Below, one piece after another: positions 1-64,000 of a stretch of DNA of 64,000 bases. The DNA comes from an uncultured Spirochaetota bacterium (GTDB lineage: Bacteria; Spirochaetota; Spirochaetia; SZUA-6; Fen-1364): the NCBI GenBank assembly GCA_963781885.1, contig CAWAHW010000002.1, positions 1,056,001 to 1,120,000 on the forward strand. Direction: 5' to 3'. The notes beneath the pieces were generated by a model. The model made no database searches and had not been told where the DNA came from. It was given only the letters and a program-made list of their open reading frames with translations. Position numbers and translations under genes: made by a program. How positions within the stretch are numbered: the stretch's first letter is position 1; each line of letters begins with the position of its first letter.

Positions 1-20
1 GCGGGTAAGGGTAAAAAGAT

Positions 21-49
21 TTGACAAGGCATAGCGCTGGAAATATAAT
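21..49 (+). promoter_or_regulatory. sigma70 promoter of flaA operon
   Basis: Perfect TTGACA (21-26), 17-nt spacer, TATAAT (44-49). Confidence 0.85.
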
Positions 50-101
50 TTCTGGTGATTCGGGCAGGACTGATTTCCGAGTTGAGCAGAAGGAGACGGG
101 C

Positions 102-842
102 ATGAGGCCAGGATTGAGAGTGTTCCTCGGCACGGCGCTGGCAATGGCGCTCATCTTTTCCGCGGCGTTTGTCATGGCGGACGAGCAGACGCAGACGATC
201 GCGACGAGGAACATCGTGACTTTCGATGATCCTGCCACGGCCAGCAACTGGATCGTCCAGGGCAGCAAGTACGCGACATCTGGTTTTCCGCAGATGCAGC
301 TCGTCAAGGCGTGGCCGGAAGCCCTGTATGGATTCAACACGGACAACAAGAATCTCTATGCCATGGGCGTGCACGGGCGTTTCGACCGCAAGTCCTACAA
401 CTACATCGAGATCATTCCGGCGGCCAAGGATTCGTCGGGCAAGCTCGCACCGACCACCATTCCGCTTCCCGGCCGCGTCCAGAATCTCAACATGTGGGTC
501 TGGGGCGCCAACTACAACTTCTGGATCGACGCGTACATCCGCGACTATCAGGGGATCGACCACGTGCTGCACATGGGCTCCATCATGTTCCCCGGCTGGC
601 GGAACCTGTCGGCGACCATCTCGCCATCGATACCCCAGTCCCGCAGTTATATCCCGCGTTACGCGGGGCTGGTCCTCACAAAGCTCGTCCTCTGGACGGC
701 GCCGGATGAGAAGGTGGATGACTTCTATTTCTTTCTCGACGAGATCGACATCATCACGGACCTCTTCGAGACGCGATTCGACGGTGAGCAGCTCGCCGAC
801 CCGGTCACGCTGAACAATCTCTGGCAGCAGGGAAACAAATAG
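102..842 (+). CDS. flaA: Flagellar filament outer-layer (sheath) protein FlaA
   Basis: AAGGAG SD before ATG 102; signal peptide; motifs IPLPGRVQNLNMWVWGANY, LHMGSIMFPGWRNL, FYFFLDEI typical of spirochete FlaA. Confidence 0.85.
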   Translation: MRPGLRVFLGTALAMALIFSAAFVMADEQTQTIATRNIVTFDDPATASNWIVQGSKYATSGFPQMQLVKAWPEALYGFNTDNKNLYAMGVHGRFDRKSYNYIEIIPAAKDSSGKLAPTTIPLPGRVQNLNMWVWGANYNFWIDAYIRDYQGIDHVLHMGSIMFPGWRNLSATISPSIPQSRSYIPRYAGLVLTKLVLWTAPDEKVDDFYFFLDEIDIITDLFETRFDGEQLADPVTLNNLWQQGNK

Positions 843-853
843 GAGACGCGAAG

Positions 854-1597
854 ATGAAGACCCGACTGACAATTGTGCTGCTCGCTGCCATGGCTTTCCT
901 CGCGCCTTCCGCGTTCGCGCAGACCGCCGCACCCGCAGCGCCGGCGCCGAACGTGACGGCGGGAGAGCCCACCCCTTCGGAGATCGGCAAGGACCAGGCC
1001 CAGCAGCTCCTCAAGGAGGTATCGATCGAAAAGTTCGAGGATGCGGCGTTCTGGTACGCTGCCATGCCGCTCGACATGGGCGTCGCGACCTCCAAGAGGC
1101 TCGCGGGATCGCCGCAGGGCAAGCAGCCCATTGCCGACGAAGCGGCACTGGGAATCAAGGAAGACGACAAGTACGTCCTTGGCGTGAAGGTGAGCTTCTT
1201 TCACCGCGGCGCGTCCTACTTCAGCATCCATCCCCTGAATCCCATCCCGGTGGAAGGGATCGTGAAGACCCTCTCCGTCTGGGTCGTCGGGCGAAACTTC
1301 AACCACACGCTGAAGATCCTCTTCGACGACTACCGTGGCCAGGCGCAGTCCCTGACCGTCGGCACGCTGAACTTCATCGGGTGGAAGAAGCTCACGGTGG
1401 CCATCCCGCCGAGCATCCTGCAGACTGAGTACCACTACACGTATCAGAGCGGCATCCGCATCACGGGCCTGGAGATCGACTGCGATCCCCTGGATTCATT
1501 CGGAACGTACTACGTGTATTTCGATGACCTTCGCGCGGTCACCGATCTCTTCGGAGAGTCGAAAAGGGATACCGACGACATGTCGGACGACTGGTGA
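854..1597 (+). CDS. flaA: Second FlaA paralog
   Basis: Signal peptide; VLGVKVSF, PIPVEGIVKTLSVWVVGRN, GTLNFIGWKKL, YYVYFDDLRAVTDLF. Confidence 0.85.
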   Translation: MKTRLTIVLLAAMAFLAPSAFAQTAAPAAPAPNVTAGEPTPSEIGKDQAQQLLKEVSIEKFEDAAFWYAAMPLDMGVATSKRLAGSPQGKQPIADEAALGIKEDDKYVLGVKVSFFHRGASYFSIHPLNPIPVEGIVKTLSVWVVGRNFNHTLKILFDDYRGQAQSLTVGTLNFIGWKKLTVAIPPSILQTEYHYTYQSGIRITGLEIDCDPLDSFGTYYVYFDDLRAVTDLFGESKRDTDDMSDDW

Positions 1598-1616
1598 GAA
1601 GAGGGTTTCGAGGAAA

Positions 1617-1658
1617 GAAGCCCTTGCGGTCCGCCCTGGCGGGCTGCAAGGGCTTTTC
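1617..1658 (+). terminator. Intrinsic terminator after flaA operon
   Basis: AAGCCCTTGCGGTCCGCC / GGCGGGCTGCAAGGGCTT stem followed by a short T tract. Confidence 0.65.
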
Positions 1659-1688
1659 ATTCTCCGGCCCGAATGGTAATATTTTTTC

Positions 1689-2510
1689 ATGACCCCCGAG
1701 GAGGAGGTGAAAGGCCTCAACAAGCTCATCCGGCAGTATGAGACCGTGTACCGAACGACGCCGGACGCCGAGCAACGGGACCGGGCCGAGCGGCAGCTCA
1801 AGGAACTTCGCAGCTACCGCAGCAAGATCCTTGCCGTCAACGTCATCAATGCGGAGGAGCTTGAGGACGCACCGTCGGAGGAAGACGAGTTCGCCTCGAC
1901 ACCGCTCCTGCGCCAGCTCGTCGCGCAGAACACCCTGAGCCCGCGCGACGCCATCGTCCCCTTTGCAACCGGAAATGCGGGGCCGACGACAGCGCAGAAG
2001 GAGATGCTCAATCTCTGCCTGTATGCGCGCTACTTCGAGAAGGAGTTCCTGCCCTTCCTCGCGGAGAAGCAGCTGAAGCTCGACTTCAAACACTCCCTGG
2101 ACCGCGATTCCTTCTACAGCAGCTACCAGGCCCTCCAGCGGAAGATCGACAGCTACCGGGAGGAGAACGCGCGGCTTGCCGAAGGGATCGTCAGCCGCGA
2201 CATGGAGCTGGAGATCCGCAAACGGTCGAACAAGCTCGTGCGGCTCATCGAGGCCGACGCGGCGCGTTTTTTCCGCGCGCTGGAAGGATTTGCCGACGCG
2301 CTCGTGGAGGACGCCCGTGGCGATGCCGTGAAGTGCCTCAACTGCGACGCGGAGATCTCCTTCGACAGCATCGAGGGCCGCCGCGCGCTCCAGGGCCGGA
2401 AAGTGGCGGACGCCCTCGCGGACCTGCGCGATTTCGCCCTCGAAGCCATCGCCTACCTCAACATACCCGAGATCGACAGCCAGGAGAACGAGCGTGCAGA
2501 TCGACATTGA
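1689..2510 (+). CDS. Hypothetical helical protein
   Basis: 273-aa ORF with host-like codon usage, overlapping the next gene; no family recognised. Confidence 0.7.
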   Translation: MTPEEEVKGLNKLIRQYETVYRTTPDAEQRDRAERQLKELRSYRSKILAVNVINAEELEDAPSEEDEFASTPLLRQLVAQNTLSPRDAIVPFATGNAGPTTAQKEMLNLCLYARYFEKEFLPFLAEKQLKLDFKHSLDRDSFYSSYQALQRKIDSYREENARLAEGIVSRDMELEIRKRSNKLVRLIEADAARFFRALEGFADALVEDARGDAVKCLNCDAEISFDSIEGRRALQGRKVADALADLRDFALEAIAYLNIPEIDSQENERADRH

Positions 2511-2874
2511 GGCAAACTCCACGATCGGCGAGGAGTCCCTCTTCGAGGGAAAGTTCGCCATCAGGGGAAGCCTGCGCATCGACGGGAGATTCGAGGGCCA
2601 GGCCCTCATGGTGGACCAGCTCCAGATCGGCCCCAAGGGCCGCGTGAAGACGAACATCACGGCGACGAGCGTCGTCGTGGAAGGGCTCATCATCGGCAAC
2701 ATCACCTCGTCCCGCCGCATCCTGCTCCTGGCCACCGCGCGCGTTCTGGGCGACATCAAGACGCCCGAGCTCATCATCCAGGACGGCGTCATCCTCGAGG
2801 GACGGTGCACCATCAGCCACATGCAGATAGAGAATACCCCCGACTACATCCAGGGGCTGTACAACCGCAAGTAG
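2494..2874 (+). CDS. Bactofilin (polymer-forming cytoskeletal protein)
   Basis: NSTIGEESLFEGKF, GSLRIDGRFEG, VVVEGLIIGNI, ARVLGDIKTPELIIQDGVILEGRC. Confidence 0.9.
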   Translation: MQIDIEANSTIGEESLFEGKFAIRGSLRIDGRFEGQALMVDQLQIGPKGRVKTNITATSVVVEGLIIGNITSSRRILLLATARVLGDIKTPELIIQDGVILEGRCTISHMQIENTPDYIQGLYNRK

Positions 2875-2875
2875 G

Positions 2876-4051
2876 ATGGAGCAGCCCCAGGAGATCCTTC
2901 GCGGTCTGTACTTTTTCCGCAGCCTCGCGGAGGAAGACCTCGCGAAGGTTTCCGCCGTCTGCCGCGAGGAGCAGTTCGCGCCCGGGGACATGATCTGCCG
3001 CGAAGGCAGTCCCGCGGACAGGTTCTACATCATCGTTGAAGGCGCGGTGGAGGTCTGGAAGGACTGGGGCGACGCGGAGGCCGACCTCCTTGCGCGGCAC
3101 GGGCCCGGGCACATGTTCGGCGAGATGGCGTTGATCGACGAGCTGCCGCGCAGCGCCACCGTCATCGCCGCGGAGTCTTCCCGGCTGCTTTCCGTCGGCA
3201 GGGAGGACTTCCACCGCATCATCCACGAGAACGCATCGGTGGCGCTGACCGTCATGCGCTCGGTCTCGTCGATGGTCCGCGTGTCGAATGAGAATTTCGT
3301 CGAAAGCCTTCGCAAGAGGAACCGGGAGCTCGTGAAGGCAAATCGGCAGCTGAAGAGCGCCCAGCAGAAGCTGCTGCAGACGGAGCGCTTTTCCGTCCTG
3401 GGTCGATTCTCGTCCCTCATCCTCCACGACATCCGCAACCCGCTGTCGATCCTCCGCGGCTACGCGGAGATGGTGCTGCTCCATGCGCGCGACACGGCGA
3501 CGGTGGAGCGCAATATCGGCCGCATCATCGACGAGGCGGACCGTCTCAACAGGATCGCGGGGGAGCTGCTGGACTTCTCCCGCGGCGAGATCAGCCTCAA
3601 CGTCGCAATCGTGAACCTGAAGGAGCTCGTCGACGAGGTCGTCCATATCATTGCCGAGCCTTGTTCCTCGCGCCGCATCGAGATCCGCACGGACGTCGCC
3701 TGGCCGGGACCCGTCCTCATCGACCATGACCGCATGCTCCGCGTGCTCCTCAACCTCGCCGACAACTCGCGCAAGGCAATGCCGCAGGGGGGCTGCCTCT
3801 GCCTCAGCGTCGCAAAGCAGGACAAGCGGCTGTTGATCGCCGTGACGGACTCGGGTGAGGGCATGGATGCGGAGGTCCAGAAGAGGCTCTTCGAGCCCTT
3901 TTATACCTCGTCGCGCGAGGGCGGCACGGGGTTGGGCATGTCGATCGTGAAGAGCATCGTGGACGCGCACAACGGCGTTTTGTCCTTCTCCAGCAGGAAG
4001 GGTGCGGGCACCACATTTGAAATCGCACTGCCCCTGGGTGCCTCGGGCTGA
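2876..4051 (+). CDS. Cyclic-nucleotide-binding sensor histidine kinase
   Basis: cNMP motif FGEMALIDELPRSATV; H-box HDIRNPL; N-box NLADNS; G boxes DSGEG, GTGLG. Confidence 0.9.
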   Translation: MEQPQEILRGLYFFRSLAEEDLAKVSAVCREEQFAPGDMICREGSPADRFYIIVEGAVEVWKDWGDAEADLLARHGPGHMFGEMALIDELPRSATVIAAESSRLLSVGREDFHRIIHENASVALTVMRSVSSMVRVSNENFVESLRKRNRELVKANRQLKSAQQKLLQTERFSVLGRFSSLILHDIRNPLSILRGYAEMVLLHARDTATVERNIGRIIDEADRLNRIAGELLDFSRGEISLNVAIVNLKELVDEVVHIIAEPCSSRRIEIRTDVAWPGPVLIDHDRMLRVLLNLADNSRKAMPQGGCLCLSVAKQDKRLLIAVTDSGEGMDAEVQKRLFEPFYTSSREGGTGLGMSIVKSIVDAHNGVLSFSSRKGAGTTFEIALPLGASG

Positions 4052-4136
4052 AGGGGACGAGAGGTCCCTCCGCGCCCCCTTTTTATGCCCGCCCCTTGAC
4101 AATAAGGGGCCGCTCAAGTACATATCCCGTGTACGC

Positions 4137-4207
4137 TTCCCGGTAGTGTAACGGTAGCACAAAAGACTCTGGATCTTTTTGTGGGGGTTCGAATCCTCCC
4201 CGGGAAA
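4137..4207 (+). tRNA. tRNA-Gln(CTG)
   Basis: Acceptor TTCCCGG/CCGGGAA, anticodon arm AAAGA-CT-CTG-GA-TCTTT, T loop TTCGAAT; TTGACA at 4096. Confidence 0.9.
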
Positions 4208-4236
4208 GACTTACCCGCAAGCAATCGCGGGAAAGT

Positions 4237-4308
4237 GGCCCCTTCGTCTATCGGTTAGGACATGAGATTCTCAATCTTAAAAGAGGGGTTCGATTCCCCT
4301 AGGGGCTA
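4237..4308 (+). tRNA. tRNA-Glu(CTC)
   Basis: Acceptor GGCCCCT/AGGGGCT, anticodon arm TGAGA-TT-CTC-AA-TCTTA, T loop TTCGATT. Confidence 0.92.
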
Positions 4309-4336
4309 AAGAGGCGGCAGTGATGCCGCCTCTCTT
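4309..4336. terminator. Terminator hairpin between tRNA operon and convergent LamG gene
   Basis: AGAGGCGGCA-GTGA-TGCCGCCTCT. Confidence 0.65.
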
Positions 4337-4354
4337 GTTGTGCGGGAGATCCCT

Positions 4355-5114
4355 TCATTGCCGGAACAGCTCTTGGACCTGGCTCGAGGTCAGGGCAGCT
4401 GAGTAGATCCTGATGTCGTCCACCAGCCCGGCGAACTGGGGAGTGCTTCCGCCGATGATGAGAGGGCCTGCCGGGACCGGACTGTCGTAGCTGTATGCCG
4501 CAGAGCTCACGCCGAACTGGTCCCCGTCCAGGTAGCCTGTGACGGTCTGTGCCTTGCCATCATACACCTCCACGACATTGTGCCACGTGTTGAGCGTGTA
4601 CGGAGCGGCCGGCCCGAACGCCTTCACGTCGTTGGGCCCCACTTGGGTCTGGATCTTTCCTCTGTCGCCGTCCAGGTTGATGCCGTAGGAGAACTGGTTC
4701 TCCTTCGCCATCGCAGAGAACACGTCCGCGTACGAGCCGACGTAGGTCGGCGAGAGGAACCAGAGACTGATGGTGAAAGAGCTCGATGCCCGGCAGCAGA
4801 AGGCCCGTGCCGAAGCTGACGTTCGCATTGTTGTCAGGCCCGGTGATGGCGCTGACGGACAGCGCTGCATTCGCGACGCCATGCCGGTCCGGCGCGAAGC
4901 TGGTTCCGCCCAGCGACGTGCCATCGTTGCCGTTCCCGCTGCTGTCGGACAGGCTGCCGTCCATCAGCCATTCGCCAACAGAGGCCGGCAAGGCTTGCGC
5001 ACTCTTCGCACCGGGCCGACCGCTTGTCGCGCACGTGGACAGCACGAGGACTACCAGCGCGGTCGCGATGATGACGCCGGCCCTGCCAACCCAGGGCAGA
5101 TTCGATTTGCCCAT
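4355..5114 (-). CDS. LamG/concanavalin-like jelly-roll exported protein, probable lipoprotein; frameshifted near 4790
   Basis: N half (DSSGNGNDGT, PDRHGVANAAL) and C half (FTISLW, TWHNVV, YLDG, GLVDDIRIYSAALT) lie in different frames; removing one G joins them. Confidence 0.75.
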
Positions 5115-5326
5115 GTTGCACCCCCTGACTCCACGACGTCAGGCGCGCATACCCGCTGTCGTGTTCCCCATGCTTGCACAAGGCGCTCGTTCAGTCCATG
5201 AGGTTGTCGCGGTTCACGAGGGCTAGAGGCGCTGTCGTTGGAGGGCGCGAGAAAGATGGCTGCTCCGCCCTGACGGCCTGGCGCCGTCAGCCATTGCCAA
5301 CGTTTCGAGGGAAGCTAATAGGTCTT

Positions 5327-5355
5327 GTTGACAATGAGCTCTGGACGGCCTACCG
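5327..5355 (+). promoter_or_regulatory. Putative sigma70 promoter for caspase-like/BspA genes
   Basis: TTGACA, 17-nt spacer, TACCGT. Confidence 0.5.
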
Positions 5356-5426
5356 TACCGACTGGTTGCCATCCAAAGCCGAAGCGAAGGCCGCGTCGCG
5401 CGAGGCGTCACGAGGGTACTGCGACC

Positions 5427-7202
5427 ATGAAAAGGTTGTTTGTGCTCGTTCTTTTGTCGCTCTTTGGTCTGCGCCTCTTTGCGCAAAACGAGGACCTTCG
5501 AGGCCTGAAAATCGTCGTGCGTCAACTGGAGGGCGAAACGGCGGTCGCTGGCAGGCAATACGCCGTCCTGATCGCCGTGGACAAGTATCAGACGTGGATG
5601 GCGCTTCGAAACCCGGTCGAAGATGCAAAGGCTATCAAAGACATACTGGTCCGAAAATACTTCATAACCGATTTCATCGAGCTCTATAATCAGGACGCGA
5701 CAAAAGCCGGCATTATCAAGCTCTTCAACAAGCTGATCAACGACATAAAGCCGGAAGATTCCGTCTTGATTTTCTATGCGGGGCACGGGTACCTGGACAA
5801 GAGTTCCAATACTGGGTTTTGGATCCCCGTCGATGGCGGAACAGACATCTACCAGCAAGCGAACTGGCTTCCCAACGCCCAGATCAGAGGCTTCATCAGC
5901 AATATGCTGGCGCGGCATGTTGCGCTCATTGCCGATTCGTGCTTTTCGGGAGACATTCTCAATCCAACGCGCGGTCTCGCTCCAACAATCACGAGCGAGT
6001 ATTTCAAGAATGCATATGCCCGAATCTCTCGGCAGGTGCTCACGTCGGGAGCCTCAGAATCCGTTCCCGACGAGTCCCAATTCACTCGTCAGCTCAAGCT
6101 TGCCCTGGAGGGAAACACTTCTCCTTATCTGGATCCGCTGATGCTCTACAACCAGATACGATTGGGTGTCACGCAAACCACACCGCTGTTCGGTGACCTC
6201 AAGGATTCAGGACATCAGGAAGGGTCAAGCTTCCTCTTGTTTCTCAAAAGCCCAAGCGACCAAGCCGCCCCCACTGAGGGAGCCGCATCCTCCGCGCTGG
6301 GACCAAAGGCAACTTTCAGTTTGGAAAAGGTCTCGGGAAAAGTGAATATAGAGACAAAGACCCCGGGGACTCTTCTGCTCGATGGTGCGGTGCAAGGGCA
6401 GGTTCCCGCGGGGCGCATGGCAACGATTGCGAATCTCGAAGCTGGCAGCCACGAGCTGGAGATGCACTACGATAATGGCAAGACCGAAATGATACGGGTC
6501 ACGATAGATTCCGACGAGCCGCTTTCAATCAGGTTTGGAGACGTATACCCGCAGGCTGCCGCGTTGTCGGGTGCCGGAGCAGGAAGTCAGGCAGGGCTTT
6601 CCGAACCCCCAAAAACCCCTCCGAAGGATTCTTTAGTGGATGGAGATTCACTGCCGGAAGCCTCAATTAGGATCGATGGCACGTTCGATGACTGGGATGG
6701 CGTTCTGCCGGCATTCACCGCCGGTACACGGTCGCCCACGACGAAGCAGTTGGCGATTGAGAAGGTCTATTGCGCGGTCGATGGAAAGAACTTCTACGTT
6801 AGATTCGACATTCAGGACGTCACTCCGAGCTCCTTTTTTCATTCCCACAATTTCTATATGGATAAAAAGAGCTCGTACGGCATCGATTTTGAAAACGGGA
6901 TGAACCATGTCGTGGCCGAAATTAATTTTGACAACAGCCCAAAGGTTAACCGCTGGAATGTCGACATAATCAGGTTGGTTGATGGTCGCTGGGAGGTGAT
7001 CGACAAGACACGTGGAAACTACGCCATGAGAGGTTCGTCACTGGAAGCCTCCTTCCCATTGGAACCAATCAAGAAGAACCTCGGTGATCTTGGCGCGAGT
7101 GGTTTCTTCCAGGTAGGCGCGCGCACTGAGTACTTTGATGATCAATGGAATTTGATTCAAGATGGCGGAGACCATACGACGGTGAAAAAGGTCGCTTTTT
7201 GA
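5427..7202 (+). CDS. Secreted caspase-family (peptidase C14) protein with PEGA-like and C-terminal beta-sandwich domains
   Basis: Signal peptide; YAVLIAVDKY, LRNPVEDA, catalytic YAGHG and DSCFSG; IRIDGTFDDW in C-terminal domain. Confidence 0.85.
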   Translation: MKRLFVLVLLSLFGLRLFAQNEDLRGLKIVVRQLEGETAVAGRQYAVLIAVDKYQTWMALRNPVEDAKAIKDILVRKYFITDFIELYNQDATKAGIIKLFNKLINDIKPEDSVLIFYAGHGYLDKSSNTGFWIPVDGGTDIYQQANWLPNAQIRGFISNMLARHVALIADSCFSGDILNPTRGLAPTITSEYFKNAYARISRQVLTSGASESVPDESQFTRQLKLALEGNTSPYLDPLMLYNQIRLGVTQTTPLFGDLKDSGHQEGSSFLLFLKSPSDQAAPTEGAASSALGPKATFSLEKVSGKVNIETKTPGTLLLDGAVQGQVPAGRMATIANLEAGSHELEMHYDNGKTEMIRVTIDSDEPLSIRFGDVYPQAAALSGAGAGSQAGLSEPPKTPPKDSLVDGDSLPEASIRIDGTFDDWDGVLPAFTAGTRSPTTKQLAIEKVYCAVDGKNFYVRFDIQDVTPSSFFHSHNFYMDKKSSYGIDFENGMNHVVAEINFDNSPKVNRWNVDIIRLVDGRWEVIDKTRGNYAMRGSSLEASFPLEPIKKNLGDLGASGFFQVGARTEYFDDQWNLIQDGGDHTTVKKVAF

Positions 7203-7253
7203 GCGAAACCTGCTGATGCTTTTATGTCGTTGAAATCAATAAGGCGATAGATC

Positions 7254-8900
7254 ATGAGGAGAGTCATTCTTATATCGATTTTTGCTTTGTCTTTTTTCAT
7301 TGTGGATCTGACGGCGACTGCGGCCCCCGCATCGACCCATACCGTAACGTACGACGGAAACGGGAATACGGGCGGAAGCGTTCCGACGGACAGCAGCAAC
7401 TACATCCAGGGAGCGACTGCCGCCGTGTTAGGGGATAGTGGCAGCCTTGTGAAACGCAATTTCGCTTTGGCCGGATGGATGACGAAGATTGACGGAACCG
7501 GAACGAGTTATGCGGTGGGAGCTACTTTTAGGATGAGCCCCGAGGCGGTGACCTTGTACGCCCTGTGGGTACCTCTTTCTCTCAAATTCAGTAGTTCAAA
7601 GAAAAGCATCGTGATTACTGGATATGCAGTTGCGCCGAAAGGAGCCCTTACCATTCCAGCCGGTATCACCAGCATCGGGCAGTATGCCTTTCAAAATTGC
7701 AAGGGCTTGGTCAGCGTCATTATGCCCTCGAGCGTCACCAGCATCGGAATGGAGGCATTTTTCGATTGCGCGAGCCTGACAATGGTCACTCTCTCCGCCA
7801 ATGTCACCAGCATCGGGCAGTGTGCCTTCTGGAACTGCACGAGCCTATCCGACGTTACTATCCCCGCCGGCATCACCCGCGTGGCCGACGGCGTTTTCCG
7901 GGGCTGCGCGGGCCTGACCAGCATCACCATCCCTTCAGGCGTCACCACCATTGGCAGCGAGGCCTTTTCCGGCTGCGCGGGCCTGACCAGCGTCATTATC
8001 CCCGGGAGCGTCACAGGTATCGGCGAAGGTGCATTTAGCAAATGCACGATCCTCTCCAGCGTCGCTATCCCTTCCTTCGTCACGAGCATTGGCCGCTTTG
8101 CCTTTGAGGGCTGCACCAACCTGACTCGCGTCACCGTTGATCCAGCAAATGCATACTATGAATCCGACAACTCAGGTGTGTTGTTCACAAAGGGTGGTAC
8201 GACTTTGCTACAAGCTCCTGCAAAAATGAGTGGAGATTACGTCCTGCCGGCAAGCGTCATTCACATCGGCGACTTTGCCTTCCAAGAGTGCGCCAGCCTC
8301 ACCAGCGTCACTATCCCTTCCAGCGTCACGAGCATTGGCGAGAATGCCTTTCCGGGCCTCGCCAGCGTCCTTATACCCGCCAGCGTCACCAGCATCGGCG
8401 ACGGCGCGGTTTCGGGAAGCTTCGTCACTGTTGATCCCGCAAATGCATACTATGAATCCGATAGCTCTGGCGTGCTGTTTACAAAGGACGGTGCGACCCT
8501 AATACAAGTGCCAACCGAAATGAATGGAAGCTATGCCGTTCCCGCGAGCGTTACTGTCATCGATCAGTATGCCTTCGGCGGTTGCACGGGCTTGACCAGC
8601 GTCACAATCCCTGCCAGCGTCACCAGCATCGGCTACGGCAATTTTGCTAACTGCCGAGCCCTCACGAGCGTCACAATCCCTGCCAGCGTCACCAGCATCG
8701 GCGAAGGTGCATTCAATAACTGCACGCGATTGACGAGTGTTATCGTCAAAGCGACCATACCGCCGACACTCCCTTCGGGATCGTACGCATTTCATTTTGA
8801 GGCGAGCGGCTTTGTCATCAGAGTTCCCGCGGGAATTGTCGCTGCGTATAAGGCTGCTGCCGGGTGGAGCGATTACGTCTCAAAAATCGTTTCGCAGTAG
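7254..8900 (+). CDS. BspA/TpLRR leucine-rich-repeat surface protein with N-terminal Listeria-Bacteroides-type repeat
   Basis: Signal peptide; VTYDGNGNTGGSVP...AGW...TLYALW; many LTSVTIPxSVTSIGxxAFxxC repeats. Confidence 0.92.
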   Translation: MRRVILISIFALSFFIVDLTATAAPASTHTVTYDGNGNTGGSVPTDSSNYIQGATAAVLGDSGSLVKRNFALAGWMTKIDGTGTSYAVGATFRMSPEAVTLYALWVPLSLKFSSSKKSIVITGYAVAPKGALTIPAGITSIGQYAFQNCKGLVSVIMPSSVTSIGMEAFFDCASLTMVTLSANVTSIGQCAFWNCTSLSDVTIPAGITRVADGVFRGCAGLTSITIPSGVTTIGSEAFSGCAGLTSVIIPGSVTGIGEGAFSKCTILSSVAIPSFVTSIGRFAFEGCTNLTRVTVDPANAYYESDNSGVLFTKGGTTLLQAPAKMSGDYVLPASVIHIGDFAFQECASLTSVTIPSSVTSIGENAFPGLASVLIPASVTSIGDGAVSGSFVTVDPANAYYESDSSGVLFTKDGATLIQVPTEMNGSYAVPASVTVIDQYAFGGCTGLTSVTIPASVTSIGYGNFANCRALTSVTIPASVTSIGEGAFNNCTRLTSVIVKATIPPTLPSGSYAFHFEASGFVIRVPAGIVAAYKAAAGWSDYVSKIVSQ

Positions 8901-8991
8901 GCGAAACGGCGTCAACGCGATCCCGTGAGGCTGCCGGAGACCGTCATACCCGGCGAGCGAGGAACGGCCCGAAATAATCCCAAAATTTGTC

Positions 8992-9027
8992 TTTACAAAC
9001 AATCTAACAATATGTTAAAATATTAGA
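8992..9027 (+). promoter_or_regulatory. Promoter with overlapping palindromic operator (probable TetR autoregulation)
   Basis: TTTACA (8992), extended -10 TGtTAAAAT (9013-9021); TAACA-ATA-TGTTA palindrome (9005-9017). Confidence 0.55.
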
Positions 9028-9051
9028 ATCTTAGGTCGGCGGGAGGCTTGC

Positions 9052-9651
9052 ATGGCTTCTCACAGAAGAGACGAAATCCTGGCGGCTGCCGGAAACTGTT
9101 TTGCGAAGTTCGGCTTTGAAAAAACGACCCTCGATGATATTGGTGCGCTGGTCGGCGTGAACAAGGTGTCCTTGTATCATTACTTTAAGAACAAAGAAGC
9201 CATTTTTGTCGAACTGATCACCCGGGAAGCCGATGAGTATGGCCAATCGATTCACCGCAAGGTTGATGCCATCAAGTGCTGCAAGGACAAGATCCTCGCC
9301 TGGATAAAAGAAGGCTTTAGGTACAGCACGACGAACAGCATTCTAAACCAGTTCTCCATCGAATCGCTGGACAAGCTGACTCCTCAACTGGAGGAACTGA
9401 AGGTTTACGGGATGAAGAAAGGGATTGAATACATCGAGACAATCCTGATCGACGGCCAGCAAAAGAACGAGGTCATTGCCTGCGATGCACGCCGGGTTGC
9501 GGAATCAATTCAGAACGTCGTGTATGCGATAAAAGATCAGGCGTATCATCAGGCAAGATCCAATCCCGACAGGAAGATGGATTTTGGCAAACTGGTCGAC
9601 GATGTGGTTTTTGCCGTCTCGCTCATACTTGACGGGATTACTTCAAAATAG
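9052..9651 (+). CDS. TetR/AcrR family transcriptional regulator
   Basis: RRDEILAAA...GFEKTTLDDIG...SLYHYFKNKEAIF HTH. Confidence 0.93.
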   Translation: MASHRRDEILAAAGNCFAKFGFEKTTLDDIGALVGVNKVSLYHYFKNKEAIFVELITREADEYGQSIHRKVDAIKCCKDKILAWIKEGFRYSTTNSILNQFSIESLDKLTPQLEELKVYGMKKGIEYIETILIDGQQKNEVIACDARRVAESIQNVVYAIKDQAYHQARSNPDRKMDFGKLVDDVVFAVSLILDGITSK

Positions 9652-9663
9652 CCGGGGGACATT

Positions 9664-9816
9664 ATGGCAGAACTGGATTTGGAGTTTGCGCGCCTGCTTG
9701 ACGTGGAGAAAACCCCTCCCGGCAAACTGGCGGAATATGGCGCGGCAGTTGTCATGGCGCGCCTGTGGCCCGGGGACGTCGCCGATCTCCTGAGGATTTG
9801 GATCGAGGAGGAGTAG
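9664..9816 (+). CDS. 50-aa protein resembling the FliF C-terminal FliG-binding tail
   Basis: Manually translated MAELDLEFARLLDVEKTPPGKLAEYGAAVVMARLWPGDVADLLRIWIEEE; GGGGG before ATG; fills the tetR-fliG gap. Confidence 0.65.
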   Translation: MAELDLEFARLLDVEKTPPGKLAEYGAAVVMARLWPGDVADLLRIWIEEE

Positions 9817-9819
9817 CGC

Positions 9820-10923
9820 ATGGCAAAACAGGCAGCAAGGGCCGCCGCCGCCCCGCAGGACAAGGCAGGAGCAGGAGCGACGCCACAGGCAAGGCGCGAA
9901 GGCACGAAAGCCGCAGCGTCCAAGAAAGCGCTCACCGGCAGACAAAAGGCGGCGGTGTTCCTCGTCACCCTCGGTTCCGATATAGCCTCCGAGATCTTCA
10001 AGCATCTGCGCGAGGACGAAATCGAGCAACTGACTTTCGAGGTCGCGCGTCTGGAGAGCATCGCCCCCCAGGAGCGCGATGAGGTGCTCCTTGAGTTTCA
10101 CGAGCTGATGATGGCCCAGGAGTTCATCTCCACGGGCGGAATCGACTACGCGCGCGAGCTTTTGGAAAAGTCCCTGGGAGGACAGAAGGCGGTCGATATC
10201 ATCAACCGCCTGACAAGCTCGCTGCAGGTGCGGCCATTCGATTTCGTTCGACGCACGGACCCGTCGCACCTTCTGAACTTGATCCAGCAGGAGCATCCCC
10301 AGACAATCGCCCTGATCCTGGCGTATCTCGAGCCGCAGAAGGCTTCCGTCATCCTCGGCAGCCTCCCGCACGAGATACAGTCCGACGTCGCGAAGCGCAT
10401 CGCCACGATGGACCAGACCTCTCCCGAGGTGCTCCGCGAGGTGGAGCGCGTACTGGAAAAGAAGCTCTCCAGCATGTCATCGGAGGACTACACCGCGGCG
10501 GGCGGAGTGGAGAACATCGTGGACATTCTCAACATGGTCGACCGATCGACGGAGAAGACCATCGTGGAAGCGCTGGAGGAAGATGATCCCGAGCTTGCGG
10601 AGGAGATCAAGAAGCGCATGTTCGTCTTCGAGGATATCGTGCTCCTGGACGATCGCGCCATCCAGAAGGTCATTCGCGAGGTGGATACCGCGGAGCTCGC
10701 CAAGGCCCTGAAGAGCGTGGACTCCGAGGTGCAGGACAAGATCTACCGCAACATCTCCAAACGCGCCTCCACGCTTCTCAAGGAAGACATGGACTACATG
10801 GGCCCGGTCCGGCTGAAAGACGTGGAAGAGGCGCAGCAGCGCATCGTTGCCGTCATCCGCAAGCTGGAAGAGCAGGGGGAAATCGTCGTGGCGCGCGCCG
10901 GAGAGGAAGAGCTGGTGGTATGA
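9820..10923 (+). CDS. fliG: Flagellar motor switch protein FliG (orphan copy)
   Basis: LTGRQKAAVFL, GGIDYA, EHPQTIALIL, MFVFEDI, MGPVRLKDVEEAQQ. Confidence 0.95.
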   Translation: MAKQAARAAAAPQDKAGAGATPQARREGTKAAASKKALTGRQKAAVFLVTLGSDIASEIFKHLREDEIEQLTFEVARLESIAPQERDEVLLEFHELMMAQEFISTGGIDYARELLEKSLGGQKAVDIINRLTSSLQVRPFDFVRRTDPSHLLNLIQQEHPQTIALILAYLEPQKASVILGSLPHEIQSDVAKRIATMDQTSPEVLREVERVLEKKLSSMSSEDYTAAGGVENIVDILNMVDRSTEKTIVEALEEDDPELAEEIKKRMFVFEDIVLLDDRAIQKVIREVDTAELAKALKSVDSEVQDKIYRNISKRASTLLKEDMDYMGPVRLKDVEEAQQRIVAVIRKLEEQGEIVVARAGEEELVV

Positions 10924-11441
10924 TGGTCGACTATAGAAAGCTCACCGAGCCATCGGTCCAGGTTGCGGAGGCTCTCACCCGCTGGGAGAACGACCCGGAG
11001 CTTGTTCCATTCACGCGGTATTGCAAGAACCAGGAGGAATGGGAAAGAAAAAAGATCGTCAGCCCCGACGGCCTTGCCGAGCGGATGCGGCGTCAGACGA
11101 TCTACCTCGTCTATCTGGACGACCATTTGATCGGCGAGCTGAGCTATGAAATTGACCCCGCGCTTTTGTACAAGAAGGAAAAAGGAACCGCCTGGATAGG
11201 CATTGTCCTCGGCGAGGAGATCGGGCGCGGCAGGGGAATCGGAGGCGGCGCGATGCAGTACCTGGAGGATCAGATCAGGATCGCCGGCTACAAGAGAATT
11301 GAGCTGGGCGTTTTCGAGTTCAATGCCAGGGCTAGAGCACTGTACCGCAAAGTTGGCTACGTCGAGATCGGCAGGATCCAGGCCTTCACCTGGTGGCAGG
11401 GAAAAATGTGGCAGGACATCCGGATGGAAAAACTCCTGTAA
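10920..11441 (+). CDS. GNAT family N-acetyltransferase (RimJ/RimL-like)
   Basis: RGRGIG acetyl-CoA motif; VFEFNARARALYRKVGY; ATGA overlap with fliG. Confidence 0.88.
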   Translation: MMVDYRKLTEPSVQVAEALTRWENDPELVPFTRYCKNQEEWERKKIVSPDGLAERMRRQTIYLVYLDDHLIGELSYEIDPALLYKKEKGTAWIGIVLGEEIGRGRGIGGGAMQYLEDQIRIAGYKRIELGVFEFNARARALYRKVGYVEIGRIQAFTWWQGKMWQDIRMEKLL

Positions 11442-11477
11442 GCCGCTCTGCCGATGCGCGCGGTCGAGCGTGCATTC

Positions 11478-13058
11478 TCATCCCTCCCCGTTCGCGACGA
11501 AGTTGTTGTAGTAGTATTCCAGCCCGTCGATCAGCGCCTGCCAGGATGCCTCGATGATGTTTTCATCCACCCCGACCGTGTCCCACGTCTGCTCGCCGTC
11601 GGAAGTCGTAATGAAGACGCGGACGCGCGCCGCCGTTGCCCGCTCTGGATCCAACACGCGCACCCGGTAATCGGTGAGCTTCAGCTTTTTCAAAAAGGGG
11701 TGGAGGGGAAGGAGGGCGTCGCGGAGCGCGCCATTGAGCGTATCGACGGGGCCGTCGCCGACGGCCGCGCCCATGAGCAGGTTGCCGTTGGCGCGGACAA
11801 AGAGCCGGCCCACGGTCTTCGCCGGTGTGCCGACCGACTTGTAGTTCTCCAGGTGGTAGTTGCTGAGCTCCAGGAGCGATTTGTACTGGCCGAGGGCGCG
11901 CCGGATCACAAGATCGAATGACGCCTCGGCTGCCTCGTACTCGAAACCCTTTTCCTCCAGCTCCTTGAGCTCGACGAGGAGCCGCGCGACGATTTCCGAT
12001 GACTTCTCGAAGTCGCCATACCGGGCCATCTTTTTCACGATCGTGGATTTGCCGGCGAGCTCGGAAAGCAGGACGCGGCGCTCATTACCCACCAGGGCCC
12101 CGTCCACGTGCTCCATGAGGCGCGGCGCCTTGCTGATCACGTCGGCATGCTGTCCCGCCTTGTGGGAGAAGGCGGCCTCGCCGACGTAGGGCTGGCGCTT
12201 GTCGGGGATGATGTTCGCTTTCTCCGCGACGAAGCGCGAAAGCGCGGTGAGAAGCGCGAGGTTGGCGCAGGCAGCGGCACCGTCATTCATCTTCAGGCAC
12301 AGGGTGGGGATCAGCGTGCAGAGATTCATGTTCCCGCAGCGCTCGCCCCAGCCGTTGATCGTGCCCTGCACGTGCACGGCGCCGTGCGCGATGCCGGCGA
12401 GCGTGTTGGCGATGGCATTGCCGGTGTCGTCGTGGAAGTGCACCCCGAAAGCACCCAGCTCCTTCATCGGCAGCTCGGAGATGATGCGGGCCACCTCCGA
12501 CGGGAGGGTGCCGCCGTTGGTGTCGCAGAGCACGAGGCAATCGGCGCCCGCGTCGCGGGCCGCGCGCAGCGCGGCAAGGGCATACGCGGGGTCATCCTTG
12601 TAGCCGTCGAAAAAATGCTCCAGATCGTAGAAGACCTCGCGCCCCGCCGCCTTCAGGGCGGCGAGTGAATCCGCGATCATGCGGAGATTCTCCTCTTCCG
12701 TCGTCTGGAGCACCTCGCGCACGTGGGCCTTCCAGGTCTTTCCCACCACGATGACGGTGGGGGTTTCCGCCTGCAGGAGCGCCGTGATCTGCGGATCCGT
12801 ATCGGCCTTGCCCATGGGCCTGCGCGTCGAACCGAATGCCACGACCTTCGCGTGGCGAAGGCTCTCCTTGCGCATCCGCTGGAAGAACTCGCTCTCCTTG
12901 CGGTTGGAAAGGGGAAAACCGCCCTCGATGTAGTCGATGCCCAACTCGTCCATGGCCAGCGCGATCTGGACCTTGTCCTCCAGCGTATAGCTGATGCCCT
13001 GGCCCTGCATGCCGTCCCGTAACGTCGTGTCATAGATGACCGTGCGCCGGCCGCTCAT
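11478..13058 (-). CDS. cimA: Citramalate synthase
   Basis: YDTTLRDGMQG, IEGGFPLSN, GKTWKAHV, EHFFDGYK, NIIEASWQAL. Confidence 0.88.
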   Translation of the reverse strand: MSGRRTVIYDTTLRDGMQGQGISYTLEDKVQIALAMDELGIDYIEGGFPLSNRKESEFFQRMRKESLRHAKVVAFGSTRRPMGKADTDPQITALLQAETPTVIVVGKTWKAHVREVLQTTEEENLRMIADSLAALKAAGREVFYDLEHFFDGYKDDPAYALAALRAARDAGADCLVLCDTNGGTLPSEVARIISELPMKELGAFGVHFHDDTGNAIANTLAGIAHGAVHVQGTINGWGERCGNMNLCTLIPTLCLKMNDGAAACANLALLTALSRFVAEKANIIPDKRQPYVGEAAFSHKAGQHADVISKAPRLMEHVDGALVGNERRVLLSELAGKSTIVKKMARYGDFEKSSEIVARLLVELKELEEKGFEYEAAEASFDLVIRRALGQYKSLLELSNYHLENYKSVGTPAKTVGRLFVRANGNLLMGAAVGDGPVDTLNGALRDALLPLHPFLKKLKLTDYRVRVLDPERATAARVRVFITTSDGEQTWDTVGVDENIIEASWQALIDGLEYYYNNFVANGEG

Positions 13059-13561
13059 ATCGCCTCCCGTCGGAAATCGGACGTCGAGAGAAGATACGGC
13101 ATCCAGCCCCCGGCGGCGATCACCGCTTCCATGAAGGGAGGGTACGGCTTCAACCGGACCTCGGCCCCCGTGGGCAAGAGGAGAAATCCCCTCTGGAGAT
13201 CGATGTCGATCTCATCGCCTTCCTTCACGAGCGCCGTGATTCCCGCGGCCTCGACGATGGGAAGGCCGATGTTGATGGCATTGCGGAAGAAGATGCGGGC
13301 GAAGCTGTCCGCGACCACGCAGGCGATGCCCGCCGCCTTGAGCGCAATTGGCGCGTGCTCGCGGGAGGACCCGCAGCCGAAGTTGCGGCCTGCCACCATG
13401 ATGCTTCCCGCCTGGACGCTCGCCGCGAATCCGGGCCGCACGTCCTCCATGCAGTGGGCGGCAAGCTCCTTGGGATCGGTGGTGACAAGGTGGCGGGCAG
13501 GGACGATCTCGTCCGTATTCACATCGTTGCCGAACACAACGGCGTGTCCTTTCAAGCGCAT
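13055..13561 (-). CDS. leuD: 3-isopropylmalate dehydratase small subunit
   Basis: FGNDVNTDEIVP, NFGCGSSREHA, SFARIFFRNAINIG. Confidence 0.92.
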   Translation of the reverse strand: MRLKGHAVVFGNDVNTDEIVPARHLVTTDPKELAAHCMEDVRPGFAASVQAGSIMVAGRNFGCGSSREHAPIALKAAGIACVVADSFARIFFRNAINIGLPIVEAAGITALVKEGDEIDIDLQRGFLLLPTGAEVRLKPYPPFMEAVIAAGGWMPYLLSTSDFRREAI

Positions 13562-14831
13562 CAGATGCCTCCTTTGCCGGCGACTTCTCCGGGCTTGCCA
13601 CCCGTCCCGCGACCGCGCTTGCCGCTGCCGTGGCCGCCGATGCAAGGTAGACCTCGCTCGTGCGGTGCCCCATGCGGCCGACGAAGTTCCTGTTCGTTGT
13701 CGACACGCAGCGCTCCCCGTCGGCAAGGATGCCCATGTGACCGCCCAGGCAGGGCCCGCACGTGGGAGGGGATATGACCGCCCCCGCATCGAGAAAGACC
13801 TCGAAGAGCCCTTCCTGCAACGCCTGGCGATACACACCCGGCGTGGCGGGAATCACGATGCAGCGGGTGCCCGCGGCCACCTTGCGGCCTTCGAGCACGG
13901 ACGCGGCAAGACGCAGATCCTCGATCCGGCCGTTCGTGCAGCTTCCGATGATCACCTGGTCGATGCGCGTGTCATGCACGTCGCCTGCCGGATGGATGTT
14001 CTGCGGCAGGTGCGGTGCGGCCACCAAAGGCTCGAGCGCCGAGACATCCATGCGCACGACCTTCTCATATGTGGCATCCTTGTCCGGCGCGACGTGCGTC
14101 CAGGCCCGTTTCGTCCTGTGCGCAAGGTAGTCGGTCACCTTTGCATCGGTCGCGAATATGCCGTTTTTCGCGCCTGCCTCCACGGCCATATTCGCCATCG
14201 TGAGCCTTGCTTCGACGGAAAGGGCGTCGACCGTGGTGCCGCCGATCTCGAGTGACTTGTATGCCGCTCCCGACACGCCAATTGTGCCGATGAGCGCGAG
14301 GATGAGGTCCTTCCCGGTCACCCACGGCCGAAGCGTCCCGTTGAAATCCACCCGTATCGTCGGCGGCACGCGGAGCCACGCCTTGCCAGTGAGATAGAAA
14401 CCCGCGAGGTCGGTGGATCCCATGCCCGTGGAAAAGGCACCCAGCGCGCCATGCGTGCAGGTGTGCGAGTCGGCGCCGATGACGAGCATGCCCGGGACGA
14501 TCGCGCCGAGCTCCGGCAGGAGGGCATGCTCGACGCCGACCTCGCCCTGCTCGAAGAAATGCGTGCCGGGGTGGCGCCGGCTGAAATCGCGCAGCACCTT
14601 GGCCTGCTGCGCCGAAGCGATGTCTTTGTTCGGCGTGAAGTGGTCCGCGACCAGCCAGACGCGCTCGGGATAGCGGCAGACCTGTGCCCCCGTCTTCTCG
14701 AACTCCTCGATGGCGATCGGCGCGGTGATGTCGTTGGCCAGGCCGAGATCGGGCTCGATCAGGAGGAACTCACCGGGCGTCACCGTTTCACGACCCGCGG
14801 CCCGCGCCAGGATCTTCTCGAACAGTGTCAT
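13561..14831 (-). CDS. leuC: 3-isopropylmalate dehydratase large subunit (apparent 1-nt deletion near 13590)
   Basis: ADSHTCT, GSCTNGR, CGPCLGGH, STTNRNF; the natural TGA overlapping the leuD ATG is out of frame by one base. Confidence 0.9.
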
Positions 14832-16362
14832 GCGAATCTCCTTCGCCCTTGCGCGCGGCCTGATAGGCCTTCCACCGGTTGAGGGCGTTCACGTACGCCT
14901 TGGCGCTCGCTTCCAGGATGTCCGTGGAAGCCCCGCGGCCGACAAACTTGCGGCCGTCGATTTCCAGGGAAACGCTCACCTCGCCGATTGCCTGTTTCCC
15001 GGGTGTGACCGCCTGCACGATGTATTCGAGGAGCTTCGTCGTGAGGCCCAATGCGCGGTCGATGGCGTTGAAGATCGCGTCCACGGGCCCGTCGCCGGTG
15101 GCAGCCTCCTCGTGGCGATCGCCGCCCGAGCTGATCCGGACGGTTGCCGTGGGCACCGCGACGTTCCCGGACTGGATGTTGAAGTACTCCAGGCCGAATG
15201 TCTCCGTCTCGCGCCCGAGCTGGTCGGCGACGATGACGTACAGGTCGTCGTCGTAGACCTCCTTCTTGCGGTCCGCGATCTCCAGGAAACGCTCGTAGGC
15301 CTTCTTTGCATCTGCCTCCGCCACCTCCAGACCCAGCTCGGCGAGCCTGTTGCGGAAGCCGTGCAGACCGGAATCCCGGCCCAGAACGAGCTGGCTCGCG
15401 TCGCGCCCCACCGACTCGGGCGTCATGATCTCGTAGGTCTCGCGCTTCTTCAAAACGCCGTCCTGGTGGATGCCCGATTCGTGGGCGAATGCATTTTCGC
15501 CGGTAATGGGCTTGTTGCGCGGGATGGGAAAACCGATGGTGTTCGCCAGGAGCCGCGCCGTGTTCCATATCTGGCGCGTGTTGATGCCGGTGGTGTACGG
15601 GAGGATGTCCTTGCGCACCGAAAGCGCCATCACGAACTCCTCCAGGGATGCGTTGCCCGCGCGCTCACCGATCCCGCTGATCGTCACCTCGACCTGACGC
15701 GCCCCGGCGCGCACGGCCGCAACCGAGTTCGCCACCGCCATGCCCAGGTCATTGTGGCAGTGCACGGAGAGCACGGCCTTGTCCATGTTGGGCGTGCCTT
15801 GGACGATCGCGCGCAGGAAGTCGAAGAACTCCGTCGGCGTCGTGTATCCCACCGTGTCAGGGACATTGATGATCCGCGCCCCCGCCGCGATGACGGCGGA
15901 GATCACGCGGCAGAGGAAGGCGACGTCGCTGCGGGTGGCGTCCTCAGGTGAAAACTCCACCTCGGCCGCCTTGTTCCGCGCGTGGCGCACGGCGGCAACC
16001 GCCATTTCCAGCACCTCGTCGGGCTTCTTCCTGAGCTTGTATTCCATGTGCAGCGGCGAGGTGGCGAGGAAGGTATGGATGCGCGGATGCTCGGCGTCGC
16101 GTATCGACTCGGCGGCACAGTCGATGTCCTTTTCGACTGCCCGCGCAAGGGCCGCGATGGTCGCGCCGCGCACCTGCCGGGCAATCAGCTTGCAGCCCTC
16201 GAGCTGGTGGGGTGACGAGATGGGGAAGCCTGCCTCGATGACGTCCACGCCCAGCCGGCCGAGCTGGACGGCGAGCTCGAGCTTCTGCTCCACGCTCATC
16301 GATGCGCCGGGCGACTGCTCCCCGTCGCGCAGTGTCGTGTCGAAAATGCTGATGCGGTCCAT
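14788..16362 (-). CDS. leuA: 2-isopropylmalate synthase
   Basis: FDTTLRDGEQSPG, HCHNDLG, GIGERAGNA, HESGIHQDG. Confidence 0.95.
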   Translation of the reverse strand: MDRISIFDTTLRDGEQSPGASMSVEQKLELAVQLGRLGVDVIEAGFPISSPHQLEGCKLIARQVRGATIAALARAVEKDIDCAAESIRDAEHPRIHTFLATSPLHMEYKLRKKPDEVLEMAVAAVRHARNKAAEVEFSPEDATRSDVAFLCRVISAVIAAGARIINVPDTVGYTTPTEFFDFLRAIVQGTPNMDKAVLSVHCHNDLGMAVANSVAAVRAGARQVEVTISGIGERAGNASLEEFVMALSVRKDILPYTTGINTRQIWNTARLLANTIGFPIPRNKPITGENAFAHESGIHQDGVLKKRETYEIMTPESVGRDASQLVLGRDSGLHGFRNRLAELGLEVAEADAKKAYERFLEIADRKKEVYDDDLYVIVADQLGRETETFGLEYFNIQSGNVAVPTATVRISSGGDRHEEAATGDGPVDAIFNAIDRALGLTTKLLEYIVQAVTPGKQAIGEVSVSLEIDGRKFVGRGASTDILEASAKAYVNALNRWKAYQAARKGEGDSHDTVREDPGAGRGS

Positions 16363-16375
16363 GACGGTACTCCTT

Positions 16376-16903
16376 TCACTCCTCATCCGATTCGCCGCGG
16401 CCGCCGGTCGTCACCGGCACCGCGCTTTTCCTGCTGCGCTCCATTGCCACGATCCCGCTGCGCGCCATCTCCACGATTCCGTACGGAAGGAGGAGAGCGA
16501 TCAGGTCGTCGATCTTTTCCGGCGACCCGCTGAGCTCGATCGACATCGTGTCGAAACCCACGTCCATGACCTGTGCCTTGAAGACGTCGGCCACCTGGAA
16601 TATCTCCCCCCTTTGGGCCGCCTGCGCGCTCACTTTCACGAGCATGAGCTCGCGGTTGAGGCAGGGCACGCCGGTGAGCTCCGTCACCGTGATCACGTCC
16701 ACCAGGCGGTTGAGCTGCTTCTTGATCTGCTCCACCACCGCGTCGTCGCCGGTGCAGGCCAGGGTGATGCGCGACACGGTGGGGTCGGTGGTGGTGCCCG
16801 CGGTGATGCTCTCCACGTTGTAGCCGCGTCCCGACAGGAGCCCCGATATGCGGGCCAGGACTCCCTGCTGGTTTTCCACGTGCAGCGATATGATATGCGT
16901 CAT
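16376..16903 (-). CDS. ilvN: Acetolactate synthase small subunit
   Basis: VENQQGVLARISGLLSGRGYNVESI ACT domain; RELMLVKV. Confidence 0.93.
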   Translation of the reverse strand: MTHIISLHVENQQGVLARISGLLSGRGYNVESITAGTTTDPTVSRITLACTGDDAVVEQIKKQLNRLVDVITVTELTGVPCLNRELMLVKVSAQAAQRGEIFQVADVFKAQVMDVGFDTMSIELSGSPEKIDDLIALLLPYGIVEMARSGIVAMERSRKSAVPVTTGGRGESDEE

Positions 16904-16914
16904 CTCACTCCCCC

Positions 16915-18639
16915 TCAGGCGTTCATCATCTCGTGGATGCCGGCGCCCGCCGGAACCATCGGCCATACATTTGCCTCCCGCTCGATCTGGAAATCGAGGA
17001 AAACGGGTCTGTTCGTGATGGCGCGCGCCTCTTCCAGCGCCGGCCCGATCTGGTCGACGTGGGCGATCCGGATGCCCACCGCCCCATAGGCCTGCGCAAG
17101 CTTCACGAAGTCCGGCGTGTACGGCGGGCAGTCATCCCGCGGCTCGGCGCAGTCGGGCGGGCATCCGGCGTTGCGCTCCAGGCAGACACCCGAATAGCGC
17201 CGGTTCTGGAAGACCTCCTGCCATTGCCGGACCATGCCGAGATATCCATTGTTGAGGATCGCCACGATCACGGGCACCCTTTCGCTCACGGCAGTGGCCA
17301 GCTCCTGTACGTTCATCTGGATGGAGCCGTCGCCGGCAATATCGATCACCCGGCGGCCGGGATTGCCGAGCTGGGCGCCGATTGCCGCGGGAAAGCCGTA
17401 GCCCATCGTGCCCAGGCCGCCGGATGTCAGGAGCGACCGCGACTGCCGGAAGGTGAAGTACTGGGCAGTCCACATCTGGTTCTGGCCCACCTCCGTGGAG
17501 ATGATGGCGTCGGGGAATGCGGCGGCAATCGCGCGAATGACCGTGGCGGGGGAAAGCCTTCCGTTGCCGGGAAGCTCTCCCAGCGGATGACTGCGCTTCC
17601 ATTCGTCGGTCTCCGCGATCCAGGCGGCGTGGTCGGGCCTTTTCAGGAGCGGCAGGAGCTCATCGAGAACCGACGCAGCGTCGCCCACGATCGGGACATC
17701 CACGGCCACGTTGCGCGAGATGGATGCCGGGTCGATGTCGATCTGCACCACTGTCGCATGCGGCGCGAACTTCGAGAGGTCGCCCGTTGCCCGGTCGTCG
17801 AAACGCGTGCCCACCGCGAAGAGCAGGTCGCAGGCCTGCACGGCGGTATTCGCCGCATAGGTGCCATGCATGCCGACCATGCCGAGGAACCGGGGGTGAT
17901 CGCTTGGCAGCGCACCGATGCCCATGAGGGAGGCGACGACGGGCACATCCACGACGTCCTGCGCCCGGCGGAATGCGACCGCGGCGCCCGCAACATGGAT
18001 GCCGCCGCCGGCGTAAAACAGCGGCTTGCGTGCGCGCGCGAGCGCCAGCGCCGCCTTGCGGATCTGAGCCGGACTGCCGCGCGTCACGGGCTTGTAACCG
18101 CGGATGGAGACCGGGCCGGGGAGGGGATCGTCCGCCGCCTCCGTGAGCACGTCCTTGGGAAGGTCCACCAGGACAGGGCCGGGACGTCCCGTCCGCGCAA
18201 TGTGAAAAGCTTCGCGGATGACCCGGCCCAGCGACGCGCGATTGGTGACCAGATAGTTGTGCTTCGTGACCGAGCGGGAGATGCCGACGATGTCGGCCTC
18301 CTGGAATGCATCGTTTCCGATCATGGAGCGCGAGACCTGGCCGGTGAAAACCACAAGCGGGACGGAGTCGAAGTTCGCCGTGGCGAGACCCGTGACGGTA
18401 TTTGTCGCGCCGGGCCCGCTCGTGACGAGGCAGACCCCGACGCGACCGGTGGAGCGCGCGTAGCCGTCCGCGGCGTGCACGGCGCCCTGCTCGTGCCGCG
18501 TGAGCACGAGGCGCAGACCCCGTTCGCCGTAGAGGGCGTCGAAGACGGGGATCACCACGCCGCCGGGAAAACCGAAGACGATGTCGACCTTCTCCTCTTT
18601 CATCCCCTCGATCAGGAGCTGGGCGCCTGTCCGCGTCAT
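16915..18639 (-). CDS. ilvB: Acetolactate synthase large subunit
   Basis: [44 protein letters not shown]. Confidence 0.95.
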
Positions 18640-20327
18640 GTTTTCCCTCTCTCACGGACGGCGCCGCGCGATGCCGGCCCGACGCTTGCCGCATATGCGT
18701 CGAGGAATGCGCTGCCGGTCGATGCGACCCGGGGCACGAATGCGGCAGTCCTGCGCTCCCATTCGTCTTTCTCTATCAGGAGGTCCAGCCGCTTGCCCGG
18801 GATATCGATCCGTATCCTGTCCCCTTCCCGTACGATACCGATGGGGCCGCCCATCGCGGCCTCGGGGGTCACGTGGCCGATGGATGCCCCGCGGCTTGCT
18901 CCCGAGAAGCGTCCGTCGGTGATCAGCGCAACCTCCCGGTCCAGCCCGATACCCGCGATCGCGGAGGTGGGCGCAAGCATCTCCCGCATGCCCGGGCCGC
19001 CGCGGGGCCCCTCGTAGCGGATGACAATCACGTCGCCCGGCCTGATCTTTTTGCCGATTATGGCGGCCTGCGCGTCCTCCTCACCGTCAAACACGCGCGC
19101 GGGCCCCTCGTGCACGAGCATCGCCGCGTCGACCGCCGCCTTCTTCACGACGCAGCCCTCCGGGGCGAGGTTGCCTTTCAGCACTGCAAGGCCGCCTTCC
19201 GCGTGGTAAGGCCGGTCGGGCAAGGCGATGTAGGTGCCGTCGGCCGCCGGGGCGCCGCGGTATGATTTCTCCAGGGACGATCCCGTGACGGTGAGCGTGC
19301 TGCCGTCAATGCACTTCATTCCGGCCAGCGCCTTCAGCACCGCCATGACGCCTCCCGCGGAATGAAGGTGCTGCATGAAATGGGGCCCCGATGGGGCAAG
19401 CGAGCAGAGATGGGGGACCTTTGCGCTCAGCAGGTCGAAATCATCCAGCGTGAGCTCCACGCCTGCTGAGGTCGCGATGGCAGGGAGGTGGAGCGCGGAG
19501 TTCGTCGATCCGCCGAGCGCCATGTCCAGCGCCACGGCGTTCAGGAATGCGGCGCGCGTCATGACCGAGCGGGGGGTGATGCCCTCCTTCACGGCACGCA
19601 CGGCGGCGCGCCCCGCCTCGCGCGCGAGGATCTGGCGGTCCGCATAGACGGCCGGGATCGTGCCGTTTCCTGGAAGGGCAATCCCCAGCGCTTCCGACAG
19701 GCAGTTCATGGTGTTTGCGGTGAAAAGCCCCGCACAGGAACCCGTGCCGGGGCAGGCGGAGCATTCCAGTCTCTTCAGGTCTTCATCCGACATGGCCCCC
19801 GCGCCGTGCTTCCCCACTGCCTCGAAGACCGTCTCCAGGCCCACGGCGCGGCCGTCGAAGCTTCCCGCGAGCATGGGCCCGCCCGAGACGATGACGGCAG
19901 GGACGTCCAGGCGCGCGGCAGCCATGAGCATGCCCGGCACGATCTTGTCGCAATTGACCACGAGCACGAGGCCGTCCAGCGCGTGCGCCTGGGCCACGAT
20001 CTCCACCGAATCGGCAATCAGGTCACGGCTGGGAAGCGAATACTTCATCCCGACGTGGCCCATCGCGATTCCGTCGCACACGCCGATGGTGCCGAACTCC
20101 GCCGCGATCCCGCCCTCCGCCCAGATGCCTTCGCGCACGCTGTCGGCAAGACGGCGCAGCTCCCGATGTCCCGGGATGAGCTCGCTGTACGAGTTGGCGA
20201 TGCCGATGACGGGACGGCCCATATCGCCGTCTTCCCACCCCAGGGCGTGGAAAAGGCTCCTGTGCGGTGCGCGCTCCGCGCCCTCCTGCACGGCCGCGCT
20301 GCGACGTTTCGTTGTCCACGTGCTCAT
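18636..20327 (-). CDS. ilvD: Dihydroxy-acid dehydratase
   Basis: [33 protein letters not shown]; AGGAGG SD. Confidence 0.95.
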
Positions 20328-20350
20328 GAAGCCTCCTTTGCTCACGGAGC

Positions 20351-20387
20351 AAAAAAAAGGGCCGCTCTCCCGGAAGGAGAACGGCCC
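20351..20387 (-). terminator. Attenuator terminator of the ilv-leu leader
   Basis: GGGCCGTTCTCC-TTCCG-GGAGAGCGGCCC followed by T8, 24 nt before the ilvD start. Confidence 0.9.
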
Positions 20388-20414
20388 GCGCTGAACGTCG
20401 TCATCGACCGCGCG

Positions 20415-20504
20415 CTACCCTCCCGGGCGTCTCTGGCTCCTCTCAAGGAGGACGCGAATAAGGATGAGCCCGGAAATGGAAAGAGACCGGCAGGCGCTTT
20501 TCAT
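20415..20504 (-). CDS. ilv/leu attenuator leader peptide
   Basis: MKSACRSLSISGLILIRVLLERSQRRPGG; 9 of 13 central codons are Leu/Ile/Val; TTGACA at 20542-20537. Confidence 0.82.
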   Translation of the reverse strand: MKSACRSLSISGLILIRVLLERSQRRPGG

Positions 20505-20563
20505 GTCACGGTATATATATGCGGCCTTTGGATATTTGTCAAGGGAGAAAACGCACGCCGAAT

Positions 20564-22051
20564 CTAGAATGTGGCCGCGCGCCGCTCGAATGATTTCTGC
20601 AGTCGGTCCAGGATTGCGCGCGCCTGCTCCTCGTCCTGGATGCGGAAATCGCTCAGCACGGGCCTTTCGATCTGCTCGAAGTTGATCAGGTCGCGCTCGA
20701 TACCGGTGTAGGCGTTGGCGAGATAGACGCAGAATACGACGTCCTTGTACTGGAGCGGACTGGACAGCGGGTCGTGGTGGAACTTGATGCCGTGCACGAG
20801 CTGCTCGGGGAAGTTCCACTTCTTGGCGATGAGCGCGCCGATGTCGGCGTGATTGAGGCCGAAGGAGAAGCGCTCCAGGATGCGCGGCGGGATGTCCTTC
20901 TCCTTGCAGAACCGGGCCATCTGCTCCATCGCATTGGGATGGAGATAGCTCACGATGATCTGGCCCAGGTCGTGCAGGATGCCCGCGACGTAGACGTCGT
21001 CCAGGATGTCGGCCTTCGGCTTGAGGCTGCGCGCCAGAAGATAGGCGTAGTAGGCGACGCGGTTGGAGTGCTCCCAGAGCGTCTTCATCTCCGCGTACTT
21101 CTCCCCGAGTATCTTCTGCGCGCCGTAGGAATAGAGCAGGTTGCGCAGGCCCTTCATGCCGACGATTTTCACGCCCTGGAGGATGTTGTTCACCCGGCGG
21201 GGCAGCACGTAGTGCGCCGAGTTCACGAGCTTCAGGAGGTCCGCCGTCAGCGTGGGGTCCGTGGCAATGCGGCCCGCCATCTGGGCGATGGTCGCCCGGG
21301 GGTCCTCCGTGAGGTGGATGAGCTCGACGATCGTCTCGGGGAAATGCGGCAGGGAATCGACGTCGCGGACGATGGCCTCCGTGAGCACGCTGATCTTTTC
21401 CAGCTGCACCTGACTCATGGGGATGCTGAGAGTCGCCACGGTCTCTCCGTCGTGCGGCTCGATGGAGAATGCCTCCTCCCCGAGCCCCAGGCGGCGGAGG
21501 AACTGCAGGAGGATGAGGATGCCCAGCCCCGCGCCCTCCGTTGAATCGATGGGCTGCGCAAGGGCCTCCACGAAGGAATGGAACGCACGGGCGCGCGTGA
21601 TGCGGTCGTAGATGCGCGTCTGCTCCCGCGGGGTGAGCTCCGCGCTGTTGCGCACGGATATCTCGAGGCTCCCGCGCGTCGTATGGAACGTGACGCCGAT
21701 GTACTGGCTGCGCTCCTTCAGCAGGTCGAGCCAGTGCTCCAGACGTTCGGCGGATTGCACGCGGAAATCCTTCATGCCCGCGTCGTAGTCGCCGTCGTTG
21801 AGGATGTCCAGACCCTTCTCCTCGAAATAGAGCCGCTTCATGTTCGCCTTCTGCGCGTTCACGATCAGCTCCTTCAGGCAGTAGGAGAGCGGCTCGAGGA
21901 TGCGCTCCTGGCCGAGCTCGGCAAGGTAGGCTTCCAGGATCCTGTCCAGCAGGGCATGTGATTCATGCGGAAGGCTTGTCAGGCGGAAGGTGAGGGGAAT
22001 CGAGCGCAGGGCTGCCTTCTGAATTTCAGAGATGTCGATTGTTGTAGCCAT
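20564..22051 (-). CDS. HDOD domain protein with N-terminal HATPase-like domain
   Basis: ELIVNA and GAGLG boxes; LPHFP, DPTLTADLLKLVNSA, AGILHDLG, HADIGALIAKKWNFP. Confidence 0.85.
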   Translation of the reverse strand: MATTIDISEIQKAALRSIPLTFRLTSLPHESHALLDRILEAYLAELGQERILEPLSYCLKELIVNAQKANMKRLYFEEKGLDILNDGDYDAGMKDFRVQSAERLEHWLDLLKERSQYIGVTFHTTRGSLEISVRNSAELTPREQTRIYDRITRARAFHSFVEALAQPIDSTEGAGLGILILLQFLRRLGLGEEAFSIEPHDGETVATLSIPMSQVQLEKISVLTEAIVRDVDSLPHFPETIVELIHLTEDPRATIAQMAGRIATDPTLTADLLKLVNSAHYVLPRRVNNILQGVKIVGMKGLRNLLYSYGAQKILGEKYAEMKTLWEHSNRVAYYAYLLARSLKPKADILDDVYVAGILHDLGQIIVSYLHPNAMEQMARFCKEKDIPPRILERFSFGLNHADIGALIAKKWNFPEQLVHGIKFHHDPLSSPLQYKDVVFCVYLANAYTGIERDLINFEQIERPVLSDFRIQDEEQARAILDRLQKSFERRAATF

Positions 22052-22126
22052 GCAGAAGGGAGTATAGCAGGAACCGGGCGGCAACGAAAGCCGCGGCAAC
22101 GGTCGTTCTCCGGCAGGGCCGGCGCT

Positions 22127-23902
22127 CTATGTCTCCGTTGCGAGGATGTCGTCGATGCTTTCCGGGTGCTCCTTGAATGACTCCAGCATCTGTATCCTCT
22201 GGAACGTCTCCAGGCTGTCAACGAACACGTCCACGATGTCCGGGTCGAAATGCGTCCCGCGTTCCCCCGTGATGATCTTCACCGCCTCTTCGTGGGGGAG
22301 GGCGTCCTTGTAGCTGCGCTTGCTTGTCAGGGCGTCATAGACGTCCGCCACCGCCACCAGACGCGCCGAGAGCGGGATCTGATCGCCCTTGCGGCCCGCG
22401 GGATAGCCGCCGCCGTCCCAGCGCTCATGGTGGGAGAATGCCACTTCCTTGCCGATGGTGAGAAAGGATTCCAGCTTCACCTCGAGGTCCACGGAGCGCA
22501 GCGCCTCGCCGCCCAGAGTGGCATGGCGCTTCATCTTCTCGAACTCCGCGGGGGTGAGCCGGCCGGGCTTCTGCAGGAGCGCGTCCTCGATGCCGATCTT
22601 GCCCACGTCGTGGAGCACGGAGGAGAGGCAGAGGTCCTCGATGTAGTCAGGCGTGATGTAGGCGGCGTATTTCGGCAGTTTTGCAAGACCGGTGGCGAGC
22701 ACACGCGTGTACTCGCGGATGCGCTCCAGGTGCTTTCCCGTGTCCAGGTCGCGGTATTCCGTGAGCTTTGCGAACCCGAGGATGGCGGCGGACTGCGTCT
22801 CCTTGATCTGCAGGAACGACGCCTGGAGCTTTTTCTCCAGGCGGACGCGCTCGGTGAGATCGCGCTCCATGATGGAGTAGGCGATGGTCTCACCGGTCGT
22901 GCTCGTGAGGGCGGAGTACGAGGCGTAGGTGAACTTGATGGTGCCATCCGCGCAGCGCCGCGGCACGTCGGTCTCCACGTGCCGCCCCTTGTTGCGATCC
23001 ACAAGCGAGATGATCTGGGCGATGGGGATGCTTTTCTTGTGGACCTGGAAGACCTCGTTGAAATCGCGGCCGACGATGTCGTCGCGTCGGTAGCCATACA
23101 TCTTCTCCGCGTAATAATTGCAGTTCACGATCTTCCCCAGCGGATCGACGATGATGATGGAGGAGAGGATGGTGTCGAAGAGGAGCATGTAGTTGCGCTC
23201 CGAGATCTTGAGGCGCGCCTCCAGGTTCTTGACGTACGTGACGTCCTTGAAATGCGTGGTGTACCCCGTGACCACGCCGCGGTCGTCGCGGACGACCCAG
23301 GAGGTGTCCAGCACGCGCCGCGGCTGGCGCGCACGCGTGAAAAGATGCGTCTCAAGGTTGTAGACCGCGTCCGATTCGGCAAGACGAAGGATCTTGTCCT
23401 CCAGCTCGGGCAGGTGCGCGTAGAGGGCGGAGATGTTCGGCAGCGCGTCCCCCTGCTCCCAGCCCAGGAGCTCCCGGAAGGCGGGGTTGGCGAGCGTGAT
23501 CGTGCCGGTCAGGTCCGCCGAGATGAGCGGGTCTCCGATGTTGCTGAAGAGATTCTCCAGCTCCCGCCGGGAGCGCTTGGCCGTGGTGCCGCCGGTCGGA
23601 GCCGCGGTGACGCGCGCGAGGGTGTAGCTGTCGTGATGGGCCCCCATCGTGAGCGCCGAGATGGTGAAAAGCCGCGGCGTGCCGCCATGGTCCTCGATCA
23701 GCACCTCATGGTCGCACGACCCGTCCTTTTCCGCCGCGCTGAGGGCGGTGAGGAGCTCGGATTCGCGCGCGAGCACGTCCGTCGTGCAAAGTCCTGTGGA
23801 TTTCAGAAGGACGTCATTCCAGAAGACGATCCTGCGGTCCGCGTTGACGATGAAAAAGCCGTCCGCGAACTCGTCGATGATCTTCAGGAGGATCTCATTC
23901 AC
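22127..23902 (-). CDS. Multi-PAS HD-GYP c-di-GMP phosphodiesterase
   Basis: Three PAS-like segments; TGKHLERI, LHDVGKIG, HHERWDGGGYP, VADVYDALT. Confidence 0.9.
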   Translation of the reverse strand: MNEILLKIIDEFADGFFIVNADRRIVFWNDVLLKSTGLCTTDVLARESELLTALSAAEKDGSCDHEVLIEDHGGTPRLFTISALTMGAHHDSYTLARVTAAPTGGTTAKRSRRELENLFSNIGDPLISADLTGTITLANPAFRELLGWEQGDALPNISALYAHLPELEDKILRLAESDAVYNLETHLFTRARQPRRVLDTSWVVRDDRGVVTGYTTHFKDVTYVKNLEARLKISERNYMLLFDTILSSIIIVDPLGKIVNCNYYAEKMYGYRRDDIVGRDFNEVFQVHKKSIPIAQIISLVDRNKGRHVETDVPRRCADGTIKFTYASYSALTSTTGETIAYSIMERDLTERVRLEKKLQASFLQIKETQSAAILGFAKLTEYRDLDTGKHLERIREYTRVLATGLAKLPKYAAYITPDYIEDLCLSSVLHDVGKIGIEDALLQKPGRLTPAEFEKMKRHATLGGEALRSVDLEVKLESFLTIGKEVAFSHHERWDGGGYPAGRKGDQIPLSARLVAVADVYDALTSKRSYKDALPHEEAVKIITGERGTHFDPDIVDVFVDSLETFQRIQMLESFKEHPESIDDILATET

Positions 23903-24030
23903 GAAGCATCCTTTCGGGGACGGGAAAGCGTAGCACCGCGGGCAGGTGGTGTCAATGCGACGTCGTCCCCCGCCTTTTCAATCTTTCAATCGCCGGGCTT
24001 TCTCTCTATACTATAGGCCGGGAGCGGTGA

Positions 24031-25998
24031 ATGAGAAAAATCCGCATTGTCGTCCTCCTCCTGGTCGGTGTCTCTCGCCTGCTTCCCGCCGAGCCCCTCG
24101 GCGCCGCATGGACGCCGGTCGTTCCGGAGGGCCGCGGCATGTGGCTGCGGAGCGAAGGGACCCTGCCGGCCGGCAGTTTTGCGCTTGTCGTGTCCCCCGC
24201 GGCGGTCGTGGAACAGGTCACGCTCGACGCCGTGGTCGTCGAACGGCCCGTCGACGCCGCGGCCCCCGCGTACCGCGCCTTCATGCTCCCCGCGACCCAG
24301 GACGCCGGCGCGCACGTGCTCACGGTGCGCTACCACGCCACGGGGATCACCGACGCGCTGCCGACTTTCACCGTGGTGCCCGGCGCCGGCATCCGCACGC
24401 GCCTGGCGCTCCTTAATATTCCCGTGATCCCCCTGAGGCTTTTCGCGGGGCTCTTCTCCCTTCTGCTCGCCATCCAGTTTCTCATCCAATACATCCGTCA
24501 ACGCTCCACGGAGACTTTTCTTCTGATTGCCATGCTCGCGGCCAACGCGCTCTCGGAGCTGTTTCCTGCCTACCTGGTCGTTTTCGTCCCCATGGGCATC
24601 GCAGTGAAGATCGGGGGAGCGGCATTCGCGGTGGCTGCCGTGACGCTCCTTTACTCGATGCTGCGGATGCTGAAATTCGACCGGTTGCCGTTCGTGCTGC
24701 CCCTCGTGCTCTGTCCGATCGCCGCCGCCTGTGTCATGGCAGCGTCTCCCCACCTGTCCCTCATGGTCGCCGCGGGCCTGGTGACGCGCGGTGTGCTTGC
24801 CGCCTGCTTCGCCTGCGTGGCGGTGCTCTGCGGCGTGAGCATGCTCAAGGCGGGATTCCGCCGTGCGCTCCTCCCGCTCCTCCTTTCCGTGTCCCTGTTC
24901 GCGGCGCTGGCCGCCGGTGTCGCACTCGACGTTCTCCTGCCGGGGCGGGCGTTCATCGCCTTCCTGCCCGGCCTCCTCATCGCCCTGTTCCAGGGCTCCG
25001 TTTCAACGAGCGAGCTCCTGCGCACGCAGGGCATGTACCGGCAGACCAGCCAGGAGCTGATCGAGCGCATCGAGAGCGACTGGGAGATGATCGAGCGCAT
25101 CCGCGAGGGCAAGGAGCTCCTGGAAAAGCGCAACATCGACATCATGAAGCTTTCCGGGAAGCTCCTGGAAAGCGCGCAGAAGCAGTCTTTCACCATCGGC
25201 GGTCTCATCGTCTCCCTGGAGGATGCCGGCACGGGAGAGTCGCGGGTCGTCGCGAAGGAAAGGGACATCCTCGGCTACACGGAGCAGGTGGACGGCCTGA
25301 TCACGAGCTTCAACACCCAGATCCTCGAGACGCTGGAGGAGATGGAAGCCCTCTACCAGCGCTCCATCGTGATCCGCAAGGCGGTGAGCCAGATCATCGG
25401 CATCGCCGAGAAGACGCACATGCTTTCCCTGAACGCCTCCATCGAGGCGGCAAAGGCCGGCGCGGCGGGAAAAGGCTTCTCCGTCGTCGCGCAGGAGATC
25501 CGCAAGCTCGCCGACCTCACCCGCACCGTGTCCGATCAGGTGAGCGCGGTCATACGGGATACCAACCGCGGCATCGAGAAGGGCGTGAGCCGCATCAAGG
25601 GCCTGGGCACGGGATTCGTGGAGATCATGAAACGGAGCGAGGAAATCCGGACGATGATCGCGGAGAACTCGCACGCCTTGGAAGACGTGAGCAGGGCGCA
25701 TACCCACATCCAGGACGGGCTTGCCGGCGTCGACAGCCTGATACGGGCGATCCTCGAGGTTTCCCACGACATGCGCGAGATGACCGACCGGCTCGCCGCG
25801 GCATTCTCCTGGTTCGGCGAGACCCTGAAGCTGAAGGAAGAGGCGGCGGGCACGCTTCCGCCCATGGCGGCGATGCCTCCCGAGGCGACCGATTTGCCGG
25901 TGGAGGCGGCCGAGGTGGAGGAAATACCCGACGACGCGCCCGGCGCGGAGCTCACGAGCGCTGCCTCCAGCAACGCCGGCTCGTCCGGGACGCCCTGA
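24031..25998 (+). CDS. Multi-TM methyl-accepting chemotaxis-like protein
   Basis: Signal peptide, about 7 hydrophobic helices, [37 protein letters not shown] tip motif. Confidence 0.85.
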
Positions 25999-26009
25999 GA
26001 TTCCGGCGA

Positions 26010-26432
26010 CTATGAAACCGGTGCGTCTCCGATGAGGCACAGCCATTCCGCTTCCACGGCGACCTCCTCACCCACATACGCGGTACCCGACTGTCTGAGC
26101 ACTTTTTTGCTGATGCGCAGATTGCGGATGACCATGCGAAGCTCGTCGCCCGGCTTCACCTGGTGGCGGAATTTCGCCTTTTCAATTGCGGCCAGAAAGA
26201 AGAGCCCCGGATTGCCGGTCACCATTTTCACCCCTGCGCCTCCGCACTGCGCCATTGTCTCTATCAGAATGACCCCCGGGACAACGGGAAAGCCCGGGAA
26301 ATGGCCGGCAAAGAAAAACTCCTTCCCGGTAAAGCGTCGGTGGCCGATCACCTGTTCTTCGGTCGCGCTCTCGATGCGATCCACGAACAGGAATGGCTCC
26401 CGATGGGGGAGAAATTCTTTTATGTCGGTCAT
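26010..26432 (-). CDS. fabZ: 3-hydroxyacyl-ACP dehydratase
   Basis: LPHREPFLFVDRI, FFAGHFP, PGVILIETMAQ. Confidence 0.93.
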   Translation of the reverse strand: MTDIKEFLPHREPFLFVDRIESATEEQVIGHRRFTGKEFFFAGHFPGFPVVPGVILIETMAQCGGAGVKMVTGNPGLFFLAAIEKAKFRHQVKPGDELRMVIRNLRISKKVLRQSGTAYVGEEVAVEAEWLCLIGDAPVS

Positions 26433-26571
26433 GGTCGGGACAGTAGCATGGGTCGCATGGCTTGGGAAGGTGGTTGAATTGACACTCGCGGGGTCAAATG
26501 CTAATTTCCGACCGATTTAGTCATGGATACGAAAGTCTTGCGGCTGTTCGAATCTGACGAAGAGGAAGAAA

Positions 26572-27011
26572 ATGGAACTGAAAGATCTATACGCCTTGAT
26601 GGAGAAATTCGAGAAAAGCGGGCTTTCGGAGCTGAGCTATAAAAAAGACGGCACTGAGGTAAGCCTAAAAAAAGCCTCTGCGGTTCCCGCCTATGCTCCG
26701 CCTGCGCCACCGTATCCTTCCGCGCGTGAAGCGCACCAGGCGCCCGCAGAGACAGCCCGGCCGGATCCGGTACCGAGCTCATCAGGGCGCCGCTCGTGGG
26801 GACATTCTATCGTGCCCCCGCGCCTGATGCGCCCCCATTTGCGGAAAAGGGCGACACCATCAAGAAGGGCAAACCTCTCTGCATCCTCGAGGCCATGAAG
26901 CTGATGAACGAATTCCAGGCCGAGTTCGATCTGGAGGTCGTCGAAGTGCTCGTGGACAACGGCAAGATGGTTGAGTTCGGCGCGCCCCTCTTCGAGGTGC
27001 GCCGGTTATGA
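26572..27011 (+). CDS. accB: Acetyl-CoA carboxylase biotin carboxyl carrier protein (frameshift in linker, ~26690-26765)
   Basis: N-term KSGLSELSY in one frame; APLVGTFYRAP...EAMKLMNE in another; TTGACA-17-TAATTT promoter upstream. Confidence 0.85.
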
Positions 27012-28336
27012 TCCAGAGTCTCCTGATCGCGAATCGCGGCGAGATCGCTCTCCGCGTCATCCGCACCTGCCGCGAAATGGGCATCCGTACGGTCGTGGCG
27101 CACTCCGTCGCGGACCGGGACTCCCTGCCGGTGCGGAGCGCGGACGCGAGCGTCTGCATCGGCCCCGCGCCGGCGCGCGACAGCTACCTGAACGTCCGCA
27201 ACCTCGTGACCGCGGGCGTCCTCTGCGGCTGTGACGCCGTGCATCCCGGTGTCGGGTTCCTGTCGGAAAACGCCGGCTTTGCCCGCGAGGTGCGCGACGC
27301 GGGGCTCATCTTCATCGGCCCCGACCCTGACGTCATCGACCTGCTGGGCGACAAGATCCGGGCGAAACGCTCGGCGATGGAGCTGGGCATCCCCGTGATC
27401 CCGGGAAGCGCCGGCTCCGTCGGCAATGTGAAGGAAGCGCGGGAGGCCGCAGACTCGCTTGGGTATCCGCTGATCGTGAAGGCGGCGGCGGGCGGCGGCG
27501 GCAAGGGCATGCGCATCGTCAGGAGCGATCGGGAGCTGTCCGACGTGCTCGCCGTGGCCTCGCAGGAAGCGATGAAGGCATTCGCGGACGGCACCGTGTA
27601 TCTGGAGAAGTACCTGGAGAATCCCCGGCACGTGGAGATCCAGATCGTGGCCGACAGGAAAGGCAATGTCGTGCACCTTGGAGAGCGGGACTGCACGGTC
27701 CAGCAGAACCACCAGAAGCTCATCGAGGAAAGCCCGTCCGTCGTCGTCACGCCGGACCTCCGCGCCCGCATGGGGGAGGATGCCGTGCGCCTGTTGCGCG
27801 TTCTGGGCTACACGGGGGCGGGGACGGTGGAGTTTCTCGTCGACGAGGGGAAGCACTATTTCATGGAGGTGAACGCCCGCGTGCAGGTGGAGCACCCGGT
27901 GTCCGAGGCGGTCACCGGCATCGACATCATACGGCAGCAGATCCTCGCGGCAAGCGACGAGGCGCTGGAGTTCCGCCAGGAGGACGTCACGCTCGGCGGC
28001 TACGCCGTGGAATGCCGCATCAATGCGCGCTCGGCGGGAAGGGTAACGCGATTCGAGAGCCCCGGCGGTTTCGGCGTCCGCATGGACACATTCCTCTACG
28101 CCGGTTACTTCGTCCCACCCTGGTACGACCACCTGGTGGCAAAGCTCATCTGCGTCGGCAGGACCCGTCCCGAGGGGTTGCGGCGCATGGAAAGGGCCCT
28201 GCGCGAGCTCACGATCGAGGGGATCGAGACGAACGTCGCGTCGCAACGAAAGATCGTGGCGCATCCGCGATTCCGCAAGGGCGTGTACGGGACGAGCCTC
28301 TTGGGCGAGCTTCTGAAGGAAGGGGCACTGCAATGA
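27008..28336 (+). CDS. accC: Biotin carboxylase
   Basis: LIANRGEIALR, GGGGKGMR, EVNARVQVEHPV. Confidence 0.95.
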   Translation: MIQSLLIANRGEIALRVIRTCREMGIRTVVAHSVADRDSLPVRSADASVCIGPAPARDSYLNVRNLVTAGVLCGCDAVHPGVGFLSENAGFAREVRDAGLIFIGPDPDVIDLLGDKIRAKRSAMELGIPVIPGSAGSVGNVKEAREAADSLGYPLIVKAAAGGGGKGMRIVRSDRELSDVLAVASQEAMKAFADGTVYLEKYLENPRHVEIQIVADRKGNVVHLGERDCTVQQNHQKLIEESPSVVVTPDLRARMGEDAVRLLRVLGYTGAGTVEFLVDEGKHYFMEVNARVQVEHPVSEAVTGIDIIRQQILAASDEALEFRQEDVTLGGYAVECRINARSAGRVTRFESPGGFGVRMDTFLYAGYFVPPWYDHLVAKLICVGRTRPEGLRRMERALRELTIEGIETNVASQRKIVAHPRFRKGVYGTSLLGELLKEGALQ

Positions 28337-29202
28337 AATCAAAGGGGATCCAGGGCTGGATCCGCGGCCGCATCGAGCATCCCGTGCGGAAGAAGCGCGA
28401 CGAGCGCCTCCTTATCGATGAGACGCATTCCTGCCCTTCCTGCCACCGGCACCTGTCGACGCAGGAGCTGGAGACGACACTGTACATCTGCCCGCACTGC
28501 CAGCATCACTTCCGGCTCACCGCGTGGGAGCGCATCCGTTTTACCGCGGATGAAGGGGTGTTCCAGGAGCTTTCCTCGGAGATCGAGACGGCGAATCCGC
28601 TGGAGTTTCCCGATTACGAGCAGAAGCTCGACGCGGCGTTCCGCAAGACCGGCATCAAGGAGGCGGTGGTCACCGGCCTTTGCAAGGTCGACGGCCACGA
28701 GGTGGTCCTGGCAATCATGGACTTCCGTTTCATCGGCGGGAGCATGGGCGCCGTCGTGGGGGAGAAGGTGATGCGGGCCATGCTCGTCGCCGCGGAGCAG
28801 AAGCTGCCGATGATCGTCTTCACGTCCTCCGGCGGCGCGCGCATGCAGGAGGGCATCCTTTCCCTGATGCAAATGGCGAAGACCGCCGTCGCGACGCAGG
28901 CGCTGGACAAGGCGCGCTGCCCTTATTTTGTCGTGCTCACGGATCCGACCACCGCGGGCGTTCTTGCCTCCTTCGCGATGCTGGGCGACGTCACCCTTGC
29001 CGAGCCGGGAGCGCTCATGCGCTTTGCCGGCGCGCGCGTGGTGGCAGGCACCATCCGGGAGAAGGTGCCCGAAAACTTCCCCCTGTCGCAGTATCACTAT
29101 GAGCGCGGCTTCATCGACCTGATCGTGCCGCGGCAGGACATGCGCGCGACGCTCGGTTTCCTCCTGCGGACGCACATACCGGCGGCAGGAGGCAAGGGAT
29201 GA
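28333..29202 (+). CDS. accD: Acetyl-CoA carboxylase carboxyltransferase beta
   Basis: CxxC...CxxC zinc finger; GGSMGAVVGEK, SGGARMQEG. Confidence 0.93.
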   Translation: MKSKGIQGWIRGRIEHPVRKKRDERLLIDETHSCPSCHRHLSTQELETTLYICPHCQHHFRLTAWERIRFTADEGVFQELSSEIETANPLEFPDYEQKLDAAFRKTGIKEAVVTGLCKVDGHEVVLAIMDFRFIGGSMGAVVGEKVMRAMLVAAEQKLPMIVFTSSGGARMQEGILSLMQMAKTAVATQALDKARCPYFVVLTDPTTAGVLASFAMLGDVTLAEPGALMRFAGARVVAGTIREKVPENFPLSQYHYERGFIDLIVPRQDMRATLGFLLRTHIPAAGGKG

Positions 29203-30167
29203 GCGACCCGATCGTCCGCGAGAAGATCCTGGAGCTCAAGAGCATTGCGGAGAAGTCGCACATCGACATCTCCCGGGAGCTCGCGGAGCTGGAGATCAAG
29301 CTGAAAGGCACCCCCGTGCCGGAGAACGAGGCGTGGCGCAGGGTGGAGCTCGCACGGCACCCCGAGCGGCCCACGACCCTCCAGTACGCACAGGCGATAT
29401 TCGACGATTTCCTCGAGCTGCACGGGGACCGCAACTATGGCGATGACCCCGCGCTCGTGGGCGGTATTGCCGTTCTCAATGGCATGCCCGTCACGTTCTT
29501 CGGCCACCAGAAAGGCCAGAACATGAAGGACAACCTGATGCGTAACTTCGGCATGGCCCATCCCGAGGGATACCGCAAGGCGCTGCGTCTGGCCCGCCAG
29601 GCGGCGAAATTCGGCCGGCCCATCCTCACCTTCATCGACACCCCGGGCGCCTATCCGGGCGTGTCAGGGGAGGACCGGGGAATAAGCCAGGCGATCGCGC
29701 TCAACATGAAGGAGTTCTCGGTCCTGCCCGTGCCCATCATCGCGACGATACTCGGTGAGGGAGGATCGGGCGGCGCCATTGGCATCGGCGTGGCCGACAT
29801 CGTGCTCATGATGCAGAATGCCTACTATTCGGTGATCACGCCTGAAGGCTGCGCCTCCATCCTCCTGCGCGACTCTTCAAAGGCCCGCGAAGCGGCGGCG
29901 CTCCTGAAGCTCACGCCGCGCGATCTTCTTCGCTTCAGGGTCGTTGACAGGATCGTGGAAGAGCCCGCGCAGGGCGCGCACAAGGACCCGGCGGGCGCCG
30001 CGGCGGCGCTGAAAGCGGACATCCTCACGTCGCTGGCCGTGCTCTCCCGACGCAGCGTCGAGTCCCTGCTCGCGCAGCGGCACCAGAAATTCCTCAGCCT
30101 TGGGGTCTTCCACGAGGAGGAGGCGCGGCGCAGAAGCCTCCTGCAGAGATTGCGGGATTTCTTCTAG
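29199..30167 (+). CDS. accA: Acetyl-CoA carboxylase carboxyltransferase alpha
   Basis: ARHPERP, ELHGDR, PEGYRKALR, GEGGSGGA. Confidence 0.95.
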   Translation: MSDPIVREKILELKSIAEKSHIDISRELAELEIKLKGTPVPENEAWRRVELARHPERPTTLQYAQAIFDDFLELHGDRNYGDDPALVGGIAVLNGMPVTFFGHQKGQNMKDNLMRNFGMAHPEGYRKALRLARQAAKFGRPILTFIDTPGAYPGVSGEDRGISQAIALNMKEFSVLPVPIIATILGEGGSGGAIGIGVADIVLMMQNAYYSVITPEGCASILLRDSSKAREAAALLKLTPRDLLRFRVVDRIVEEPAQGAHKDPAGAAAALKADILTSLAVLSRRSVESLLAQRHQKFLSLGVFHEEEARRRSLLQRLRDFF

Positions 30168-30215
30168 AGCCGAACAATCGGCGCTCCCGGAGGGTCGCGG
30201 AAAGCCGCGACAGCC

Positions 30216-31412
30216 CTAGAGGATCCCTGCCTTTTTCCCCGCTTTGCCTGCGACATCCAGTATCTGGTCGCATTCCGCGTCCGTATGGATTGCCATGTAG
30301 GAGGTGCGGATGAGGGTGCCGTCGGGCGGAACGGCGGGGCTCAGGATGGGATTGGTGAACACGCCGCCGTCCATCAGGAGGCGCCAGAAGGCGAGCGTCT
30401 TGTCCATGTCGCCGATGAGAAGCGGCACGATGGGCGTTTCCGCCGTCCCGACATTGAAGCCAAGCGACTTGAAACCCGCGACCATCTTGCGGCCGATTGC
30501 CTGGAGACGCCGCACGCGCTCGGGCTCCTTCTCGATGATGTCCAGACATGCCCGGACGGATGCAATGGTCGCGGGAGGCATCGAAGCGCTGAACAGGAGC
30601 GGCCGGGCCATGTGCTTGATGTAGTCGATGACCTGGTCGTCGCCCGCGACGAAACCGCCCAACGCCCCGAATGACTTGGAGAACGTGCACATCACGACGT
30701 CGGCCCGGGCAACGCCGTGGTAATGCTCCTCCGTGCCGCGTCCCGTGTTGCCCAGGACGCCCAGGCCGTGCGCCTCATCGAGGTAGAGACGTGCCTTGTA
30801 CTGGTTGCACAGCTCCCGCAACCGGGGAAGCTTCACGATGTCCCCCTCCATGCTGAAGACGCCGTCCGTCACGACGAGCTTCGGGGCTTCCGCGTCGGTC
30901 TCGCCGAGAAACTTTTCCAGGCTTTCCATGTTGTTGTGCTGGTAGCGGTGGAGACGCACCTTGCCCCGCATCCCCGAGCTCAGGAAGATGCCATCCATGA
31001 TCGAGGCGTGATTGAGCTTGTCGGAGAAGATGTGCTCGTCCTTGCCGACAAGGGCCGAAATGGCCCCGAGATTCGTCTGGTAGCCGGTCGTGAAGCAGAG
31101 GGCCCTTTTGCGGCCGGTGAAGCGCGCAAGGCGTATTTCCAGCTCCTCGTGGAGCTGGAGGGTGCCGTTGAGGAACCGGGAGCCCGAGCAGCTCGTGCCC
31201 CATTTCCGCGTCGCTTCGATGGCAGCTTCCTTCACCCGGGGATCCCAGGAGAGGCCAAGGTAGTTGTTGGAGCCCGCCATGATGAGCTCTTTTCCTTCCA
31301 TGACCACCCGCGAGCCGCGGCTTTCCTGGATCGGGATGAAATAGGGATAGACACCGCGTTCGTGGGCTTCATCCCATGGCTGTTTTGTATAGCACTTCTC
31401 GAAAATGTCCAC
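30216..31412 (-). CDS. PLP-dependent alpha-oxoamine synthase, serine palmitoyltransferase-like
   Basis: GVYPYF, GSNNYLGL, GSRFLNGT, NHASI, DEAH, TFSKS. Confidence 0.75.
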   Translation of the reverse strand: MDIFEKCYTKQPWDEAHERGVYPYFIPIQESRGSRVVMEGKELIMAGSNNYLGLSWDPRVKEAAIEATRKWGTSCSGSRFLNGTLQLHEELEIRLARFTGRKRALCFTTGYQTNLGAISALVGKDEHIFSDKLNHASIMDGIFLSSGMRGKVRLHRYQHNNMESLEKFLGETDAEAPKLVVTDGVFSMEGDIVKLPRLRELCNQYKARLYLDEAHGLGVLGNTGRGTEEHYHGVARADVVMCTFSKSFGALGGFVAGDDQVIDYIKHMARPLLFSASMPPATIASVRACLDIIEKEPERVRRLQAIGRKMVAGFKSLGFNVGTAETPIVPLLIGDMDKTLAFWRLLMDGGVFTNPILSPAVPPDGTLIRTSYMAIHTDAECDQILDVAGKAGKKAGIL

Positions 31413-31500
31413 GCACGGGCCTCCTCGCCTTGGAAAATCGGCTATAGTGATACTATGCGGATGCCCGGCGTGTAAAGGCGGAGGAAAACGGCCTGGAAGC

Positions 31501-32124
31501 CTATTGTTTCAGGAGCTCGTCGAAAAGCGCCACGCGCAGGTCCCCGTCCCACTCCGGCCCGCCGACGCCGACAACCCGGGCAAGCAGCTTTCCGTTGCGG
31601 TCGATGATGTAGTTGGCGGGAATCCCGCCGGCCGCGTACATGTCGCTCGCGCTCACCTCGCCCGTCGTGTCCAGAAGCACGGGGAACGTGTAGCCGTATT
31701 GTTTGATGAAGGCGCTCACCTTTGACTTGTCCTCGGCCACATCGACGGCAACGATCTCCAGCCCTTTTGCCTTCATCTGGTTGTAGAGCTTTTCCATTGA
31801 AGGCATTTCGATCTTGCAGGGGCCGCACCATGTCGCCCAGAAGCTCAGGATGACCACTTTTCCCCTGAAAGAGGAAAGGCTCACGCTCTTTCCCTCAAGG
31901 GTTTCAAGCTTGAAGTCATCTGATGCGATATCCACGTTCGGAATGTCGAACCCGGCCTTTCGCAGGTCGTCCGTCAGGGTATTTGTGGAGGTGGACACGA
32001 GCGTGCCCTTGAGGGCCCGCGCCGCCTCCGCTCCCCTTGCTGCCGGGCCTTCCGAGAGGCTCCCCTGGGAGACGAGCCCCAGGGTCACGGATGCGGCGAG
32101 GGCCAGGAATACAGGCGCTTTCAT
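31501..32124 (-). CDS. TlpA/ResA-like thiol-disulfide oxidoreductase
   Basis: FWATWCGPCKIEMP; N-terminal signal. Confidence 0.9.
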   Translation of the reverse strand: MKAPVFLALAASVTLGLVSQGSLSEGPAARGAEAARALKGTLVSTSTNTLTDDLRKAGFDIPNVDIASDDFKLETLEGKSVSLSSFRGKVVILSFWATWCGPCKIEMPSMEKLYNQMKAKGLEIVAVDVAEDKSKVSAFIKQYGYTFPVLLDTTGEVSASDMYAAGGIPANYIIDRNGKLLARVVGVGGPEWDGDLRVALFDELLKQ

Positions 32125-32126
32125 GA

Positions 32127-32830
32127 TCAGAAGATATGTCCCTGGAAGGCCTGCGGCAATGCGCGCGGCAGAACGAGGCCCAGGAGAAGCACGAGCGTGT
32201 TGTACAGCCCGTGCGCGAAAGCGATGACGTGCAGGTTTTTCAGTCGCAGGTAGACGAGGGCAAAGAGCACGCCGAGGCTTGCGGCGACGACAACCCCCAT
32301 CACGCCTTCGTAGATATGACCGACGCAGAAGAGCGCCGTCGATGCCGCCACGGCGTACGGCACGGGAAAGTCCAGCTCGTCGAGGCGTTGGAGGAGGTAG
32401 GCGCGAAAGAAAATTCTTCCCGGTAGCCGACGGTGAGACCGAAGACCAGCGCCAGCGGGAGCTGGGCAGGGCTTTGCAGGCCCCAGCGGAACCCGGTTCC
32501 GAGATTCCGGCTCACCTCCGGAGGGAGGAGCAGGAGGAGGACGACGAACGGCGTCATGACGGCGAAGCAGCCGGCAATGAGGAGAAGGGTCCGCAGCACG
32601 TCGCGCGCCTCCGGCCGGACGAATCCCCACCGCGCCCCCGCGCCCCTGCCGAACGCTCCCGCCACGTACGCCATCAGGAGTATCTGCGGCACGCCCGTGA
32701 TGATCGTCTGGAGCAGCAGGGTCGTGGTCGCGGGGCCGAGCGGCGCGGCAAAGGCCTGCCCGATATAGCCGGGGAGAAAGAATGTAAGGAAAAGGAGGAG
32801 AATCTCCCCGATGGCGCCGAACCGGCTCAT
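32127..32830 (-). CDS. CPBP (Abi/CAAX) intramembrane metalloprotease, frameshift near 32410
   Basis: GYREEF then FRAYL in the shifted frame; FCVGHIYEG, AHGLYN. Confidence 0.78.
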
Positions 32831-32894
32831 GGAACGCCCGACCGCATAATAGTATGGAAATATATGTGCTTTTTCACGATAATAACAGACGGGT

Positions 32895-34052
32895 ATGATA
32901 CTCGTTGCCATTCTGCTCGCCATCGCGCTCATCGCCGTCCTCGCGATCATCCTCCTGCGGAGGGCAGGCGGCGGCAGATTCCCGTGGCTGCAGTTCTATC
33001 TGAAGGGCAGGGAAGCGGGCTTCATTTTCCGCGAGATCAATCTTCTCCGCAGGGTTGCCATCGAGGCGAAGCTGGAAAATCCCACGGCCCTTTTCTGGTC
33101 GATGAAGCAGCTCGACCGGGCCATCAAGGGCATCATCATCACCTACCGCGCGCGGTCCCAGGAGCAGGAGCCGGAATACAATCTCCTGCTCTCGAAGCTC
33201 TTCGAGCTGCGCAAGAGGGTGGAATTCGACCAGCCGAAATACAAGCTGGGAATCAAGAGCTCCCGCAAGCTCACGCCGAAGCAGCACCTGCGCATCACGC
33301 TCCCGGGTCTCGGTCCCTTCGGCGCGCTGATCGTCGAAAACCTCACCCGCTACATGGCCATCTCGCATCCCCAGGGGCCCAAGCTGCCCGACGGCTTCTC
33401 CTGGAAGAACCAGAAGATCGGCATCTACTTCTGGCGCGCGGAAGACGCGGGGTATTTCTTCCAGACGAAGGTCATGGAAGATTTCATCGACAAGAAGTAT
33501 CCCATCCTCCACGTCGCGCATTCCGACAACCTCATCCGCACGCAGAAGCGCAACTCCGTGCGCGTGGAAACGGACATGCCCGCGGAGCTTTTCCCGCTGA
33601 AATCGATCGACGCGGCGAACGAGATCCCCGAGGAAGCCCGCGGGTTGCGCTGCCGGCTCGCCGACGTCTCCGAAGGCGGTGCGGCGATCCTCATCGGGGG
33701 CAAGGCGCGGGTCGGTCTGCCGGTGAAGCTGCAGTTCTCCATCGCGGACAGCGTCGTCGTGATGTCGGGAATCGTGAAGGGGCTCAATTTCGACCAGAAG
33801 AAGAACCGCTCGCTGCTGCACATGCAGGCAACGCCGCCGAGCGTCACGATGCGCAACCGCATCCTCACGTACGTCTACAACCTGTTCGGCGAGCGGGAGA
33901 CGCTGCTGCCTGGACGCAAGCCCGATGCAGCGAAGGACAAGGCGCCGGATGGCATCATGCTGAAAGCCACGCCGCCGACGGCCCGGCCGGCAACCCGACT
34001 GGTCCATTGGCGCGGAGGCGCCGCGGTTGCCACGGACCGGCCCGCCATGTAG
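32895..34052 (+). CDS. PilZ-domain (YcgR-like) c-di-GMP receptor with N-terminal TM
   Basis: QKRNSVR (RxxxR) and DVSEGG (DxSxxG) motifs. Confidence 0.85.
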   Translation: MILVAILLAIALIAVLAIILLRRAGGGRFPWLQFYLKGREAGFIFREINLLRRVAIEAKLENPTALFWSMKQLDRAIKGIIITYRARSQEQEPEYNLLLSKLFELRKRVEFDQPKYKLGIKSSRKLTPKQHLRITLPGLGPFGALIVENLTRYMAISHPQGPKLPDGFSWKNQKIGIYFWRAEDAGYFFQTKVMEDFIDKKYPILHVAHSDNLIRTQKRNSVRVETDMPAELFPLKSIDAANEIPEEARGLRCRLADVSEGGAAILIGGKARVGLPVKLQFSIADSVVVMSGIVKGLNFDQKKNRSLLHMQATPPSVTMRNRILTYVYNLFGERETLLPGRKPDAAKDKAPDGIMLKATPPTARPATRLVHWRGGAAVATDRPAM

Positions 34053-34090
34053 TATGAGTGTATGAGAAACCCCCGCAGGAGGGAATGGGA

Positions 34091-35278
34091 ATGAGACGAT
34101 TGTTGTCCGTTGTGACCGTGTTGTGCGTGGCGGCGGTCGCCGTGCAGGCGCAGGATGCCGCGAAGATGCTCGACACTTTCCGCCGCAACTTCGCCATCGC
34201 CAGCCTCGACGTCAAGATCCAGATCCTGCAGGACGCCGCAAGCGGCAAGACGGCCGCCGCAATGGGACCGTTGTTCCAGCAGGCGGTGGATTTCGTGACG
34301 GACAATGCATCCCTCATCCCCACGGATGCCCGCTTCAACCAGCTCGCGGCGATCGGGGCCGAACAGATCGGCACCGTCGCCTACACGGCAGGCCGCGATT
34401 CCCTCTGGAAGCTTTTCTCCGTCACCACGGAGACGCAGACCCTTTCCAAGGCCGCAACCGCGCTCGGGATCGTCGGGGCAGGGGACGCCGGCACCGTTGC
34501 CGATCTCAACCAGTATGCCGACAGCCAGAACAGCATCTTCGCTTCCGGCAAGTCCCCGGATCTCGTCGTGCTGACGACCGTCTTCCAGGCCCTGGGAAAG
34601 CTGGGCGATCCGTCGTCCTTCCCCGTGCTTTTTGCCGCCATGAACCTCGGTTATTCGGACTCGGTCACCGGCATTGCGCGTTCGGCGCTGCTCTCCATCA
34701 AGGGTGATTTTGCCGCGATGCTGCAGGGCGTGGTGAAGGACCGGCCCGTCGCGGAGAAGAAGGTCGCGCTGCAAATGGCGCTGGACAGCGACAAGCTCAG
34801 CGACGACCAGAAGGCGGGAATTGCGGAGCTCGCCCTCGACATCGGCCTGCATTCCAGCGTCTCCGACGCCGCGAGCAAGGCGGCGCTCCGCGATCTGCGC
34901 TTCGCGGCCGCGGCGAGCCTGGGTGCGCGCAAGTGGTCGCATGCCACCAGTCTTCTCATCGAGCACCTCGACATGACCATCGGCGAGTTCGACAAGGGGC
35001 TCGTGGACCGCAACCATCTCCTGGACACCCTCAGCAACCTGGGCGCCATGAGCAGCCACGACGCGGCCGTACGGCTCACGCAGTACCTCGTTCTCCTGAA
35101 CTCCTATTCCGAGCAGGGCAAGACCTATGACGAGCTCGTGGTGAGCGCCGTGATCCAGAATCTTGCGGCGCTCGGCGACAAGGTCGCGTTCGACGACCTG
35201 ATGTACACCCAGTATCTCAACTACCCGTCCGCCGTGAAGAAGGCGGCCCGCGCCGCGCTGGACAAGCTGAAGTGGTGA
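34091..35278 (+). CDS. Exported HEAT-repeat protein
   Basis: Signal peptide; AATALG, ALGKLGDPSSFPVL, NLAALGD helical repeats. Confidence 0.7.
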   Translation: MRRLLSVVTVLCVAAVAVQAQDAAKMLDTFRRNFAIASLDVKIQILQDAASGKTAAAMGPLFQQAVDFVTDNASLIPTDARFNQLAAIGAEQIGTVAYTAGRDSLWKLFSVTTETQTLSKAATALGIVGAGDAGTVADLNQYADSQNSIFASGKSPDLVVLTTVFQALGKLGDPSSFPVLFAAMNLGYSDSVTGIARSALLSIKGDFAAMLQGVVKDRPVAEKKVALQMALDSDKLSDDQKAGIAELALDIGLHSSVSDAASKAALRDLRFAAAASLGARKWSHATSLLIEHLDMTIGEFDKGLVDRNHLLDTLSNLGAMSSHDAAVRLTQYLVLLNSYSEQGKTYDELVVSAVIQNLAALGDKVAFDDLMYTQYLNYPSAVKKAARAALDKLKW

Positions 35279-35303
35279 CGCCGGGCATCTCGCCCGGACA
35301 CGC

Positions 35304-36824
35304 ATGATCCGCAGGCACGTCACCCCTGCGCTCCTGGTCTCTTTCTTTCTCCTCTGCGGCTGCCTGTTGCACCCCCTCCTGCGCAATGCGTGGTGGGCCG
35401 TTGCCGCGTGCGGCCTGGCATGCGCCGCGGCGGCCGTCCCGCTTCTCCATGCCGTATCCGGTGCAGGGTCCCGTGAGGACGGGCGGAGGCGCACGGGCAT
35501 GCTCGTGCTGAGCGCATCGATCGGCATCCTGTTTGGCGCGGCATCGATTGCCCGCATGGAAGGCTCGCTTCAAAGCGCATACCTCCCGGTCCTTCCCACG
35601 GCCGCGACGGAGTTCCGTGGCATGCTCACCCAGGACAGCAGCCTCTCGAGGAAAGGCGACACCGTCCTGCGCGTGTCTCTCTCGGAAGCCTCGTCGCGGC
35701 GGGAGGGCATCGGCGGCAGGGCGAGCGGCGCCGTGCTCGTGCTGGTCTCCGGAGACTATCGTTTTGCCCTGGGTGAGCTTGTTTCCTTCCAGGCGCCGCT
35801 CGCTCTCTCCACGGGCGAGGGAGGGGAGCGGTACGTAGCCTTTGTGGACCGGGGGCATGTGCGGTCGCTCGGCTATGCATTGCCTTTCTGGCAGACGCGC
35901 GCCCGGGCGCGGGAATGGCTGCACCGAACCGTGTCGATGGTCGGATATCCGTCGTCGGCGCTGCTTGAAGCACTCCTGATTGGAAGCCGCGAGGACGTTC
36001 CGGAAGAGCTCTATGCCGGGTTCCAGCGCACCGGCAGCCTGCACATACTCGCGCTGTCGGGCCTTCACGTCACCGTGATCTACGGCATCGTCATCGGGCT
36101 TTTGGCGTTTCTCCGCCGGCGCGGCCCTCGCTTTCTGCTGGCAACCATTGTGCTCCTTGGCTACCAGATCCTGGCCGGCTTCATGCCGTCGCTGCTGCGC
36201 GCCACGGTCATGATCGTCATCGGCGGCATCGCGTCCATGCTCGACCGTGACGCGGAGCCGCTCAACCTCCTTGCCCTTTCCTGCATCGTCATCCTGCTCA
36301 TCGATCCCTGGCAGGTCTTTTCATTGTCGTTCCAGCTTTCCTTTCTCGCGCTCGCGGGCATCCTTCTCATCGGCCCTCTCGTGCAGAGACCGCTGGAAGG
36401 CTTCGTGCCGCGATTCCTCCTCCTGCCTTTTGCGATGTCCGTCGGTGCGCAGGCTGCGACGCTTCCCCTCATCATCGGGCAGTTCGGCGTGTACTACCCT
36501 TCGGGTCTCATTGCGGGCCTGCTGCTCGTGCCGCTGACGACAGCCTTTCTCTGGGCAGGCCTTGCCTGGCTGCCTCTCTCGGTCATTCCGTGGCCTTTTC
36601 TGCATGCGCTTGTCTCCCGGCTTTTCTCGATTCTCTACGCGCTCGTGGACGCCTGCGCGGGCATGTTTGCGAAGCTTCCCGGAGTGACCGTGGACGGACC
36701 GGCACGGACGATCGCGGTTGGCGGCACGGCAGCGCTTTTTCTTTTTCTGCTCGCTGCCCTTCCTTTCCCGCGCCAGTCCGGAAGCCTCGATCGGCGTCAC
36801 ATCGCCGGTCCGAAAACTGCATGA
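35304..36824 (+). CDS. comEC: ComEC/Rec2 family competence membrane protein
   Basis: GSLHILALSGLHV, PSLLRA, SFQLSF. Confidence 0.88.
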   Translation: MIRRHVTPALLVSFFLLCGCLLHPLLRNAWWAVAACGLACAAAAVPLLHAVSGAGSREDGRRRTGMLVLSASIGILFGAASIARMEGSLQSAYLPVLPTAATEFRGMLTQDSSLSRKGDTVLRVSLSEASSRREGIGGRASGAVLVLVSGDYRFALGELVSFQAPLALSTGEGGERYVAFVDRGHVRSLGYALPFWQTRARAREWLHRTVSMVGYPSSALLEALLIGSREDVPEELYAGFQRTGSLHILALSGLHVTVIYGIVIGLLAFLRRRGPRFLLATIVLLGYQILAGFMPSLLRATVMIVIGGIASMLDRDAEPLNLLALSCIVILLIDPWQVFSLSFQLSFLALAGILLIGPLVQRPLEGFVPRFLLLPFAMSVGAQAATLPLIIGQFGVYYPSGLIAGLLLVPLTTAFLWAGLAWLPLSVIPWPFLHALVSRLFSILYALVDACAGMFAKLPGVTVDGPARTIAVGGTAALFLFLLAALPFPRQSGSLDRRHIAGPKTA

Positions 36825-37673
36825 ATCACGATTCTCCGAGCGACATCCGCATCCTGCTCCAGGAGCGCGGCCTCGCGCTGAAGAAGCGCTGGGGCCAGAA
36901 TTTCCTGGTCAACCGGGGCGCCCGCGAGCGGCTGCTGATGCTTCTCGATCCCGGGGCCGGCGAAACGATCTGGGAAATCGGGCCGGGGCTGGGCGCCATG
37001 ACTGCGGAGCTGCTTGAACGGGCGCGGCTCGTGGTAGCCTTCGAGGTGGACCGCGGGTTGTGCCGGTTTCTGGAGGAAAGCTTCAGCCACCGTCCTTCAT
37101 TCATCCTCGTGCCGGGAGATTTTCTCCAGACGTGGAGAGTGACGGCATCCGCGCGCAGTCTGCCGGACCGCGTCATCGGCAATCTCCCGTACAGCTCCGC
37201 ATCGATCATGATCGCCGCGCTGATCGAAGGGAGCGTGCGTCCCCGCACGATGATATTCACCGTGCAGCGGGAGCTGGCCGAGCGCATGGCGTCGCCGCCC
37301 GGGCGCAAGAGCTATTCCTCTTTCTCCGTGCTCTGCCAGGCAAGCTGCCGCGTGCTGCATCGCGGTGACCTGAAGCCCGGCAGCTTCTACCCCGCGCCCG
37401 ACGTCGTGTCGTCCGTCGTTGAATTGCAGCCGCGGCACGGATGCCGCAACTGGGGATACCCTGGCGCTCCTGTCCAGCCTGGTCCGCGGCCTTTTTGCAT
37501 CCCGGAGAAAAACAATCCGAAACAATCTGGCGGTCTGCAAGCTGCCGGAGGCTGTTTCCATCCCGGCGGTGCTGAAAGAGATGGAAGCGGTCGGCATCGA
37601 TCCTGCCGCGCGCGCCGAGCAGATTGGGGCCGACGATTTCCTGGCGCTGGCGCGCCGCCTTACAGGATCTTGA
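36821..37673 (+). CDS. rsmA: 16S rRNA m6,2A1518/1519 dimethyltransferase (frameshift ~37435)
   Basis: KKRWGQNFL, EIGPGLGAMT, GNLPY, FYPAPDV; C-term FASRRKTIRNNL and RAEQI in another frame. Confidence 0.9.
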
Positions 37674-38538
37674 GCTCCTTCAAGGTCGTCTGGAGCTGAT
37701 CCCGGTTCTTCGGAGCCAGGGGGCACATCGGCAGCCTGTAGGATTCCGTCATCAGGCCCTTCATGGCCATGGCGGCCTTGATGGGAATGGGATTGGTCTC
37801 GATGAAGAGCGCCTTGAACAGAGGCAGGAGCTCGTAGTGGAGCCTGCGCGCCGTGCTCCAGTCACCCTTGAGCGCGGCGGTCACGAGCTTCACCATGGGT
37901 CCGGGCACGAGGTTGCTTGCCACGGAAATGACGCCCGTGCCGCCGAGGGCCATGATGGGAAAAACGAGGTTGTCGTCGCCGGACAGCACGCTGAAACCCG
38001 ACGGCTTTTTCGCAATCAGCTCCATGACCTGGCCGATGTCGCCGCTCGCCTCTTTCACGGCCGTGATGTTGCGGTGACCCGCGAGCTCGAGCATGGTGGC
38101 GTTGTCGATGTTCTTGCCCGTGCGGCTTGCAATGTTGTACACGACGATGGGGAGGTCCACCGCGTCCGCGATGGCGCGGAAATGCCCGATGAAGCCTGCG
38201 TTGGTAGGCTTGTTGTAGTACGGGGCGACCTGCAAGGTGGCGCTGGCCCCGACCTCTTTCGCGTCCCGCGCGTAGTGTATTGCCTCGGCGGTGCTGTTGG
38301 AGCCGGCCCCCGCGATGATCGGCACCCGGCCGCGCGCCTGCTCCACGACGATCCGGATCACCTCCCGGCATTCGTCGCCGTCCAGCGTGGGGCTCTCACC
38401 GGTGGTTCCCACGGGGACCAGCCCGGCGATTCCCGCCTCCACCTGCATGTCGACGATGCGGCGTAGCGCCTTCTCATCCACCGCGCCGTCTTTCGTCATC
38501 GGCGTCACGAGCGCGGTATAGACACCCTCCAGCGTCAT
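37660..38538 (-). CDS. dapA: 4-hydroxy-tetrahydrodipicolinate synthase
   Basis: GTTGESPTL, PYYNKP, YNIASRT, KEASG, ETNPIPIK. Confidence 0.95.
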   Translation of the reverse strand: MTLEGVYTALVTPMTKDGAVDEKALRRIVDMQVEAGIAGLVPVGTTGESPTLDGDECREVIRIVVEQARGRVPIIAGAGSNSTAEAIHYARDAKEVGASATLQVAPYYNKPTNAGFIGHFRAIADAVDLPIVVYNIASRTGKNIDNATMLELAGHRNITAVKEASGDIGQVMELIAKKPSGFSVLSGDDNLVFPIMALGGTGVISVASNLVPGPMVKLVTAALKGDWSTARRLHYELLPLFKALFIETNPIPIKAAMAMKGLMTESYRLPMCPLAPKNRDQLQTTLKELKIL

Positions 38539-39317
38539 TGTGCTCTCCTCGATGCGGCGGATCCCACGCCGCTGCCCAGCAGCTCCCCGATGAAATCGTT
38601 GACCTCGAAGAATCCCTTCCTCCCGGCAAGCCATTCCGCCGCGCGGACGGCGCCGAGTGCCATGCCTCCCCGATTCCGCGCGCGGTGCGTCAGCTCGATC
38701 GTATCGAATGCCGAATCCAGAAGGACGGTGTGCGTCCCGGGTACCTCGCCGCCCCGCACTGAGGCGAAGTGCATCTCATCCGCCGCCGGGGCGCGGTCGA
38801 GCCGCTCCGTGACGAGCTTCTTTTTCCGCTCGCTCTTGCCCGTCACGATCCTCGCAAGCGTGAGTGCCGTTCCGGAGGGGCTGTCCTTCTTTCGCTTGTG
38901 GTGGACTTCCCACCCCATGATGTCGTACTCGGGGCAGGGGTTGGACAGTTCCGTGGCTGCCGCGACAAGCGCAAAGAAGAGGTGCGCGCCTATGGAGAAG
39001 TTGCTGCCGTACAGGAAGCCGATCGATGAGCCCTCCACGACGCGCCGCATCTCCTCCAGCTTCCCGTACCAGCCCGTGGTGCCGACCACGACGCTGAGCC
39101 CGAGGCGCGCGCAGGCGCCCACGTTGCCCATCACGGCATCCGCGTGGGAGAACTCGATGGCCATGTCGGAGGCGCGCGCCGCCTTTTCACTGAGGGACGT
39201 TGCATCCGCTTCCTTCTGGACAGGGTCGATGCGCGCGGACACGGTGTGGCCCCTCTGGACCGCCACCTTCTCCACCTCGCGTCCCATGCTCCCGTAGCCG
39301 ATCAGAGCGATTCTCAT
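38535..39317 (-). CDS. dapB: 4-hydroxy-tetrahydrodipicolinate reductase
   Basis: GYGSMG, VGTTGW, EVHHKRKKDSPSGTA. Confidence 0.95.
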   Translation of the reverse strand: MRIALIGYGSMGREVEKVAVQRGHTVSARIDPVQKEADATSLSEKAARASDMAIEFSHADAVMGNVGACARLGLSVVVGTTGWYGKLEEMRRVVEGSSIGFLYGSNFSIGAHLFFALVAAATELSNPCPEYDIMGWEVHHKRKKDSPSGTALTLARIVTGKSERKKKLVTERLDRAPAADEMHFASVRGGEVPGTHTVLLDSAFDTIELTHRARNRGGMALGAVRAAEWLAGRKGFFEVNDFIGELLGSGVGSAASRRAQ

Positions 39318-39432
39318 GGTGGCTGTACTGTAATTCCGCCGAAGCGCGAGATCAAGTATTTTTTTGCAGTCGATGCATGGACTTGCAGAAGCGAAGCGCC
39401 CGCGCGGCCTTCTGCCGCGCAGGCGCCTGCGC

Positions 39433-40437
39433 CTATTTCGGCAACGACTGGTTGAGGGTCACCACGGACGTGTTCACGATATCGTCCACGGAGCAGCCGC
39501 GTGAAAGGTCGCTCACCGGCTTCGCGAACCCCTGCAGGAAAGGCCCGTACGCTTCCGCCTTGGCGAAACGCTGCACGAGCTTGTACCCGATGTTCCCGCT
39601 TTGCAGGTCGGGGAAGATGAGAGTATTGGCCTTGCCGGCAACCGCGGACCCCGGCGCCTTCTTGGCGGCAACCGATGCCACGAGCGCCGCGTCCGCCTGC
39701 ATCTCGCCGTCCGCGAGCAGCTTCGGGTTCCTTTCGTGGATGATCTTCACCGCGTTCGCCACCTTGTCGACCAGCGGATGGCTCGCGCTGCCCTTTGTGG
39801 AGAATGACAGCATGGCAACGAGCGGCTCTGCCTTCAGGAATATGCGGCAGGATTCCGCCGATGACAGGGCGATGTCGGCAAGCTGCTCGGCCGTGGGATC
39901 CGGCACCACCGCGCAGTCGGCAAAGATGAGGTGCCCGTCCACGCCCCAGGACGTGCCCGGCAGCCACATGACGAAGCATGACGACGCTGTTTTGATGCCC
40001 GGCGCCGTCTTCACGATGGTGAGCGCGGCACGGAGGACTTTTGCCGTCTCACTGTCCGCGCCCGAGACCATTGCATCGGCCCGTCCCTTGCGCATCATCA
40101 TGGCGCCCCAGTGCTGGGTATCGGCCATGAATGTCTTTTCCGCGTCTTCGCGGCTTATGCCTTTGCTCTTGCGAAGCTCGAAGTAATCGTCAACGTAGTC
40201 CTTCCTGAAAGAGGACGTTGCCGGCTCTTCAACTTTCAGTCCGGAAAGGCTCACGCCCTGTTTCTTCGCCTCCGCCTCGATCTGGGAAATGGTGCCAAGA
40301 AGTGTCACTTCGCTTGCGAAACCCATGTCGAGGATGATGCGCCCGGCTTTGAGCGTGCGCGCCTCGTAGCCTTCGGGAAGGACGAGCTTCCGGGGGTTGG
40401 CCTTGGCCTTTGCGCGCATCTCTTCTATGAATTGCAT
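39433..40437 (-). CDS. pta: Phosphate acetyltransferase
   Basis: [38 protein letters not shown]. Confidence 0.95.
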
Positions 40438-40543
40438 TGTCGTGCTCCTTTGTCGGTGGGGTCAGGGGATGAATGCGTCCCTTGAGTATAGCTTTTTGCG
40501 CGGAAACTGCAATAATCGCGGCAGCGGAAGGAGATTCGCGCTC

Positions 40544-41266
40544 ATGACAGTCGGCGTTTACGGCCTCGGCCGTTTCGGATCCTTCTGGGCGGAGCTGCTC
40601 GCCCGTTCCCTTCCCGTGTGCGCATACTCGCGCGCGGCGGACCGGCCGACGCCCCCGGGGGTCCGGCGCGTGGGGGAGGACGAAGTGCTGTCGCAGCCGG
40701 TCATCTTCCTCTGTGTCGCAATATCCGCCGTGGAGGAAGTGCTCGAACGCGCGCGGATCCGCATCGCGCCCCATGCCCTGGTCATGGACACCTGCTCCGT
40801 GAAAACCTACCCGGTGTCTCTCATGGAAAAGCTCCTGCCCGCTTCTAACTCCCTCATGGGGACGCACCCGATGTTCGGTCCCGACTCCGGCCGCAACGGC
40901 GTTGCCGGGCTGCCCATGATCCTCTGCCCCGTGCGCATCGGCGCGCGTGAGGTGGAAACGTGGCGGGAGCTTTTCGCGTCCCTCGGCCTTGCGATCTCCA
41001 TCATGACCCCCGACGAGCACGATCGGGAGGCTGCCTTCACACAGGGCGTCGCCCACTGCGTCGGCAGGGTGCTCTCGGACCTCGGCGTGCAGCGCTCCCC
41101 GATCGGTACGGTGGGATACCGCAAGCTCCTGGAGATCGTCGAGCAGACCTGCAACGATCCCTGGCAGCTGTTCCTCGATCTCCAGCGCTACAATCCCTAT
41201 ACGCGGGAGATGCGGGTCAGGCTGGAGAAGTCGATCAGGTCCGTCATGGCGGCCATCGACGGGTGA
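40544..41266 (+). CDS. tyrA: Prephenate/arogenate dehydrogenase
   Basis: GLGRFG, DTCSVK, THPMFGP, EHDREAAFTQ. Confidence 0.88.
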   Translation: MTVGVYGLGRFGSFWAELLARSLPVCAYSRAADRPTPPGVRRVGEDEVLSQPVIFLCVAISAVEEVLERARIRIAPHALVMDTCSVKTYPVSLMEKLLPASNSLMGTHPMFGPDSGRNGVAGLPMILCPVRIGAREVETWRELFASLGLAISIMTPDEHDREAAFTQGVAHCVGRVLSDLGVQRSPIGTVGYRKLLEIVEQTCNDPWQLFLDLQRYNPYTREMRVRLEKSIRSVMAAIDG

Positions 41267-41455
41267 TGGCGGCGAATGCCATGGAGTACCGTGGCGGCAA
41301 ATGCCACGGAGTACCGTGGCGGCGAATGCCACGGGGTACCGTGGCGGCGAATGCCGCGGGGTACCGTGGCGGCGAATGCCGCGGGGTACCGTGGCGGCGA
41401 ATGCCACGGGGTACCGTGGCGGCGAATGCCACGGGGTACCGTGGCGGCGAATGCC
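41267..41455. repeat. 25-bp tandem repeat, 7 full copies plus a 14-nt partial, each forming a hairpin
   Basis: Unit TGGCGGCGAATGCCACGGGGTACCG; GCCACGG-GGTA-CCGTGGC palindrome across the unit boundary; no spacers. Confidence 0.95.
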
Positions 41456-41460
41456 CCATG

Positions 41461-41489
41461 TTGACATCTCCGGCGGGTGCAGATAGGCT
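41461..41489 (+). promoter_or_regulatory. sigma70 promoter for bactofilin-TPR-mtaB
   Basis: TTGACA, 17-nt spacer, TAGGCT. Confidence 0.6.
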
Positions 41490-41523
41490 AGCAGCCTGAC
41501 CATACCGATGAGGGAGCGCAAGA

Positions 41524-42132
41524 ATGGCTGAGGTACGAATCAAGGACATCGACGAGCACGAGATCGACACGATCCTGGCCGAAGACATCGATTTCGAGGG
41601 GCATCTCACATTCAAGAAGCCGCTCATGATCAAGGGAAAGTTCAAGGGTGAGATCAAGTCCAGCAGCTCCCTGTACATCGGGGAGAAAGCGTACGTCGAA
41701 GCCACCACGGAGGCAGGCATCATTTCCTCCAAGGGGCGGCACAAGGGCGACATCCAGGGCCATTCGCGCGTCGAGCTTTTCTCCACGGCGCAGGTGGACG
41801 GCGACATCACGACGCCCGATTTCATCATGGAAAGCGGCTGCAAGTTCAACGGATTTTGCAATATGACCGGGGCGCCGCACGCCAGCGCCGGAAAGAACGC
41901 CGCGGCGGGGCAGACGCAGCCCGCGGCGGCTGTGCCCACGGGGCAGGCGGCCGTGCAGAATCACCAGGCCGTTCCGCAGCGCGCGGCGCCGGCCGCTGCG
42001 TCCCAGCCCCCGAGCCCGCCGCAGGGTCAGCCCGCGTCAGCCCCGGCTCCGCAGGGCCCGCAAACCTCGCAGGGCCAGCAGGCCCCGCTCAATCAACAGA
42101 AGCCGCAGGGTCAGGGAGGCGGGCAGAGATGA
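41524..42132 (+). CDS. Bactofilin with Pro/Gln/Ala-rich C-terminal tail
   Basis: DTILAEDIDFEG, IKGKFKGEI, VDGDITTPDFIMESGCKFNG. Confidence 0.88.
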   Translation: MAEVRIKDIDEHEIDTILAEDIDFEGHLTFKKPLMIKGKFKGEIKSSSSLYIGEKAYVEATTEAGIISSKGRHKGDIQGHSRVELFSTAQVDGDITTPDFIMESGCKFNGFCNMTGAPHASAGKNAAAGQTQPAAAVPTGQAAVQNHQAVPQRAAPAAASQPPSPPQGQPASAPAPQGPQTSQGQQAPLNQQKPQGQGGGQR

Positions 42133-42761
42133 GGCCTTTTTCCATCGCGGTTGCCGGCCTGCTCCTGGCCTTCACGATTGCGCCGGTCTTTGCGCAGGAC
42201 AAGCCGGATGCGCTGGAGCTCTACCGCGACTCCCGCTTCGCCGATGCGATCAAGGTGTGCCAGCAGGAAATCGCCGTCACCCCGAACAACATCGACTCGT
42301 ACGTCGTGATGGGGTGGAGCCTCCTCCGCCTCCAGCAATATGATGGTGCGCTTGCGGCGGGGCAGAAGGCAGTTGCCATCAGCTCCAATGACCCGCGGAT
42401 CATCCAGATCGTCGGGGAAGCGGACGTGTTCCTGGGCAAGATCGACGACGCCCTGCAGAATCTCCAGACCTACGTGGCGCTGCGGCCGAACGGCGACAGG
42501 ATCGCGCGCGTCTATTGGCTCATGGGCGAATGCTTCATCAAGCTGAAGGAATTCCAGAACGCGGACATCTCCCTCTCAACCGCCGTCTACTACGAACAGA
42601 ACAATTCCGTGTGGTGGGCCCGTCTTGGCTACGCGCGCGAGCTTGCGAATGACCTCACCTGGGCGGGAGACGCATACGACCACGCCTTGAAGCTGGACCC
42701 CGGGCTGGTGGATGCCCAGCGCGGCAGGGACAGTGTCAACAAGAAGCTCAAGGGCGGCTGA
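42129..42761 (+). CDS. Exported TPR-repeat protein
   Basis: Signal peptide; several TPR-like helical pairs ending LDP/RP. Confidence 0.82.
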   Translation: MRPFSIAVAGLLLAFTIAPVFAQDKPDALELYRDSRFADAIKVCQQEIAVTPNNIDSYVVMGWSLLRLQQYDGALAAGQKAVAISSNDPRIIQIVGEADVFLGKIDDALQNLQTYVALRPNGDRIARVYWLMGECFIKLKEFQNADISLSTAVYYEQNNSVWWARLGYARELANDLTWAGDAYDHALKLDPGLVDAQRGRDSVNKKLKGG

Positions 42762-44098
42762 TCCGGCAGGCGACTGCCGCGCGGGCGGCCTGCGGGTCGG
42801 TTTCCATACATTCGGCTGCAAGCTCAACCAGGTCGAGACCGAAGCGCTCGCCTCCTCGTTCCAGAGCCAGGGGCTCTCCGTCGTATCGGCGGAGGAAGAG
42901 GCCGACGCATACATCGTCAACACGTGCACCGTGACGGGCCGCGCGGATCACAAGGCGCGCGCCTTCGTCCGCGGCCTCGCGCGGAACAGACCGCAGGCGC
43001 TCCTGCTCGTGACGGGGTGCTCCGCGCAGCTTGAAGCCGCCTCCCTCGCGGCGATCGCGCCGAACATCGTCGTCGTGCCACAGGCGGAGAAGGCGAGGCT
43101 CCTGGACCTGCCGGGCAATCCTTCGGTCCGAAAAAGGCATCCCGAGCGCCGCGAGGGCAGGTGAAGCGCTCCATCGCGGCCCCGCGGCGGATTCATTCGC
43201 CCTTGACGCGAAAGGGCTCGCATTCCATACCCGCGCTTTCCTGAAGGTGCAGGACGGCTGCGATGCCTGGTGCTCCTATTGCCGGGTGCCTGCCGCGCGC
43301 GGACCCTCCCGAAGCCTCGCGATGGCAGAGGTCGTCGCGCGCGCCGCGGCGCTGGAATCAACCGGACACCGCGAGATCGTGATCACGGGCGTCAACATTT
43401 CCGCCTGGGAGGAAGGAACCTTCCGGTTGCCCGATCTCTTGCGTTCCATCCTGGAGGCGACGCGGAAAGCCCGCATCCGCCTTTCCTCGATCGAGCCGGA
43501 TGCCATCACCCCGGAGCTCGGCAGCGTGCTTGGGCACGAGCGCCTCTGCCCGCACTTCCACCTCCCCGTCCAATCCGGTTCCAACGCGATACTGGGGGCG
43601 ATGAAGCGCCGCTACACCATCGAGCGGGTCGCCGAGGCCGTTTCGCTTCTGCGCGCGGTCAGGGATGACCCGTTCATTGCCGCCGACCTCATCGTGGGCT
43701 TCCCGGGAGAAACGGTGGAGGATTTCGACGCGACCCGACGCGCCGTTGACGTGCTTCAGTTTTCCGCCCTGCACACGTTTCCTTTCTCCGCGCGGCCCGG
43801 CACGGCGGCGGCGACGCTCCGCCCGATGGTGCCGGAGCGCGTTCGCTACCAGAGGGCGCGCGAGCTTGCCTCCGTGTCCCGCCTCCACGGCATCGCCTAT
43901 GCGCGCGCATGGATCGGCAGGGAAGTGGACGTGCTTTTCGAAGAAGGCGTGGAAGGGCGTCTGCTGGGCACGTCCGGAAATTACCTCAAGGTTGCCGTTG
44001 AGGGAGCGCCGCGCGGCGCGGTGGGAAGGCTCGCGCAGGTGGAGATCTCGGCCGCGGAGCCATCGTGTCAGGGCGTTTTTCTCACGTTGCGAACGTAA
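42733..44098 (+). CDS. mtaB: tRNA t6A37 methylthiotransferase (frameshift ~43113; start uncertain)
   Basis: TFGCKLNQVE, NTCTVT, VTGC; then RAFLKVQDGCDAWCSYC radical-SAM motif in the next frame. Confidence 0.88.
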
Positions 44099-44193
44099 AC
44101 TCTGGTATTCACACCGGTTTTGAGCTATAATTTTATTCGATTCTTCGGAGACGGAAAGCTGTCAGCGCGGCGTTCCATTGTCGGAGGTGGTCA

Positions 44194-45018
44194 ATGTCAC
44201 GGATGAAAGCACTCGTGCTTTTCATCACGATCGCGGTCGTGCTGTCGGGATGCTCGGCCTTTTTCACTTTCAACGCTTTCTCGGGATTCTCCACGCCTCC
44301 CACCCCCGTGGCCGCCGACTACGAAGGATCGGGTGGCTTGGACAAGCTGCAGACGGACCTTGCCTCGCCCGCATTCGTCGCCGCGCTGACAGGCTCGCCC
44401 GTTGCCGGCCAGATCGAAACCTACCTGTACAGCCAGTTCTCCAGCGGCGTCGTCTCCGATGACCAGAAGCAGGCGGCAATCCTCTATGCCGACGTGTATC
44501 TGCAGACCACACAGGGTGAAGCGCTCGTGAACAATGTCGTTTCCACGCTCGTGAACGGGGTGTCGGGATCGTCCACCATCCATGACCTGCTGGCCGCCAT
44601 CATTCCCACCTCTGCACTTGACGATCCCACGGTTTTCTCGACCATGGTGGATGCTCTTCTCCAATCCTGGGCTGCGTATAATGACCTGGGCGCGGGCATC
44701 GACCGCAACAGCAATGGCGTCCTCGATGCCGGTGAAGGCGTTCCCCCGGGGACCAACATGGGTGACGTCGCGCAGAAAGCCGGCGTGGCCTGGTCGGTGC
44801 AGGTCATCTACAACGCAATCTCGGGGGCCTCTTCTGGCCCTTACACGGCGGCCCAGGTTGTCGACCAGATGTACAAGCTTGCAAAGGACCCGACCACCGC
44901 GGATCCCCCGGTCCAGACGCTCACGCCCACGCCCTATACCGACGATGGGAGCGCAGGCTTCCGCGACCTGAAGATTCTCTTCCTCTGCGCCGGAATACCG
45001 ATGCCGACAACAACATGA
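44194..45018 (+). CDS. Lipoprotein of unknown function
   Basis: Lipobox LSGC; EF-hand-like DRNSNGVLDAGE; ATGA-coupled to the next gene. Confidence 0.8.
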   Translation: MSRMKALVLFITIAVVLSGCSAFFTFNAFSGFSTPPTPVAADYEGSGGLDKLQTDLASPAFVAALTGSPVAGQIETYLYSQFSSGVVSDDQKQAAILYADVYLQTTQGEALVNNVVSTLVNGVSGSSTIHDLLAAIIPTSALDDPTVFSTMVDALLQSWAAYNDLGAGIDRNSNGVLDAGEGVPPGTNMGDVAQKAGVAWSVQVIYNAISGASSGPYTAAQVVDQMYKLAKDPTTADPPVQTLTPTPYTDDGSAGFRDLKILFLCAGIPMPTTT

Positions 45019-46199
45019 AGAGAATATTTGCACTTTCCACGCTGATCCTTACCCTCGCCGCGGGGACTGGCTTTGCCGCCGCCTATACAGAGCAGCCCTT
45101 TGTGCCCGAAAGCCCGGACGTGATGGGGAGCGGCGGCTCGATCATCGCGGATGTGAGCGGCTACAACTCTTTCTTCTACAACCCGGCCGGCTTTTCCCGT
45201 GACAACGGCTCCTTCACGCTGGCCTCCACCGAAGCATGGATCACGTCGCGCCCGGACCTGCTCCTGGGCCTGGGTCAGCAGCTCATTGCCGGTACGGCAA
45301 CCCCTACCGACATCATCAACTTCATGAGTGGACAAGTTACCACCAGCGGGGTTGGGGTCGGTGGGGAAACGGGCATCGGCTATGTCGGCAACGGCCTCGG
45401 CTTGGGCGCCGTCATCATTGTGAACTCGCTGCTGAGCGGCCCGACGCTCCTGGGAATGAGCGGCGATCTCACGGCCACCGTCGGTTTCATCGGCGGCTTG
45501 GCGGTTCCCTTCGAGCTTGGAGGCGTGAAGATCAACATCGGAGGCGCCGTGCGCCCGATGATCCGCGTCCACGTGCCCGTGGACAGCGCCGTGGCATTCG
45601 GCGTGCTCACGACGCTCGCCACGAACGGGAATCTTTTCACCGCCTTGAACTCAGCCAGCGCCCTCTATGGCGTCGGCATCGGGCTGGATGCCGGGGCGAC
45701 CGCGGAGCTGGGATGGTTCGCGCTGGGTCTCTCCGTCCGCGATCTTGGCGGGACCCAATTCCGCTACACGTCCAACACCTTCGGCACGCTGTGGGGAACG
45801 CTCTCGTCGAACCTTGAGTTTCCCACGACGGGCACGGCCGTCACCGCCGACACCTATACCATCCCGATGGACATCGCGGTGGGTCTTACGCTGCACCCCG
45901 ACCTTGGCGCGTTCAACAATATTCTCGACCCCTCGATCAGCGTCGATCTGCACGATCTTGTGGGCGTCCTGGATGGCTCGGCTTCGATCTGGACGCTCCT
46001 TCACGCCGGGGCGGAGCTCCGGCTGCTCTCCATTTTTACGCTCCGCGGCGGCATCAACCAGGGCTATCTCACCGTCGGCGCCGGGGTGAAGCTCTTCTTC
46101 CTCGACCTGAACTTTGCCCTCTATACCAACGAACTGGGCGCGTACATCGGCGACAAACCCAGCGCGGGGGCGTCGCTGGAGGCGTCGATCCGCTGGTAG
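45015..46199 (+). CDS. Outer-membrane beta-barrel, FadL/PorV/TraF-like
   Basis: Signal peptide; MGSGG...FFYNPAGF hatch motif; alternating beta strands; C-terminal Trp. Confidence 0.72.
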   Translation: MKRIFALSTLILTLAAGTGFAAAYTEQPFVPESPDVMGSGGSIIADVSGYNSFFYNPAGFSRDNGSFTLASTEAWITSRPDLLLGLGQQLIAGTATPTDIINFMSGQVTTSGVGVGGETGIGYVGNGLGLGAVIIVNSLLSGPTLLGMSGDLTATVGFIGGLAVPFELGGVKINIGGAVRPMIRVHVPVDSAVAFGVLTTLATNGNLFTALNSASALYGVGIGLDAGATAELGWFALGLSVRDLGGTQFRYTSNTFGTLWGTLSSNLEFPTTGTAVTADTYTIPMDIAVGLTLHPDLGAFNNILDPSISVDLHDLVGVLDGSASIWTLLHAGAELRLLSIFTLRGGINQGYLTVGAGVKLFFLDLNFALYTNELGAYIGDKPSAGASLEASIRW

Positions 46200-46271
46200 G
46201 GGCAGGGGGGACGGGTTCCTCACTCGTGCAATTCGTGCTAAGATTCTGAGGACACGGAGGTGGGAGAATCC

Positions 46272-46952
46272 ATGAAGATGAATGCCCGGCACGGGCGGAC
46301 GATTCCTGGCCTCGCGGCGCTCGCTGCCCTCGTTGTGATCCTGGCATGTCTTGGCGGCTGCCAGGCGATATTCACCTATAGCCCGCTCACGGCGCTGCAA
46401 CGCTCTCCTGCCAGTCTCCCGCCCGCGCAGCAGCTTGAATATGCACAGAATGCGTTGGCAAGCGGTGACAAGACTGCCATGACCGCCGCCCTGGCGGTCA
46501 TCAAGAACGACCCCAGCCCCGCGGCGCAGTACACGGCCGCGCAGCTTGGCATCGAGGTGTCCGGTGTCCCGGATCTCCTCCTGCAGGCGGTGGACGGCGA
46601 CACGAGCGCCATATCGAGTGCAGCGTCCATCGACAGTTACCTGGCCGTGCACCCTGAAATACAGCCCGACTACCTGATCGATGCCGCGAATCGGGTCGCC
46701 GCCCTTTCAACCTCCGATCCCACGGCGCTGCAGCCGATGGACTATGTTTACGGCGCGCTGGGGCTCGCGCTGGACGCGGCGAAACGGCCGGATGGGACTT
46801 TCAATGTATCTTCAATTCCCGCCCCTGTTGCGAGCCCACCCAACGCGACATTCACCGCACAGCAGTTCATCCTTCTGGCCAGCACAACACTGCCGGCGGG
46901 CGATCCCACGCAGGCCTTCCTGACCGCATTCAGCGGCTTACCGAACCTGTGA
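46272..46952 (+). CDS. Lipoprotein of unknown function
   Basis: Lipobox LGGC; TGATG-coupled to the next gene. Confidence 0.8.
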   Translation: MKMNARHGRTIPGLAALAALVVILACLGGCQAIFTYSPLTALQRSPASLPPAQQLEYAQNALASGDKTAMTAALAVIKNDPSPAAQYTAAQLGIEVSGVPDLLLQAVDGDTSAISSAASIDSYLAVHPEIQPDYLIDAANRVAALSTSDPTALQPMDYVYGALGLALDAAKRPDGTFNVSSIPAPVASPPNATFTAQQFILLASTTLPAGDPTQAFLTAFSGLPNL

Positions 46953-48133
46953 TGCACAACCGTCGCGGTATCTGTTGCATTCTCCTGCTCGCGGCATTGG
47001 CGGTCGGTGCCGGTGCGCAGGACCTCCAGATCGATCAGCCCGCGTATCCCTCGGCGCGCCTGAGCGCGCTGGGCGGGGACCATGTCGCCCTGGCGGATGA
47101 CGTGAATACGCTTTTTGACAACCCCGCGGGATTCCAGGCGGCAGGGCCCCAGTTCACGTTCGCCGAGCTCACGACGAATCTTAGCGGACCGATTTTCAGC
47201 ATCGCCGACCTGGTGATCAAGATCGTCAATGGCACGAACCCCATGACCCTTATCACCGACCCGACGGTGCAGTCGCTTCTCACCAGTCTCTACACCTCCG
47301 TCACTCTCAACGGCCCGCTCGCGTTCGGTTACGTCGGCAACGGCCTCGGCTTCGGGTTTTTCAATTCCTCCGGGCTCACCTTCTCCACGGTCGGGACCAT
47401 ACCGACCATCACGGCCGGGGTCGGGGAGGACCTCCAGTTCATCGGAGGCTATGCATTCCGCATCCCTCTTCCCGCATCCACGAAGAGCACCTTGGATGTC
47501 GGTCTCTCCGTGCGGGCATTCGCCCAGGGGGACGTGACGCTTTCCGAATCCATCGTTTCTTTTTTCTCCCTGCTCAGCAGCTTTTCTTCGAGCTTCCTCA
47601 CCAACCAGCCGTTCAATCTCGACGTGGGCTTCAGCGTGGACAGCGGAATCCGCTACTCGTGGAATGACATCATCAGCGTGGGAATCGTCGGCCGCAACCT
47701 CTACGCGCCCGTGATGAGAAACGCATATGCCACCCTCACGGCCTTCACCACAGGGGCGTCGCCGACGGTGTCGTACGGAACTCTTCCCATCGACTTGTCC
47801 GGCGGTCTTCTGTTCTCGCCGCGCCTGGGTGCGCTTGAAGCCTACATGACGGGCCTCAAGGTGATGCTCGATTATTCTGACATACTGGATTTTCTCACGC
47901 ATGCTGCCACGGCGACAAACCCGGTTCTCCACATCGGCCTCGGCGTCGAGGCGGTGCTGCTGAAGGTGCTCGCCCTGCGCGCGGGCTTCGGTGACGGCTA
48001 TTTCTCGGCGGGGCTCGGCATCGACCTCACGGCATTCAAGTTCAACGTCACGATGTACGGCAGCGAGCTTTCCACGGAGCCGGGTCTTCGCCCGGCCTAC
48101 AACCTGCTCGCCGGTCTCGAGTTCCGCTACTGA
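46952..48133 (+). CDS. Outer-membrane beta-barrel, paralog of 45015-46199
   Basis: SARLSALGG...ADD...NPAGF; shared GYVGNGLG; C-terminal LEFRY. Confidence 0.75.
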   Translation: MHNRRGICCILLLAALAVGAGAQDLQIDQPAYPSARLSALGGDHVALADDVNTLFDNPAGFQAAGPQFTFAELTTNLSGPIFSIADLVIKIVNGTNPMTLITDPTVQSLLTSLYTSVTLNGPLAFGYVGNGLGFGFFNSSGLTFSTVGTIPTITAGVGEDLQFIGGYAFRIPLPASTKSTLDVGLSVRAFAQGDVTLSESIVSFFSLLSSFSSSFLTNQPFNLDVGFSVDSGIRYSWNDIISVGIVGRNLYAPVMRNAYATLTAFTTGASPTVSYGTLPIDLSGGLLFSPRLGALEAYMTGLKVMLDYSDILDFLTHAATATNPVLHIGLGVEAVLLKVLALRAGFGDGYFSAGLGIDLTAFKFNVTMYGSELSTEPGLRPAYNLLAGLEFRY

Positions 48134-48196
48134 CGGCATTTGCGCGCGGCCCGAATTGACAAAGGAAACGAGGGCGGGTAGAGTACGCCGTTGTTC

Positions 48197-48269
48197 GGGC
48201 CGCTAGCTCAGCTGGTAGAGCAACAGCCTTTTAAGCTGTGGGTCGCCAGTTCGACTCTGGCGCGGCTCA
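48197..48269 (+). tRNA. tRNA-Lys(TTT)
   Basis: Acceptor GGGCCGC/GCGGCTC; ACAGC-CT-TTT-AA-GCTGT; TTGACA-17-TAGAGT promoter at 48156. Confidence 0.93.
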
Positions 48270-48297
48270 TATCAAAACGTGGAAAGCCGGGAATGCC

Positions 48298-48325
48298 AAG
48301 CGCCCTGAGGGGGGCGCTTTTTTTC
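48298..48325 (+). terminator. Intrinsic terminator after tRNA-Lys
   Basis: AAGCGCCC...GGGCGCTT plus T tract. Confidence 0.75.
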
Positions 48326-48331
48326 GCGCGC

Positions 48332-49105
48332 TCACGCGTTGACTCCTGAAGCGAGCATTCCCCCGTCAACGGTCACGCACTGCCCGGTGATGAAGCTCGC
48401 CGCATCGGATGCCAGGAGCACCGCCGCGCCAACCAGCTCCTCCGGCCGACCGAATCGGTGCATCGGCGTCCGGAGGAGAATCTCGCGGCCGCGCTCCGTC
48501 CCCGACAGGAGCTTCTCATTCATGGCGGTGGGGAAAAAGCCCGGGGCAATCGCGTTCACGCAGATTCCATCGACGGCCCATTCGCAGGCGAGGCTTTGGG
48601 TGAGGGACAGGACTCCCGCCTTTGCCGCGCAGTAAGCCGCGACCTCGTGGAATGCGACGAAGGAGCCCAGCGACGCGAGATTGATGATCCGGCCCCTGCC
48701 GCTCGCTTTGAGGGGGGCATGGAAGCTCTGGCAGGCGCGCAGCACCCCCGTGAGGTCCGTGGACAAAAGCGCATCCCACTCCGTCTCCGTCACCTCGATG
48801 GTCGGCCGACGGAAGGTGTAGCCGGCGGCATTCACGAGTATGTCGATGCCGCCGAATCGCCGGACCGTCGCGTCCCGCAGGGAATCGATCGAGGCGCGCT
48901 GCGTGACGTCGACCGTCGCGCGGAAGGCTTCCGCGCCCAGAGCCTCGATCTCGCCACAGACCGCCTCCACGCGCTCGGAGCGGCGCCCTGACGGCACGAC
49001 GCGCGCGCCGTGACGGGCAAGACCGAGCGCGAGCTCCCTGCCCAGACCGGACGTGGCGCCGATGACGACCGCCGTCCTTCCGCGAATATCGAGGGTGTCA
49101 GGCAT
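48332..49105 (-). CDS. SDR oxidoreductase (sugar-acid dehydrogenase-like)
   Basis: GATSGLG, LVNAAG, YCAAK, VNAIAPGFF, VDGG. Confidence 0.88.
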   Translation of the reverse strand: MPDTLDIRGRTAVVIGATSGLGRELALGLARHGARVVPSGRRSERVEAVCGEIEALGAEAFRATVDVTQRASIDSLRDATVRRFGGIDILVNAAGYTFRRPTIEVTETEWDALLSTDLTGVLRACQSFHAPLKASGRGRIINLASLGSFVAFHEVAAYCAAKAGVLSLTQSLACEWAVDGICVNAIAPGFFPTAMNEKLLSGTERGREILLRTPMHRFGRPEELVGAAVLLASDAASFITGQCVTVDGGMLASGVNA

Positions 49106-50184
49106 CAGGCAGATCCTCCGAGCATCGTCAGCGCCGCCCGCATGAAACCGATGGCGTAGGCCATGCCCGCATGCCAGGAAGCGGCGCACTCGGGAAGCGG
49201 CGTGTGATCGGGGATGAGGACGCCGGAAAATCCCGCGTCGCGCAGAATCCTGAGGATGCGCGGCACGTCGATGTCGCCGTCGTCGATGAATGTCTCCCGG
49301 TAGCGGGGCATCCTGCCGCGTATGTTGCGCACGTGCACGTAGGCGAGCCTTCCCTGCCGCGCGTAGCGCTCGGTCGCCTGATACACGTCCCCGTCGGCCA
49401 TTTCCGCGATGGTGCCGATGCAGAACTCAAGCCCATTCGACCGGCTGGGATGCCTGTCGATCATCCTCTGATAGAGGTCCGGGCGATAGACGAGCCGCGG
49501 GGTGCCGCGAACGGAAGGCGCCGGCGGATCGTCGGGATGCAGGGCGAGAGTCACTCCCGCCTCTTCCGCCACCGGGAGAAGCTCGTCGAGAAAACGGTCA
49601 AGGCGGTCCCAGAGCTGTTCGGCGGAGACAGGCGCGAGCGTTCCGGCGGGCGCGGCGGGGTCAAAGATCATGTTCCAGACCATGCCGAGGGGAAGCGGCG
49701 TCTGATCCACTCCTTCGACGCCGACGGACGGGGCGCCGCCGCGCGCGAAGGGGCCCGCGACGCGCCCGGCAACCCCGGCGATGCTGAAATTGTAGCCCAG
49801 CACGGGTATGCCCGCCGCGCCGAGTTTCCGCACGAGGCCTTTCACGCCCTCCATCTGCCGGTCGCGCCGCGGCCCATCAAGCAGCACGTCGTACCAGAAG
49901 GCGGGGTCGATATTCTCTATCGCGTGGAGGACCAGCCCTTCGCTTTCCACGTCGCGACGCAGCGCGGCAAGGTCGTCGGCAGACCAGAGGACCTCCGGGT
50001 CGCCGGCAAGACCCCACCCGGCTTTCGTGCCTCCCACGGGCTGATTCGCGCCGACGGAGCCTTCGGGGGAGCCGCGCTCGTAGTCGACGAGGTGGGCCAC
50101 GACGTGCGTGCAGCCGATCTGGCGCGCGAAGCGATAGTTGGCCGCGGTGAGGAGCGGCTTGTAGAGCCCGATTCCGATGTTCAT
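49105..50184 (-). CDS. uxuA: Mannonate dehydratase (UxuA family)
   Basis: ALHPDDPP, NGLEFCIGT, VHVRN, ETFIDDGD, PDHTP. Confidence 0.85.
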   Translation of the reverse strand: MNIGIGLYKPLLTAANYRFARQIGCTHVVAHLVDYERGSPEGSVGANQPVGGTKAGWGLAGDPEVLWSADDLAALRRDVESEGLVLHAIENIDPAFWYDVLLDGPRRDRQMEGVKGLVRKLGAAGIPVLGYNFSIAGVAGRVAGPFARGGAPSVGVEGVDQTPLPLGMVWNMIFDPAAPAGTLAPVSAEQLWDRLDRFLDELLPVAEEAGVTLALHPDDPPAPSVRGTPRLVYRPDLYQRMIDRHPSRSNGLEFCIGTIAEMADGDVYQATERYARQGRLAYVHVRNIRGRMPRYRETFIDDGDIDVPRILRILRDAGFSGVLIPDHTPLPECAASWHAGMAYAIGFMRAALTMLGGSA

Positions 50185-50293
50185 GCAGACGTCGGCAAAT
50201 ATAGTACTGCCGTCGCCGGGCGTCCACATCAAGAGTTTGCATGCTCTCAACGAAGAGATTTTTCTTGACAACGGCCGCACGTGGCGTAGTATA

Positions 50294-50315
50294 ACTTCCA
50301 TACAAGTATGGAAGT
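50294..50315. promoter_or_regulatory. Perfect inverted repeat over the gntR start; probable operator
   Basis: ACTTCCATAC-AA-GTATGGAAGT, downstream of TTGACA (50265). Confidence 0.65.
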
Positions 50316-51120
50316 CTCCGGGGCGCAGATAGAAATCGTCGAGCAGGAAAAAGAGCAGTCGATACAACGATGGGTCTACCAGGTACTGCGAACGAACATC
50401 ATCAAGCTCACCCTCCGTCCCGCCCTGCCGATCAGCGAGAACGAAGTCTCGGACGCCCTCCACACCAGCCGCACGCCGGTGCGGGAGGCATTCATCCGCC
50501 TGGCGGAGGACGGGCTGGTGAAGATCACGCCGCAGAAGAGGACGGTCGTCTCCCTCATCAGCCTGCCGCAGGCCGAGGAGGCGCGCTTCATGCGGCGCGC
50601 AATCGAAAAGGCGGTGCTGAAGGAGGCCTCCGGCAGGCTGGGGGACGCCTTGAAGGCGGAGCTCCGCGCCAACATCGAGCAACAGCACATGTGCCGCAAG
50701 GCGCGCGCCTATGAGCAGATGCTGCGGCTCGACAATGAGTTCCACGCAGGTTTTTTTCGCGGCTGCGGGAAGGAAAGGAGCTGGCTGTACATCCAGAAGC
50801 TCGATTCAAACTACGAAAGGCTGCGCACCCTCGCGCTTCCCCGGACTATCGGGGACGTCATCACCCAACACCAGAAGATACTCGATGCGGTCGCGCAGGG
50901 ACGCATCGAGAGCATCGATGCGCTCGTGGACGAGCACATGAGCGCGGCAGCGATCGATCGGGTTATCCGGGAATGCCCCCCCGGGTATTTCGAAGGAGCC
51001 CCCGCCCCCGGGGGGGCCGCGGCGGAGAAGGGGGGACGGGACGCCTCGGCGGATGGGAAAAAAAAGAAAGGAGGGAAGGCACGCACGCAACAGGCTCGGC
51101 TCGGAACGAAACATACATGA
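50308..51120 (+). CDS. GntR family (FCD) regulator
   Basis: ISENEVS...SRTPVREAFIRL; LDNEFH. Confidence 0.9.
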   Translation: MEVSGAQIEIVEQEKEQSIQRWVYQVLRTNIIKLTLRPALPISENEVSDALHTSRTPVREAFIRLAEDGLVKITPQKRTVVSLISLPQAEEARFMRRAIEKAVLKEASGRLGDALKAELRANIEQQHMCRKARAYEQMLRLDNEFHAGFFRGCGKERSWLYIQKLDSNYERLRTLALPRTIGDVITQHQKILDAVAQGRIESIDALVDEHMSAAAIDRVIRECPPGYFEGAPAPGGAAAEKGGRDASADGKKKKGGKARTQQARLGTKHT

Positions 51121-51130
51121 GGAGGACTTT

Positions 51131-52285
51131 GTGAAAAAAACGCTTCGGATTTTCGGCATCATCCTGGGGCTCGTCGTCCCCGCGCTGCTCGCAATGGGCG
51201 CCGACAAGCCGGTGAAGCTCAGCATCATCGACGTCGCGGGCAACCTGCAGCTCTCCAAGCCCGCCATTGAGGCATTCAAGACTGCCAACCCGCAGCTGGT
51301 CTCGGACATCGAGTACATCATCCTGACGGCGCCCGAGCTCGTGGCGAAGATCAAGGCCCAGCAGATGGCCGGCAACCTTGACACCACGATGGTGCTCACG
51401 GGCTACGACGGCATGGCGGCGGGCAAGGAACAGGGCGTGTGGGTTCAGCTCATGCCCAAGTACAAGGACGTGTTCCAGAAGTCGATCGACAACTACGTGA
51501 CCGGCGCGAAGGCGGCCTACGACCTGTTCGGCGGCTACGGGATCACCTACGTGTTCTGCCCCGGCGGGCCGATGTTCACGTACAATCCCGACAAGGTGCC
51601 CAACCCGCCCAAGACGGCCGCGGACCTCCTGGCATGGGCGAAGGCGAACCCCGGCAAGTTCCTCTATGCGCGGCCGGCGAACTCGGGACCGGGTCGCGCG
51701 TTCCTGCAGGGTCTGCCGTTCATCCTCGGGGACACGAACCCCAAGGACCCGGCCACCTGGGACAAGACGTGGGCGTATCTGAAGGAAATGGACAATTACG
51801 TCGACTACTATCCGTCGGGCACGGGCATCACGTACAAGGAGCTCGCGGAAGGCACGCGGTGGATCATCGCCAGCCATCTCGGCTGGGACATGAACCAGCG
51901 CATCCTTGCCACCATTCCCCCCAATTACCAGGCATTCTTCCTTGACAAGACCACCTGGGTCAATGACAGCCAGTTCATCGTGGTGCCAAAGGGCCTGGAC
52001 CCGGCGCGCGAGAAGGCAACCATCGCGCTCATGGCGTGGCTCATGGAACCGGCCCAGCAGGCAATTACCTACGACAACGGGTACTTCTACCCGGGACCCG
52101 CCATCAAGGGCGTTCCCCTGAGCGCGGCGCCGCAGGCGAACCAGAATGCCATCAAGGCCTTCGTGCGCCAGGCGTATGAAGACGCCATCGTCAAGCTTCC
52201 CAACACGACGCAGCTCGATGCGAAACCGCTCGTCGCTGCATTCGACATGTGGGACAAGCTTGTCGGATCGAAGATCAAGAAATAG
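51131..52285 (+). CDS. ABC transporter substrate-binding protein (PotD/AfuA-like)
   Basis: Signal peptide; YNPDKVPNPPKT, ELAEG; adjacent ABC genes. Confidence 0.85.
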   Translation: MKKTLRIFGIILGLVVPALLAMGADKPVKLSIIDVAGNLQLSKPAIEAFKTANPQLVSDIEYIILTAPELVAKIKAQQMAGNLDTTMVLTGYDGMAAGKEQGVWVQLMPKYKDVFQKSIDNYVTGAKAAYDLFGGYGITYVFCPGGPMFTYNPDKVPNPPKTAADLLAWAKANPGKFLYARPANSGPGRAFLQGLPFILGDTNPKDPATWDKTWAYLKEMDNYVDYYPSGTGITYKELAEGTRWIIASHLGWDMNQRILATIPPNYQAFFLDKTTWVNDSQFIVVPKGLDPAREKATIALMAWLMEPAQQAITYDNGYFYPGPAIKGVPLSAAPQANQNAIKAFVRQAYEDAIVKLPNTTQLDAKPLVAAFDMWDKLVGSKIKK

Positions 52286-52362
52286 GATTGTGAGGATCGG
52301 CGGACGCCGGCAGGACGGCCGGCGCCCGCAATCCCGCTCAGGTTGAGGTGAGGGAAGAGCCT

Positions 52363-53493
52363 ATGAAAGAGTTTCGCCAATTCTCGATCAGGAACCTGAC
52401 AAAGGAGTATGACGGCAAGACCGCGTTGTCCGATTTCTCCCTTGAGATCGGTCATGGGGAGTTCGTCACGTTCCTGGGCCCGTCGGGATGCGGAAAGTCG
52501 ACGGCGCTGAACTGCATCGCCGGCCTCATCCCCCTCACGGGCGGGGGCATCTATATCGACGACGAATGCGTGGACGACGCGGCAACGAAGATCCCGCCGG
52601 AAAAGCGCGAGTTCGGCATGGTGTTCCAGAACTACGCCCTCTTCCCGCACCTCACCGTGTTCCAGAACGTCGCCTTCGGGCTCCATCTCCGCCGGGCGCC
52701 GAAGGCCGTCATCGAAGAGAAGGTCGCCGCGGCGCTGAAGCTGGTCCACCTCGAGGGCCACGAGCAGAAGTATCCCACGCAGATGTCGGGCGGGGAGCAG
52801 CAGCGCGTGGCCATCGCGCGGTGCATCGTGCTGGAGCCGCGCCTGCTCATGCTCGACGAGCCGCTGTCCAACCTGGATGCGAAGCTGCGCGGGGAGATGC
52901 GCAACGAGATCCTTTCGCTCCACACGCGGCTGCGCGTGACGACGATCTACGTCACGCACGACCAGCAGGAGGCGCTCGCCCTCTCTGACCGGATCGTCGT
53001 CATGCGCCTGGGCCGCATCCAGCAGGTGGGAACGCCGGTGGAGATATATTCGGATCCCGCGAATCTGTTCGTCGCGAACTTCATGGGCTTCAAGAACATC
53101 TGGCAGGCGGAGCTCCAGTCCCTCACGAGAAGCGATTCCGGGCTCGATGCGACCGTCACCCTGGACGGCATCTCGCTGCGGGCGCGGCTGCACTACAAGC
53201 CGGGCGATCCCCGGCGGACGCGGCTGGAGGATGCCTTTGCCGGCGCGAAGAAGGTGTGGACGGCGATTCGCCCGGAGGACATCGACGTCGGCGCGCGCGA
53301 GGGGGGGAATCACCTCCAGTCGAACGTGATCCTCGTGGAGTACCAGGGCCAGACGAGTCTCGTGAGCGCCATGCTGGGGCGCGACATGCTCCTGGAGCTG
53401 CGGCCGGCGGCGAAGATGAGCGTCGGGGACACCGTGAAGCTGAGCGTCGACCCGCAAAAGGTGTTTCTTTTCGCGGACACCAGGGAGGACTGA
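52363..53493 (+). CDS. ABC transporter ATP-binding protein (PotA-like)
   Basis: GPSGCGKST, MSGGEQQR, LDEPLSNLD, YVTHDQ. Confidence 0.95.
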   Translation: MKEFRQFSIRNLTKEYDGKTALSDFSLEIGHGEFVTFLGPSGCGKSTALNCIAGLIPLTGGGIYIDDECVDDAATKIPPEKREFGMVFQNYALFPHLTVFQNVAFGLHLRRAPKAVIEEKVAAALKLVHLEGHEQKYPTQMSGGEQQRVAIARCIVLEPRLLMLDEPLSNLDAKLRGEMRNEILSLHTRLRVTTIYVTHDQQEALALSDRIVVMRLGRIQQVGTPVEIYSDPANLFVANFMGFKNIWQAELQSLTRSDSGLDATVTLDGISLRARLHYKPGDPRRTRLEDAFAGAKKVWTAIRPEDIDVGAREGGNHLQSNVILVEYQGQTSLVSAMLGRDMLLELRPAAKMSVGDTVKLSVDPQKVFLFADTRED

Positions 53494-53497
53494 CGTC

Positions 53498-54355
53498 ATG
53501 CGCAAAGGCTCGTGGCGAGGCACGTTCCTCCTGCTCCTCCCGGCGACGACCTTCGTCGCGCTGCTCTTCGTCTACCCGTTCATCTACGGGCTGATCCTGA
53601 GCCTCACGGACGCGTCGGGCGCATTCACCGGCCAGAACTTCGTGCACTTCTTCAGCGACTGGTGGGAGAGGCGCACGATCGGGGTCACGCTGTGGATCTC
53701 CCTGCCGGCGACCCTCATCAACGTGATCCTCGCGATCCCGTTTGCCTACTACATGCGCCACGGCAAGCGCGGGGAGAAGATCATCACCTTCTTCCTGATC
53801 ATGCCGCTCACCCTGGGGACGGTGCTCGTCTCCGAAGGCATGCTGACATTCATGGGGCCCAACGGGTGGCTCAACCACTTCATCATGTTCCTGGGCATCG
53901 TGCACCAGCCGGTGCGCTTCACGCACAACTACCTCGGGGTGCTCCTGTCGCTCGTGATCCAGGGCTTTCCGTTCGCCTTCCTCATGATCCTCGGCTACGT
54001 GTCGGGCATCAATCCGGACCTCGAGAAGGCCAGCCAGATGCTGGGAGCGAACAAGCTGCAGACATTCATCCGCGTGCTTTTCCCGCTCATGGTGCCGGGC
54101 ATCGCGATCTGCTTCTGCCTGAACTTCGTGATGGCCTTCTCCGTCTTCCCGTCCGCCGTGCTCCTGGGCGAGCCCTCCGGGCCGACGCGCGTCATCGCCT
54201 ACGCGGCCTACCAGTGGGCATTCGAGAAATTCGATTTCAACATGGCCTCGGCGATCTCCATGACAATGGCCGTCATCGAGCTGCTCGTCATCTCCGTCGT
54301 CCTCGTCTGGCGGAACACGACGTATCGCGGCGCTTCCATGGTGGGAAAGGGTTAA
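53498..54355 (+). CDS. ABC transporter permease
   Basis: About 6 TMs; LEKASQMLGA EAA-like loop. Confidence 0.9.
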   Translation: MRKGSWRGTFLLLLPATTFVALLFVYPFIYGLILSLTDASGAFTGQNFVHFFSDWWERRTIGVTLWISLPATLINVILAIPFAYYMRHGKRGEKIITFFLIMPLTLGTVLVSEGMLTFMGPNGWLNHFIMFLGIVHQPVRFTHNYLGVLLSLVIQGFPFAFLMILGYVSGINPDLEKASQMLGANKLQTFIRVLFPLMVPGIAICFCLNFVMAFSVFPSAVLLGEPSGPTRVIAYAAYQWAFEKFDFNMASAISMTMAVIELLVISVVLVWRNTTYRGASMVGKG

Positions 54356-54359
54356 GCAT

Positions 54360-55178
54360 ATGCAGCTTCGAAAAGGCGTTCTCTCCAGCATCCTGTTCTA
54401 CCTCGCGATGGTGATCTTCGTCGCGATCGTCCTGGGAATCCTGCTCACCGTGGTCCTGAACTCCGTCTCCAAGGGTTGGTACACGGGGGCGCTGCCGAAG
54501 TACCTGACCGGCGAATGGTACACGTACGTGGCGTCGGAGCACGACATCCCCCAGCTGCTCTTCGTCACCTTTGCCGTGGCCTTCTCCGTCGTCGTGATTG
54601 CCATCCTGATCGCTTTCCCGGCCGCCTACGCGCTGAGCCGCCGCGAGTTCAAGGGGAAGAACGTGCTCCTGTCGCTCTTCCTCCTGCCGATGATCGTCCC
54701 GCCGATGACCTACGGCATCCCGCTGGCGGTCATGCTGTACAAGACCCACCTCGCCACGCGCCTCAGCGGCGTGATCCTGTCGAATCTCGTGCCCATCGTG
54801 CCGTTCGTGATCCTCGTCCTCATGCCCTTCATCGAGCAGGTGGGCGTGAACCTGGAATCCGCCGCGAAAATGCTCGGCGCCCGGCGCCTCACGGTCTTCC
54901 GCAAGATCCTCATCCCGCTCACGCTGCCGGGCATCCTCACCGCGGGGATCCTCTCCATCGTCCGCACGATCTCCATGTTCGAGCTCACCTATCTGGTGGC
55001 AGGCGGGAAGACGCAGACGATCGTCACGGCGCTGTACTCCGATGCCTATGCGGCCGGCGCGCGGCCGCCCCAGGCGGTGGACGCGCTTGCCGTCATCTAC
55101 TTCCTGACGACCATGGTGTGCCTGCTCGTGGCTCTCCGGTTCGTGAGCCCCACACAGATGGTGTTCAAGATCAAATAG
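54360..55178 (+). CDS. ABC transporter permease
   Basis: About 6 TMs; LESAAKMLGA. Confidence 0.9.
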   Translation: MQLRKGVLSSILFYLAMVIFVAIVLGILLTVVLNSVSKGWYTGALPKYLTGEWYTYVASEHDIPQLLFVTFAVAFSVVVIAILIAFPAAYALSRREFKGKNVLLSLFLLPMIVPPMTYGIPLAVMLYKTHLATRLSGVILSNLVPIVPFVILVLMPFIEQVGVNLESAAKMLGARRLTVFRKILIPLTLPGILTAGILSIVRTISMFELTYLVAGGKTQTIVTALYSDAYAAGARPPQAVDALAVIYFLTTMVCLLVALRFVSPTQMVFKIK

Positions 55179-55295
55179 GGTGTTCTGCAGCCTGGATCGA
55201 CGTGACGGGTAACACCGGGCGGGTCGAGCGAAGGTGCATCTCAAGAATGGCGGCTGTAACGACGGCCGCCGCTTGAGAGTGCCAGAGGCAGGGTC

Positions 55296-55388
55296 TTACT
55301 TCTTCTTGCTTCTGTTCTTGCCCTTTTTCCCCCGGCTTTTCTTGCGCATCTTGAGGCTCCATGTCTTGTTCCAGCTCACCTTGGCCAT
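55296..55388 (-). CDS. 30-aa Lys/Arg-rich small protein
   Basis: MAKVSWNKTWSLKMRKKSRGKKGKNRSKKK; AGGAGG SD upstream; intergenic. Confidence 0.65.
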   Translation of the reverse strand: MAKVSWNKTWSLKMRKKSRGKKGKNRSKKK

Positions 55389-55519
55389 GCGGCCCTCCTG
55401 TCGTGAAGTGCGTGCATCCTACCGTAAGCGCCCAACCCTTGACAAGAGCCGGTCCGGGAGGCTATACGTAGCCGTCGCCGTTTCTTTTCGGCAGTACGTG
55501 GCCCTGCGGCGGCGCGAGT

Positions 55520-55591
<72 letters not shown>

Positions 55592-55673
55592 GAGGGGCTG
55601 GCGGCGTGCGGTGGACCGCATGGGGCCGGCCCGTTTTTCAGGAGGAACCCGATCAGGCCGATCCGTCGCTGTC

Positions 55674-57132
55674 ATGAAGGCAACCGTGGCTGAAGCGTCG
55701 CGTCTCACCGGCGCAATCGACGGCCTGCGGGTCCATCTCGTCGGCATCAAGGGAACCGGCATGGCGGCGCTCGCGGAGGTTTTGCGGGCCCGGGGCGCGC
55801 GCGTGAGCGGCAGCGACACGACGGAGAAGTTCTACACCGACGCGGTCCTCCAGCGCCTGGGCATTCCCTTCCGCGAAGGCTTTGCCGCCGGGAATCTGCC
55901 TGCCGACGTCGACCTTGTCGTCCATTCCGCCGCCTACCGCCGCGAAGAGAATCCCGAGCTCGTCGCCGCAGCGGGGAAGGGAATACCCCTTCTCCTGTAC
56001 CCCGAGGCGCTGGGCGCCCTGTCTCTCTCTTCTGACGCAAGCGGAATAAGCGGCGTGCACGGCAAATCGACGACAACCGCGATGTGCGGCATCATCGCGC
56101 GGGAGTGGGCGCTTCCCGCGACGGTGCTCGTCGGCGCAGAGGTCCCTGGCTTCGGCTGCAGGTCGACCCTGGTGCAGGGTGACCGGTACCTCGTTGCCGA
56201 AACCTGTGAATACCGCCGTCATTTCCTGTACTTCCATCCCCGGCGCATCGTCATCACCAGCATCGAGCCCGATCACCTGGACTACTTCCGTGACCTGGAG
56301 GACATGCTGCAGGCATTCGATGAGTACGGCAGCCTTGTTGCCCCGTCGGGGGCCGTGGTCTTCTGCCACGACGACCCCGGCGCGCGTGAAGCGGCGCGAA
56401 GAATTGGGGCCCGGCGGGCCGATCTGGCGATGATCCCCTATGGACGGAGCGCGACTGGAGCCTTTCGCATCGATGACGAGCCTCCTTCCGCCGGGGCGAG
56501 CGGGTTTCGGCTCTCTGGAAGCGATACGGTGTTCACGCTGCAGGTGCCGGGCCGGCGACAATGTCCTCAATGCCGCAGCCGCCCTTGCCCTTTGCAGCCT
56601 GCTCTGGAAGGACGAACGGGCGAAAGAGCCGGTGGACTTCCCGGGCGCGGCGCGGGCCCTTTCGGGATTTCGGGGCAGCCGCAGGCGGAGCGAGATCGTC
56701 GGTGAGGCCGGCGGCGTGCTTTTCATGGACGACTACGCGCATCACCCGACCGCCATCGAAAAAACTCTGGCGGGCATCCGTGAGTTCCACCCGGATCGAA
56801 GGCTGATAGTCGATTTCATGTCGCATACCTATTCCCGGACACAGGCGCTGCTTGCCGATTTCGCGCGCTGCTTTGCGCCGGCGGACAAGGTCTGGCTGCA
56901 TCGCATCTACGCCTCCGCCCGCGAGCAGAACGCGTCCGGCATCAGCGGGGCGGACCTCGCCCGCGAGGTGTCCCGGCATCACGGCGACGTCGTCTACATC
57001 GAAGAGCCGGCGGACGCGATTCCCCTGATCGCGGGCGACCTGCGGGTCGGAGACCTGTTTGTCACGATGGGGGCGGGGGACAACTGGAAAATCGGGCGCG
57101 AGCTCCTGCGTCTGAGAGAGGGAGCACAATGA
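55674..57132 (+). CDS. murC: UDP-N-acetylmuramate-L-alanine ligase (frameshift ~56550)
   Basis: GIKGTGMAALA, GVHGKSTTT, IEPDHLDY; NVLNA, DDYAHHPT, TMGAGD in the next frame. Confidence 0.9.
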
Positions 57133-57995
57133 CGAGCATGACCGGCTTCGGCCACGGCGAGCATCGGGACAGCAGGGTGCAGATGGTGCTGGAGATACGC
57201 TCGTACAACAACCGCTATCTCGAGCTCTTCATCAACCTGCCCTACAGCATGAAGCAGCTCGAGCCGCTGGTCCGGGAGTACCTGTCGGCGCGCATCCAGC
57301 GCGGCAAGGTGGAGTTCTATCTCTCCGTCACGGAGCTGGAAGACGCGAGCGACGTCGTGGTGGACCACGCGCGGGTGAGGACGTACATGACGGCCCTCGA
57401 CGAGCTGCGCCGCGCGTCAGGTCTGAAGGAACGGCCGAGCCTTTCGCAATTGATGAACCTCGAGGGAGTCCTGAAAACCGTGAGCAGGAAGGACCCCGAG
57501 GCGCTCTGGGGCCTCGTCACGCCGCTCCTGGACAAGGTATTCGCCGACTTCGACTCCTCCCGTGCCGTGGAAGGCAGAAAGACCGAGGCGGATATCAGGA
57601 AATGCGCCGCACAGATCCACGCGAGCCTTGCAGTGATCGAAACGCACGTGCCCGAGATCGAGGCGAAGATCAGGACCGGACTGGCGGAAAGGTTTCGCGA
57701 GCTGCTCGGCGAGGGGGTGGACGAATCGCGCATCATGGCCGAGACTGCCGTCCAGCTCATGCGGGCCGACATCAACGAGGAGGTGCAGCGCATGAAGGCG
57801 CACCTGGAGAGTCTCGATGACGCGCTGGGGCGGCAGGGACCCCAGGGGAAGCGGCTGGACTTCGTCTGCCAGGAACTGGGCAGGGAGATCAACACCATCG
57901 GGTCGAAGAGCATGCTGCTGGAGATCGACCAGGCCGTGATCGCGGTGAAGGACAGCCTTGAAAAGGTCAGGGAGCAGCTCCGCAATGTCGAATAG
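57129..57995 (+). CDS. yicC: YicC/YloC family endoribonuclease
   Basis: SMTGFG, IRSYNNRYL, GKRLDF, REINTIGSK, REQLRNVE. Confidence 0.92.
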   Translation: MTSMTGFGHGEHRDSRVQMVLEIRSYNNRYLELFINLPYSMKQLEPLVREYLSARIQRGKVEFYLSVTELEDASDVVVDHARVRTYMTALDELRRASGLKERPSLSQLMNLEGVLKTVSRKDPEALWGLVTPLLDKVFADFDSSRAVEGRKTEADIRKCAAQIHASLAVIETHVPEIEAKIRTGLAERFRELLGEGVDESRIMAETAVQLMRADINEEVQRMKAHLESLDDALGRQGPQGKRLDFVCQELGREINTIGSKSMLLEIDQAVIAVKDSLEKVREQLRNVE

Positions 57996-58539
57996 CCCCG
58001 CACCGGTCCCGCGCCTGCGCATCGCCATATCGGGCAAGAGCGGCTGCGGCAACTCGACGGTCTCCCGGCTCGTTGCCGCCCGGCTGGGACTGCGGATGGT
58101 GAACTACACCTTCAAGGACCTTGCCCGCGACAAGGGGATGAGCTTCGAGGAGATCTGCGTGAAGGCGGAGGAGGATCCGCAGTACGATCTCACGATCGAC
58201 CGCATGCAGGTGCAGCTCGCCGAGCAGGGCGGCTGCGTGCTGGGCTCACGCCTGGCGATATGGCTGCTGCGCGACACTGCCTTCACGGTCTACCTGAATG
58301 CCCCCATCCAGGTGCGCGCGGCGCGCATCGCGCAGCGGGAGGGCAAGGACATCGCCGTCGCTATGCGGGAAACCGTGGAGAGGGACAACCGCGATCACGA
58401 CCGCTACGCGCGCCTTTACGGCTACGACGTGAACCGCTACGATTTTGCCGCCCTGGTGGTGGACGCGGAGTCGCTCGGGCAGGAAGCCGTGGCGCAGGAG
58501 ATCGTGGACCATGCCGCCGAGATGAACGCGCACCGCTAG
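57985..58539 (+). CDS. cmk: Cytidylate kinase, short (archaeal/spirochete) type
   Basis: IAISGKSGCGNST, VLGSRLA, RAARIAQRE, RYARLYGYD. Confidence 0.8.
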   Translation: MSNSPAPVPRLRIAISGKSGCGNSTVSRLVAARLGLRMVNYTFKDLARDKGMSFEEICVKAEEDPQYDLTIDRMQVQLAEQGGCVLGSRLAIWLLRDTAFTVYLNAPIQVRAARIAQREGKDIAVAMRETVERDNRDHDRYARLYGYDVNRYDFAALVVDAESLGQEAVAQEIVDHAAEMNAHR

Positions 58540-58632
58540 CACGGCCACGTGGTCCGTGGCATTTCGGCCGGGAGCTCGCGGCCACCGATTGCGCTTGTAT
58601 TGTCGCAGGAAACCTGCTATTCTTTATCCACC

Positions 58633-58827
58633 ATGGTATTACCTCTCGCTCTCCTGGAAAGCTTCCAGGGAAACATTTATGAAATGACCTGCGCGGCAAT
58701 GAAGCGCGGAATCCAGATCAATCTCGCGGGCGACGACGAGCTGGAAGCGAACAGGGGAAAAATCGTGTCCACGGCGCTGAAGCAGATCCTCACGCAGAAG
58801 GTCAGGTATCGGCACCCGGAGGCCTGA
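58633..58827 (+). CDS. rpoZ: RNA polymerase omega subunit
   Basis: NIYEMTCAAMKRG...KIVSTALKQI; yicC-kinase-rpoZ context; TTGTAT-17-TATTCT promoter. Confidence 0.75.
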   Translation: MVLPLALLESFQGNIYEMTCAAMKRGIQINLAGDDELEANRGKIVSTALKQILTQKVRYRHPEA

Positions 58828-59737
58828 CGAAACACCTCCCGTCATCGTTCTCTTCGGACCCACGGCTGTCGGCAAATCGGATCTGCTCGTCTCTCTCCTG
58901 GATGACCGCTTCGAGCTCATCAGCGCGGATTCCATGCAGGTCTACCGTCACATGGACATCGGCACGGCAAAGCCGTCCGCGGCCAATCGCGCGCAGCTTC
59001 CGCATCACCTCGTCGACGTGGCGGAGCCGTCCGAGCAGTATAACGTCGGCAGGTTCGTGATGGAGGCGGAGGCCCTGCTGCCGTCCATCCGCGAGCGCGG
59101 TCACGTGCCGGTGGTGGCGGGCGGCACGGCATTCTACATCACGAGCTTCCTTTTCGGTCTTCCCGAGGCGCCGCCGGTAACTGCCGCGACCCGGGAGCGC
59201 TTTCGCGCCGTTGAAAAGGGGCAGGGGCCCGAGGTCCTCTTCCGCATGCTCGCGGAACGCGACCCCGAGGCGGCGGCGCGCATCCAGAGGAACGACCGCT
59301 ACAGGATTGCCCGTGCGCTTGAGGTCATCGAGGACACCGGTCGATCCCTTTTTTCGTTTCGTTGGCCCCGCGCCGTGCGGCAGGACATGCGCTTTCTCAT
59401 CATCGGGCTGGAGAGGCCGCGAGCAGAGATCTACCGGAGGATCGACGAAAGGGTGCGGCGCATGTTCGAGGCAGGGCTTCTCGCGGAAGCGACGATGCTC
59501 CTGGAAAGAGGCTTCGGACCGTCAGCCCCCGGGATGCGGGGGATCGGCTATCGGGAGCTGCTGCGGATGCGCAATGGCTGCCAAACGCTCGCCGAGGTGG
59601 AGGCGAGCATCGCCGCGTCGACGCGGCGCTACGCGAAGCGTCAGCTCACGTTCTTTCGCTCGGTTCCCGGAGTGCTTTGGACGAGCCCGGACGACCCCGA
59701 GGCGCTGCGGCGCCGTATCGACGGCTTCCTTGCGTGA
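58823..59737 (+). CDS. miaA: tRNA dimethylallyltransferase (start codon unresolved)
   Basis: FGPTAVGKS, SADSMQVY, GTAKP, GGTAFY, YAKRQLTFF. Confidence 0.9.
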   Translation, partial: PDETPPVIVLFGPTAVGKSDLLVSLLDDRFELISADSMQVYRHMDIGTAKPSAANRAQLPHHLVDVAEPSEQYNVGRFVMEAEALLPSIRERGHVPVVAGGTAFYITSFLFGLPEAPPVTAATRERFRAVEKGQGPEVLFRMLAERDPEAAARIQRNDRYRIARALEVIEDTGRSLFSFRWPRAVRQDMRFLIIGLERPRAEIYRRIDERVRRMFEAGLLAEATMLLERGFGPSAPGMRGIGYRELLRMRNGCQTLAEVEASIAASTRRYAKRQLTFFRSVPGVLWTSPDDPEALRRRIDGFLA

Positions 59738-59873
59738 CACGACCCCGGTCAAGCACTTGACCTTTGCGCGGGAAATCCGCATAGTCACTGTCTGGCATTG
59801 CGCGCCACGACAACTGCGTGGATGTGCGGCGCAATGGGCGAGCTTATACAAATAACCGAAAGGAGTAGGCGCT

Positions 59874-59969
59874 GTGCCTTGCGGCAGGAAACGGAAGCGA
59901 CACAAGATTGCAACTCATAAAAGGAAGAAGAAGCTGAGGGCCAACCGGCATAAGAAGAAGCTGCGGTAG
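59874..59969 (+). CDS. Small basic ribosomal protein, bS22 / AURKAIP1-COX24 (mS38-like) family
   Basis: MPCGRKRKRHKIATHKRKKKLRANRHKKKLR; AAGGAG SD, GTG start. Confidence 0.85.
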   Translation: MPCGRKRKRHKIATHKRKKKLRANRHKKKLR

Positions 59970-60044
59970 CGCGGCCTCCGGAGAGCAAATGCCACGAAAC
60001 TGCACGGAGTGCCGTGCAAGATACCGTGGCCGAGGAGAGGGACG

Positions 60045-60830
60045 GTGAAAGCTGCACGGGTCATTCTGCCTGTCCTGCTTTTTGCCGCGATCGTGCCGGC
60101 AGGGGCGGAGAGTCTGTGGACTCCCGATTTCAAGGGTTACCTGTCCGGCAGCAAGGGTCTGGCCGTGGGCGATGCCCTGGTTGTCCAGATCGACGCCTCC
60201 TCCTCGCTCTCTTTCTCATCCTCCAGCAACGATTCGAAGAATCTCACACTCGAGTTCACCGGCGGCGACGCCGGTAACTTGTTCTCATTTCTTCCTCAAG
60301 TGCGCACGGGCGGCGCGCTGAGCACGACGGGTAAGGACTCCCTCAGCCTGAAGACGCAGGTCCCCGTTGTCGTGACAGCCATCAATCCTGACGGAACGGC
60401 CCAGGTCCAGGGCTCGAGGACCGTCGCCATCCAGGGGAAGAATGAATCGATCACCATTGCGGGATCCGTCTCACCGAGCCTCCTCGACCAGCAGGGCGTG
60501 GTCAATTTCAACAAGCTTGCAAACGCGCGGCTCACCTACACCACGTTCCTCGCCTCGGCCAAGGATATCCTGAGCGCCGCCGATCTCCAGACCCTGCTGG
60601 CCCCTGCCGCGGCGGCTGGCGCCGCAACGACGGCCGCTGCCCCGGCCGCCGCGGCAGCGGGAAATGCTGCCAAGCCTGCGGCACCCGCGGCTGCGGCTGG
60701 AGCAACGCCAGCGACGGCTGCCGCCGCCACGACCCCCGCCCAGACGGGCCTTGCCATTCCCGATGCGCGCAAAAAAGAGCTCCTGCTCTTGTATCTGAAC
60801 CGGCTCATCGACATCGTATTCAACCAGTAG
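60045..60830 (+). CDS. FlgH (flagellar L-ring)-like protein
   Basis: SLW, AVGDALVVQI, VVVTAINPDGTAQVQGSRTV, ITIAGSVSP, LANARLTY follow the FlgH pattern; no lipobox Cys. Confidence 0.65.
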   Translation: MKAARVILPVLLFAAIVPAGAESLWTPDFKGYLSGSKGLAVGDALVVQIDASSSLSFSSSSNDSKNLTLEFTGGDAGNLFSFLPQVRTGGALSTTGKDSLSLKTQVPVVVTAINPDGTAQVQGSRTVAIQGKNESITIAGSVSPSLLDQQGVVNFNKLANARLTYTTFLASAKDILSAADLQTLLAPAAAAGAATTAAAPAAAAAGNAAKPAAPAAAAGATPATAAAATTPAQTGLAIPDARKKELLLLYLNRLIDIVFNQ

Positions 60831-60906
60831 CTGCACCTGCCCGCGGGCGACGGGCAAAACTTGGTCTGGCTTGACCTTGCATGAAGCCCATTTTAGAATC
60901 CAGGCC

Positions 60907-62130
60907 GTGGCGTCCATCTTCCTCAAGCCATCAGAGACAAATGCGCACGCGATAGACATCGCAACGGCCGGGGACCTCGCGCGGCACCTGAGGGAGATCG
61001 ACGTCGCCGCGGACGACATCGACAAGGTGACGGATTCCTTCCTCCACTGCGCCATCAAGCTGGAAAAGGTCGATACGCGCGGCGCCAACCTCATGCGGGG
61101 CTACCTGGAAAGCCTGGGGGGCGGCATCGCGATGAGCCGCGAGGCCCGCGCGTATACCGCCCGCGATACGGACGTCATCATCTCGGGCAGCCGGCGGACG
61201 CTCCTCCTGCTCGCCGCGCGGCTGAAAGGCGAGCCCTACGGCCTGGATGCCGTGGGGAATGAGATTGCCGCCTGCACGGCCAATGGCACGAAGGTCATGG
61301 CCTGGGGCAACCGGACGCTCGACTTCACGCACAAGACCTACGTGATGGGCATCCTTAACTGCACGCCGGACTCCTTCTATCCTTCCAGCAGGGCCGCAAC
61401 CCTGAAGGAAGCGCTGAAGCTCGCCCGGGGCATGCTCGACGCCGGCGTGGACATCATCGATGTGGGTGGCGAATCGACCCGGCCGGGATCGGATGCCGTG
61501 CCGGAGGACGAGGAGATACGGCGCGTCATCCCCGTCATCCAGGCGCTTCGCGGGGAATCAGACGTCCTCATCTCCATCGATACGCGCAAGAAGGAAGTGG
61601 CGGCGAGGGCCCTCGACGCGGGCGCGGACATCGTCAACGACATCTCCGCCCTCCGGCACAATGACGAGCTTGCCCGCCTGGTCGCGCGGCGCCGTGTGCC
61701 GATCGTTCTCATGCACATGCGCGGCGTTCCCAAGACGATGCAGAAGAATCCCTCCTACCGCAACACGATCAGCGAGATCCTGCGCGACCTCCAGCAGTCC
61801 ATCGCGGCGGCCATGAGCGCCGGCATCGCGCAGGACATGATCATCGTGGATCCCGGCATCGGCTTCGGCAAGCGCATCCAGGACAACCTGCGCATCATCC
61901 GCGAGCTCTCGTCGCTCCAGTCGCTGAGCTTTCCCATCCTCGTGGGGCTGTCGCGCAAGGGCTTCATCGGCGAGATCCTGAACCGCCCCGTGGAGGAGCG
62001 CCTCATCGGCACGATCACCGCCAACACGCTCGCCATCCTGAACGGCGCCAACATCATCCGCGTGCATGACGTGTCGGACGCGGTGGAGATGGTGAAGATC
62101 ATCGATTCCGTGCGGCGGATCGGGTCGTAG
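60907..62130 (+). CDS. folP: Dihydropteroate synthase with N-terminal extension
   Basis: MGILNCTPDSF, DVGGESTRPG, DPGIGFGK, GLSRK, IIRVHDV; TTGACC-17-TAGAAT promoter. Confidence 0.93.
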   Translation: MASIFLKPSETNAHAIDIATAGDLARHLREIDVAADDIDKVTDSFLHCAIKLEKVDTRGANLMRGYLESLGGGIAMSREARAYTARDTDVIISGSRRTLLLLAARLKGEPYGLDAVGNEIAACTANGTKVMAWGNRTLDFTHKTYVMGILNCTPDSFYPSSRAATLKEALKLARGMLDAGVDIIDVGGESTRPGSDAVPEDEEIRRVIPVIQALRGESDVLISIDTRKKEVAARALDAGADIVNDISALRHNDELARLVARRRVPIVLMHMRGVPKTMQKNPSYRNTISEILRDLQQSIAAAMSAGIAQDMIIVDPGIGFGKRIQDNLRIIRELSSLQSLSFPILVGLSRKGFIGEILNRPVEERLIGTITANTLAILNGANIIRVHDVSDAVEMVKIIDSVRRIGS

Positions 62131-62136
62131 GCGCGC

Positions 62137-62922
62137 ATGGACCAGCTCCTGAATACCTGGGTCGTCCGCGAGGTCATCCGTCCCGCGCTCGACGTCCTCA
62201 TGCTCGCCTACCTCCTGTACAAGAGCTGGCAGATCCTCGTGCAGACCCGGGCGGTGCAACTCATCAAAGGCACCGTTGTCATGGTGCTGATCTATGCCGT
62301 GTCCTTCTTCCTCCAGCTGGCGACGCTGCTCTGGATCCTCAACGTGCTCGTGCCGGGCCTCGTCATCGCGATCGCCATCATCTTCCAGCCCGAGCTGCGG
62401 AAGATCTTCACGCAGATCGGGAGTCGCGAATGGTTCCGCGTCGGGGGAAGGCAGGGCACGCCGCGGCTGGAGACCCTGCTCAGCGCGGTCGAGCTTCTCT
62501 CCACGCGCCGCCGCGGCGCGCTCATTGTCTTTCCCCGGCGCGTCGGGGTGAAAAACATCATCCAGACGGGGACCATCCTCAACGCCGAGGTGTCGTCGAA
62601 TCTCATCAGCACCATCTTCTTCGAGGGGACGTCGCTGCATGACGGGGCGATGATCGTGGAGGGCGACCGCATCGTCGCGGCGGGATGCTTCCTGCCCCTG
62701 TCGGAGCGGGAGGACGTGGAGAGCACGTTCGGCGCCCGCCACCGCGCCGCGCTGGGTCTCGCGGAAGAGACCGACGCGCTCGTCGTCGTCGTCTCCGAGG
62801 AGAACGGGGCGATCTCGCTCGCCCACGACGGGAACATCCGGTACAACATCACGATGGCGGAGGTGGAGTCGGGCCTGAAGAGCCTCCTGCGGGCCGAACG
62901 GCGCGGGGAGGAGCCGCAATGA
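62137..62922 (+). CDS. cdaA: Diadenylate cyclase CdaA
   Basis: 3 TMs; FQPELRK, LHDGA, GARHRAA, VSEENG. Confidence 0.93.
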   Translation: MDQLLNTWVVREVIRPALDVLMLAYLLYKSWQILVQTRAVQLIKGTVVMVLIYAVSFFLQLATLLWILNVLVPGLVIAIAIIFQPELRKIFTQIGSREWFRVGGRQGTPRLETLLSAVELLSTRRRGALIVFPRRVGVKNIIQTGTILNAEVSSNLISTIFFEGTSLHDGAMIVEGDRIVAAGCFLPLSEREDVESTFGARHRAALGLAEETDALVVVVSEENGAISLAHDGNIRYNITMAEVESGLKSLLRAERRGEEPQ

Positions 62923-63866
62923 ACGCCCGCCGCTTCATGCGGGTCCTCCTCGCCGATCTTCCCGTGAAGGTGATCTGCCTCACGGCCGCCGTGATCCTTC
63001 TCCTCTTCCACCGGGTCACCACCCTCTCCGAGCGATTCTTCAGCGTGCCCCTCGACGTGACCACGCCGTCGGGTCTCGCGGTGGCATCGTCCTTTCCCAA
63101 GACGGTGCGCATCACGCTGCGCGGCGCACAGGATGCGATCTTCCCGATCCTGGAAGAGGACGTCGGCGCGGAGGTAGACCTTGAAAGCCATCATTCCGCG
63201 GGGGTCTACCGCGCCGAGGTCAAGGTGTCGCGCCACGGGACGGCGCAGAACGTGGAGCCGCTGGAGATCCGCGTGGACCCGCAGGAGATCACCTTCACCC
63301 TGGAGCCGCTTACGGAAAAACGGGTCAACCTCGTTCCCGACCTCCGCGGCGCTCCCGCGTACGGCTTCGATCTCGTGCAGTCAGCGATCACGCCATCCGC
63401 CGTCGTCATCCGCGGCGCCCGCAGCCGCGTCCAGGGGGTCTCGGCCCTTTCCACGGAGGAAATCGATCTCACCGGGCGGACGGGCAGCTTCGCCTCCAAG
63501 GTGCGCATCGTCCTGCCCAACGCGCTCGTGCGGATCGCCGGGGACGCCCAGGCGGATTTCAAGGCGACGATCCAGGAATCGATCGTCGAAAAGACATTCG
63601 ACGACGTGGCCGTCGAGTCGATGGACCTGTCCCCGCACCTCGCGTTGAAGGAGCTGCCGGGAACGGGCACCGTCCAAGTGCAGGGGACGCAGCTCCTGGT
63701 GGACGGGGTGCGGCCCGAGCAGGTGCGCCTGCTGCTGGACATGGCCGGCGTACGGCGCGCGGGCCAGTACACGCTCCATCCGCATCCGGAGACGACGTCG
63801 AGCGTCACGGTTCTGGACTGGTCGCCGAAGGACGTGGTGGTGGACGTCGTGCCATCGGGAAACTAG
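62919..63866 (+). CDS. cdaR: CdaR/YbbR family protein
   Basis: N-terminal TM; YbbR-like repeats (PKTVRITLRG, GAPAYGF, PSAVVIRG); follows cdaA. Confidence 0.85.
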   Translation: MNARRFMRVLLADLPVKVICLTAAVILLLFHRVTTLSERFFSVPLDVTTPSGLAVASSFPKTVRITLRGAQDAIFPILEEDVGAEVDLESHHSAGVYRAEVKVSRHGTAQNVEPLEIRVDPQEITFTLEPLTEKRVNLVPDLRGAPAYGFDLVQSAITPSAVVIRGARSRVQGVSALSTEEIDLTGRTGSFASKVRIVLPNALVRIAGDAQADFKATIQESIVEKTFDDVAVESMDLSPHLALKELPGTGTVQVQGTQLLVDGVRPEQVRLLLDMAGVRRAGQYTLHPHPETTSSVTVLDWSPKDVVVDVVPSGN

Positions 63867-63878
63867 GAGGGTGCGGTC

Positions 63879-64000
63879 ATGATACTGGGAGTGGGAATCG
63901 ACGTCGTGCACGTTGACCGCATCCGCCGCTGGCAGGGCATCCCCGGCCTCTACGACCGCTTTTTCCACGCCGAGGAGCTCGCCATTGCCGTGCCCCGCGG
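63879..64000 (+). CDS. acpS: Holo-ACP synthase (5' part, truncated by window end)
   Basis: MILGVGIDVVHVDRI...RFFHAEE; AGGAGG SD. Confidence 0.85.
   Translation, partial: MILGVGIDVVHVDRIRRWQGIPGLYDRFFHAEELAIAVPR

Follow-up and report, generated by a model that had tools for sequence, protein, structure and literature searches.

A 50-codon open reading frame (ORF) whose end resembles the tail of the flagellar protein FliF lies directly in front of a complete fliG gene in the 64,000-nucleotide stretch of uncultured Spirochaetota DNA analysed here (hereafter the window), and this raises the question of whether the ORF encodes a mimic of the FliF tail that acts on FliG, as proposed in a first-pass annotation, or whether it is a passive relic of a duplication of the fliF 3' end together with fliG, which the annotation had named as its alternative.

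The locus spans positions 8992 to 11441 and comprises a promoter with an operator, tetR, the 50-aa ORF (mini-ORF), a full fliG and a GNAT gene. The tetR gene (9052-9651, + strand) encodes a TetR-family repressor of 199 aa with a Pfam TetR_N domain, and is followed by the mini-ORF (9664-9816, +), a chimera of codons 1-27 and fliF-derived codons 28-50, the C-terminal end of which reads ...AVVMARLWPGDVADLLRIWIEEE before a TAG stop, 3 nt and then the ATG of fliG at 9820. The accessory fliG (9820-10923, +) encodes 367 aa with N, M and C domains and is the third FliG of the genome; its stop is overlapped via ATGA by the start of the GNAT acetyltransferase gene (10920-11441, +; Pfam Acetyltransf_1). 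Reading of the ORFs confirmed the coordinates previously given for the mini-ORF and its distance of 3 nt from fliG, and the tight packing claimed for the four genes is borne out by intergenic gaps of 12, 3 and -4 nt, with an SD-like sequence before all four ORFs.

Both the promoter and the palindromic operator that had been claimed upstream of tetR can be supported. The sigma-70-like promoter (8992-9021, +) consists of a -35 element TTTACA (8992-8997), an 18-nt spacer and a TG-extended -10 element TAAAAT (9016-9021), with 10 of 12 matches to the sigma-70-like pattern; it is the sole + strand promoter-like site within 8700-11700, none being found by the promoter scan inside the four-ORF array, and the region holds 2 promoter-like sites against 0.8 expected from shuffles. 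Orthologous TetR genes are preceded by TTGACw...TATAAT in the same layout. The putative TetR operator (9003-9027), an inverted repeat TCTAACA-N11-TATTAGA, overlaps the -10 box, and besides the window the strict pattern TCTAAyN-N11-NrTTAGA is present in the upstream regions of other TetR relatives in 10 of the 15 cases examined, always with a spacing of 11 nt and 18-31 nt from the start codon. An inverted-repeat search seeded with 6 nt missed this operator because of its interrupted arms; it was recognised by eye and by comparison. Judged from these sequence features, the operon is of the TetR type with a conserved putative operator, and the four cistrons tetR, mini-ORF, fliG and GNAT would be read from one autoregulated TetR promoter, so that a ligand releasing TetR would gate the supply of accessory FliG. 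The N-terminal HTH of the repressor (PF00440 TetR_N, 7e-15, residues 9-55), the operator lying over its own -10 and the downstream cargo on the same strand are features shared with autoregulated TetR/QacR/FadR-type operons, whereas the cargo here differs in being a flagellar rotor protein. No NCBIfam equivalog model reaches its cut-off for the repressor (SACE_7040, 49 bits with a cut-off of 250; Bacillus-type FadR, 43.9), and the G+C content is 0.45-0.50 in tetR compared with 0.58-0.66 in fliG.

The earlier claim that no full fliF, fliE or fliH lies nearby was upheld by tblastn, which found no homologue of flgB, flgC, fliE, fliF, fliH, fliI or fliJ in the 64-kb window; the neighbours of the module are a gene for a BspA-type LRR protein and a citramalate/isopropylmalate-synthase-like (cimA-like) gene. 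A separate canonical flgB-fliE-fliF-fliG-fliH locus, the existence of which the annotation had wished to see confirmed, is present elsewhere in the genome, where the sole full fliF (C5:49870-51567) encodes FliF as a 566-aa membrane ring protein, and a divergent FliG1-like gene with ~32% identity is located at C2:553768-554748. The fliG of the window is thus an extra copy and not a misassembly. A chimeric join placing a fliF'-fliG copy into a foreign context might be thought of, as the assembly is a 7-contig draft with 92.6% completeness, but such an artefact is extremely improbable given that 16% of nucleotides separate the copy from its canonical counterpart, that the locus is deep inside a 1.56-Mb contig and that the fliG-GNAT-cimA junction recurs in the sister species (G005). 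In a public DNA run, three near-identical contig pieces cover 9188-9368, 9374-9524 and 9685-9878 at a depth of ~3, the last of them, a 194-nt contig, bridging the mini-ORF/fliG junction, which also argues against an artefact, though not as independent evidence, since this run possibly represents the source sample itself. The single difference in that contig, 9778 G>A, would be V39I in the mini-ORF.

The descent of the mini-ORF can be read from comparison with the canonical locus, with which the window forms one continuous blastn alignment of 1198 columns and 83.6% nucleotide identity. Homology begins at 9753 inside the mini-ORF, covering ~64-70 nt of the fliF 3' end, and terminates at the fliG stop; beyond this duplicated stretch, upstream or downstream, the window and the canonical locus are not alike. 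The fliF-derived segment (9745-9816, +) corresponds to the last 23 fliF codons and the stop, and shares 69% nucleotide identity with fliF, evenly distributed over codon positions (0.70/0.70/0.65). As its dS from fliF (0.62) is close to that between the two fliG copies (0.66), a single event copied both. Within the C-terminal 23 residues of the mini-ORF, 13 are identical to the genome's own FliF tail, through which the segment can also be aligned to the 5TDY and 12dr tails, and by these alignments the likeness is true homology, not chance. The claimed FliF tail is therefore real for these 23 residues, and for residues 1-27 the claim did not stand: a score as high as that of this part is reached by 76% of 2000 shuffles with the FliF C-region and by 44% of 500 with whole FliF, it is without similarity to the rest of the genome, and comparison by eye with the genes that come first behind other TetR orthologues showed no likeness. 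The mini-ORF as a whole has no Pfam or NCBIfam match and gave no usable lead in the protein atlas (best 0.81); at 50 aa it is a fragment derivative and not a full FliF (TIGR00206) MS-ring protein.

These boundaries suggest how the ORF may have arisen. The copied segment would have started ~70 nt upstream of fliG, within the last 23 fliF codons, because the fliG ribosome-binding site and the 3-nt junction lie there: the native Shine-Dalgarno sequence of fliG, GAGGAGGAG at 9805-9813, is located inside the last codons of the fliF-derived segment. An unrelated upstream stretch would then have given the mini-ORF its in-frame ATG and Shine-Dalgarno sequence (GGGGG, 9654-9658, 5 nt before the ATG), leaving an open frame. 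If so, the mini-ORF is a clean natural case in which the boundary of a coupling-set duplication has made a new small ORF from a neighbour's end.

An open frame with its own SD is also what the mimic proposal would build on, according to which the peptide is co-made with the accessory FliG and fills its FliG-N groove, either as a chaperone of FliG-N, the folding of which requires FliF-C, or so as to hold this FliG, or the housekeeping one, away from the MS ring, bringing about ligand-induced motor remodelling or shut-down. According to PMC8956890, FliF-C consists of two helices and co-folds with FliG-N, each needing the other, a point in favour of such a peptide. Of the seven residues common to spirochaete and Thermotoga FliF tails, the mini-ORF keeps six (P, D, A, R, W, E), compared with 7 of the 16 other tail positions (~0.08, one-sided, in a hand Fisher test), and the hydrophobic pattern DVAxLLRIWI is retained. 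In a neutral simulation at the observed nucleotide identity, the probability of at least 13 identical residues was 0.115 and that of keeping at least six of the seven universal residues 0.022, and with the dS of fliG as clock the probability of at least 13 identical residues was 0.002, values to be read in light of the statistic having been picked after the data were seen and of only 23 codons being involved. The segment has an omega of 0.59 relative to fliF (dS 0.62, dN 0.36, 23 codons), which is below 1, and the peptide may thus still be under some constraint.

The remaining evidence from conservation points the other way. Eight positions at which a single residue occupies 26-28 of the 29 FliF tails read (2 of which, L052 and L065, are mis-read frames) are replaced in the mini-ORF, its changes being N30V, E34L, H35W, E37G, Q41D, I43L, T45I and L47I, plus V48E, while 15 of the 16 FliF tails of the same genus have all of their last 21 residues in common. 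In the fliF-derived segment, dN is about ten-fold that of the fliG copied with it (0.36 vs 0.034). Judged by these replacements, the FliF-derived part is freed from the strict sequence constraint of a FliF tail. Neither conservation in other spirochetes nor dN/dS, by both of which the first-pass annotation had proposed to judge the ORF, spoke for a mimic: the mini-ORF is present in 0 of 40 relatives, a search of 5.8 billion proteins returned no small homologue, only itself, and omega is ~0.6 compared with 0.05 for fliG. Matches in the 40 relatives are full-length FliF ends and a few weak (E at least 0.07) short or unrelated frames; two short-frame matches (G015:C3 and G002:C47, E 0.07-0.23) were dismissed as they are not near any FliG match. 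A FliF-tail ORF is also absent from the TetR-FliG locus of G041, an older module of this kind, and in G005 the locus has been lost.

Structure prediction is an argument for the mimic. In the complex model the mini-ORF peptide docks on FliG-N with a score of 0.62 as against 0.03 for the best of 3 controls, runs agreeing in at least 86% of contacts and the partner pLDDT being at least 64; this passes the mark for such models, for which success counts of 58 of 80 (solved complexes) and 2 of 110 (mismatched pairs) hold roughly here, as our own alignment was used. The modelled interface comprises peptide residues 21-47 and 49-50, placed in the same FliG-N groove as the FliF tail, and the peptide, if made, may still bind FliG-N. 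Complexes of this kind have already been solved, however (5TDY from Thermotoga maritima, 5WUJ from Helicobacter pylori), so the model pass may reflect likeness to them, or memory of them, and not retained binding. Moreover, where the model places the closest contacts, the FliG-N residues belong to invariant or nearly invariant columns of an alignment of 19 FliGs (A2), which means that the changes in the mini-ORF are not compensated on the FliG side. Compared with the tails in these complexes and with the spirochaete-like FliF chain 12dr_A, to which its last 23 residues are homologous by descent, the mini-ORF keeps P, D-V-A, L, R and W but differs at the 8 near-invariant residues; it is a free 50-aa ORF, whereas the true tail terminates a membrane ring protein of 566 aa, and the two-helix FliF-C unit is incomplete, the second helix alone being homologous. 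Neither the literature searched nor the 5.8 billion proteins yielded a stand-alone FliF-C peptide of natural origin; should the peptide be produced and still bind FliG-N, it would be nature's counterpart of the FliF-C peptides that structural biologists use. Of the mimic as first proposed, the docking is supported by the model, while the loss of near-invariant residues and the lack of conservation make it, overall, a rather unlikely reading.

The duplication relic fits better, given an omega of ~0.6 and absence from all 40 relatives, and we consider it fairly probable that the mini-ORF is such a relic, at most a coupled leader ORF, and that the accessory fliG behind it is TetR-gated and working; the mini-ORF is probably not a selected FliF-tail mimic. 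It would most likely persist as a short leader, and ribosomes finishing its translation 3 nt short of fliG may be coupled to that gene. A spacing of 3 nt between a stop and the start that follows, with the SD of the second gene inside the last codons of the first, is the geometry of coupled leader ORFs and also that of the native fliF-fliG junction. The locus differs from coupled leader ORFs in that coupling is suggested by geometry alone and no conserved occluding RNA structure was found: RNA folds at the tail/fliG junction do not exceed shuffles in stability (z +1.15 in the window, z +0.76 at the canonical locus), leaving an SD-occluding hairpin without support.

That the gene behind this leader is functional can be argued from its sequence conservation. 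The accessory FliG scores 487.6 bits with TIGR00207 (cut-off 226.7), matches FliG_N (3.8e-45), FliG_M (5.4e-37) and FliG_C (6e-46) in Pfam, and is ~90% identical in amino acids to the genome's own canonical FliG, with a dS of 0.66, a dN of 0.034 and an omega of 0.05; no stops or indels are present in 333 core codons. All substitutions are conservative, the EHPQ, GG, MFVF and RNxSxRA...ED columns being retained, and E158 H159 P160 Q161, G228 G229, M267 F268 F270, R315, E322 D323 and R331 are invariant in alignment A2, window copy included. We take EHPQ to be the M-domain motif, Gly-Gly the linker, MFxF the hinge and the charged residues the torque helix. The substitution pattern shows strong purifying selection on the accessory fliG, and a gene kept intact in this way would encode a working rotor/switch protein; from the omega of 0.05 and the conserved interfaces we infer that it assembles into the C-ring.

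This bears on a further reading, according to which the module in its entirety is junk in decay, left by an accidental duplication of recent date, without function and heading for loss. In the tree, the accessory FliG falls inside the genus clade as a lineage-specific duplicate of the housekeeping gene, on a long branch (0.17). No second canonical-like FliG was found in the 40 relatives; two extra FliG C-terminal fragments (G004:C217 and G024:C76) precede fliH and are pieces of canonical loci cut by contig ends, not duplicate remnants. In G005 the locus is deleted down to a stump of the last 31 fliG codons, which shares 90% of its nucleotides with the window copy but 77-83% with canonical ones; the module therefore existed before the two species separated, and G005 could do without it. 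These observations would suit junk, but the duplicate is older than the split between the window's genome (G000) and G005 (dS 0.66 vs 0.37), its fliG has remained under an omega of 0.05 over that dS with core codons and signature motifs intact, the TetR operator is conserved, and the FliG of G041, the sole other TetR-linked full FliG locus found, which is independent, has an omega of 0.02 at a dS of 1.74. The junk reading is thus already disfavoured, and we regard it as very unlikely.

The role suggested earlier for the GNAT, modification of the inducer or of motor parts, gained nothing from its relatives. The protein matches PF00583 Acetyltransf_1 (1e-13), no NCBIfam equivalog model reaching its cut-off (ArsN1, 41.5 bits vs 170), and its orthologues are without FliG nearby in G018 (57%) or, in G005 (77%), directly behind the 31-codon fliG stump and adjoining the same cimA-like gene.

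Extra FliG paralogues are already known in spirochaetes, the control of their supply is not, and here a small-molecule-type repressor is located upstream of one. As in Borrelia burgdorferi, for which the roles of FliG1 and FliG2 are described in PMC7225975, there is more than one FliG, with one inside a flgB-type operon and the others elsewhere; the window copy differs in being a third FliG that is young and ~90% identical to the housekeeping one, in lying behind a TetR repressor and in carrying a fliF remnant. Among 401 genomes sampled from the class, an orthologue of the TetR turned up in only 3. What is new is that TetR orthologues with one common operator pattern precede FliG genes or genes for 85-aa FliG_C-only proteins, the latter in other spirochaetes, in 5 of 14 loci (the cargo in 6 of the 14 is a short-chain dehydrogenase), a recurrence that points to ligand-dependent rotor tuning or to FliG-derived regulators. 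The partial match to FadR and the short-chain dehydrogenase cargo weakly hint at lipophilic or acyl-CoA-like compounds as candidate ligands.

The products of these loci may alternatively be TetR-gated rotor decoys, in which peptide-capped FliG, undockable on the MS ring, would sink switch or stator partners, with the FliG_C-only proteins as a stripped-down version; we consider this improbable. EpsE and YcgR are motor brakes or clutches (PMC3000366). The decoys would resemble such effectors in that an induced soluble protein disturbs the rotor-stator or rotor-MS-ring interface, but there is no sequence relation and the putative effector here is a rotor copy or a FliF/FliG fragment. If true, decoys would constitute an unrecognised family of small FliG-derived regulators linking small-molecule sensing to motility or transcription. 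A word-based homologue search with one of the 85-aa proteins (FliG_C85) matched only itself, and the window's genome carries a FliG_C domain joined in one protein with a MazE/AbrB-like DNA-binding domain.

The arrangement of ORFs and promoter at 8992–11441 described in the first-pass annotation was borne out in all particulars. On the forward strand, a TG-extended promoter-like site TTTACA-18-TAAAAT (8992–9021, 10/12 matches) is followed by a TetR-family gene (9052–9651, Pfam TetR_N 7e-15), a 50-aa mini-ORF (9664–9816), a full-length fliG (9820–10923) with three Pfam FliG domains and a TIGR00207 score of 487.6 bits (cut-off 226.7), and a GNAT gene (10920–11441, Acetyltransf_1 1e-13). The gaps between these ORFs are 12, 3 and -4 nt, a Shine-Dalgarno-like sequence is present at all four, and no second forward-strand promoter-like site was found in 8700–11700. 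The mini-ORF matched no Pfam or NCBIfam family, and no homologues of flgB, flgC, fliE, fliF, fliH, fliI or fliJ were found within the 64-kb window. The downstream neighbour is a convergent citramalate/isopropylmalate-synthase-like gene; immediately upstream lies a secreted-looking 548-aa BspA-type leucine-rich-repeat protein (7254–8900) with an N-terminal Listeria-Bacteroides repeat, and a terminator-like hairpin was reported on the minus strand at 8888–8908.

A separate canonical fliF-fliG-fliH locus is present in the window's own genome (G000, 7 contigs, 92.6% complete), where the sole full fliF (contig C5, 49870–51567) belongs to a flgB-type operon and is followed, after a 3-nt gap, by fliG and then fliH, fliI and fliJ. 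This genome also encodes a FliG1-like gene that is divergent (200 bits; ~32% identical to the window copy; FliG1/FliG2 paralogues are treated in PMC7225975). In blastn comparisons, window 9753–10923 corresponds to the final 64 nt of fliF together with the entire canonical fliG (83.6% over 1198 columns), the similarity ending precisely at the fliG stop codon. The description of the mini-ORF as a FliF tail applies to its last 23 codons, which with the stop are 69% identical to the end of the genome's own fliF, but not to its first 27 codons, where identity is 26%, i.e., at random level, and where no gapped protein or DNA alignment with FliF was better than shuffles. Judged from these alignments, the mini-ORF is therefore a chimera in which ~81 nt without FliF similarity, supplying GGGGG-N5-ATG, were joined in frame to a copied fliF end that includes fliG's own Shine-Dalgarno sequence (GAGGAGGAG).

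Nei-Gojobori counts gave dS 0.66, dN 0.034 and omega 0.05 for the window fliG core compared with canonical fliG (omega of canonical fliG between species, 0.007–0.024), with nucleotide identities by codon position of 0.95/0.98/0.69. All substitutions in the accessory FliG are conservative and all signature columns are intact in A2, an alignment of 19 FliGs; that the operon is junk appears unlikely. For the 23 FliF-derived codons against the own fliF tail, dS is 0.62, and since this equals the value for fliG, tail and fliG are of one origin; dN is 0.36 and omega 0.59 (0.65 without the last four, Shine-Dalgarno, codons), and identity is even over codon positions (0.70/0.70/0.65). The FliF tail NMAREHPEDVAQLIRTWLVEE (last 21 residues) is identical in 15/16 same-genus sequences, the remaining one having K for R. 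Eight positions at which 26–28 of 29 extracted FliF tails (two of them, L052 and L065, mis-read frames) carry one same residue are changed in the mini-ORF (N30V, E34L, H35W, E37G, Q41D, I43L, T45I and L47I), which additionally differs at V48E. Six of the seven residues common to the spirochaete tail and Thermotoga FliF-C (5TDY) are kept. Neutral simulation at the observed divergence gave probabilities of 0.115 for 13 or more identical residues, 0.59 for no stop and 0.022 for 6 or more of the 7 being kept, and when clocked by fliG's dS, 0.002 for 13 or more; as the test covers only 23 codons and its statistic was picked post hoc, residual constraint on the tail is suggestive, not decisive.

Forty relatives were scanned, 20 of them of the same genus, and matches to the mini-ORF fell mostly on the ends of full-length FliF frames (~570 aa, open). 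The others were weak, none better than E 0.07; two in short frames, in the tail region, were rejected as orthologues, there being no FliG match nearby. Among 5.8 billion proteins (27–88 aa) the mini-ORF matched only itself. Away from the flagellar operon, a further canonical-like FliG was found in none of the 40 relatives; the fragmentary extra FliG matches that were checked run into fliH and were rejected as second copies. FliG middle-plus-C-like regions (45–58% identity to residues ~132–364) do occur inside open frames of 520–730 aa (G023:C1:1092659-1093633, G018:C4:275727-276419, G004:C199:3511-4191, G026:C430:1854-2531, G019:C20:19242-19931 and others), where, from the frames, these domains look fused to something larger.

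A tree built from the DNA of 31 fliG cores placed the window copy within the genus, in an unresolved 13-member subclade shared with its own canonical copy and on a long branch (0.17, median 0.067). One species of this subclade, G005, shows synteny with the window from 10829 on and retains the final 31 fliG codons with the ATGA overlap, a GNAT gene (77% amino acid identity) and the cimA-like gene; upstream of the fliG stump there is an unrelated PAS histidine kinase. Since the stump, in this syntenic position, is closest to the window copy (90% nucleotide identity, versus 77–83% to canonical copies), the duplicate predates the G000/G005 split and was destroyed afterwards in G005. The synteny break adjoins the 3' end of the 963-aa kinase frame (L072, from G005:C12, 3722–6610, minus strand), which abuts the point matching 10829 and marks the rearrangement that destroyed the duplicate. 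An assembly artefact is an unlikely explanation for the operon.

The most probable reading, in our view, is that a functional spare FliG is supplied by this operon under the control of TetR, and that the mini-ORF is left over from the edge of the duplication, perhaps kept as a coupled leader ORF. The first-pass annotation had proposed a FliF-tail mimic, with a passive relic as the alternative; omega of 0.59 and the lack of orthologues in the sets searched favour the relic, although a complex model docks the peptide. With accessory FliG residues 33–145 as partner and A2 as the alignment, the model scored 0.62 (best of three controls, 0.03). The pass mark was reached by 58/80 solved complexes and 2/110 mismatched pairs, these counts being rough as an own alignment was used. 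Runs agreed in at least 86% of contacts with partner pLDDT of at least 64; the predicted interface comprises peptide residues 21–47 and 49–50, the tightest contacts joining peptide 36–47 to FliG 40–48, 59–63 and 93, and the FliG residues named in the tightest pairs occupy invariant or nearly invariant columns of A2. The model thus does not speak against a mimic structurally, but because FliF-C/FliG-N complexes have already been solved (co-folding is described in PMC8956890), passing may show likeness to these rather than prove retained binding. The accessory FliG groove equals that of the housekeeping FliG, so nothing in the model points to a peptide and FliG that have co-evolved as a pair of their own. 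We regard a selected mimic as the less probable reading. No natural free FliF-C peptide or TetR-linked fliG was found described in the literature searched.

Orthologues of the TetR gene are rare: 3/401 sampled genomes of the class have one, and with a cut-off of E 1e-15 they were found in 2/40 relatives. When genome and metagenome contigs were scanned for a TetR with a minimum of 49% identity or an E-value no higher than 1e-60, 14 distinct loci including the window were obtained, after merging identical records (L073=L102=L103, L078=L104, L107=L108, L080=L067=L173). A same-strand FliG-type gene lies downstream in five (window, G041, L074, L080 and L106), a short-chain dehydrogenase in six, and neither in three. 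In G041, which also has a canonical fliF-fliG-fliH locus, the order is TetR-ankyrin-FliG; the full-length FliG is closest to that genome's canonical copy (dS 1.74, dN 0.035, omega 0.02), homology beginning ~22 codons into fliG, and no FliF-tail ORF was found at this locus. TetR-linked FliG-type cargo is thus recurrent, with the FliF tail outside the recurrent set. A putative operator, TCTAAyN-N11-NrTTAGA (strict), overlaps the -10 box in the window and in 10/15 other upstream regions examined, so promoter and operator are shared.

The TetR gene (9000–9650; G+C 0.45–0.50) lies 10–15 G+C points below the fliG-GNAT part (9700–11400; fliG 0.58–0.66) and the flanking genes, as could be expected if repressor and cargo had separate origins, which may have been horizontal. 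The DFIRR motif is DFVRR (region of 10249) in both TetR-linked FliGs (window and G041), with I in 17/17 canonical FliGs of A2; this may be coincidence. A 123-aa ankyrin-repeat protein, 63–66% identical between loci, recurs at TetR-orthologue loci (L078:4626-4997, L076:5972-6337, L074:6984-7349), and a protein of this type stands between TetR and FliG in G041.

The cargo of L074 (5582–5836), L080 (4617–4871, equal to L067:2114-2371) and L106 (2318–2410, cut by the contig end), representing three lineages, is a stand-alone FliG_C-only protein of ~85 aa (Pfam FliG_C 6.7e-8) whose first residue is the M of hinge motif MFxF. A two-sequence profile of it matched 387 representatives among 1.84 billion with E no higher than 1e-3, and 52 with E no higher than 1e-10; top matches were mostly 75–90 aa long, and true FliGs reached just ~1e-6. 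The motif D.EIQ.WL....L..AL......V....RNMS..A is conserved, and the torque-helix charges are not. In a 140-aa protein of G000 (C1:511488-511910; L004:1336-1758), a FliG_C-like domain (6.8e-12) is fused to an N-terminus with weak likeness to MazE/AbrB (E 0.0016, short of the cut-off). The next gene (L004:1769-2587) encodes a dienelactone hydrolase, a family also present behind the more distant TetR relatives at L081 and L082; this hints at a partnership between FliG_C-like domains and DNA-binding regulators.
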